A stretch of 64,000 nt of DNA from Ylistrum balloti (taxonomy: Eukaryota): assembly GCF_031769215.1 (NCBI RefSeq), contig NW_026782195.1:992001-1056000 (forward strand). The letters are read 5' to 3'. The notes beneath the pieces are model-generated. The model saw only the letters and a program-made list of their open reading frames with translations. It searched no databases and had not been told where the DNA came from. Positions 1 to 64,000 of this stretch are shown piece by piece; position 1 is the stretch's first letter; every line of letters starts with the position of its first letter. The position numbers and the translations under genes are program-made.

Positions 1-1172
1 AAAATAATGACATTGCTAGCACTATGGTGACTAGTCCTTCTTAATGACGCAATGCCAACCACTATTTCGAAGATGCCGGAAGTTATCAGCCACGGAAAGG
101 AAAACCGCGTATCAGAAATGATATTGATGACGTAACTAGCAAATGTGGTAAAACAAACAATATTCAAGGAATACATTAAAAGTAAATGATCCCTGTGAAT
201 TGATGTATTTGGCGAGTTTGTTTCAGTTTTCAAATTGTCCGGAGATACAAAGTTTGAGCGTTTATAATGTGAAGTTACGTTTGAAAAACAGAAATAAAGA
301 AAAATCAAAGTGAGCAAAACATGAAGAACCCCCGTTCCTTGTACACTAACAAACAAATTAATTATTTCAAACGTAAACATGACCAAACAAATAAGCGAGA
401 CTGCAGCGCATGACCGGAAGTCCTTGCTTGTTAGAGAAGTACCTAGGTAAACGAGAAACACCAACATGAGACCTCCATAACCCGGAAACAAGGTTTCGTG
501 AGCAGAAACATAGTGCTCGGACGATTGATTCTGTGAATAGTTGACCTCTGTCCAAATGTGATTGACCCCAACGCTTGACCAGAGCACTGCCAAACAAAGG
601 ACCACAGACTGAAGAAGCTGTCTGTGTGGGGAGGGTGACGTCACTCCTGTAACATAACACCCAGTTATGTAAAATGTAGTCTTGAATATTTCCCCAACTT
701 AATATAATCTATATCACCAGCTAAAATCTTATCATATGTTTGTAAGAGTGCATATGTTGTGGTATTTGAGACGCAGTGGAATCGGCATTAAACTGTCATA
801 GTAAGTGATTTAAAGATCAAAGTCATAAAAAAAAGTTTCGATGAAAGAAATATATCTTACACAGTGCTAATTAAACAAAATGGAACCATTCTGAAATATT
901 TGGTGGATCAGAATTTAAAATGAGAGGTGAAGAAAGCATATCAAAGTCGTTCACAAAATCAGATATCTATATTACTTATATGTAGACAATAAAAACTTAC
1001 CAGTGAGTAGGATAGCCAATGAGAACACTAACAGCGAAACACCATACGGAATATTGGTTATTACAGCATTGGATCGCTTTGTTGTGATAGTATTGACACT
1101 GGTGAGAGCAAAAAGGAGGCTGACAAGTAAAAATCCGGACGCAGCGGCGGAGTCCACTTCGTTGCCACTCAT
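1..1172 (-). CDS. Multi-repeat GPR1/FUN34/YaaH (SatP/AceTr)-like membrane protein, divergent paralogue of the gene at 1674; 3'-partial. Exons 1172-1001 and 646-<1
   Basis: ATG at 1172 (aaaATG), perfect donor G|gtaagt at 1001/1000, acceptor ttacag|G at 647/646, phases 1/1. The frame stays open to position 1 (about 272 aa: MSGNEVDSAAASGFLLVSLL...GVTSPSPHRQLLQSVVLCLAVLWSSVGVNHIWT...LMYSLNIVCFTTFASYVINIISDTRFSFPWLITSGIFEIVVGIASLRRTSHHS). It aligns by eye to repeats 1 and 2 of the neighbouring gene. Confidence 0.8.
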
Positions 1173-1673
1173 TTTGGTATCGTTTCCACCTCGATTGGAT
1201 CTAGAATGACGCCACACTTATATATCAAAGACAATAAGGTACCAATGGAGGAAACGCCTAATCGGTCATAGGTACGCCATTATTTCATCAAAGAGCGCTT
1301 GGTTTTCTAAAAATACATACAACGGCAGTTTCTTCCTGGTTCGTGAAAGTCGACTATGATTGGTTTTCAGTTATCTATATATATATAAGGGTGGAGTTTT
1401 TAAAATGGTTCAAGGAATGTTTAATTATTTATCATTGTCTAGTTCCGGGTCTTTATATTGCGCTGCCTAAAGAGACATAGATAATATTGTAGTTGGTGGG
1501 CGGGAATTGGGAACGCCCCCTACCATAAATGAAGCCATATTCACTTGAAAAGTACTGGAAAACGGTCATTGATATAAATTGTTGCTTATCGTGTACATAA
1601 GCTATCAAAGAAATCCGAATACACAAAACGACAATTCTGATCGCAAAAGAACATCAAGGTTCTGTGTATAAAG
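1173..1673. promoter_or_regulatory. Putative bidirectional promoter between the two divergent AceTr-like genes
   Basis: 501 bp between opposing ATGs. TATAAAT 1573-1579 (+), TATATAA about 1225-1219 (-), CCAAT about 1242 (+) and about 1359 (-), GGGCGG 1498-1503. Confidence 0.55.
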
Positions 1674-4600
1674 ATGGAGGAGACTCGAACGAGCGGGCGC
1701 GGTGTTCCCTTCGCGTCAATACTATACAGTGAGCCCGGGGCCCTGGGGCTTATGGCCAATATCATGTCTGCCCTGATAGTGGCTATGGGAAACATGACGG
1801 TAGGGGACGAGACAAAACTCACTCTCATCATTGCAGGTAAGCCATACGAATGCTTCTGTTGTTTAGTGTAAAATACATGTATGTGGGAGCTGATGTATTG
1901 GGTTTATAACCACGGAATTAGATATAGAACTAAGTCTGTGATTATAACTCAACAAAACGTTTGTATTTAGGCTTTGGTGTTTATTAATTAGATGTATATC
2001 TATTTTTCACGACTAAATCGATACATATAATGAAATTAGCAACATGTTTGCAAATCAATTTATCTTCAATAGATAGACAGTACCACATATACATATAACA
2101 TATTTGGTAGGAAAACTATGCTTAAATACTTGAAATATTAGTGAAACCTAAAAATACATTTGCTTACTTATTGCAAACGTACTTAAAACGTTGATAGCAG
2201 AGGTATCGAATTGAAACAGGAAATGTACGGTAGCCAAGGTAACGATATATATTATAATCATGTTTGCTGACAAAGCAAGTGAAACGTAGGAGTCATGACG
2301 AGATAATGTAAATATAAACTTTAGCTGTCAATTTTTTTTATTGTGAGCATCATGAAATGTGTCTTGAATTCCAAAACACGTCAAAACGACAAAATTATTT
2401 ACCTAACTTTTACTATAGTGCGCTCTACTAAATAATACGTAATATCAAAGGAATTTTTTTTCCGGAGTAGGGTATTTGCGTTGCCAAATCATTTAATTCA
2501 AAATTAACATATAATTTGAAAATTACACTCATTTTGAAATAATCTTGAAATGGAAAATGTTGTAACTCGACATAATCAAATAAATGCGAGATAGTTTGTG
2601 TTTTATTGTTGTTCATACAAGGGAGATAACTCCAACAGAAAGTAACAATTTCCTCATTCACGTCATTTATTCATTTGTTACTTATTATCTACATATTATA
2701 AACTATGTCAGAAAACCACATACCTTAATTTGAAGAGACCAAGTTGTGTTTATACAGTGTAATATATTGGGACTCGTTATCGTGAAAAAATGTTGTTTTG
2801 ATTCACAATCAAATTTTTTGGAGTACAATATATGAAATATTCACACTTAAATATTTGCTATCAATATTTCTTTTTTAATAACATGGTTTTCAATGCAATG
2901 TAGAATATTCTTATTCTAAAAATAGAACATGTTTTCATCGTTATTTCACGCTTTTCAGTCGATAATCGGTAAAACTCTGAGACAAAATGTTTGTTTCTGA
3001 AGGGTCTCGATCAAGATATAATTTCATCAATTTTTTTTGACATTTAATATACTTAATTTTCAAGGCATAACTTGATTTTGATTTACTCAAAGAAGTTCAG
3101 ATGTAAATATAATAAATACAGTAAAGATCACGTGTCACTGTTTCATGATTGTCGGTATGAACAAGAAGACTGTAACGCGGATGTTACCGAGCGCTTTTCT
3201 TCTGTGTTCAACACTGAAATTATCAATCCCCCTTAAGTTCCGCAGATAGCTGTGATGATTCAAAGGCAAATGAAGAAATGTTCTTTATAGTGAATAAAAC
3301 GATATATGTGTCACCACGACATCTGTTGCATTTTAAGGCTAAATTTGTTATAAAAAACATCAAGAAATACCAGCATGGCAACATAATGATGATTCAAACT
3401 CAAATTTCATACAACTAGGACAAAATATTAACAAAAGTTAGGTTTACACGAAGACTTTTGAAAACGAACAGGGAGAATAAGAGCAAGTGTTCCGGAAGAG
3501 TGAGCGTCTTCTGCATCATCGACGACACTTGCCATGTAAACCTTGGTTAATCCAAGTAAGTTGTGTCACTTTCTCAAATGAGAACAAGGTATACAACAAC
3601 GGAACCAACAGGCAAACTAACGAGCATCAAATACGTCCAGCTTCACGTCGCACAAAGAAATAGAATATATCTCAACGAGATCACTTTTTCAGCTTATAAA
3701 TCTTCCCCATAATTTTCATCAACCTGCATCTTTTGAACCCTTGAGTGACGAGTTTGTCAGTCAGGTGACGACGTCTTGCAGGAAATCGTGATAATTGGAA
3801 GAGGCCCTTAAATATCGAATCAACTGTGATATGTAAATATCATATGCTGGTATAGAATGTTACAGTAACGTCTAGCGACAATTGATATATACTTTATTGC
3901 TTTCAAATTATTGTAGTCTAATGTTATATCAATGTAATACAGACAAAACATTTACTTGTAGGTGTCCATCTGATACTGATAGGGGGATTTCTTCAACTGG
4001 TGGCTGGACTCTTGTCCTTCAGAAGAAATGACCACCTAACTGGAACAGCCTTTGTAGTATTCGCCTCCCTGTGGTCATTCCAAGGAATAACGTACATACT
4101 GACCACAGACATACCGGACCTAAATGGAGCTGTCCTGTCTGGTCTGGTAGGCTACATGACCGTAGCAGTGGTTCTCTTTGTCTGCTCCTTGTTCGTCAAC
4201 TATATTCTACCTCCTGTACTAGCTGCGATGCTACTTACATTAGTATTTGAAGCCGCAGGTTTATTCTTCCTTTGGGCAAAGAGGGTAGCAGCTGCCTTTG
4301 AACTTTTCATTGTCTTCACGGCCGTGTATGCTGTCGTTGTCATGACCACCAAGGGCGTCAGCCAGAGGTATGTTTTACCGGGGTTCGGAAACGCACCCAT
4401 CGATCCCTTACTTATCCGAACATCGGCCATAGGTAAAAAGAAGAACGAAAAAAGAAAGAATACAAAGTATGCGGAGCCGATGGGTTTGGGATACCTTGCC
4501 AATATCGTGCCAGCTGCTGTGCTGAGTTTCTATAGCCTGGGATATTTCACTGACTTCAGGCCTGCAATGGGTCCCTTGATGTGCAGCAGTCTTTGTCACA

Positions 4601-7600
4601 TTGTTTCTAGTTACTATGCCTTCTTAAGACAAGACTACTTCCATTCTGTACAATTCATCTCATACTTCATCTTCTGGATCAGCCGAGGAGCCGAAGCATT
4701 TCTCGTAACCTTTGACATTTCAGGCGATGCAGACACCATTTTAGATTACTACGGTCTGTGGGGTATGGTGTTGGTTCTTGTTGCAATATTGGTGGCTTCG
4801 ACAACGCAGAGTGTCGTTGTTTTCCTTTACAATCTCCTCTTAACAGTCATAGCCATTCTATCTGTGGAGCATATACCTGGATCAGTTCGTAACTACACGT
4901 TTGGGGTGTCGTCTGCTGTCCTCGCTCTCGCCAGCGTATACATCTCGATCGCACATCTTCTAAACTCAACAGCGGAGAAGGCTGTTGTCTATGTGGGACC
5001 AGAAATCATAGCTGCCGAGAAACTTCAACGTGCCTTTGGATGTTTCCAGTGAGTAAGACCTTTAAGTACAATATGTGTGAAATTGTCTTATATCGCAATT
5101 ACTGTTCGCATTGTTGCTTTTTTTATGAGAATTTGTCAATGTTCTACTGAATTCAAACAAGATAACCATGTATATGTTTTAGTTTGAAAAAAAGAATTCG
5201 GATTAATATTCGAAAGGAAGATTTTAAATGTACATATTATCATTTATATCGCATTAACAATCCTTAACGGCGACATTCAACTTCAACAAAAACTACTGCT
5301 TCTAAAGAATCTGTGTTTGAACTGTTACATGATATTTGATATCAAATCACACCTTACATTTTCTAATCAAGTAAAAAGACAGAAGAAATTGATGAATCAT
5401 GCGGTCCAATGGACAGCGATAAAGACTTAAATATGGTGGATTCCGTAGCCTTTCTAGCCAACATGGTGGCTTCCGTGGCGTTATCTCCCGCCGAGGTCTC
5501 AGATGGACAGAGTGCTCTCCCTTGGCTTCTTGTGGCGGGGGTATTCATCAACATATACTGCGCACGCCTTGCATATGCTGCCGGAAGTTTGGCCAGAGCT
5601 TTCATGATGGTAGTTCTGGCACTTCTATGGGGAACATGGTCTCTGGTGTTTCTGGAAGGTATAAAATACTAGCACCACAGATGTAATGGTTCTATACTTT
5701 ATTATCAACGTGTTCAATACATCAGGTTTTTATGATCACGTCTACAAAATATCACGGTAATTGACTTAATTCAATATATATTCTGAAACCACACGCACTT
5801 CATGTAAATGTTATTGTGTAATGACTGAATTATATATTTAATATTGTACAGGCATCGAGGTGTCCCAGACAAAGGCTGCTGCAATAGGTCTGCTTTGTTT
5901 ACACACATTTTCAATGCTGATGACAACCACATTCTCCAGGGTGTGGATGGTTTTCGGTTTGAGTGTGGAGATAAACATTATAGCTCTCGTGCTCCAAGTT
6001 TTCGATGTAAGCAGTCAGTACATGGCACTGATCACGTCGCTTCTCGTTGGTAAGTATGTCACATAACCGTTCGAATTGTTGTACCCTATTTCTTTGTGAC
6101 CTTCATCAAGCGACTTCTTTGTACACAATTAAAAATTAAAACTGATTTCGTTCAAAGTTTGGTTCCGGGATCCATTCAACATAGCAAACATCAATCTATA
6201 TTATAGAAAGAAAACAGTAAGAGTGGGTGAAAAAATTGCTTGCTTATCAAGAAAAAATTAAATTGTGTCAATGAATATAATTGTTACGTGTCATCATTAT
6301 TTCTGTCTCCATATGTTTTAGGTATTGTTGGATTGTACGGAACTCTCTCGGGAATCTTGAAGGGAGTCATTGACAGTGATGCGTTACCAAAAGGCAAGCC
6401 CATCATAAAGGTACATGCTAACTTAAACAAGCTAAATTAGTTTATATCATTTATCACTGTAATACAAACAGTGTCACAATATCTCATATTTAATTATCTC
6501 ACACATTAAAAAAACAATTATCACGTAGAAATATTAGAATTATTTTTTAGCTATGACTGAACCTAAATTTGGCCATCAGATATGATTCCTCATGGGAAAG
6601 CAACATTTTTTCTTTCATAAAATATGGAAATTTGTGGCCGAGGAAATCGTTAATGAACTGTTTTCTAAAAAAAATCATTTAGCCTAAAGAAGAGACACAG
6701 GAGGAGAAATTGCCTTGCCAAATGATTCCCTCGCGAAAATCTTCTGCCCTTTGGAAGGCAGCCAAACTCCTTGACGAAGGCCACGTGATCGGTGTACCAA
6801 CAGACACGGTGTACGCCCTGGCATCATCATGTAAGGTTCCCAAGTCTGTCAGTGATATCTACCACATCAAGGGCAGGCCAGCCGAGAAACCTATCTGTCT
6901 TTGTATATCAAACCTTGACCAATTGAAAGAGGCAAATCCTCCGTTCAGGTACTGCATGTGTTTCTATTCGAGTCTAAATTTAACAGGCCTGTGTTGTTTA
7001 ACAGCTACACACGTATAAGTTGATGATAAAATGTTAAAATTTTGCCACAAGCAAATCAATGTTACTATTGAAGCGAAATTACATGAATTGTTCCTCGATC
7101 CTGTCTTGCAACGATAAAGATGAGATCTTAATTATATTCATTTGTTTTGAAAACAAAACATTCAAGCTACATTGGTTTATTTAGCGATCTTCTGTGGCGG
7201 TTTATGGACAAATGTTACCCCGGGGGCATCACCTGTGTGGTACCGAAGGGGGAGTGGCTAGCGAGGCTAGGAGTGGGTGATGCTGTCGAGTACGTTGGAA
7301 CTAAAGAAAGCGTGGCTATCCGAGTACCCGACTCTTCTGTGCTCTCCTACCTCACAAGCATTTCTGGTCCTGTGGCCTTGACCTCGGCCAATCCAAGCGG
7401 GGAACCAGACAGTTTACATCACGATAGGGTTATAGACACACTAGGTATGCACTAGTGATTGACTGACATCAATAACCCTTCTGTTGACATTTTCACAAAT
7501 TCATAATTAACGATAATATATATAGTGTATTATGCCGGTTCTTGAAGATCTCAAAAAGGTTATGGAAACGCATATGTTAGCGGACACTTAAATATTTGTC

Positions 7601-8427
7601 TCTTTATGATCGCAGTGTACAACCATCAGAGTAAATCCTGACACCAAAACATTCTAGTACATTACTGATAAACAATTATGATAAATTTATATGTTGATAA
7701 GCAAATGAAGTGTGTTCAGTCAGCCGAATCAAAAGTGGATTTGGTTGTTGGAATTTTTTTCTTGATCCAATATTAAAAACAACATTCTTAATGATGTCAA
7801 ATTATGTAATACTAAAAGGAGGTTACAAAATGTTTCTATCTATTTTTCAAAGGACACAAACTAGCAGCGGTAATCTGTGATGATGAATCTAACGAAATAG
7901 TGGCATCAACTGTCGTCAACTGTGCCAAGATAGATGAAGGTAAATGACTCGTTTTTCGTTGTTCATCAGTGTCAAGTGAGATAAAAAAATAACAACTTTT
8001 GTCGCTCAGCTAGTCACCCCTGTCAACAAAAGTCGCCAAGTGAAGTTCAATTGTTAACTGCCTTGTGACTAGGAGATCACATATAGCTTAGTGGAATACA
8101 TTTAATGAGTCACTGCTGACATAAACAATCGTTAATTTGATTCTAGATATTAAGGTCCCTTGTGTTTTGATATAGGAACATTAATTAATTAGAAAACTAA
8201 TCCGTCCCTGCCTTGTAACCAGCTAAAGGCAAAATTAATTCCGATGTCTTTCAAAAAAGTACGTATATTTTGTCAAACTGGTTGATATTTCAGGTGTGAT
8301 TTCCTACTTTCGGATAGGCTGTGTCCCGAAGGAGCGCGTGGACCGATTGTTCGAACAAGCCAAATCAGAAATAAATGGGGAGGCGACGACAGTTAACATG
8401 AGTCAACAATCACTACACTTATCCTGA
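1674..8427 (+). CDS. About 856-aa fusion protein: three tandem GPR1/FUN34/YaaH (SatP/AceTr) domains plus a C-terminal YrdC/Sua5 domain. Exons 1674-1836, 3962-5048, 5372-5658, 5852-6049, 6322-6410, 6683-6948, 7185-7444, 7853-7939, 8294-8427
   Basis: All eight introns are GT-AG with matching phases (1,2,1,1,0,2,1,1). CDS is 2571 nt with no internal stop. Repeat 1 SEPGALGLMAN...GGFLQLVAGLLSFRRNDHLTGTAFVVFASLW matches SatP ANPAPLGLMGF...[31 protein letters not shown] (SatP recalled from memory). Repeat 2 starts KYAEPMGLGYLAN, repeat 3 MVDSVAFLAN. Each repeat ends in a SatP-like tail (YVLPGFG / VVYVGPEII / ALPKGKPII). Confidence 0.85.
3473..3830 (-). mobile_element. Interspersed repeat fragment (family A; probable non-LTR/Penelope-like element end) in intron 1
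   Basis: Near-identical block AGAACAAGGTATACAACAACGGAACCAACAGG.AAACTAACGAGCATCAAA.ACGTCCAGCTTCA shared with about 31137-31200; diverged copy at 44595-44910. Class assignment is inference. Confidence 0.7.
6683..8427 (+). CDS. YrdC/Sua5/TsaC (threonylcarbamoyl-AMP synthase-like) domain; exons 6-9 of the fusion gene
   Basis: Family motifs in order: GHVIGVPTDTVYAL, IYHIKGRPAEKP (KxR), YPGGIT, VAIRVP, LTSANPSG (SxN), STVVN, RIG. Confidence 0.92.
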
Positions 8428-8531
8428 ATGATACGAGGGTCGGAAAAATTGTTCAGTCGAGAGCATGTTGTTAATGGGGATGGAAATGTTTTTTTGTTTT
8501 ACACTGTTGATTAATTGTTTAACACGTTCAC

Positions 8532-8537
8532 AATAAA
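8532..8537 (+). terminator. Candidate polyadenylation signal of the fusion gene
   Basis: AATAAA about 105 nt after the stop codon. Confidence 0.5.
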
Positions 8538-8829
8538 CTTTCGTTCAACTAGTTTGATTTTGCGTTTGATGTAACAGAAGATACAACATACTGCGATGAT
8601 TTGTTGCTTTGTTTTAAATGCATTGACAGTGTAATTGTGTTTTAGCAAACTTCCTCGATTTTATTTTAAGGAAATTCACAACTCTCAGTAAGAATAAAAA
8701 AAATTAGACCTAATGAAAGCGAAATCTGGAAAAAAATTAAAACGATCATTGGACAAGTTTATATTAGACGTAACCCTTAATAACCTAATACCGACATGTT
8801 CTGTAAGGGCATGGACTCTTGGACTCAAA

Positions 8830-9320
8830 AAACAAGAGGCCAAACGGGCCTACAACGTTCACCTGGGTAATTTAGCTATTCAATAAAGAATTTGAAATAT
8901 GAAAAAAAATGAAATAATTTCCCTATCGGGTCCCACCCTTCTGGTCAAACAGAGGACAGATTAACTATTCATTTAAATTGCTTCATACCAAACTTGGACA
9001 ATGTTCTTATATGGAAGAAGGATGCACCGTTCATACAGAACTTATTTCCCTTCATTCAAGAATACTTCAGACCAAATTTGGGCAAAATCCAATCATTCCT
9101 ACAGGAGGAGTAGGATTTTAAATAATTTGCTCTTTTTCCCCTATTGGGCCCCGCCCTCCATCGCAAGGGACCAAGACTTGATTCCTCTTCAGGCAAGAAT
9201 TGTTCACATGAAATCTGTGCAATATCCATTTATTCCTATAAGAGTAGTCGGATTTTTAAGACCTTCCGCTTTTGGGTCCTGCCCCTAAGGCCACATGTGA
9301 GCTGAGAACTAAAATCAAAA
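8830..9320 (+). mobile_element. Non-autonomous interspersed element (family B; mollusc Helentron/HINE-like)
   Basis: Starts AAACAAGAGGCC...GTTCACCTG and ends ...GTGAGCT...AAAA. Internal CTTCAGACCAAATTTGGGCAAAATCC matches the reverse complement of about 21955-21980 at 24/26. Family name comes from recollection of bivalve repeats. Confidence 0.55.
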
Positions 9321-10129
9321 CTTGTTAATAACTGAATTTGTTAAAAGTCCATGATGAAAGTATGGTTGAATTCAGTCTTTTTCTAAATATATTGAAAACA
9401 GTTGATGCAATCAGTCATTGTCGAACATAGTTTAATCTTTGCATGTATGCAACTATATACACTAAACATGGAAACATTCATGTGGTAAGCATATATAATA
9501 ACCGACCCTTCACAAAACTCAAGCTCGGATGTAAATTTGTACTTTCTCGGGCAAAAGCTAGTGCGATCGGTTGTCCCGCCAAAGGAGAACCACCCTCTCT
9601 ATCCTGTAGGGCCTCCGCTCTTCTCTTCTCCTCTCGCTATCACATATCACGTCACGTGATCACGCGAAACGTTTGGGCCAAGAAAATGCTCTACTCTAAG
9701 ATTAAGACTCGATATGATTTTGATTGCTATTACAAATCTTTTTAATTGTCCATACAAAATAAATGCAGATCTTAAAAGACAGTAAAATAGTTAGCAAATG
9801 CCAGCGACAAAACATCCGACATATAACCAAGTCTAGCGATTTCCTACATCCTTACTATGTATATAGGAAGGGTGAAGAAAAACAGGATCAGTACCGTCTC
9901 CTGCCTGAAAAAGAGTTTTTGTCAGGAAGTCATAATTCAGCTAAAGTAACGGAATACATTGTCCGACATATGAGTGATCTAAATATTCAGAACTTTTATC
10001 ACGACTTTTTAAAAATAATTTGAGACTTCTATGAAGTTTTTGACTATAACAGAGTTCTGAACTCAAGATCCCGTAAGATAATTGGACACATCCGTTAGCT
10101 TGTTGACACGATACAGTTCTGAACTCTAA

Positions 10130-14214
<4,085 letters not shown>

Positions 14215-14924
14215 TCACGGCCGACAGTGTGATAACGCATATGTTGATACATGCGGAAAAATTAATATATTGAATTTAATTTGCATTTGTAAATCAACAA
14301 ATTCACATTATTACATTTAAGTACAAATAAATGTGTGATGGATCGATGCTTGGATTTATAACACTGAGGAGAGATATGGATAGGAACAATCTATCTACTT
14401 ATAAACTATGAGGTAGGTTACCATCCTACCTGTTGTAGCTATATTACAGACAATACACTGATGTCACTAGAGACAATAGAGGTGTGCTTTTATCCAGCAG
14501 CTGCCATTATTGGAACACACACGTCACCGAAAACTGCTGTATTCAACCACGTGCATTTATTTGACAGAAAATTTCCTGATATAGATAACTGTTTAAAAAG
14601 CGGCTTTCACGATTGTTAAAAAACAAGTTAATTTGAGAAATACATTTTAGTGTGTTTTAATTTCCACGTAAATGCTTAAAGGAATGTTTTATAGGTCAGA
14701 ATTTTTTTTAACTTGACAATAGGTCGAAATTAAACAGTCCGTTCCGCGTGAAAGTTCCGGCGAGCCAGCTGTCGAAGGCAGATCACATATGCAGTTTGTT
14801 AGTTTCATTTTAATAGTGGTATATTTTAATCACTTTGAATTTTAATTTTCAAGACAATGCTATTTATAGGCGAGAAGGTGAAATCTACTATAGTTCAAAG
14901 TTCATCGCACATTCTGTTGGGGAA

Positions 14925-14938
14925 GCACCAGGTGGCGC
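14925..14938 (+). promoter_or_regulatory. CTCF-like motif upstream of GLOD5
   Basis: GCACCAGGTGGCGC, one mismatch to CCASYAGRKGGCRS. Confidence 0.35.
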
Positions 14939-15984
14939 CACCAAAGCGACAAATCTATATCTATATTATTTTTACAAAAACATCTAACATGTATCCATGT
15001 AATATTTAATCTACACGTTCAAAATGATGGAATGTAAACTGATCATTTATATAAAAGTATGTAAATTACCGCGTACTCTTTCTTACACAAGCCTTATCAC
15101 CAAGCGCCATATTGATAAATGTAAACACTGGGTTGGTAAGATTCAAATGGAGACTACGCGTGCGTTGATGCTGTGTCCATTGTGAGGCGGTGTCTACCTG
15201 TAGCAATTGCTGGTTACCTCATTGAACAACATACGGAAGGCCTGTCGCAGGTCATCAAGAGTAATAGAAGATGCATTAAGGTTATGTTTGACCGCAAGTA
15301 GGTCATAATTCAATGTAAAATGTATTCCAACGCACTATCTCAAGGACATTTGTGTCTTTGTATGATTGTCCTTTATTATGTATTGCTGTAACTATAAGCT
15401 GAAATAGGACACTTTATGTGACGTTTTGTAGAAATTTCGAATGTGGACTACATATTGATGTAGTAGAATTAACGGCTTGATTCTTTTAGTTGCCCAAACA
15501 ACTATTAAACATATACAAGGGAAACAACTCCAGTACAAGCCACGACAATCATTTAACAGATTTCCAATTCGTGAATTCCAATGTGGTGAACCACGGACTT
15601 GTTTCTTCACCTTAGAAATTATAGCTACTCGGGTGAAAATTGCAAAACATAACGCACAGCGTTCCCCTCTATTTAATCGTGTAACATATCATCGAGTATC
15701 TCTATACCAAACATTAAGTTTTTAAAACAGCTGATTTTTTTAGAGTATCATCGAATAAACTTTTAACCATTAAATAGCCATTTTTTATGCAGCTTTTCAG
15801 TTCAAATGAAAATTTAATAGTTTCCTATCGCGCGTATTCTGACCCCTGAATCAGAATAAAAAGTGCATCAACTTTTTTTTTTTGCTTTTTAAATTAATTT
15901 TTGAAGTCTAACCTTTCAAAAAATCATCACTAGAACAACAGTTGAAATTTAGAAATTCAGATCAAAAGACCTTTATACTAGAAA

Positions 15985-16074
15985 CGTGCCTATCCGAGGA
16001 CACAACCAGGACAGCAAAGACCGGTTTCTGAATCACGTAGACCACGTTCTACCGACTGTGCTATCTGGAGGCCC
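15985..16074 (-). mobile_element. Degenerate tRNA-derived SINE head
   Basis: Minus strand GGGCCTCCAGATAGCACAGTCGGTAGAACGTGGTC resembles a tRNA 5' end and Pol III A box. The B box is decayed and no cloverleaf can be folded. Confidence 0.45.
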
Positions 16075-18062
16075 CTAGAGCCCAAGTGTAAACATTGAAA
16101 TACGATAGTTGTCACAGGCCTCTTTTTGTTCTATGTAGTATCAAAACTAAAAATTAAAACTTGTTCGTTCGCGCGACATTTACAGGCAACATTTCACTGC
16201 ATTCTTGTGTAAATCATATTAATTGGATTGTAACAGAGTTGCGATATTTTCTAGTTAAAAGTCAGAGAAAAAAGCTCCCTAACAACGGTTCTTCTTTTTT
16301 AACATTGATAACTCTACCTGCTGGTTGACCCATTAACAGTCGAGGTCTTCGTTTACAGATTCACATGTACCTGTTGTTTGCAGGGGACTTTTAATTTTGT
16401 GACACTCTAAACTTGAGCAGTGTTTTCAATATGTGCTTGACAATGTGACATGGATCCTTACACTAATCTCGAAGACATTAAATATTTCAAATTGAAGAGA
16501 GTGCTTTGGTCAAAAGGCCAATGTCATTTCTGAGCATATCTCAGTACTGCTCATAGGCCTATACCCTGTCAAATACATGCCAGTAGTTATTGAGAAGTTT
16601 TTAAAGAAAACAGTTTTCACATGTTAAGCCGTTCAAATTCGCGACAGCTTAAAGAATTTTTCCTTAATGGTTCACAAGAATATAGCAAAACTGATAATCT
16701 ACTTGTATACTAAAGTAATGACATGAATCGAACCGAGTTTAGAAGAAAATTTTAGCCTACGGCAAATAGAAGTACTTCCTGCCCACCGTGTCTTCGTCTG
16801 CAACACAACACAGAAATTCGTGCTTTGTAAGTAATCGAAATTATAATGGTCAATTGATGAAATGTTACTCACCCATAGCCTTTCACCCCTAAGCACGTAT
16901 GGTGACAACGCTCGGAACATGACTCAGTCAAGTAGCTAACTGCTAAACAATCGTCGGTAAGTTGAACATTATCATCGACCCAACCCGGATGTATTTAAAC
17001 CTATATATAGCTTGGCCATCCTATTCCAAGAATTGTTACCGCCAAATCTCTGCTATCTTTTTAGTAACAGACACGTATACATACATGTGGTATAGCGTTC
17101 ATTCAAATACTTGTAATTGATAATAGCGTAAAGAGAAAGTAGGTGCAAGAAAGCTTCACTATGCTGTGCTATGGGAAGAACATACCCTGTTTAAAAAGTT
17201 CTCATTACCCTGGTTGAAAGGTACTCTTGTGTTTGAAGTCTCTTTGGTCAAATGCTTTGCTCATTGAAATATCTTCCTTCCTAGTATTCATAGTGTACTA
17301 TGTTACTTATGTAACAGTATTCGTAATTTTATAATGCGGGTTAGAAATCTTCATGTTTAGAGTTTATTTCAACCCCATATATATTGGAATACACAAAATA
17401 GTCGAGGATCTTACCATTTGAGTTATTTTGATTCTCAAACTAATTAATTTATTTTTCGAAAATTGCATCGTGAATATAAAACTATTCACTATTGTATATG
17501 GTATCATTAACTGCAGTCCAAAATACGAGTCTGGCAATGACAATTGGATAAGGGGAAGTAACTCTGACAGTATTATGACAAGACAACTTATCATGTGTGC
17601 GATTTTCACATGATGCCGAGGATGAGCACAACGTCGACGATCATGTGTTTCACCAAATTGTATAAGATATCTTACAAAGTATATGAGATGGCAGATAAAG
17701 TAAATATCTTATATGCTATAATAGGTATATCATAGGTCTAAATGATATATATTCTATATACAATGAGATATTTTATGTAATATATTTTTTAGAAGTTCAA
17801 TATACATTGTATAAGATAAAACATGCGAGTTGCTACATTAAAGTATTACTGTGAAATACCTTATACAGAGATCAAGTTTCTGGAAAATAAACAAATACTA
17901 TCAAATCGGTTTCTCTGTAAAACATTTTATTATACGTGACACAATAACGATATGTATGAGAGGAATCTTGAAGCATTTAAAAGCGTGCAACACCTGGTTT
18001 GTTACTTTTAATTCAAATTACACCTAAGTGTCTTCATACTAAATTTTAATGATAGAGATACG

Positions 18063-18213
18063 GTAACTACGCTTGGTTGTTTACAGTAACTACGCTTGGT
18101 TGTTTACGGTAACTACGCTTGGTTGTTTAGAGCAATTACGCTCGTTTGTTTACAGTTAATACGCTTGGATGTTTACAGTAACTACGCTTGGTTGTTTACA
18201 GTAACTACGCTTG
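18063..18213. repeat. 23-bp tandem repeat, about 6.5 copies
   Basis: GTAACTACGCTTGGTTGTTTACA at 18063, 18086, 18109 ... 18201. Confidence 0.95.
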
Positions 18214-19699
18214 AATTACTATCTAATCGAAGAACTATTATAAAAATGAATAGACACCAGATTCCAAATTGTCTAATAAATATATTATCCACCACAAAAA
18301 CATGAGATAAAAAAATCAACATGATCAAAGAAAAATTGACATCTACAGAATACCATATTTCAGACTCTCTGTTGCTTACATAATTTTTTCTACGTTTAGA
18401 ATATGAACTGCTTTAAACGGAGAAATACATCACTGTCATTATCTCTCAAATCAGCTCTAATCCACAAAATACCAAATTCATGACTTACGCGAAAAAAAAC
18501 TTCACACCAGACTAGAACACTAATGAAGTCCTTTCAAATACGATATTATTTTGTCCAAGATTCCAACTGCACAAATTTCCGCTACATATACCGTTGTAAA
18601 AATGTCTTTCATTATATATATAGTATTTATAGTACATTATGTATATGTCGTTTCAGGGACATATCATATGCTATGCATTTTGGCGTTTGATTTTCGTGTT
18701 TCTTCTATGAGAATCCCGTGTGTTATCTAATCTTATCCACCCATGTCCTATTCAGTTCTACGCTGTAGTTAGTATGGACTTTTCAATAGTACGAAAACTA
18801 TTTAAACATTAAAATGAGGTTTGATTTAAACTTATTTATTGCCCCAAAATTGAGCAGAGGATTAGAAGTTATTTCAACTTATGACCGCCTTTTCCTCTAA
18901 TACAATACATGATAATATTTACATGATAACATTAACAAGGCATATATAATATATTTAACAGTTAGTACATTTTACTTAAAATCTGTTGCTAGATTTGATA
19001 AAAATTTGCACGTGTCTGAATACTTCTGTATTGGTAGTTAGGGACAGATTTTCATTTCCAAATAAAAATAGATGTAAATTCACTTGAACTATATTCAACA
19101 TGTTTATACTTTGAAAAAGCGTTATTCTTACTTTAATATAAAGCTTACATTCTAGGAAAAAATACCAACATCCTCACAGTAATGTCTACAAGCACACGAT
19201 GGGTTATCAACAATCTAAACACGGAACAAATCACTTTTCAAAGAACTGCACTGATGTCCGAGTCTCGTATGTAATATATTTAGATTACGTTCGCCAAAAT
19301 TATAAGACGGAGGACAAGAATTAGCGTCACAAACCCTACATGAGTCGTTCGAAAAAATTCTCCGCTTTTTAATATATCTTTTTAAAAGATGCTCATTATT
19401 TCGAGCCTAAAAATGGTATGAAATTCATGATGGTATTTCAATTGTAAAAGCTTTAAAATGCATATCTGTTTTATAAATATGCAAAATTAACTGTGTAATA
19501 GTTTGTCACAAAAGTTAACGCAATAAGTTTGAAAATTATGAACTTTTTACTTCTACTTAATATGATAATATTAGTTATATACGTTTGGAGAAAAAATGGT
19601 TTAGCAGGGCTTGTTAACTCGAATTTCTTCGCTCTTTGTTACAAAGAGACAACTGTGTTTTCTCGACATGGTGACGAACAGATTATTATATTCAGTACG

Positions 19700-19834
19700 C
19701 GTCTTTCACTACACACCGCAGTCTTCCGGTCACGCGACTTTCATCCGGGCTTCTGTTGATAGGGACATAAGCAAAAGAGAGCGACCACGGCGTCGAAGAG
19801 CAGGGATTTTCCCCTGAATATATTTACATCATAA
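19700..19834 (+). promoter_or_regulatory. Probable promoter and non-coding first exon of Elongin C
   Basis: CpG-richer patch with ETS-like CTTCCGG (about 19723), perfect donor |GTAAGT at 19835. Matching acceptor ttttgaag| before 21509, 28 nt upstream of the ATG. Confidence 0.5.
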
Positions 19835-21506
19835 GTAAGTTTAATGTGTGAATTTGCCTACTTTGATCAGCCAATATGTAGTTGAGATATTCTTTGTCAC
19901 ATAATTTCATTTGATGTTTAAACCAGATGTATTTAAAGCCCACAGTTGACGTAAATAAATGACCCTGTCTGAAAAACGCAACGTTACTATAAATAGACAC
20001 GATAATAATGTGTATTTGTTTGAACTCGAAAATAATATATGATCAAGATAACCTCCAAATGGCACTTTCTTTCCTTTTTTGTAACAGATTGGTTAGAATA
20101 TACACATCAACCTTTTTATTTCATTGTCGTTTGTTGAGTAAAAACTTGTCCAAGCTCACGTGCAAGAATTCCACAGTTACAAGCCACGAGATCGTAGTAT
20201 CTGGAACCATAACGGTATGCCTAAATACATAATGAATATATGGTCAGTGTCTTTAAATTTAAATTGTATTTTTGCAGGGGTTAAGCAAGACAATAGTGTC
20301 GAGCCACTTTTGTCTTTCTCTCCCGAACCAAAATGCAGCTTATATTTTAAGACACTGGCCATGCATTCTATTTGTATTGCACCACTGATTGAAAATCAGA
20401 CAATCAAAACTTAAAGTTTTCTTGTTCAATTGTTGATGTTCTGCAGGATTTTACCTGATGATGTAAGCCATAATAATTGCTCCGCACAGAAATATAGTTC
20501 CACACTTAAATGGATGTGACAGCGATTTTATGACTTTTGTGAATAAACTTGTTCAGTACAACACATATATATCATAAATAGATAAGATATTGCTTATTTC
20601 AACATATTTTTATATTGTTAAACATAGTACTGGACATACTAAAATACCACTTTTCTGTCACTGTCAAATACAGCAAAAATATATGTGGCAGGTGTATTCC
20701 AATAATGGCAGTGCCACTGACTGTGTATTCTATTATCCTATGACATTTATTGAAAATTCAGACCACAAATAGTTTTTTTTTTCTTGGTCAAATTGACTTT
20801 GACATTTACTGCCCTGTGTAGAAATAAAGTTCCAAACTTAACAGTTTAAACAGCAATTTCATGAATTTTCATAAATATATCTGCTGATACATATAGTGAT
20901 TAAAGTTTTAAAAAAATCATTGGTGATGGATAACTCCTAGATTGAAAAAAAACAAAACAAAGACAAATTTTTAAAAGATATCTGGAAGTTTTCTTTTTTC
21001 GTTTTACCAAATTATATTTTATCTCCATTCATATTTCCGTCTAAAACTCGGTGCTCTTGCAGTTTTCTAGAAATTGTGGATAACTGCAGTGCAGTTGTCA
21101 ATACACAAAGAATGACACTGGCAGACACAATATTTATTTAGAGCCTGCATTTGTTATGTGAACGTGAAATGATTTAACATCTCATTTAAATCATGTAAAC
21201 CATTCAATTTGAAATCAGTGGATCAAGTTTATATTTTTAACTATTTTACCCATATAGTTGGCAGTCATCCTGTTTCAATCAGACTTCCTGTGGCTATAGT
21301 GGTTTCCTAGGAAATCCAGAATTTGCTCTTCATATAATATTAATATATTGTAAATTGTAGGAATGATTTGTAAATTGTTTAAATGATGGCTAGCCAAGTA
21401 GTAGGGATTATTTTTCATTGCTGTATGGTATTTCAACTGTTTATTTTCTGTATCACCACATTTAGTTACAAATATTTAACCATTATATGATGTCATTTTA
21501 TTTTGA

Positions 21507-23980
<2,474 letters not shown>

Positions 23981-26900
23981 ATGACTTGCGCTTTATTTGT
24001 AATGTAAATTAACACTTGAGGACTCCCTATATATCTGAGTCAGTAGCAGGAGCCGGCACTTGAGAACAGCTGTGCAAATTATAAAGGAACACAAGATTCC
24101 AACCTGCTGTCGTAACCATCTCCAATATTTTGTTCATTGTAATTATACAGTAATGGTAAGGATGTGTATTCATAAGTTGTACCATCAAAGGAACTGTGGA
24201 TAAAAACAGGGACAAAGAGATTTAGCCAGATCTGATGCAAGCTTGAAGAATGAACAGTGTGTTGGTAATGTTTGTATGGGAGATATCATCATCATCCTCT
24301 TTGTCTATAGGTGGAGTCTAGTTAAATACACAGGAAAAATGGAAAGTACCTTTTTTTACCCTTTCTTAATTATTCTTTGTGAATGTTGTTAATATTTATT
24401 ATTAAATATTGTGATATTTTATCACATTATGTATGCGTGCATCGGATATAACAGATAGAAATACACATTTTTATTCCAGCAAGCAGTTTCTTGTTATTCT
24501 TCACAATACATATTTCTTTAAATATTTCCTGGCATGAAGGAAATAACGCATTTTTTCAGTTTTCAGAGCCTGTATTAAAGTATTACAAAAAATCTGCAAA
24601 GGTACCAGCAGCTGTTTTCTCCTTAAGAAGAATTGCACAATAGTTTCACTTACCATTGCATTACATGTTTATGTAGAACAAAATTATATAGCAATATTAC
24701 TAAATATGTGTATATAGCTGATGCTTTGTGATATTCAAGTGAGTAAACAGGTCTGTGTACTTTTAGAAAGAAATATGTAAACCTCAACATTCATTAAAGT
24801 TCTATCCATTTTATGATGTTTTATTTGTTTTCTTTGCTGTTGCTGTCATTAAAGGTCATGCCTTGAGTGATTATCAATGTAAAATGTTCATAAAAAGTTC
24901 TTCATTCCTCACAGAAATGACCTTGTCTTACTTTTAAAATCATATGTTTTTGAAAAGATAATAATTTTATGAAGTTCCAGAAGACCCAATATCCTGATAT
25001 GCGAACAGGTAATTAAATTAAAATTTCTTCATATGAACTACCTTGACCTATCGTGGGAGTCAAATGTGTTAAAAACCATTTGAGAAATAGCCTTCTGTAA
25101 GTTCCAGGGTACTGAATTTGTCCAGGAAGTACCTTGGAAGAAGCGCTGTCAAATTTACTAATACAGAGCTGACAATGTTGAGCCAATTGACTGATGTCAT
25201 CTTTTTTGACTCCGAAATAAGATCATTCCATTTATAGTATTCACAAAAAATTAATAGTTATAAAATTCAATCTTAAGATTAACCATTTTCATATCTGCTG
25301 ATAGAGTGACACTGACTTATTTCAAGATCACAAGAGTCCAATGTTTAAATGTTCAAACAGACCCAGGATACTGATATTTAGCCAGTACATATGTAGGTAC
25401 CTGGGGCAATTGGCTACAAGGTTGTCGCACAAATTATCAACCTTTCTAAGGTCACAGGAGTGGAAATTGAGAAGAGTCCTGTAAGATATCGTGCCAGCAG
25501 GTACGGTACCAAAGCTGAAACGAATAAATAATTACTTTCTTCGTCTAAATGGTCTTGACCTTTTTTTCTATGTCACATGAATCAAATGCATTAAAAACTT
25601 AGGACCTTTTCAAGATTCTCAGGACTGAAGGTACCGATATTTGGCCAATTAATACCCAGGATGCTACAGTATTTCTGAAATAAACTCCCTTGTAAGTTCA
25701 CAAGGGTCAGATTTGTTAACATTCGGACCAGTTCTTTATATTATTTCTACCGGAAAACACTTCAATTTGAACCGGTATTATAAAGCTCATTCTAATTTTA
25801 CTGCTCTATGCTTTTACACACTTGTTTTGGAAGTTTTTCTTATTAATGTTCTCTACCTATTTATTTTTGCTAGCAAATAAGTAAAAGTCGAGGACAAGTT
25901 TTAAAATATCTTCTATGAAATTAAAAGAAAAAGTGTTTTTTTTATCACATAACCCAGAAAATTAATTTTGAACGGTTTTAAAAGCAAGCAGGCTGCCATT
26001 TTGTTGTACTATTTTCAGTTCGTAACATATCGTTATTGTCCATATTGCTAACATGATCGCTCCAGGGTATATCATGATAGTGACAAACACGACAAAATAT
26101 AATAATTATGTATGTCAGATTTTGAGAACGATCCAGTTTACCAGGTGGTCGTATCAAAAGTTACTCAAGTGATCTTCACGAAACTATGACTCGATATGAT
26201 CAGTATAGATCACAGTGTGCATGTCACTGAGACTGAGACATGAACACATGGAACAACCTCCCCGAGATCTAGAACATATCAGTAAAATGGAGGGACACTG
26301 TAAATAAAGAGAAAGAAAAAAAAGATGGTCACTGGGGAACCAAGAAATAACTGGTATCGAGTATTACCACCGACTTAAGACATAAAAGTTCGTGTTTGTC
26401 CGGTACCAGAAGTTTATCTAAATATCTTATTACTCTAAATGTTAACATGTTTTCAACAAATATGTTTTTTCGGAATGTTTACATGTACAACGATTAACGT
26501 AACTTGACTATGACGTACCATCAACCACGGACATTATACTTCAACGTAGGTAAACACAACACCAAAGTTTATCTAGATTAACACTGATGTTCCGTTGTAA
26601 TGCAAATATCTGTATGTTAAAACCTATTTGATAGATTAAGCATCTTGGCTTGTGGAAGTGTTGTTTTGTTTCATGGGGTAAACATTTTGAAGTCAATAGA
26701 TTACTTTAGAGTGATCTCCCCTCTTATAAACAATCGAGTGCTCCCATGGCCTAAAGATCACAACCAAGACAAGTACTCTGCAAGAACTAGATATGGTAAG
26801 ATTTTTTTTCCATTTTGGAATGAAAGCGGTAATCGAGAGACAGAATATCACATTCCCCACTGTAAACACTTGTTAAATGTTTTAGGAGAGATACAACACC

Positions 26901-28039
26901 GAACTTGTAACGTAACAAACTGCGTTCTCGAAGGAACGTGACATGGGAGATAACTCTATCAAAGAAACCCGTAGCCGCTTACGCATATAACAATAACTGT
27001 AGCGAACAGACATGGTTTTTTGGGGACCTCGTTCGAGGTTGACTTATCCATATTTGGCCAAAATATGTGACTATAAAAGAAAATTGATGAAATAATTGGG
27101 ACACCATTTCAAATAATAGCTATGAAAGTCACACAATTCTGATTTACACGTACATTAGAAAAAGTATACATCTTAACTGCATACCCAAGTATTGCTAACA
27201 CCACCGATGTGTTCGGGAGTCGTAATATCTCAATCAGGACTTAACATTCTGTAACTCAATATCATTCGAGGTAAAACCACGATTATAATATTACAGAATA
27301 TGTCAGCTCGAGATTTAAAATTTACACCAAACATATTAAGATTATCGCATAAAAATATCAACTAATTTCATTTCTCTTCAATTCGATTTAATACCTCCAT
27401 TTTCTATCATACGCCAAAAGAAACTTTGTTATATTGCCATTTTAATCACGACTTCTTTTTCATGCCATATCTCGCTTAAAGTTACCCGACGGAGTAGGAC
27501 GAGACAGAAAATTGACTTACAATGTACACGTATATTCTATTCGATCTTGCTCTGGGAGTTTCCCTTCCAGATATAAAATATAGAGATTCTCTTTACTACG
27601 AGTGACCTTATATATACAATTTATCGGGCAATCATTAAATTTTCTTTATATTACACATTTAAAGAAAAACACAAAGAACGAAAAGTTCGGCATCATTGCA
27701 GTGATGTTTTTATCAAATTAAAAAAAATCTATGTTTTACTTACAAAAAATATAAAAGAAGGGTTATGTTCGTACATATATATAAACAACAATAATAATAT
27801 GTTGCACGGAATAACTGAGCAATAGGGGTCTGTGGAATACATGTTGATGATTAAAGACTACGGGGAAATGTTGGGGTTGCCGCCATGATCTCATTTTTAA
27901 AATTATTTCATTTTCCTTTTGTGATATGCATTTAAATGTTTTTGATGCTTATAAGTATTTTTTGGTGGTTTCTCATTTGAAAAAAAAATGATAATACATA
28001 ACTGGAATGGCCAAAATATACATGGCAGGTGTCCTCGAA

Positions 28040-28130
28040 ACTGAAGACGCTTACCTTTCTAGAACACCTGGTCGTGTTCATGTTCAAGAGTCTCTGTGTA
28101 AATCCTTGTTTTGTTCATATTTTGCCCAGG
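28040..28130 (+). mobile_element. Short family A fragment
   Basis: GAAGACGCTTACCTTTCTAGAACACCTG matches the reverse complement of about 3485-3512. Confidence 0.5.
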
Positions 28131-29116
28131 TTTCATGGATAATAAGATAGAATCATGATCTTTAAAGATGTCGATATTTTCCTAATATTTCAAAGTCACG
28201 TGATCATTATAATTTGGAAAAGGGGAGAAATAATCTGACATCCACCTTGTACTTTCAGACTCTCAGACTGATTTCATCAAAATGCAACATTCATGGAGCT
28301 GAGAACATCCTGAGATGTCCACAAGGTATACTTATTCATTCTGTAAACATGTTCACCACGATCCAGACCATTGATTCACAGCTTTCAAATTGACTTTAAG
28401 AAAAACTTCAGTTTGACTTACTTTCGTGTCTTGTATTAAAATAAACGCTTGGACACTTAATTCAGTGTAAGAGATTAGTGGTAATAGTCAGTAATTGTGT
28501 TTGAATTTAGACTACATTGTGCTTACAAACTTCAACAGTCCGAGTTACCTAATAACTGACAAGCCACCAAAGGGACGCTAATCTTAAGTCTTAAATAGCG
28601 CGACGCTTTCATGCATTGAAAACAATTTGTCCTGTCTATATTATCGTATTGTTTTTAATACTACACCATGTTTCCTTATTAACGTTATACATTATTGTTA
28701 AAAATCAGCCCATTTCATACCTTCTGACTTAAGGATTTCTACTCTTTATTCTTTTGTATGTCGATTTCGTCCGACTTGCCAAAATTATCAGTTTGCCTTT
28801 GCATTACGCCAACAAGAGGAAGACCGAAATCTTTCTATATAAAAGTTCTATATCTTTAAATATGATATATATATATAAGCCGATCACAGAAATTTCGACG
28901 CAGCATTGATAATGATTTGTACAATTAGATAGAGGTGACTTGACAATGCCGTCAGTACTCACATTAAGAAGGAACAAGAAAAGAGAAACTCAATAATTGG
29001 TTAAGGAGTCATAGTAGAACCTCTGTAAATTAATTGCCCATTTTTTGCCTTCAGTAAAAAGAAAGACTCTAAGATGTTTACAGGGATGTTTGCCATATTT
29101 TACGTCAAGCACGAAC

Positions 29117-30173
29117 ATGACATCGTTCCGATCAAGACTGGAAGGTTATGGTGGCGGTAGTGTGGATCTCACTAAGGACGTGGCTGATGGCATTGCTATC
29201 GTCACCCTTAACAACCCGGACAAGAAAAATGCTTTATCAGGTAGATCCAGAAATTATGATCGCCAGTTAACCAGAAACTTTTACATATAAGCAGGCATAA
29301 GACAGTAATGTAATATTATTTACCAAATAAAATCAGTATTGTTTTATATTCTATATTAACGTCATAGTAATATTTCTGAAAGTAACGGAGAAAGCAGCCT
29401 TTAGTGAACACATTTTGTTTGCTTTCGTTTGATATTGTTGAAAAATCAGCTATCGCACTCTTGCAGGTAAAATGATGCTTGATTTCCGCAATGTGGTCGA
29501 AGAATTGGAAACATGGGATGATGGAAAAGGTGTGATATTAACGGGGTCACAGAGAACATTTTGTTCTGGAGGTGATTTAACCACTGTTCAGAACATTCTG
29601 ACATCAGAGCAGGGTTATGAAATGGCAGAATTCATGCACGAAACATTGACACGGCTTCATCGACTGCCGTTGGTCAGTATGGCTCTTGTTCAAGGTAACG
29701 CAATTGGAGGAGGGGCCGAGCTTACCACAGCTTGTGACTTTCGTGTGATGACCAACACGGCCCGTATTGGGTTCGTACAGATGAAGATGGGTGTCTTGAC
29801 AGGATGGGGAGGGGCGACAAGGCTTGTTGGATTGGTAGGTCGTTCAAGAGCTCTGGACATATTGTGTTCCTCTAGACTGCTTTCTTCTCAGGAGTGTCTC
29901 AGACAAGGCTTGATAGATCACATCATTCCCTTACAACCGCCCAAAGAGGAGAGTATCGAGGAGGATGAGGTTACCCTGAGGATCGGTCGTGCTTGGCTGA
30001 GTCAGTACTGTCACGCGGATGTGAATCTGGTGAGGGATATGAAGACAGTGGTGATAGAGGCTTGTGAGTCGGACTATATCTCCTCACTAGAAAAAGAACG
30101 TGCTATATTTAGTAAGACATGGGGAGGACCTGCTCAGAAAAGAGCACTTGATCTAAATATTAAACATTCTTGA
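29117..30173 (+). CDS. ECHDC1: Ethylmalonyl-CoA decarboxylase (crotonase superfamily). Exons 29117(or 29055)-29240 and 29467-30173; at least 276 aa
   Basis: GGGSVDLTKD..GIAIVTLNNPDKKNALSG|KMML...WDDGKGVILTG...FCSGGDL...LPLVSMALVQGNAIGGGAELTTACDFR...MGVLTGWGGATRL...WGGPAQKRAL. The C-terminal WGGPA is characteristic of ECHDC1. Phase 1/1 intron; true start uncertain. Confidence 0.9.
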
Positions 30174-31049
30174 CATAGAATGATTTAGATGTTATATCGG
30201 CACCGAGCCGTAACTGAGATGAACTCGGATTCAATACATCTGAGCATACTGTTTGTTTGCTGTAGAACATTCAGGAAATGCTACGTACTTTCCGACTTCG
30301 TATCCTCAGAAGTTTCCTGAAGTCGTGTAGCTCCCAGCATAACTAAAAAAGTCCTTGAATGACCAAACCGTTGTAGGATTTTTTCATTGTTGGGTATGTA
30401 GTTCATGAGTAAAGTGGTATTTCTAAATGTGTTTTGTGTCGTCCTTAAAGAATTTATTGCGGTTTGTGAGCTCTGCTGTTTGGTAGATCAAGAGGTTTTT
30501 TGTATACCTGTATATCATATATAAATGTCATATCTAAATTCTTATGAATAATTTCATTGGTTAATGGAAAACAATTACAAAGAGAAGAACCAAAAAGCTG
30601 CACGTGACATGTTTACTCTTTAGATGTCATATCCATTACCGAACTCATGTTTTTCACCTGTGTATGTCTTTGTAAGATTGAAAGCCAAATCCAGGTCTAC
30701 CAGGATGTAGGAGGAAATTTGAGAACACTTTAAATAAATACACAAGATGATCTCTGAGTCAATATATATATATGGTGATTCGGTGTACGTTGGCCTGATA
30801 TTTATGATACTGCCACAGTTATCTAGGATCTGCTGTTACTAATCACATAAATTAAATTTAATATTAAATGCATTAGACTTCTTATTTCTGATTAAATCTA
30901 CACACATTTTCAACTTTTATATCGTATACTAGAAAAATACTATATCATAGTCTTGAAATATATGTAAGTTTAAAAAAAAAGACAAGAAAATACCAACATT
31001 TCAACATAATCATAATCCAAACTCGAGGTCAATAAAACAAGGGCAAAAT

Positions 31050-31483
31050 ATGAAAGTAAGCATCTCCTGCTACATTGACGACACCTGCTATGTCAGTATT
31101 GGTCAATCCAAGTAAGTAATGTCATGTTCTCAAATAAGAACAAGGTATACAACAACGGAACCAACAGGAAAACTAACGAGCATCAAACACGTCCAGCTTC
31201 ATATCCCACAAAGAAATAGATCAGATGTCCGAGCAAGGTGTTGGCAGCTGACAGATGATGAACTTATGCTAGTTACAAAGCAGGGTTCCAAGCGAGGCAG
31301 GTTGATGAGGACTATTATAATCTCATTAAATCTATTATATGTCTTTGTTTTCCATTAATTTACCTGGTATCTGATTATCTTGTTCTTATTTGAGAATGTG
31401 GCTTTACGCACTTGGTTTGATCAAGATTTACGTTGCAGGTGTCTTCATGGAGATGAGATGCTTGCCCTACCGGAACACCTGTT
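31050..31483. mobile_element. Two family A fragments in inverted orientation
   Basis: TTCTCAAATAAGAACAAG (31127-31144) and its exact reverse complement (31379-31396); flanks also align. Confidence 0.7.
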
Positions 31484-32199
31484 CCTATTGACCCCTATCC
31501 TTTTTCAAACCCATTCATGTAAATATTTCTTTTGATCATATGTTTATCGGTTTGAAGTTCAAATACAGATTATGTTGTCATGTTGACATTTTCTTCACGT
31601 TTTAAACTCATGATACCGCTTCATTGTGTGCTTTCAATTTTGAAGTTTCTTGTTCTATCAGCAGCTTCAGATTATTGAAACTTAACTCACCGACAACTGA
31701 GTTCGGGCATAACAAGTTTTCAATCCTTGGCGATATCTGGAACCCTCGATGTAATAAGTACGACAACACGACACCTTTACTACATAATAACTGTAACACG
31801 ATATTTAGGTGCAGCCAGGATTGAAAACGCTACTTAATGAAGGTCTGTGAACGGACGTACTCCGACACATTATTTCAACGTCTGATTGATACGTGTAAAT
31901 AAACTTTAATACACAATTTACCCCTTTGTGTGCAGTAGACACCTTGGGGAAGTGGAGCGTGCACGCTTTGATGTTTAAAATCAGAATATCTAATTTAGTG
32001 TAGATTAATCTTTTTTGAATATGGTATGATAAATTTCTTTTGATCCTTGGAACGTTAATTTACATGTTATGAAATTGGTATATAATCACCTGACTATTAG
32101 AAGCTTGTCTAGGTGATGGTACACAAGTCAATTAATCTATCTATTTGTGCGTCACTTATTTAATGTATCAAATGTTTGTCCTTATGATGTTATTTTTTG

Positions 32200-32345
32200 G
32201 AAAGTTTCCAACTGTGTGGCCTGATGGTTTGATGTAGAAATCGCCCTTATTCTGATCCGTTGTACGTCCGTCCATGCGCTTCCGTCCATGTGCGTCCGTT
32301 TTGTTTTCGTTATTTCTGTAGATTCGTATTTTAAACAAATGTTTC
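32200..32345 (-). mobile_element. 3' end of a HINE-like element (GGAC-type microsatellite tract)
   Basis: Minus strand GGACGCACATGGACGGAAGCGCATGGACGGACG followed by a short tail; same architecture as 51550-51710. Confidence 0.4.
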
Positions 32346-33653
32346 TCGATATGCATATTTGACGGTTCGATACCTTTTCGGGAGAAGCAAATCGTCACCG
32401 TTTCAGTCTTTGACATTTTAATGATCTTATTGTCTCTATCTGGGGTATTGGAGGATCCTCTCGGTGTTGAGTATTCCGTACTTGGTTGACTATTTCGAGT
32501 CTAATTGAATGCACAATGTCGACATTTTAAGACTAATAGGTCTAATGCCATTTCTCAGAAGATGCGAATAACAACCTCACATGGAGAGGATAATTATATC
32601 AGCAATAAATAACCTGAATATGTTAAAGCATTGTTTATAAGCTAAGGGCATGACTGTTAATATTTCCTTCATTCAAGAAAAAGAACAGGAAAAGAATTTT
32701 CTCATTTTAATGATGGCATAAGATCGCGTTTTATGTACAGTTGTTTTAATGAGTGTAACGTTGCGGGGATTTTGTAGTCAAGTTTGGTCGATGTTGACTT
32801 ATGGGGTAACTTTTAAGTCGTAACATATGCGAACTGAACTGACTAAAGGTTAATGTCGTCTGGGCAAATGTCCATCCTCGATCATCTAGGGGTTACGATC
32901 ACTTTCGTTCTCGACACCCCTGGAACATGTCAAAATTGCAAAATTGAAGGTACAAGCGATGTAGCTTTATAGGTTCGAGAAAAAAAATCTGACCAATCAC
33001 AGGCTGATACGCTCCTTTTGAAGATTACAAAAGAGCTACATCAACAACATCAACGCCGTTACAGTATACCGTTATGCGATCCCTAATTTTGTTTGGTGTA
33101 CGTCATATCAACGAGATGTCGCACAAGGAACCATCAATTTTGCCATAGCATGCTCAAGGGGTGCAGAGAACGAAAGTGATTGTAAACCCTGGAGTATCGA
33201 GTATGTCAAAATGTCAAATTATAAATCTAAACATCTTATGACATCAAGAAAAGCAGATGGGAATTGTTATTAAAGTGAAATAAGCAATGACTAAGGTCAT
33301 TAGGTCAAAGGTCAATTTCGTATTTTGTCTCTATATTAATAGTATAACGTACGGAGACAAAATAAAATCGAATTAGACAAGGGGTCTACTATATCTTCCC
33401 AGTGGAAATATTTTGTCATGAAGTTATTTTCGAAAAAACAATTATCCTTGTTTATAAGATAGTAACAAAATTTGCTAAGAACATTTTGCCTCAATGCTAA
33501 TAAAATCTAAGAGAATCAATTTACAGTAGGTGAGCTTGTTGAAGAAATACTAACAAATGTATTATTATACTCCGTCTAAAATCATTGCCGGGTCAGAGAC
33601 AGCTATGGATCCTGACTGAAATGTCGAGGGTTAATGTTGTTCGAATGTCTAAA

Positions 33654-33798
33654 GTGTGACCATGCAAATCTGTTGAAAAAGCTTTGTATCGAAAGTGTGA
33701 TCATGCCAAACTGTTGAAAACTTTGTATCAAAATTGTGACCTTGCCAAACAGTTCAAGAACTTAGTATCAAACGTGTGACCATGCCAAACTCTTGAGG
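33654..33798. repeat. About 40-bp tandem repeat, about 3.6 diverged copies
   Basis: GTGTGACCATGCCAAACTGTTGAAAACTTTGTATCAAA. at 33654, 33695, 33734, 33774. Confidence 0.85.
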
Positions 33799-35235
33799 AA
33801 AGATGTAATATTCTCTTTGTATGTATGATGAATTGAGAGAGGAGAGTAAACTCTCAAAGTTTCTGCGCCATGGAGGAAAATGTCATCAGGGGTTTAAATG
33901 TTAATATAAACTAAATATTATCCCATTTCCACCTGCTACACCTTGTGTTCTATATCTACTGAAGAATCAATGTTTGTGATATTTTATCAGTCTAGGATGT
34001 CATATTGGGTTTGTTTTAAATTAAAAAAAAAACTCTCCAGATTCAGCTAGACCTGACCACTTGAGCAAGACTGAATTATTCAAAATATGTATAATCCTTG
34101 GCCCCCTGAACGATATACCCGTCACAATCTACAAAGCTGTATATACACGGTAACTATATATCATAATTATGTGCATTTCACCTCTCTGGTTACAATAGAA
34201 ACGGTTACATTACGCGAGAACCCGGCGTACTGGAAATCAGATAGTTTGGTAACATGATTTTCTTTTTTATTCTTTATGAGCGGGATAGTGTTTGAAAAAT
34301 CCATTATAAAAAGGCGGGAAAGCGGAACCAGGAAGGATGGTTATGTAGCCTAGGTGTCACCTATCTGTCACGTATGTAAGGACAAGCGAGCACACAACCT
34401 AACACAATAGATACCCATTACTTACTGGTCTCTCGCTTTTAAGATATGAAATTAAATTCGAGCGTCGTATAACAAAAGGCATGCATGGTGGATAAATAGG
34501 ACAAACTGAATATGCATGGTGAGCAATTATGAGTATAAGTGCTGTTGTAGGCATATATCCTTCGAAACGGTTTCAATATCTTAACACTAGATATGGCTCG
34601 AGTGTCAGGCTGAAAGCCTCGGCGATTACGTACACTGTATATAACTTGGACAGAAAACTAGTGCAGAATGAGATATAGGGTGTTTCAATGGGGGAAATTA
34701 TTAAAGTTGTAAACTGTTTAGATGCGTTCTGAGTTCTTCTGAACGCAAAAATTCCACCACTGCGGGTCCAATAGTATTAAAGACATAATTCGGAAGCTTT
34801 ACGTACACAAACACTACACTATTGTAGATATGTTAGTTTTGAAGTGTTAATTACGAAATCTTTTGACACCAGAAAACTGAAATTCTGTATGTCCTATGAT
34901 TTAAAGTGATATTTTTGAGTAAGACTTCACAAAGAATGGAATGGATGATTGTATATCGCATCCAGTAAGAATATTATGTGTGACGCACTTTCTGAAGACA
35001 AATGACTATTATATCGTAGTGTATTTGCACCGAGGTGTAGAGAGTAAGTGATGGTAATGAAATCACATGACTTTTCGTCTGTAGTATTATCTTTGGTTCA
35101 CTAAGATGGAATGTAGTGCGACGAAATGGTGATAAGATGATAATGGAAACATGCCTATTTGGTGATCTTTTAACGCATACATTAGGTAGCAACAATGTAT
35201 TATCTCATCAAAAGTATATCTGGCAACGCTTTATT

Positions 35236-35560
35236 TCAAACCTGGTAATAGTTGCATGAGAGTCTATGTGACCCCTCGCCTCTGTTTAGTACCGGCCCGC
35301 TGCAGCTTTTACAGATGGCCAACTCAACTGCTTTGAAATTGTCCCACTCAATCATGTGATTTTGATGTGTGATATTTTCTGTTAGTGCTGATGTGCGATC
35401 CGGGACCAGAATCGCTTCCGCTCTGATCTCATGAATGTTCCTGCCTTCAAGGGTTTCCTTGTCGTCTAAGTGTTCGATAAGTGGGACCCCAAATCTGTCT
35501 AGTTTCTTCAACATACAATGCATCCGCTGTCGTATAAATTTGTATATAAATATAAACTTT
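35236..35560 (-). pseudogene. Decayed Penelope-like retroelement GIY-YIG endonuclease C-terminus
   Basis: Across a frameshift: LYVEET (cf. YVGET), RFGVPLIEH (cf. R.GTR..EH), SALTEN...NHMIEWDNFK, LNRGEGSHRLS..Y; the typical tail of Penelope-type ORFs. Confidence 0.65.
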
Positions 35561-36923
35561 TTTCTATTTTTCTACAATTGCGAAACAAGCTATCAGCGTA
35601 TATTAATCACTCTCTTTGGCTCAGATTGAAGCGCGCATGGGGTCTTATTTTGAGAGGAAATTGAAGTTCCCGAAGGAAATTCATGTTATCGGGCAGATGG
35701 CACCTACGCTTAGAGACTTGAACCCTGGGCAAGTGCGTTACGACTGCGCCAACACATATACATTTTTTACCAGCTCACCTTCACAAATGATAGAACTGGA
35801 CACGATTGTTTAGGTAATATGAGTTGGACGGTACTATACAAAGACGGCATTTGTTTTGAAATCAATGACGGATTTTCGAAAATCGTTCTATCACACGCTA
35901 TTACATGTCGTTGGATTTGAAAGCTTCTTTGCCGATTTATTGTAAGCCTTATTACGTATTGGTGTGTACGTAACACCACGAATCAGGTATATCTAAGTCC
36001 GTGTTATACTTTAAGGTAAATCCATGAACATGTTCATGTCCAATTTGAAATAGAAACAATTAAAATAATTGCGTCCGTAATTTGTTTCGAAAGTACGTTT
36101 TCCGTCGGCATGCGTAGTTGATGAAACAGAAGAAAATTAAATATTGCCATAATCTCCATTTGTTAGGGGTCTGTGTCTATATCTTTCCTACGTCTATGTG
36201 TTGCTTTCGTTCAATCTATTTTTAGTTTCAGATTTGGTCAGTAACATGTTGAATTTCGGTGTTTTGTTTTGTAGGGAATATCATTAAACATAGTAAGGAT
36301 TTAGTTTTGAACACCTAAAGTGTGAACAGTGAATCAAAAGCCCGGGTTAGTAAAAGTGCTGTCGGATTTGGATCTCAACTGTAAATGTGCCACCCGACAG
36401 ATTATATTGTCCCTCGGGGCGGTATTTTTGTCAGGTGTTGATATTAATCCTTAAAAGTTGAACAATAGCCTTCCTTCACACTGATACAGTACGGAAACTT
36501 AATTCCTGTGTGCATTATGATATTGTAACTTATAAACACACCAAACTTATTATACACTCTCTCTCTGTAATGGGCATTATTGTTTATAATTTAATGAAAT
36601 ATCTTCTGTTAAGTTAAACTAATTTTCAGGTTGTTGTGATGTGTCAGGGTTGCTGTGCTTAGATACAAGTTTACTAGATAATACAGCTATGCCTGTCTTC
36701 TTTGTGCGGAGGATCACATCACCACCCTGCTGTTTGATGTGTTCTGTATCAGACTGAAAGTCACTACCAAACAGCAGAGGTCCGATCAATACTTCTCTTA
36801 TATTGTCCTGATTTATCACTAAAGAAATATGTAACGAATTATAGGATACAAACTTAAATAGAGATGTTTTTACATTTTTTTTTTATTTCTTAAATTCCAT
36901 CTCTCTCTCTCTCCCTCACGTTG

Positions 36924-37122
36924 NNNNNNNNNNNNNNNNNNNNNNNNNNNNNNNNNNNNNNNNNNNNNNNNNNNNNNNNNNNNNNNNNNNNNNNNNNNNN
37001 NNNNNNNNNNNNNNNNNNNNNNNNNNNNNNNNNNNNNNNNNNNNNNNNNNNNNNNNNNNNNNNNNNNNNNNNNNNNNNNNNNNNNNNNNNNNNNNNNNNN
37101 NNNNNNNNNNNNNNNNNNNNNN
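36924..37122. other. Assembly gap (199 N) flanked by (CT)n tracts
   Basis: Direct reading. Confidence 1.
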
Positions 37123-37324
37123 ATCATCCTCTCTCTTTCTCTCTCTTAAACTTATGAAAGTATGGTTTCTTTTCCACTTGTTATTGTGCGATTTTATTAT
37201 CCTTTTGCCATCTTTTTACGCTTAGAAAATAAATCGCAATAAGATGACAAATTATTACACTAAAATTGACACAAAAAGTATTTGTTCTTGGGCAGCAGAC
37301 AACATATATAACGACCTAGTGAAA

Positions 37325-37381
37325 AAATCCGGAACCAATGCTAAATCCGGAACCAATGCTAAATCCGGAACCAGTGCTAAA
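37325..37381. repeat. 18-bp tandem repeat x3
   Basis: AAATCCGGAACCAATGCT at 37325, 37343, 37361. Confidence 0.95.
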
Positions 37382-38799
37382 TATATATCTATATATATAT
37401 ATATATATTACATTAATTAGACTCAGTTACAGACTTATATCTGTTAGACTACAAGTGTTACCTAGGCAAACATGTCTTTCGTGTCTGATGGACGTTCTCC
37501 AAAGCAGCTTCTAAAGGGAACGAATGAACGTTTCTGATGAAATATTTTATGTATAAATACTTGGAACACATGTAACAGGTTGTCTAATTGCCTTTTACTG
37601 CATAGGTAAAGGTGTAAATGCCACAGAAGAGGATCCATGTCTGGTCAAGTGACACCTCAACATTTCTTACTGACGGTGTTTCCGTGAAAGGACAGCACCG
37701 CTAAACCGAAACTGCTGTCGCAATATCAGAACACTGTTACTGCGATACAATAAAAACAATGTTTCCATTCATGTTACGTCACAGAATCCCGAAATCAGTG
37801 AATTAACATAAATAATGCATTAATCATTCGCCAAAAACGGATAACACCGCTAGCAAACAAACAAATCTGCCGCCGCGAAATGATGACATATTCTAGATGA
37901 AACATTAACACTGCCCTGGAAAATAATGAGATAGTCACCACGAAATGATACCATTACTACTACACTAAATGCCACCTACATCGAAATAAAAACTCTTATC
38001 AAGCGGATAAAACATTTTCATTAATTTACAACGCGGTTAAAAGCATCACGTGTGAATTAAATCACGTGACCGACATGTCATACAGCGATAAGACATGTCA
38101 TACCTTAGCTCAATTTTCTCAGAATTGATGTCACGGCATCATGACGTCACATTGAAGGCGATATAAAATGGATGAGTATGACGACACCGAGAACTTTGTG
38201 ATTGTTATAAACAAATGATTTTATATATAAACAGATGTGTCATAGATATCTAGGTGTAATATCACGAAAGAGATAATTTTACAGAGCCTCGATAAATAAT
38301 CACATATGATGATACGACCATTAAATATCTACAGAAATTAACTATCAACAGAACGTATACACGTTAACTGAACACACGTTGTGTACTTCTACCTCAAACC
38401 GTCTCGGTCTGTAAACAGAATGCTAATGTCCAGGAAACTAGAGAAGAGTATAATAAATGCCACATATGTATATTGTTACACTTACATCCCTCTTACCGAA
38501 TTTCTTTGATGTTTTATTTGATTGCGTATTGCATACATAACATGGGAAAAAAGAAAGGCGGGAATAAGAGATGCTATTTAATTTAGTTCTAAATGCAGCG
38601 TGAAATGCCGAGGCGACATTTAAAATGTATTTATAGTTTTCAAAGTGTTAATGCCAACTTATCATATTTCTATTTCCAGCTTCCGTGTGTTCAGGTCTCG
38701 GTGAGAATTCTTTACACGTCTCGCCGTGTCAACGTTGACTGTAGCTATGACCCACTTAACACAGTATTCACATTACTAAAGTTCATGTATTACTAAGCA

Positions 38800-41090
38800 C
38801 ATTATATACATTGTGTACAGTATATAAAACACTTTGTAAACATTATTATGTAAAATATTGAACACAATGTAAACATTACTGTGTACAATATATAACACAA
38901 TGTAAAAATTACTGTGTACAGTATAACACAATGTAAACATTACTGTGTACATATATATAACACAATGTAAACATTACTATGTACATATATATAACACAAT
39001 GTAAACATTATTGTGTACATATATATAACACAATGTAAACATTATTGTGTACAATATATAACACAATGTAAACATTACTGTGTACAATATATATAACACA
39101 ATGTAAACATTACTGTGTACACTATATATAACACAATGTAAACATTACTATATACATGAATATATAACACAATGTAAACATTACTGTGTACAATATAACA
39201 CAATGTTAACATTACTGTGTACAATATATAACACAATGTAAACATTACTATGTACAGTATATATAACACAATGTAAACATTATTGTGTACAATATATATA
39301 ACACAATGTAAATATTACTATGTACAATATATATAACACGATGTAAATATTACTATGTACAGTATAACACAATGTAAACGTTACTGTGTACAATATATAT
39401 AACACAATGTAAACATTACTGTGTACAATATATATAACACAATGTAAACATTACTGTGTACAATATATATAACACAATGTAAACATTTCGATGTACAATA
39501 TTACACAATGTATACAGTACTTTGTACAATATATATAACACAATGTAAACATTACTGTACAATATATATACAATGATATATATAACACAATGTAAACATT
39601 ACTGTGTACATATATAACACAATGTAAACATTACTATGTACAGTATAACACAATGTAAACATTACTATGTACAGTATATATAACACAATGTAAACATAAT
39701 TATGTACAGTATATATAACACAATGTAAACATTACTATGTACAATATATAACACAATGTAAACATAACTATGTACAGTATAACACAATGTAAACATTACT
39801 GTGTAAAGTATAACACAATGTAAACATTACTATGTACAGTATATATAACACAATGTAAACATTATTGTGTACAACATATAACACAATGTAAACATTATTG
39901 TGTACAATATATAACACAATGTAAACATTACTGTGTACAATATATAACACAATGTAAACATTACTATGTACAGTATATATAACACAATGTAAACATTACT
40001 GTGTACAATATATAACACAATGTAAACATTACTATGTACAGTATAACACAATGTAAACATTACTATGTACAATATATAACACAATGTAAACATTACTGTA
40101 TACAATATATATAACACAATGTAAACATTACTATGTACAATATATATAACACAATGTAAACATATAACACAATGTAAACATTATTATGTACAGTATAACA
40201 CAATGTAAACATTACTGTGTACAATATATATAACACAATGTAAACATTACTGTATACAATATATATAACACAATGTAAACGTTACTATGTACAGTATAAC
40301 ACAATGTAAACATTACTATGTACATATATAACACAATGTAAACATTACTATGTACAATATATATAACACTGTGTACAATATATATAACACAATGTAAACA
40401 TTATTATGTACAATATATATAACACAATGTAAACATTACTGTGTACAGTATAACACAATATAAACAATGTTGCTGTGTACAGTATATATAACACAATGTA
40501 AACATTACTATGTACAATATATATAACACAATGTAAACATTATTATGTACAGTATATATAACACAATGTAAACATTACCGTGTACAGTATATATAACACA
40601 ATGTAAACATTACTATGTACAATATATAACACAATGTAAACATTACTATGTACCGTATAACACAATGTAAACAATATATATTGTGTACAATATATAACAC
40701 TATGTAAACATTACTATGTACAGTATATATAACACAATGTAAACATTACTGTGTACAATATATATAACACAATGTAAACATTACTATGTACAATATAACA
40801 CAATGTAATCATTACATATATATGTAAACATTGTACATATATATAACACAATGTAAACATTACTGTGTACAGTATATATAACACAATGTAAACATAATTA
40901 TGTACAGTATATATAACACAATGTAAACATTATTATGTACAGTATATATAACACAATGTAAACATAATTATGTACAGTATATATAACACAATGTAAACAT
41001 TACTGTGTACAGTATATATAACACAATGTAAACATTATTATGTACAATATATAACACAATGTAAACATTACTATGTACACTACATATAAC
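38800..41090. repeat. AT-rich minisatellite, about 30-35-bp unit, about 2.3 kb
   Basis: TATATAACACAATGTAAACATTACT(G/A)TGTACA(A/G) with a variable number of TA. Confidence 0.97.
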
Positions 41091-41968
41091 ACGTTATTAT
41101 ACAGTACACTTTGACTTATACATACTATACTGTAATTCCGTTATCTCGAATTTTATAATGATCTCGGCGACTGTATCGAGAGGAAACATCCAGGTATTGA
41201 GCTTCAGTACCCTATACCTGACCGAAAGTTTTACCATACAAATATTGACTTGTCCTCAGGCCGGAGTGATTAGAGTGTCATTTTAACCTTACTGGCCAAT
41301 GTCCGGTGTCATTTCTTTCTTGACACAATTTATGATACACACACAGCGACAGTGACGTAATTAAGCTAAGGTATTAGTTATCAGAATGTCAACCTATAAT
41401 TTTCACATGATCTAGTGTACCTGTGTGTTAGTGATTTAAATATTAGGTCAAAGGCATTTATAGCTAACGTGTTTGACATATATGAATAGGTGTTTAGAGT
41501 TACCTCAGGGCTACGCTACAAATATAACAAATATGATAAAATTTTTCATAAATCTTTTATGCATACACAGAGAACGAAATTCATTTTAGCATGTTCAGCG
41601 GTTTATGTGCGCCCTGTAATACACATGGCCATAGTACGCAAGTAGGTGACCCCCGGATTGTGTTAGTGTGTATGTACATACGTTGGGAACGGACTCAAGC
41701 TCCTACGTGCTTCAGGAATAAGCAATGGATCAGTGTACCTAACGTTAGGGATGACCACAGCATTGCGACAGTCAACTGTCCATAAGTGACCAGTGTCCTA
41801 GAACAGAGATTTCGCAATGGAAATTATTTATAAAAAATACGCACTAACATATGGAATTTATATTCTAGTCAACGTGAAAAATATTTAAATTGTGATTATC
41901 TAAGAAGTAATCGGATTCCTTTGGATTTACACGTATTTTAAGTTAATTATCACATGAATTTGTAAACG

Positions 41969-44900
41969 ATGGAGCGCATGGTTTTGAAATGTTTTTTAGC
42001 GTGTGTTGTGACTATACTTATCTCCGATCCGACCCTAGCGGACGAAAGGGTGGGGCGGAAATTATCCCGGAGTAAGAGGTTTATTGAGATGGCTGATGAT
42101 GTGAGTGGACCATTCTGCGCCACCCGCCCGGATGGTCAGTGTTGTCCAGGGAGGGACGACACGTGCACTGTTCCTATACTGGACTCGACCTGTTATTGTG
42201 ATGTGTTTTGTAACGAAACAGCATCCGACTGCTGTCCGGATTTCTTCAGCTTCTGTCACGGTATCAATCCGGAGCCCATCACTCGTGAGTATACAAACAA
42301 CAAATCCATTTAAACAACAGCCCTTTATTGTCAGAATAACTGCTCTATTTTCATGATTGTTCGAACGGATGAAAGTAACCCAAATTCAGAATGAAGTCCC
42401 TTACAAAGACTGCCTCTATCTCTCATAGATCAAGGTTAGGTACTCCTATGTCACTTAACATTGCCATCTCTTCACTCCATCTATATAGGACGCCATAACG
42501 TTTAAGTCTACATTGACGGCAAGGAGGACATTGTTCTGCTGTAGTATTCCCCAGCCTTTTTTACAAGAAATTTTCGTGTCCAATTTGAAATGTGAAACCC
42601 ATAACACTTGATGGTAATCCGTCGACAAACATGGAGTGATCCACGAAACATTACAGACGTTTTATATGAGGTCAGATTATCAAGACCACCGATCATTGGC
42701 CACCATCTTAGAACACAGAAAAATTTTGATCAAGGAAATATTTATTAGGTATTAGTATGCCAGCGTAGCCTTGGATGAGAGCTCTAGAACAATTATTGCT
42801 CTAGAAGACTCATTATCAAATAACCTGTTCAGAAGTCACGTTCTAAACATTAGCTTCTTGCTATAAAAATTGATAGGTTGAGCACAGTAACACCATCTCT
42901 GAAGTGAATCCTGGTCTTACGGTTTTTCTATAGTAGAAAACAGTATAGCTGTGAAGATCATGTAGTAATGTTTGTTTTGCATCAAACATCGCTTTAATTT
43001 TAAATCAAACATTTAGATTCTCAAAGTTTGTATCTGGCGTTGGTGTATTTCTGATGATTTTAGATGTAGTATTGGTGTAATATGTGTCACAGCTATCATA
43101 GTATATCATCTGTGTTGTGATGTATTAGTGTTAGTATAATGTCTAGTATTGGCGCAGCATATTGTATCATAGCTAGTATAATCTCTAGTTCTGGCGCAGC
43201 ATATTGCATTATAACTAGTATAGTTTCTAGTATTGGCGCAGCATATTGTATTATAGCTAGTATAATGTCCAGTATTGGCGCAGCATATTGTATTATAGCT
43301 AATATAATGTCCAGTATTGGCGCAGCATATTGCATTATAGCTAGTATAATGTCCAGTATTGGCGCAGCATATTGCATTATAGCTAGTATAATGTCCAGTA
43401 TTGGCGCAGCATATTGTATTATAGCTAGTATAATGTCCTGTATTGGCGTAGCATAATGTATTATGGCTAGTATAATGTCCAGTATTGGCGCAGCATATTG
43501 TATTATAGCTAGTATAATGTCCAGTATTGGCGCAGCATATTGTATTATAGCTAGTATAATGTCCAGTATTGGCGCAGCATAATGTATTATAGCTAGTATA
43601 ATGTCCTGTATTGGCGTAGCATATTGTATTACAGCTAGTATAATGTCCAGTATTGATGTAGTATAATGTATAACTACTAGAGCTGTGTCTTGTATTCGTG
43701 TAATATAATGCATTAAAGTTAGTATAGTATGCAGTATTTATGCAGAATAATGTATTATTTTTAGTTTACTATATAACATCAGCTAGTATAATGCATTATT
43801 CCTGGTATGATACATAATAATGGTGTAACATGATGCATTATGAACAGTTATTTTATCTATGTACATATAGACTGATGTAGTTTACTTAATCAAAATGCTG
43901 TCAGATTGGTTCAGCAACTTTACTTAAACACATAGTAATCTTAGATTTTATCACACAGTGTGTTAATTAAAGACGACGTGTAGAAAGGATATCAAATATG
44001 TGTTAAAAGGAACCAAGTTGAGTTGTACGATACAGGTTGCCACACACCTCTTTGTAAATGTACTGGTTCTGCGATAAAGCTGATTCTGCATGTGTCACGT
44101 TTTCTATTTTTGAACAAAGATTTGCATTACATAGAAATGGTGTGGTATCATTTTTGATATCAACGACTGAAAAATGAAATTTAAATTTAAACTATTTGTA
44201 ATGTACATTTTATGAGTTCAACTGTATTTTATCGCCGTAACACGAATTTAATGTCCCCAACAACCCCAATCTTTTAAACGTAATTTAAAAGTAATCTTTT
44301 ACAAGAAACATTACCATCGTAATTATTCCTACTAAGTAATCTAGAAATGTGTTCTGCATATAATATTTCTAGTGCTGTTTTGATATTAATATGGTTTACC
44401 TGATAATTCTTACCAGTTTTCACTATTCGGAGAGCGATTCCTTTATCAAAACTCAAGTTCTTGACATATGTCACTACTGAACCAACACAAAAGTATCTAC
44501 TTGTCAACAGAACCTTAACTTAAGCTTAGTTTCGTCGAATATAGTACAGATAGTATGAATAAAGGACAGATTTACAAGAATAACCCTGAAATAGTACACG
44601 GAGAATAAAACACCAGGTGTTCCGAAAGAGTAAGCGTCATTCTTCTTCATTCGCTATTTCATCGTGGTCAATCGAAGTAAAGAATGTCACGTTCCCAAAT
44701 GAGAACAAGATCAACAACAGCAGAACCACAACCATGAAACGCCCAATTTCACCTTGTACATGGAGTTATGTCCACTGTAAAATTTGAACACAATATTCAT
44801 CAACCCGCATCTTTCGTCGAAACCCCATGTTGTAATTTAATCCGTCAGTTAGCGACACGATAACCGACATACTTGAAGCACTACTTAGAATATCGAAACA

Positions 44901-47900
44901 ACTGTGACGTGTTAACAGCTTTGGTTAGGCAAGCGCGGTGGTTTTTATCCAGAAATGGAGAATTCACAAAAACGGGAAATTTGAATTTTTACCCTAATTA
45001 TACAGCTTGCTGAAAATCAGTCGTTGTTAGTTTCGTTGTAGGAAAAGATCGTAGTAAATGGCCAACAACTGCAGGAGAGTCTGTCGTGTACTTGACTTCT
45101 AATTCTGGTGAAAATTACGATGGCCATAGTCATAAGTTTCGTTTGTTGTCCGAAAATGAAATTGAAGTACAGGGAAATGCTGAAATTTTTTGTGGTCTGC
45201 TTTGATAACCTCTTCAATAGATTCAGCCNNNNNNNNNNNNNNNNNNNNNNNNNNNNNNNNNNNNNNNNNNNNNNNNNNNNNNNNNNNNNNNNNNNNNNNN
45301 NNNNNNNNNNNNNNNNNNNNNNNNNNNNNNNNNNNNNNNNNNNNNNNNNNNNNNNNNNNATGCTCTGTTGGGAGATCATGCTAATAAAACTTAACGAAGA
45401 TATACTTCCTTAATCAGATCAGCTTTTGCTCTTTGTCAAGAGAATGTTTACGAATGCATTTTTGTGACATGACTGTTGGAAGCATTAGCACATCACGATT
45501 CACCACGTTTAAGACAAAATATTTTTATTATCGTAAGGCTACCTTTATTATAAATGCATAGCCACACAGTCGTCTATGAAAAAAGCATTAACATGTATCA
45601 AGTTCCTTTCGGAAAACGATAATTTATTAAGGACTAGGCGGGCCATTCTTTCTCCTTGCATTTGGTGGTCAGAATATGTTGTCAAAGACATCCTTATTTC
45701 TAAAGAAAATCATCTTAAGATGTAAGCAAGGGAAGAGCATTAGAAATTGAAAGATAATAACGTAAATGGCAGATTCATGTTCAAATTTAATCATCAATAT
45801 TTAGTATATGTCATATATATATATATAAATCTGCGCAATACAGCAGTTTTTACGGCCTGGGAGTGTTCAAAAATATTGGGTGTCGTAAGAGCGGAGAGAA
45901 GAAAGTTTTGAAAATCAACCCAGACTAAACGAATTACAGCATACAGAAAGGGCATTTTACTTGCCCAATTGTTCAGTCAAAGTGATGTTTGTTTGATATA
46001 ATGAATTTAGAAGAACATCAAATATGTGTGCATAATTACAATCGGTGCGTTTAATAATTCAGACGCGACATGCAAGGTTAAGAAAAACTTCTGGGTCTGA
46101 AAAACCAAAAGCGGGTCTAAATACCATATTTTCTTTAAAAGATTTTACAAAGAAAAATAAACTCACATACAAGGATCTAAAACATCCACAAAGTGTGTCC
46201 ATAGAACTCAAACAATCGTTAGGCCTACGTGAAATAGTAAGGATGGTGTTTCATATCTAAATCTCATTACAATAGATAACTTAATAAGTACGTAATCATT
46301 AATCGGAATGATTTTAACGCCTATTTTTAAAAGTGATGCCACAAATTCTGACATATACTATCATTTCAGACTTTGATAAGAGGATGTACCTGATATGAAC
46401 GAGTGAAATCCAACATATGTGATGTCAATCATTTTAAGATGCCGTTAATATGAATAAGCGACATGTAATATGAAAAGTGGCCCATCGTGTGGTTTCTCCC
46501 GTTTACACAACAGTGACAAGTAGATATCGTGGGAAGCTCTACAAAGTTTCGGGCATTACTCGTGTTTGGGTGGAGCGCTTTCGTCAATCTAAGCACGGGA
46601 TAATTCCGATGTTCGCTGTTATAACACGCTCTCGACTTTAACAACTACTTAAAATAGATATTTAAAGGTTTCTGATGAGATCAGGTTCGGAAAAGTGATC
46701 AGTTAACAGAAATAGGAAATGGTCCATGACATGATTTATTGAAAGGTCTTATTTTAGACTGTGTTTCCCATAAATAAGCATTGGTAAACTCGGCGCTGGC
46801 CAGAACAGATATATCACACAGTGGCGTCTTCGTTCCGTCTGACAACAACTGTCTGTCAATAATAGCAATCCTTAGCAACATCAGAAAAGATATTGCATAG
46901 CAGCTAACGGGGATTGCTGTCAGCATCCGCTTGGTAACGTCTCAAATTGAAATCAATTGTACACCATGTAGGTCCTATTGTGAGACTCTAAACTCATTAG
47001 GGAAATGGAATCTCTTGTATGGACTACTTGATCTCGGGACAAAACTTAAAAGAGGCAAAACTGAACATGTATCTTATATACGGGTATCAGCATATATGCT
47101 AATTTTTTTTTGTTGGAAGAGGTTAAGAGTCACTTAAGTATTAAGATTGCTTGATCCTTCAGATCAGGGCAGTTACTGAGATACTTAGGTCAAACAACGC
47201 CATCATTTATAAGTATAGAGGGAAACTATGTCAGTGTACTTAACACTGGACAGCTTGTGATTTTAGCAAACTATTTCATCAGCTGCGGATAAACTAGACC
47301 GTCAGACGGTCACAGCCAAGTTAGACAATTTTAGGAATCCATGTACCTTCGATAATTCTTTAATCCTTATACAGACTTTACTGAAATCTTGCTATACAGC
47401 TATGTTGTACTAGTTATATCACTGTCAGGAGTTGAATATCCTATAGATATACAATGATATCGTATCTATGTGCTACCTAAATAACCGCATTGCTGAGTAA
47501 CAAACATTGTCGGCGGTATTCAAACTTACGACATAATTGTCATATCTTCACCTTTTTACATACTTAACTCTAAGTATGTTACGAACCGTTTAAATGTCTA
47601 TATCTGTGTTATAGATGATGTACACCGTAGCGTCTAAAGAATGTATACCCCCTTACTCGGGTAGCGATCACGACAGTTTACATTCTCTCAACGCTTTGTA
47701 CAAAAGTAAATTTGCTGAACATCTTGTCTTTTATCCTTGTACTTTTCAAGGGTGTCAAAATAAATATGCCTTTTGTTAAAATTTTGCCCTCGGTTTTATA
47801 GATCTTGAGTAAGAATAAGGATATGTTTGCTCGTCGGTAGTCTCTTAGTTTATACCAATGGGTGAATGGGCTTCTTTAAAACAGTTTTGTCCTCAAAGAC

Positions 47901-50900
47901 ACTTTTCATCTTTTTGCGTGTAGCGTGATATGGCATCCAAGGACTAATTCCTAGCCACCTCTGCATAGACCGAATGACATATGTTTCAATGGAGATTGTA
48001 TTACAGATGTAAGATCAGTGGATACGGCAGTGTTTCAATAAGATCAAGGCATGCGTGATAACCATAAAATTTAAAAACACTCTGTCCACTTTCTTACCAT
48101 GACGAACAATGTGATCTGCAATTTGTATCAACATTCATCGACATCCGACTATTGTGTTAATAGTAAAGAAGGTTGAGGAAGCTGACGAGTAAATTTGTTA
48201 TCATGGTATCATTTATAACTCATAAATATAATTTCTTATGAAGTTTGACGTGTTTGATGGTGGTTGTCATGACGTCGTTGTTGCTACTTTAAACTGATAT
48301 TACTTTAAGATTTCGTGGAAACCTGTTTGATCCACCAAATTGAAGTATTTTTAATAATTATTCATTGATAAAACCGAATATGCATTGGTATTGATGATAT
48401 CTTTCAAATATTGTACACAGCATATAATTTAAATACAGTAGAGAAAAAATGTATTTTAACCAAATAAAATCACGATGTTATGTGTCATCTTCGATCTTAC
48501 TGTTTTAGATAAGTCTTAACTAGAATTCATTTTCACCTCTATTTCCTTATCAAATAAGGAACTTGTGATGAACAGGACAAAGCCAAGTGTTGATTCTTTG
48601 ACATTATAATTTGATCACTGCACATAAACGTATCCAGGTCTATATTTTGATTACACGTTTAATTGTTATTAGTTTTTCAAATTCATTTATCAGTTTACTT
48701 CATTTAAGTTATTAATTTCAAAACGTTCCCATTCCTATTTTGGAGGATAAATTTTGCAATGTCATTTATTACAAACGAAAAATTAAGTTTAATTGTTCAT
48801 AATTACATCGATATTGGTCGTTATTAGTGCCTATGACGTTGTTGTATGCTTAACTGAAGCAGATAAATGGCCGATTTAGAGAATTAAGGTAACTGCCATC
48901 ACTGTGGTTTCTAATTCCTGGTGCGATGCTATTGTCGTTTATTGATTGTAATCCCAAATGTTTCACGTAAAATATTGATTCTGAAATCCCAATGAAAGCA
49001 TGTTGCATTTACATCTTACCTGGTAGGTTTATCAAAGTCCAGGTGATGTAAACCATCTATTCACTTATTTAAAGATAGGTTAGTTTTCAAAGTATTTGTT
49101 TCATACCTTAGATATTGTTCTCTCTATTCTTATATTCTTACTTTCTGCCATTTCAATAATTCTAAAAAAAACTGTACTCAGTGTTAAAAAGAACAGCGTC
49201 TTCATCCCTAACTTTCGATATAAGATTGTTTTGTCCTTCGTCATTAGTTGCTAAGTACCCTCTTGTAAAATCATTGTCTCACCACTTGACAACTAACATT
49301 CGCTTCTATCGGGTCTGCCGGATGTGACCAAGTATAGTGATTACTCTAGGTCTCTATACAAACGCTTGTTAGTTTAGAATTTAATACCGGATGGCCTGCT
49401 GTTACAATACAAAGCTGTTTCATCACCAATACATCAGGGTTCTCTGTACATGGATTAACGGTCAACCTCTTAGTTAAAACATCCCCGGCGCCAAATTCTA
49501 CTCAAACGGGTTGAATTTGTTTAAAGAGTCAGACCCACTCCGTTATATATATTTTTTCATATTTTATTGACTGGAAATGTTGTTGTATACTAATAGATAA
49601 TATATAAATAAAGACTTGTATAAAGTTTCGAACTTGGAATTGAAAGTATACCGGAGATATCGGTGCCGGAATTAGTCTCATTAATCAACACCAGGATATG
49701 AATATTGATGAGAAAAGTCACGTGATACGTTCAGACGCGGTCAGAACGAAAACAAAAATGGAGGAAGAGGTGAGCAACACGTCCATGTGGCATCGCTTGT
49801 AAATAGATTTTACCGATAAATGCAATCAATACTCTATATGTCCTGTATTGAAATCATCTAGCGTATGTATAGGTCACATCTTTCAATGCTTAAGTATGAC
49901 ACAAAAACGTGCATATTACGAGAAAAACTACGATTAATTGCAAAGAGGCCCTCAAATGGGGGCTGCGATACGGCAACGAACATGTAGAACATCACGAAAT
50001 GGATCTATCTAAGGCAAATATTCGATGATAAGAGTATTTGTGAATATTATTTTAGAGTGGAACTACACGAGAGAGCCAAACAGAGAGCGATACAGAGTAT
50101 GAACCAGTCGGTCGGGGCGCGGAGCAAGAGGAAGAACGTCAATACACGTTTTCTTCCCCGCTTCTCTCGCATGCTTTCTGCTATGTTGGAAGACGGCATA
50201 TTTATTTACAGTTCTTTGCGCATGCATCCGAGGTTAGGACTTCCCGCATAATTATGAATTAGCACTGAGTCGTTTAAAATTCTTTTTAAAAACTGTTTAT
50301 TACGTTAGATTGGTAGCGATTTACTTTAAAATTGTGGTATTACAGTGTTAGAACTACCCGAGAAAATAGAAAATCAATGATTTTTTTAGATATGAAATAA
50401 TATCGGTCGAGGAGTGGCTCTTTGACTCCCAGGTGACATATCTCAAGTCACGTGACACCTTGCTTAAATCAGGGTTAGGATTGTCAATCAGGGTAGTTCC
50501 ACAGATGTTGACCTCAGACACTGACAGAACTTCAGATCATTAATCAGGATAATTATTGTATATATAATTCAGCATATTAACAGCCTACACAGGTGGTAAC
50601 ATATATCGTCTTTAAGTTATCACTTTGTATCGGACTACTCGACCTAAACGATATATTGGTGATTAGTATGTGTGTCTGTGACGAGTGAGCGTGATATATA
50701 CTTGTACATCGGAGACATCTGTATGTGACAACTCAATTAGATATTCAGATGTTATCAGTGTTGTTTTGTGAATTCTGTAAAAGGATTAAGTAAACGCTAG
50801 ATACTGAGCTCGGTAGACAAGTGAATTGAATCAGTGGCTTAAATTCTGATACACAGGAATAAGATACTGTATGAACAAGTAACTGAATTCCTATATTGAA

Positions 50901-53900
50901 GATCGTAAAATCCTTATTGCCAAACTTAAAGGTCTGCATTGAGATAAGCAGATTTTTGTGTTTCTGTTAAGTGCAGTGATATTAAAGAAATACATCTTCA
51001 ACCAACTGCGTCCTGACGTTCTGTATACATAAGTATAGAATCGACAGCGGTAAATCACACGAGAGCACGCGAGGAGCACTGATAATGAAGTAGATAGGGA
51101 CAAAGTAATAGAAAGTTATCAGTCGTGTTCAATAAACACGGTCTTTATATACATTTTAACATAAGTTGGCAGCAAAGGACCGGGCTAGTCCATCTAAAGC
51201 TACCAAGGTCAAACAGATGATAATGGAAAATGGAACAGTCCATATTTTCCGTAACGAATAGTTTAACTCATTTGTTTCACAATGAAAGGTTGAATTCAGT
51301 GTTTTCAGATGTTGTCATGCTTCCAAAAGGCGGTTTTATCGCGATATGACGATCATTAATATCTTATGATAGAATTATGGTGTATTTACATATTAATTAT
51401 AGAGCGGCGTAATGTTGAACAGGACACTCCGAAGGTTAGTACAGGATACAGGGATTACAAAATTAAAAAATACACCAGCACCAGAAAATTTCGCTGGTAA
51501 AATGAAAACAAAGATAGATAATAAAATGTCCTTAATAAGAACAGCTACAACTAGGGCACTTACCTAACATATACAGCAAGTTTTACGAAATTGAGTCAAA
51601 CAGTTTTAAAGTTATATCCCGGAAAAGCCCTCGGATGGACACACGCACGAAAGGACGGACGGAGCCTAAATTAATACCCTCCACAAACGCGTTTCGAGGG
51701 GGTAATTATGATATGGCATATCATTATTCCGTAGATATACATCTTTGTTTTGATCCCTGTGTGGTGCAGCCTTGTATATGGTAACAGTTCCTCATTTGTA
51801 CTCCAATGGGAAATAATGATCGAAAGAAACTTAAAAAAATATTCATTTATAATCATTTTACCATGTCACGAGGGCCGATAATAAGATGTGAATCTTTTAT
51901 TGAAGAAAAAAGGCAGGGATGTCCTATTTCATCACTACTTTTCAGTGATTATTTAAGGCTGTGTACCCGAAGACTGGTGTCATTTCGTCAGTTTATGTTT
52001 AAAGTAAACAAGTGAACTGACTTTTGCAAAATTGACAAAATTGTTGAATGAGCAGTGATTCTATATTTGCATAAGAAAGGTCTAGCACCTAAATATATTC
52101 GTACACTTTCATCAAAAATGCACAGGTAAATATTGCTAATTTAAATATCTCACAGGTAAAGAATAAAAAGAAATATTTCTTTTTGACAATATTGTTGGCG
52201 TGTTTCTGATTCTATATCTTTGTAAACAAAGGCGCAGAGATGTGAGCTATTTCTCTCTCGCTAGACTTATACTGTACATATATATCGGGTTTTATAGAAA
52301 GCATTATCACATTCAACAGCTCACAGTCATAGAGCGTCAACTTTTTAGTATGCATTAAATATTGTAATAATCTTATACATTCCTTGGAATGCAAATATCC
52401 ATTAACCAGCCTCCAAAACCTGCATTTTATCTTCTTATGAAATCTGACTCGGTACAATGCTATCACTTTATCTGGACATCTACACGTAAAACCCCAAGTA
52501 TTTCTGGTAATCATAATTAAAGCTATCAGAAATGTAAATTTTATCTGTAGACATACTTCTGGTATGTAATTAATGAAAAAAATGCATCAAATTTGATAAT
52601 ACGTATAAGATATATTTTACGGAACTTGAGTAATTTCTAATCTAAATAGTTCCGTCAGCTCACGTACACGATAAATTTCTGTATCTTCTGACAGCATCAA
52701 CAACTCCCTTTTTGAGGTTAAATGAATTTGATTCATGATAAGTATATAATCTAAACGATAAAGTGACCAGGTTTGCATTGGTATAATGGTATAATGATTG
52801 TACGAATACCAGTTACCACATTGGAAGTACGACCCGGGTAATAATGGAAAAGGCGTTAGAGTACTGGGCACCATCGCATTGTAAGCTTTGTAAGGATATA
52901 AGTTACCATGGCGACAGCAAGCGTTGCAAGGTGCTAGTTAGCAAGGTGATAGAGTGAGCGTTGTAAGTTCAATAGTTTCCATGGTGACATTGTGAACGTT
53001 GTAAGAGTCCTAGTTACCATGGTGATGGTTTGGCCCTTATAAAGGTACCAGTTACCATAGAGACTGTGCGAGCGTTGTACAGATACTAGTTACCATGGTG
53101 ACAGTGTAAGGATACTGGTTACTACTAGATACGAGCCTTGTTAAAAGGTTACGAAATTAAAAGTATTTATCATGTCTCCATGCTGTTGGTATGTCTTACA
53201 TATTGTTCTCGTGAAATCGGCTATTTTATACAACTTGATGGGCATATCCTATAGTACATTGTTGCCATGTGTAGCAGGATTTACTAGAAAAATACCAGTG
53301 TGACACTTTTCAAATTCCGCTGCCATGTTATATGGGATTAACGTGTCGGACTTTTGCTCAGAAAAAATATGTGGTATTGTATCATGTCTGTCGGTGGCCT
53401 TGTGTCCTGTCATATCAGTTCTGCATTTGTCTTCTTCTGTTGTCGCATCATGTAACCCCAGTCTTGTCAGCCACGACCGACACTGGTCACATGACTGCTG
53501 ACCCCTGCTGGTCACATGATAAATTAAAGAAAACACGGGGTTATATTCCACTTAATTATATGTTACAGACGTTCATAGAATTTAAATTTGTACCTTGCCA
53601 GCTGGACAAATAGATCGCATATCTGCTATTTCTGGAAGTTATTTTGGAGGTATGAGTAACACTTAGATAGATAAAGGGTTAATAAAACCGCGTATCTCCC
53701 TCAAATTATGCTGTTTTAGTGGATTACCTTCACATATCACTTACAATTCTTACATCTGTTTAAACACTCTCCATAATCCTTGCCTAAACGTTTACACACT
53801 TAAACATAAATGTTAGAATTTCTCGCAAGTTATCCTCTGAAATGTGTGCAGGGTCTTTTGTAGCTTAAATTGTAAGAAACATGTAAATGATATAATTAAT

Positions 53901-56900
53901 CAATATTAGGTACATAATAATATAAATACATACAAAATGAAATAAGAATGAGTCACGTGCTCACTATTGTGGCATCACCGATTTCATGCTACGTTGCTGT
54001 CGCTTTCTATTAACACATTTGTCTGATCGATATGGGTTTCTCGTCCTCGCAGTAATTTACATGACATGAAGACATCGTACATTATGGCATTGCTCAAGAA
54101 AATCTTATAGCGCAATCATACTGAAATTTTGAGCAAAATGCTCTCGCCAGTGCTATGGATGGATGATGTAGCAATGGGTACATCATTCATATATTTGTTA
54201 TGTATTGATACTAGATACAATTCTTAAATTATATTGTCATTGCGATTTATGAACTGTATTCTCTATCTTTAAAATACAACAAAAACAGACATAAAACAAA
54301 CAAAAACGCAATATATTGACAATAAAACTGTTGTTTTCAAGACAATGACACTTTTGGGATATTTGGTAAATCGGCATTGTTCTTCAATTGGCATTGCTTC
54401 AAATTGCGAGCCAAATATCATATTTGGACTGTTGATTCCAGAATTCTAACAAGGGTTATTGTTTTGAAGGAGAACGTGTTTTATAGGACATCACAGCTAA
54501 ACGTCTGTTGCTTGACCTTCAGTTTAAATAAAGTCAATTCCTTTCGCACTGAAGTTTTCATATAGAATAAAGGCAGCAAACTTACTGCCTAGTTACAAAT
54601 CAAATCTGTACAAGGGAAAATTAATTCGATGTTTAATCAAGATTGTGATAATAACGTGTAAGAAGAGACACTATGCCTCCATGCTGTTTACTGTTTACTC
54701 CTAACAACAATAACAAAGACTTTATTACATACGCCTTTGTGGATTATGTTACATGATGGTGATAAGCACGTGTAACGAAGGTAATCAACCCATTAAAGAG
54801 CTTGATGACGTTAACCAAGCAAGACTAATTCATAAGTAATCATATTATCATTTAGAAGTCTGAAGTGGCAGACCAATTCTAAATCTGCCCTAAAACAATT
54901 TTACCTCGTGCTAAATTAGACTTGTATGTCTGTTGTCTCGTTCTACGCTTAAAGACCAGCATATTTTCAGTAGTCTGTTTATGTATGGTGTAAGATAAGG
55001 TAGATCAAGGCTTACGTAAAATAGTAAGTGTGGGGCAAGACGGAGCCATGTTTAACGTCAAGTGTCGTATCATTGTATTACGGTGTACCGCTGGGGTCAC
55101 CAGGTGAATCCCATTAGTGCAACAACACGATTGGTGTTTAAGGATGGATCAATATTATCCCTTTTCTAAAGAATCACAGATGTCAGAGTCTACCCCTGTG
55201 GGCTAAATGATATATAATTACATAGTTTTAGGCAGATTATGAATATTCACAATTATCTTGTTGTTTACACTGATATATTTATCTTTTACTTAAACAGTCT
55301 CAGTTAGATTATGAATATTGATTAATTAATTACGTAATCTTATTTATCATTCAATTATGTACTGATATGTCATATCTAATCTCGTATATTTTTTATAATT
55401 ATCTTAATATCACCGAATCTTCATTGAAGGGACATTTCTGTAAAACATTAATTTTATTATTTTTTTATATATACTTCCAGTTTCGTTTCAATTCTATCCC
55501 GTTATTCACAGTCGATCTCAAATGTCCAGCTTGAATACTTCTTTGGTTCGGGAAACTCCGATCAAACATAGCGCTGGTAAAGTCACGCGGTAGTTTAAAA
55601 ACGAGACAGTTCATTTTGTAAACACGAACACATGATGGCGGGCAGAAATGACAGCGACAGTACAGACACAGTCAGTAAAATCCCGTTTTTCAGCAACGGA
55701 TTTTTTTATGGGTATGGAAAATGTTATTTTATAACTCTAATTCAATTCTGAATTACGAACCAGATGTCATTAATCGCCATTTTCGGGACCGATTCAGACA
55801 GATAGCCATTTTAGCTTACAGGATACGGTTTTGTGCGCATGCGTTATCATATATGACGCAAAAAATTAACATATTCAGACTGTTGATCAAGAGATAAGGA
55901 TTTTTTTTCTAGAAGTTTTAATTAATTTCTTTCTGTGTATATTTCAGTGAAAACTGTCATTGTTCTTAAGGCGATACACTTGATACAGATATGCAATGAT
56001 AAAAAAAAAATAATTTAAAAAATCGTTTTACCGCGATGTTGCTTTCGTGTTTTCGTTTGATAAGCAAAATTACTCTGAGACATGAGCCCATTCATGTGGT
56101 AACATACTCATCATGGTTTGTGATATGTTAAAATTGACAGCGTTAAGAAGTCATAAAAACGGACCTTCACTTTCGAAATAAAGCAGATGATGGTGAAGGC
56201 GTGGAGTTGAGTTTATCAAACATGTAATACTTGATGATAAGTTACACAACCCATATTATGACACTTATGTCAAACTAAAGGTTATCTGCTCGACGTCATC
56301 GTTCATTTGGGGGAGTGGGAATTTTGTCGCGAGCTGGATGACGTATTGGGTAGAGGAGGAAAAGGATAAAGTAGAAAAAGACATTTCCAAACGATGGTTG
56401 AAACGGAGAATGAAATGACACGTGAAGGAGGAATAGGTACTTTAGGGAATGAAAATATTGAAAAAAAAATGTTATTAGAGAAAAGAATGAGAAAACGTTG
56501 GGTGTTGTATATGAGCGACTTATGCTAACATATCGATTCGAGACAGGATGCGCACAGGAGGGATGACATTCATTTCAGGGAAGAAGAGAAAATGGACTGA
56601 AAAGGCTTTACTATTTAGGAATTGAAATACTGTTTATTACAGAACTTGACAAAAAAGAAAAACAGATGTATACTACTTAAACTCACGCACGTGAAAAACA
56701 GGTTCACATCAGCGTTTATGTATTCGACGGCGACTAATCTTAAAATTTAATAGCATTGTACAAGAAATATTGTAATAACTGGGGTTTTTTTTCTGTGTCA
56801 CATATGAAAACAGCTTTCTTTATCAACATTACAAAACCTCTTACATTACATAATGAATACAAACTGTAACCCGAGACCGTGATGTGAATTAACACACGCC

Positions 56901-59900
56901 GTCATACATATTTATAGACCTCCTAACGGTTCTTATCACACCACAGTAATATGTAACCATCTTAAACATACCTTTTTTGATGTTATCACCATAATGTCCT
57001 CAGTCTGCAAGACTTCACACGTAGTAAATAGAAAATGTCTGGTGACAGATGATGATGGAGAGGACGCAAGATGAGAGATGACTAATAGAGGATGTCTGAT
57101 GAGAGATAATTATATAGAGAATGTCAGATGAGAGATGCCTATATAGAGGATGTCTGATGAGAGATTATTATATAGAGGATGTCTGAGGAGAGAGATTATA
57201 TATGTATATGAGAGGTATAGAGAATGTCTGATGAGATGATTATATAGAGAATGTCTGATGAGAGATAATTATATAGAGAATGTCAGATGAGAGATGCCTA
57301 TATAGAGGATGTCTGATGAGAGATTATTATATAGAGGATGTCTGAGGAGAGATGATTATATAGAGGATGTATGATGAGAGATGATTGTATAGAGAATGTC
57401 TGATGAGATGATTATATAGAGAATGTCTGATGAGATGATTATATAGAGAATGTCAGATGTGAGAGATGATTATATAGAAGATGTCTGAGAGATGGTTATA
57501 TAGAGAATGTCTGAGGAGAGATGGTAATATAGAGGATGTCTAAGGAGAGATGATTATATAGGGGATGTCTGATGAGAGATGATTATATAAAGAATGTCTG
57601 AGGAGGGATGATAACATAGAGAATGTCTGAGGAGAGATGGTAATACAGAGGATGTCTAAGGAGAGATGATTATATAGGGGATGCCTGGTGAGAGATGGTA
57701 ATATAGAGGATGTCTGATGAGAGATGATTATATAGAGGATGTCTGATGAGAGATGATTATATAGAGGATGTCTGATGAGAGATGATTATATAGAGGATGT
57801 CTGATGAGAGATGATTGTATAGAGAATGTCTGAGAGATGGTTATATAGAGAATGTCTGAGGAGAGATGATTATATAGAGGATGTCTGATGAGAGATGATT
57901 ATATAGAGGATGTCTGAGGAGAGATGATTATATAGAGGATGTCTGATGAGAGATGATTATATAGAGGATGTCTGATGAGAGATGATTGTATAGAGAATGT
58001 CTGATGAGAGATGATTATATAGAGAGTGTCAGATGAGAGATGATTAAATAGAGAATATCTGATGAGAGATGGTTATATAGAGAATGTCTGAGGAGAGAAG
58101 GTTATATAGAGGATGTCTGATGAGAGATGATTATATAGAGGATGTCTAAGGAGAGATGATTATATAGAGAATGTCTGATGAGAGATGATTATATAGAGAA
58201 TGTCTGATGAGAGATGATTATATAGAGAATGTCAGATGTGAGAGATGATTTTTAAGGAAATATCAGGTGAGATATACTTAAACGGAGAATGTCTGATGCT
58301 GCGACCGATGATTTTTAGAAAATGTCCGATGATATGTGATAATGTAGTCTAGACATGCGATTGTACTACAATATATGACAATGTGATCGGAGGTGTTATC
58401 TTAAGCCAATAAAGTTGGTACAAGCGGTATGGAGTCCGGGTGATTATTCCCGGAATTTAATGATGTCTCGCGTTTTCCACTCGTCTAGACACTGTCTCCT
58501 GTTACTTTCATCTCATTCTCAGGTAGATATTATAGAATGTGGAGTTTATTTACACGGGTACAAGAGCACCCGTCAAGTATTCTCCTCCACACAGGGACAC
58601 AGAGGTTTACATGACAAGAAGATATCTCGTGTTATTAACATAACGTGACATTAACATAACGGGTATATGTTTCTGTCACATAAGGTAGGCATTATTCAAC
58701 TCCCAAGGCATCAATTAATCATTCAGACTGTTACACAAACATGTAAGCTGTACCGCGTGTGATGTAACAGTAAGCATGTTTTGATTGGCTAACAGGATGA
58801 ATTTTGACCGAATAGGACGCTTCACGCACTCATGCAGATTAAAACTAGCAAGATATAGTTCTCAATAATTTTTGTAACAATTAGATTTTTCTTGAAGATT
58901 CAAAGTAAATCGTTTCTCGTTGTAATTTGTAATGAGTTGCAATATTTCGATATGTTTCTGAAACTGTCAGTTTTGAATATGAATTAGCAGCATTTCACTA
59001 AAGATCATATTACTGCGCCCCAATTGATGAGGTAAACAAACCACACGTATTCATGGGTCCATTAAACTTCGTAATAGTTTTTTTATTGTCGTAGAAACAG
59101 GTGACACAAACTCGTGGTCGGGGTATATGGTATAGTTTCACTCTCGTGAGTTATGTTCCCAAAAGTTATAAAACACTTTCTAAAGCTCGTGTGTTTGGTA
59201 ACTGGAGTGAAAGAAATATCACATACCACAACCATACGTTGTGTAACCACTGTTTATATCACGAGAAGTAGTATTTGACTGCTTGTAAAGATACGACTTT
59301 ATTACCTAAGTTATGTAATAAATGCATGGCTAACAAATGTTTTTAACATAGAGACGACCAGCGACAAAGTTTGCAAGAACCGTATATTTTTATCGTAACT
59401 GTTTTTAAAATCCCAAAAAATACACCTGCTCGTCGCTATAATTCCAGGATATCCGCCAATCTCCATGTGCCAGCTGCAAATGTTTGCACGAAGACGCTGA
59501 TTCAGCGACAATATTTGAATAATTAAACCTATAGTTGCTAAAATATGATACCAATAAATTGGAAGACCATCACCTAAATGTCAAAGGTCAACACAGAATG
59601 TATTCATTCTCAGCTACAGGGAACATAATTCTATATTTGGAAACGAGGCTATGTACCATTTCTTTTTAGAATTTGCATGATAAAATCATTCTGAATCCCA
59701 GCGAAAGGCTACATAAAATTTTCTGCCGTGGTCTATCTCCAACACCACTTATCACCTGTACTTCGTACTTTGGGCATGTGTCAAAAGTAGGTCACCCTGA
59801 CCTACATTTTGACCTTTGACCTTTTTTCTTGGCTCGTTCTCCTACATTATAAGTCACTGGAACTTCAGATTTGGTGAATGGGTTCACCTCGCTGAGGCGG

Positions 59901-62900
59901 CGAGTGGTGTAATTCATCCAACTTGCAGTCTCTTGAATCAATAGAAATATATGTAATATAATTTCGAACAATTTTGATTTTGTCTGTGACGCCTTGCCTA
60001 TATTGAGATGAACAGACACCAGTGCCCACCTAACCGTAGTCTGGGTGTACATCTAACCTACATCTCCTGCCGTGTAGAGATCCACTTGATAGCCATTGTA
60101 ACCGTTTATGCTGTATCACACAAAAGCAATGCTGACATAGTTTACTGCGATTATCATAAATCTAAAAAGCAGCACTTTTTACCTTGTATATTACCCACAG
60201 GGAAATTACATAGTTGATACAGTACACAATACACACGTGTCAGTAAGGAATGTCGTCTAGTAGATGTTTTCATCGTCGTGATGATGAAGGTGATGTGATA
60301 GTATATGACAGCTGTCTCACCTTTCCGCCCTCCTTTTGTATCTATATTTATCTCTAGTTTTAAATTTGATAGTCATTAAAACTTTAAAGACACAAAATTT
60401 ATATATATTTTTTTATATTTTATCATCCATAAATATGATATAAAATATATTGCCATTCTCACGTTCGTTCACATATGATTGAAGTACATGCACTTGTTTT
60501 CGTTTAAGAGCAACACAGAATTTTCTCTTTAATTAGTTTTGTAATTAGCCTAAATAAGTATACTCACTGTATCTTACTGATAAAATACATCTTAAAAATT
60601 GCAATTTAATCATATCAAATTTCTACTGCTTAAAATTACATTTTTTAACTTTCAAATATCTAGCCATTTATACTGAAACAATTGAGCTTTTTCTTATATA
60701 TTGTACAGGTGGATGTCAGCGTGCTGGTCAAGAGTATCCCATCAACTACGTCATCACAGAAAACTGTAACTCCTGGTAAGGTCCAGTTCTGTTTATTGGT
60801 CGCTCCTGATATAGGTAAAATCAATTGCCCCGTTCTGCATCAGAGCGTATTTACATCGGGCAACTACATAATTCTTGGTGCGCTAACATGTAACATTACA
60901 TTTAAATATCTTGCATGTCTCCTCACATTTAAACCATGTTTATGTAAAATTCAGGAATTAAAGCTAACATCCCGCATGCGCTATCACAATTGACATGCAT
61001 CTTGATTGATAAATACAATCATTGGGGGTTGTAAGTTTCTGCCAGAGACTATACAACACAGGTGAAAATATTTACCTGAGATAATGAGCAAACAGATTCA
61101 GAAAATTTGAAAGTTTGGTATAAGAGTTGTCTTGCCGGGCATAGTTAAAGCAACCTAAAATAAGTTCCCAAAGGGTACGCCAGTTTATTCAAGTTTAGTA
61201 TATTATGTGTGTGTGTATATATATATAGTAATTATATGTGAAACATTAACAGTTGGTCATTGACAATATGAGTTTATTCCCAGCACTTGTATTGTGGACC
61301 CAGCGTTCCAGAACCAGCAGAGATGGAACTGTACGAAACATGTTTGTCTCATACAAACCAAGTTGATCGGTCAGGTCAACAGCCACGATAGTGGGTAAGC
61401 CACACTTACAATAACTAGGTTGCAACGTCACAGCGTACACATTGTCCCATGTGTGCCCTGTCCTCTGTTACACCCAAACATGTCTGTTACACACCGCGTT
61501 GTGATAAGTAAACAAACAATTAAAGGTCACATTCCATTTACTTCATAGTCCGATAGTTTACATGTGACACCGTTAATGCAGCTTATAACCAGAGTAAACC
61601 ATCTTATCAGTTCAAATTCGTCTTATGACATTTCTGTATTAAATAGATTTCCGAACCGGTTAAAATTTTCTTGTCGTCTGCATCAGGCATAATTTCCCTA
61701 CCCATGTATTATGTTTCAAACTAAGTCATGTTCCTGTTCTGTATACCAGTCATCGTCTTTCTAACCAGGTATTATGGTCCTAACCAAGTCATAACCAGAT
61801 TTTTTCCTGACCTTGATGTCAAAATTGATGATCCTAACTAAGTAATTTTCGTTTCATGTGTACGAGACATCATCTATCTAACCAGATTATTTCCTAACGT
61901 TGATCTCGAAATTTATGGTCCTCATTAAGTCGTTTTTCCCGTGGTTTACTCAAGCATGACTTCGCTAATTAGGTACTTACCCCGACATTGACATCGACTA
62001 AGTGCATCACGTGAGACATTCTCTTGATAACGATGTTTCCTGCACTGTAATACTGAATTTTCGGACATAATTGTTAAGAATATTAGACCATGCCTACCCC
62101 TATTCGCTGTCTGCATTCCAACTCTGTTATAAATGGTAACATGATAGGACATCGGTCATTGGTATGACGACTCACAAGATGAACAGTTCTAGCTAAAGAA
62201 ACTAGAAAAGAGAGCTTTGAAATGATAAATCTATTCATATTTGCACCATTCGTTGACTGTATCAATCGTATATACCCGACAAAAACAAAATGTTTATTCG
62301 TGTAAATATTTCCCTGTTCATTCGTGTAAATATTTCCCTGTTCATAAATTGCTCTAAGTTGACCACTTTCTGAGTTGAAAGATTTTTGACCCTCGGTCTT
62401 TCAAGAGATGTCTTCTTCTTTCAAGACAAACTTACAATTTCAATTTATCTGTGTATCTAAACTGTTTTACATAACGCACTTTAGACTCTGACCATCAATA
62501 CTCGATTCAATTCGAATGTTTCGTCCCTTTTTTTATTGTGGAGCCGATCTCTGTTGTTGCCATAACGAGTTTTTTTGTAACTGCCAATAGATGGCGCGCT
62601 GGAAACTACTCCGCTTTTTGGGGCATGACCCTTGACGAGGGTATCCGATACAGACTGGGGACCATTCCGCCTGACGCAGACGTCAGGAACATGAAGCCTG
62701 TCAGAGGTTATACCAACACTTACCTTCCGGACGATTTCGATTCCAGAATACAGTGGCCAGGTCGGATACATCCCATTCGCGACCAGGGCAACTGTGGAGC
62801 ATCATGGGCGTTTTCCACAGTAGGTAAGACATTTAAACTGTTTCTTTGTAAGTGAAAGCTAAATTTAGTAAACTATGTTATGAACAAGGTACTTACTGAT

Positions 62901-63665
62901 ATCTTTCACCTGATCTATCAGTTTTTTTAATATGACTTTCTTGTACCATAGGGTGTAACGGGGTTGGCTTTTGCTGAAAGACCCCATTTTCGTTATTTTT
63001 TCATTAGTGACCTATCGTAGCATGAACTGTTACTATTCTGGCTATTTTAGCAACTGCTTCTGACCGATTGGCTATAGAATCAGACGGAATTCTTCAGGAG
63101 GAGTTATCTCCGCAACATCTACTTTCTTGTAATACCGCCAGAGGGCAGCTTGGTTGTGAAGGCGGATATCTTGATAAAGCATGGTGGTTTCTTCGCAAGA
63201 AAGGGTTAATATTTACACTTATTGATTTAAATAAACTAGAAGCAATTTGCAAAATATCTCTTTAACAGTTCTTCAATTTACATATCATAGCGCTTATTCA
63301 ACATTCAGTAATCTGGTCACTTTTCGTACACGAGTATATAAACGCCTTACGTTGCTATATGATCTCGTCATCAAAAATATTTGCTATTTGCATAGTTGTA
63401 GAAATGGTGAAATCTGATATTTAAATGTGATGTAATCCCAGACATAATTTCAGACTTTCCACCAGTTTCTAATCAATCTTTCTGCATGCTGTTCAGGATA
63501 GTATCTGAGGATTGTTATCCATATGTCAGCGGTAGCGATAACGAGGCTGGAATGTGTATGCTGAGGAACAAAAAAGATGCTAATACAGCACCATGTCCAA
63601 ACGGGCAAGCCAATAGTACGGGTCGGATTCTCTACTCCACACCACCGTACCGAATATCTGACGAC
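41969..63665 (+). CDS. TINAGL1: Tubulointerstitial nephritis antigen-like protein; 3'-partial. Exons 41969-42284, 60709-60775, 61284-61394, 62591-62823, 63051-63204, 63497-63665
   Basis: Signal peptide, somatomedin-B domain (CCPGRDDTC...CYCDVFC...DCCPDF), vWC-like GCQRAGQEY...NCNSC|TC...WNCTKHVCL, then cathepsin-B-like [14 protein letters not shown]...[24 protein letters not shown]...LSPQHLLSC...[18 protein letters not shown]|IVSEDCYPY. Phases 1,2,2,1,2 all consistent. Confidence 0.93.
43130..43700. repeat. 42-bp minisatellite, about 13 copies
   Basis: TATTGGCGCAGCATATTGTATTATAGCTAGTATAATGTCCAG. Confidence 0.96.
44595..44910 (-). mobile_element. Older family A fragment in TINAGL1 intron 1
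   Basis: GTGTTCCGAAAGAGTAAGCGTC, CAAATGAGAACAAG, TTCATCAACCCGCATCTTT and AATATCGAAACAACTGTGA are co-linear with 3473-3830. Confidence 0.65.
45229..45359. other. Assembly gap (131 N)
   Basis: Direct reading. Confidence 1.
51550..51710 (+). mobile_element. 3' end of a HINE-like element
   Basis: GGATGGACACACGCACGAAAGGACGGACGGA, then TAATACCCTCCACAAACGCGTTTCGAGGGGGTAATTA (imperfect terminal stem-loop). Confidence 0.45.
52901..53135. repeat. About 38-bp diverged tandem repeat, about 6 copies
   Basis: AGTTACCATGGTGAC...GAGCGTTGTAAG core at 52901, 52936, 52974, 53012, 53050, 53088. Confidence 0.8.
57070..58255. repeat. About 29-bp purine-rich minisatellite, about 40 copies
   Basis: GAGAGATGATTATATAGAG(G/A)ATGTCTGA(T/G). 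Confidence 0.97.
62296..62344. repeat. Perfect 24-bp tandem duplication
   Basis: ATTCGTGTAAATATTTCCCTGTTC x2. Confidence 0.95.
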
Positions 63666-64000
63666 GTGAGTCTTGAATGACCTTTAACCTTCCTGTCTTC
63701 ATTATCATCTATCTACTAATGAGAGAGATCGGTAACGCAATAACTAAGCTCATATTAAGATCTATGTTTCTATGTACCAAATACTTATACATACTGTAAT
63801 ATCACATTGTTTTATCGGGCTAAAATTCCCGTCGTCTTTCTTTTTAAAAAATGACTATTACGTGGGCAGATAATTTCGTGGATACAGTATATTTGTGTAC
63901 CTTCATATTACAAAAACAAAAATTAATAGCCCACGATACTAATGATTTTACAACAACCTGAACACTGTTAACCAAAGTTATACTGATAAAGGACAAGCTA

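Follow-up and report, generated by a model that had tools for sequence, protein, structure and literature searches.

The window, a 64,000-nt stretch of the Ylistrum balloti genome, was found to begin with two genes in head-to-head orientation. Positions 1 to 1172 of the minus strand hold the 5' end of the gene studied here, referred to as the candidate, and a paralogue lies next to it on the plus strand (1674..8427). The start codons of the two genes, at 1172 (-) and 1674 (+), are separated by an unstranded spacer of 501 bp (1173..1673), which is presumed to be a bidirectional promoter region. The public model of the neighbour encodes 855 aa, with three AceTr-like repeats and a YrdC domain carrying the motif KGR, and the language-model features of this gene were nearest to PF01184 clusters. 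Its description is based on the gene call on the fetched locus L001, on a CDS rebuilt from the window as nine exons, and on tblastn with family members. The best-splice chain of the rebuilt gene gave 856 aa, and an alternative with weaker sites (5645|5869 and 6006|6252) gave exactly 855 aa. Exons 3-5 of the public model (5645-6410) may be slightly wrong or alternatively spliced; all comparisons between candidate and neighbour reported here are independent of these disputed junctions. Within intron 1 of the neighbour, positions 3400-3800 of the window showed a word depth of about 19,000-71,000 in DNA run X1, compared to about 11 elsewhere, and many short contigs with irregular joints. This segment looks like a very high-copy repeat, either a transposon or a satellite fragment.

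Exon 1 of the candidate (1001..1172, minus strand), as read from the sequence, is 172 nt long, or 57 codons plus 1 nt, and starts with an ATG at 1172-1170. Its translation (MSGNEVDS...AILLT+G) is mostly hydrophobic and equals residues 1-57 of a public protein, P0001. An exon 1 of 57-59 codons is likewise present in Pecten, Mizuhopecten, Pinctada, Patella and Octopus. Intron 1 (647..1000, minus strand; 354 nt, phase 1) has the donor GTAAGT at 1000-995 and an acceptor, ...TTACAG, that ends at 647, with its AG at 648-647 preceded by a pyrimidine-rich tract. Exon 2 begins at 646, the split codon G|GA encodes Gly, and the frame is then open from 644 to 1, where it leaves the window after 214 codons. 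This 5' part of a giant exon (1..646, minus strand) corresponds to P0001 residues 59-272; the exon extends 1,062 nt past the left edge of the window, to residue 627, and occupies L001 10528-12235. The joined product of exons 1 and 2 is letter-identical to residues 1-272 of P0001 (898 aa), the best of 13 proteins retrieved when the 214-codon piece was searched exhaustively with HMMER. P0001 is present in NCBI, UniRef and nr and is coded on a 2.1-Mb contig of assembly GCA_031769215.1.

The initial annotation had proposed a splice from 1172-1001 to 646-1 that yields an open, hydrophobic frame, and the consensus donor, the AG acceptor and the identity to P0001 all agree with it. It had also described the gene as hidden. 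This is true of the open reading frame list, from which the correct frame is missing because frames running off the source sequence are not listed, but the public annotation already uses exactly this junction and its model omits exactly the intron 1 stretch. The one frame that is listed here, a 97-aa ORF at 367..660 (minus strand), is an artefact in the wrong frame, as had been suspected; the true open frame is the adjacent one. Simple ORF lists, as a reminder for genome annotation, miss frames that leave the window edge. Extension to the left, suggested there as a check for three repeats and a YrdC domain, completed repeat 2 and added another repeat of six helices, the third, as well as the YrdC domain. 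The gene has six exons at L001, namely exon 1 (172 nt), exon 2 (residues 59-627) and four more for residues 628-898, and all 898 codons are intact with no break in the frame.

Transcript evidence was found in a related bivalve. Its Logan contig L002 (run SRR23580857) is 3,403 nt long, has an uninterrupted 894-codon ORF and is collinear with exons 2-6, and the alignment breaks at the four downstream introns (introns 2-5). The DNA alignment of this contig to the window ends within 6 nt of the 646 acceptor, and its protein is continuous over the exon 1/2 junction (LAILLTVVTSSSP vs LAILLTGVTSPSP). The sole run containing the stretch itself is genomic DNA, since its contig crosses intron 1. The predicted 1001|646 junction is, therefore, supported by annotation, by conservation and by the transcript of a relative that codes across the equivalent junction.

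The protein was modeled with AF2 from an 80-sequence alignment (pLDDT 77.8, pTM 0.74). The model has 18 transmembrane helices in three six-helix bundles, at residues 6-190, 210-369 and 428-588, with low-confidence linkers between them; an alpha/beta domain and then a disordered tail follow the third bundle. Unit 1 lies wholly inside the window, and of unit 2 the window includes the first two helices and a third of the next. Exon 1 codes for the first transmembrane helix and most of the second, and residues 59-195 (234..646, minus strand; helices 3-6) complete a six-helix AceTr/UreI-like unit, the helices of which lie at 6-31, 40-60, 67-94, 106-128, 132-156 and 161-190 with a pLDDT of mostly about 90. 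Repeat 2 starts at residues ~207-272 (1..200, minus strand) with helices 1 and 2 and the start of helix 3, modeled at 210-230, 237-261 and 264-290. At least two tandem repeats had been claimed from the window, and AF2 and hhalign gave three in total, the third of them beyond the window edge. Repeats 2 and 3 matched each other well by hhalign (E=7e-12 to 3e-14), and repeat 1 was marginal against repeats 2 and 3 within the candidate clade (profile E=0.003 and 0.03).

Structural searches related these units to two known channels. In an exhaustive VIA-align search with repeat 1, the urea channel UreI (3ux4) was the top match (Z=15.3, 155 aligned residues, 2.8 Å), followed by SatP (5ys3; Z=15.0, 170/188 residues, 3.2 Å), and the lower matches included a designed six-helix barrel (13.4) and TMEM45A (11.3). 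Foldseek with the repeat 1 model alone listed only a weak UreI match, and SatP was absent from that list. The full model matched SatP by Foldseek with a target-normalised TM score of 0.75-0.80 and an rmsd of about 3 Å. Through repeat 3, the 80-member family profile matched SatP structures 5zug (E=4e-9 to 6e-10) and 5ys3 (E=3e-7), and with a profile of repeat 3 the match spans SatP residues 38-189 of 190. Within this match are the segment GG.Q...G, the FLY-constriction Tyr and the C-terminal LPxG. The Tyr is retained in repeat 3, where LLYASFW aligns to TSYGSFW; by register with the invariant Trp, repeats 1 and 2 have Leu and Phe, respectively, at this position.

Pfam was less informative for the membrane part. 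No match to PF01184 was found on the 898-aa protein at E<=1 and no membrane family exceeded its threshold, and Pfam searches of the window pieces returned nothing useful; several orthologues carry a precomputed PF01184 assignment. Repeat 1 is the weakest case among the three AceTr-like units, and its link to AceTr runs through the neighbour, as the two first repeats match each other (hhalign E=2.8e-8) and repeat 1 of the neighbour matches repeat 3 of the candidate (E=2.5e-11). The candidate thus resembles the SatP/YaaH acetate-succinate channel (AceTr; PDB 5ZUG, 5YS3) in its six-helix unit, with repeat 3 matching nearly the whole SatP chain. Unlike SatP, it has three units covalently joined to one another and to a soluble domain, and its repeats 1 and 2 lack most of the signature residues. 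Helicobacter pylori UreI (PDB 3UX4, 6NSJ) shares the six-helix fold of the hexamer-forming type, but there is no detectable sequence relationship and the resemblance is at the level of the fold.

The soluble part lies to the left of the window, on L001, and was identified as a Sua5/YciO/YrdC domain (PF01300) at residues 628-808, with E=2.3e-31 and 109 bits against a cut-off of 25. Foldseek matched this part to Sua5/TsaC2 (E=7e-9, ~1e-8) over ~220 columns at an rmsd of 3.6 Å. By phmmer the E value was 1.7e-15, and that of the family profile against Sua5/TsaC was 9e-18. The K-x-R/S-x-N tetrad of TsaC/Sua5 is essential for ATP binding (PMC6004061). The corresponding motifs of the candidate are K663-T-L665 and S756-A-N758. 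Among the 77 of the 80 clade members that the count lists, residue 665 is Q, L, D, H or S, and R was not reported there. Three features do not vary in the clade: the Lys, the SxN, and an Arg placed four residues further along. The neighbour has the canonical K-G-R. In its PF01300 fold, SxN motif and invariant Lys, the candidate is like the TsaC/Sua5/YRDC TC-AMP synthases; it differs from them in the missing Arg of KxR and in the tethering of the domain to a membrane protein. Because this Arg is missing across the clade, we did not file the domain as a TC-AMP synthase. A tRNA-modification activity seems doubtful, and a ligand-binding, sensing or regulatory module is more likely. The asymmetric loss of this residue, with the candidate clade lacking the Arg that the neighbour has, appears to be new.

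The relationship between candidate and neighbour was examined by pairwise and profile comparisons. Full-length BLASTP aligned candidate residues 197-829 with neighbour residues 213-836 at 27.9% identity (E=2.7e-78). With the membrane parts only, E was 1e-17, and candidate residues 197-395 aligned with repeat 2 of the neighbour; BLASTP of the in-window fragment against the big 350-aa exon of the neighbour was not significant (E=26). By hhalign, candidate residues 1-272 matched residues 1-290 of the neighbour clade, for which a profile was built on six neighbour orthologues, with a probability of 98% and E=4.6e-14 over 248 collinear columns. When the units were compared singly, the repeat 2 pair (E=1.1e-12) and the repeat 3 pair (E=5.7e-17) matched as the repeat 1 pair did, and in each case the corresponding repeat was the best match. 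Repeat 1 of the candidate was not significant against repeats 2 or 3 of the neighbour. This one-to-one correspondence indicates that the triplication of the unit preceded the duplication of the gene.

These comparisons confirm the paralogy that the initial annotation had drawn from short motif pairs. Two of the pairs, LAVLWSSVGVNHIWT/FASLWSFQGITYILT and TLFPGYGGLMLV/AVLSGLVGYMTV, were reproduced in a family-guided MAFFT alignment and by hhalign, and the third, LMYSLNIV...ASLRR/LGYLANIV...AFLRQ, was recovered by BLASTP too. The first intron of the candidate had been placed about 15 codons later than that of the neighbour, and the offset was found to be 14 codons. Both first introns are in phase 1 inside a Gly codon. 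The candidate has five introns and the neighbour eight, with almost no positions in common. The architecture and the repeat-by-repeat homology are common to the two genes; they differ in sequence (~25-28% identity overall) and in repeat 1, where the neighbour has an AceTr-like GGFLQ..AG..F. The candidate had been called the highly diverged copy, a description that fits its first repeat alone; by its YrdC part (60-65% identity to chordates) and its exon structure, it is the copy with clear orthologues in chordates. Over its first 290 residues, the scallop candidate is just 25-31% identical to that of oyster, limpet or octopus, compared to 49-60% for exons 1-2 of the neighbour over a similar mollusc span (loci L003-L007). 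The rates are, thus, asymmetric: the membrane start of the candidate evolves faster, yet its YrdC part is nearer to chordates.

The YrdC part, used as a query, retrieved 406 proteins with lengths of 494-1,571 aa. Scallops ranked first (86-88%), ahead of pearl oyster, limpet, snails, oysters and cephalopods (59-71%), and these were followed by amphioxus and almost all vertebrate classes other than mammals (58-66% over the YrdC part). The best hits in molluscs, amphioxus and vertebrates all had E<1e-82. The exon plan, with a short exon 1, an exon 2 of ~570 codons and junctions near residues 627, 657, 711 and 779, is common to Pecten, Mizuhopecten, Patella and Octopus, and to amphioxus and zebrafish in the parts that could be mapped. 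On sequence, on exon structure and on the tree described below, in which the chordate members group apart from the neighbour clade, the gene that we identify as orthologous to chordate Ato-YrdC (zebrafish si:ch211-153b23.4), and as the conserved copy, is the candidate and not the neighbour. The Ato-YrdC family was described as vertebrate Ato proteins in which three transport domains are fused to a Sua5/YciO/YrdC domain (iScience 2026, PMC13316224; bioRxiv 10.1101/2025.05.26.656167). The same study proposes that two such chains pair to imitate the hexamer of SatP, and it suggests horizontal transfer for the few protostome members (PMC13316224). The candidate matches the metazoan and vertebrate Ato-YrdC proteins, with their three Gpr1/Fun34/YaaH domains, in its length of ~900 aa, its C-terminal PF01300 domain and its exon structure. 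It differs in being a mollusc member and in having a head-to-head paralogue, which is absent from that description. Given the breadth of the family in bivalves, gastropods and cephalopods and the introns shared with chordates, vertical descent would fit the mollusc members better than horizontal transfer. No literature match was found for the mollusc LOC identifiers. Mentions of the zebrafish orthologue were confined to gene lists, among them the figure legend of a Shigella-infection RNA-seq study. As the gene is already public as uncharacterised and the family was published in 2025-26, we regard the finding as sound but fairly ordinary, and its novelty as modest.

The head-to-head arrangement is not limited to Y. 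balloti. A divergent upstream YrdC-bearing paralogue of 843-870 aa was also found in the bivalves Pecten maximus, Mizuhopecten yessoensis, Pinctada imbricata and Saccostrea echinata and in a limpet, Patella vulgata; the CDS-to-CDS spacers in these five molluscs are 412-880 bp. The old head-to-head duplication that had been suspected is, therefore, upheld by an orientation kept in five other genera, and its presence in both bivalves and a limpet places the duplication before the bivalve-gastropod split. This deep conservation of a divergent paralogue pair in molluscs appears to be new. In amphioxus, zebrafish and Octopus, the 10 kb upstream of the candidate-type gene contained no called partner. 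In Saccostrea echinata, two contigs (L007 and the contig of P0021) each carry a candidate-type gene; the two genes, of 836 and 837 aa, are nearly identical and represent either a recent duplication or uncollapsed haplotypes.

Some other genes around these loci were also recorded. A glyoxalase-domain (PF00903) gene lies just past the neighbour, at ~13792-14208 of the window (minus strand; L001 1-1043). In amphioxus, a glyoxalase gene is head-to-head with the candidate-type gene and a PhyH-domain gene adjoins the glyoxalase gene, and in zebrafish the upstream neighbour of the candidate-type gene is a DJ-1/PfpI-like gene; these observations are on L008 4236-8390 and L009 5799-8581. In the Shigella-infection legend, si:ch211-153b23.4 and a PhyH-domain-like gene are in the same list. 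These genes may reflect a repeated association with the metabolism of small carbonyls or carboxylates. Further along the window, at 29472-30173 (plus strand), the ORF list contains a crotonase/enoyl-CoA-hydratase-like open frame (GGGAEL...ACDFR), with a likely upstream exon at 29045-29290; it is probably an ECH-family gene.

Selection on the candidate was estimated from the in-window part of exon 2 against three pectinid orthologues (Pecten maximus, Mizuhopecten yessoensis and a third pectinid-like transcript). The dN/dS was 0.14-0.25 at a dS of 0.7-1.2, and the codons evolve under purifying selection. This result bears on the alternative to a working gene, in which the open frame belongs to a pseudogene in decay or the model is over-predicted, a view to which the purely genomic origin of the only run with this stretch in the species and the fast evolution of the first repeat relative to other mollusc orders could lend some weight. 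Besides the dN/dS, however, it would have to accommodate 898 intact codons across six exons, full-length orthologues in more than 100 species, chordates included, a spliced transcript in a related bivalve and a confident AF2 model. We judge it very improbable and reject it. With a probability of about 0.9, positions 1-1172 of the minus strand comprise the first exon and first intron of a functional pectinid scallop gene together with the initial 646 nt of its exon 2, and this gene codes for an 898-residue, 18-helix protein with a triple AceTr part and a YrdC domain, is the mollusc orthologue of chordate Ato-YrdC and stands head-to-head with a diverged paralogue. How far back the two copies separated is harder to judge. 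In an unrooted ML tree of 39 sequences, the neighbour clade (support 100) fell outside a group of amphioxus, vertebrates and the mollusc candidate clade. This topology and the near absence of common intron positions suggest that the duplication is older than the protostome-deuterostome split and that the neighbour type was later lost in chordates. The branch of the neighbour clade is very long, however, at 2.4 changes per site, and its placement may reflect long-branch attraction; grouping the neighbour with the mollusc candidate clade was not rejected by the AU test (p=0.06). The lack of a called partner upstream of the genes in amphioxus, zebrafish and Octopus, and the physical adjacency of the two genes, which itself suggests a local duplication, also speak against such an early date. 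In the alternative account, the gene was duplicated in inverted tandem on the stem of the molluscs, and the neighbour then evolved fast. We hold the older date tentatively, at slightly under even odds.

The candidate has three six-helix units of the SatP/UreI fold and a cytosolic YrdC-type domain. In the related families, each SatP unit forms a narrow anion pore and the units assemble as hexamers. By analogy, three fused units would make up half of a SatP-like hexameric ring, which two chains could close, and the candidate channel would conduct small carboxylates or similar anions. Its YrdC domain, with the Arg of KxR lost, would act as a ligand-binding or regulatory module. The shared 501-bp spacer probably co-regulates both genes, and since the head-to-head layout is conserved, co-regulation of the paralogues, and possibly a mixed complex, is a reasonable hypothesis. 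A stricter version, in which the paralogues are obligate partners in a hetero-hexameric SatP-like ring (3+3 units), with the intact KxR/SxN of the neighbour making its YrdC domain catalytic or ATP-binding and that of the candidate a degenerate regulatory partner, seems unlikely to us. If it were true, the short shared promoter, older than the bivalve-gastropod split, would enforce equal dosage of the two proteins. It is about an even chance that the paralogues are instead independent, each forming a homodimer, and that their layout is a relic of the duplication with no functional meaning. The candidate type apparently can work alone, as no adjacent partner was called for it in Octopus, amphioxus or zebrafish, but the retention of the orientation and of a short spacer in six genera of bivalves and a limpet would be unusual if it were neutral.

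Animal AceTr-YrdC fusions were recognised only in 2025-26 and are without an assigned function or substrate. Molluscs carry two ancient versions of them, locked head-to-head. The two paralogues differ exactly at the residue that YrdC enzymes need for ATP binding, and this pair would offer a natural contrast for deciding whether the fused domain serves as an enzyme or as a sensor.
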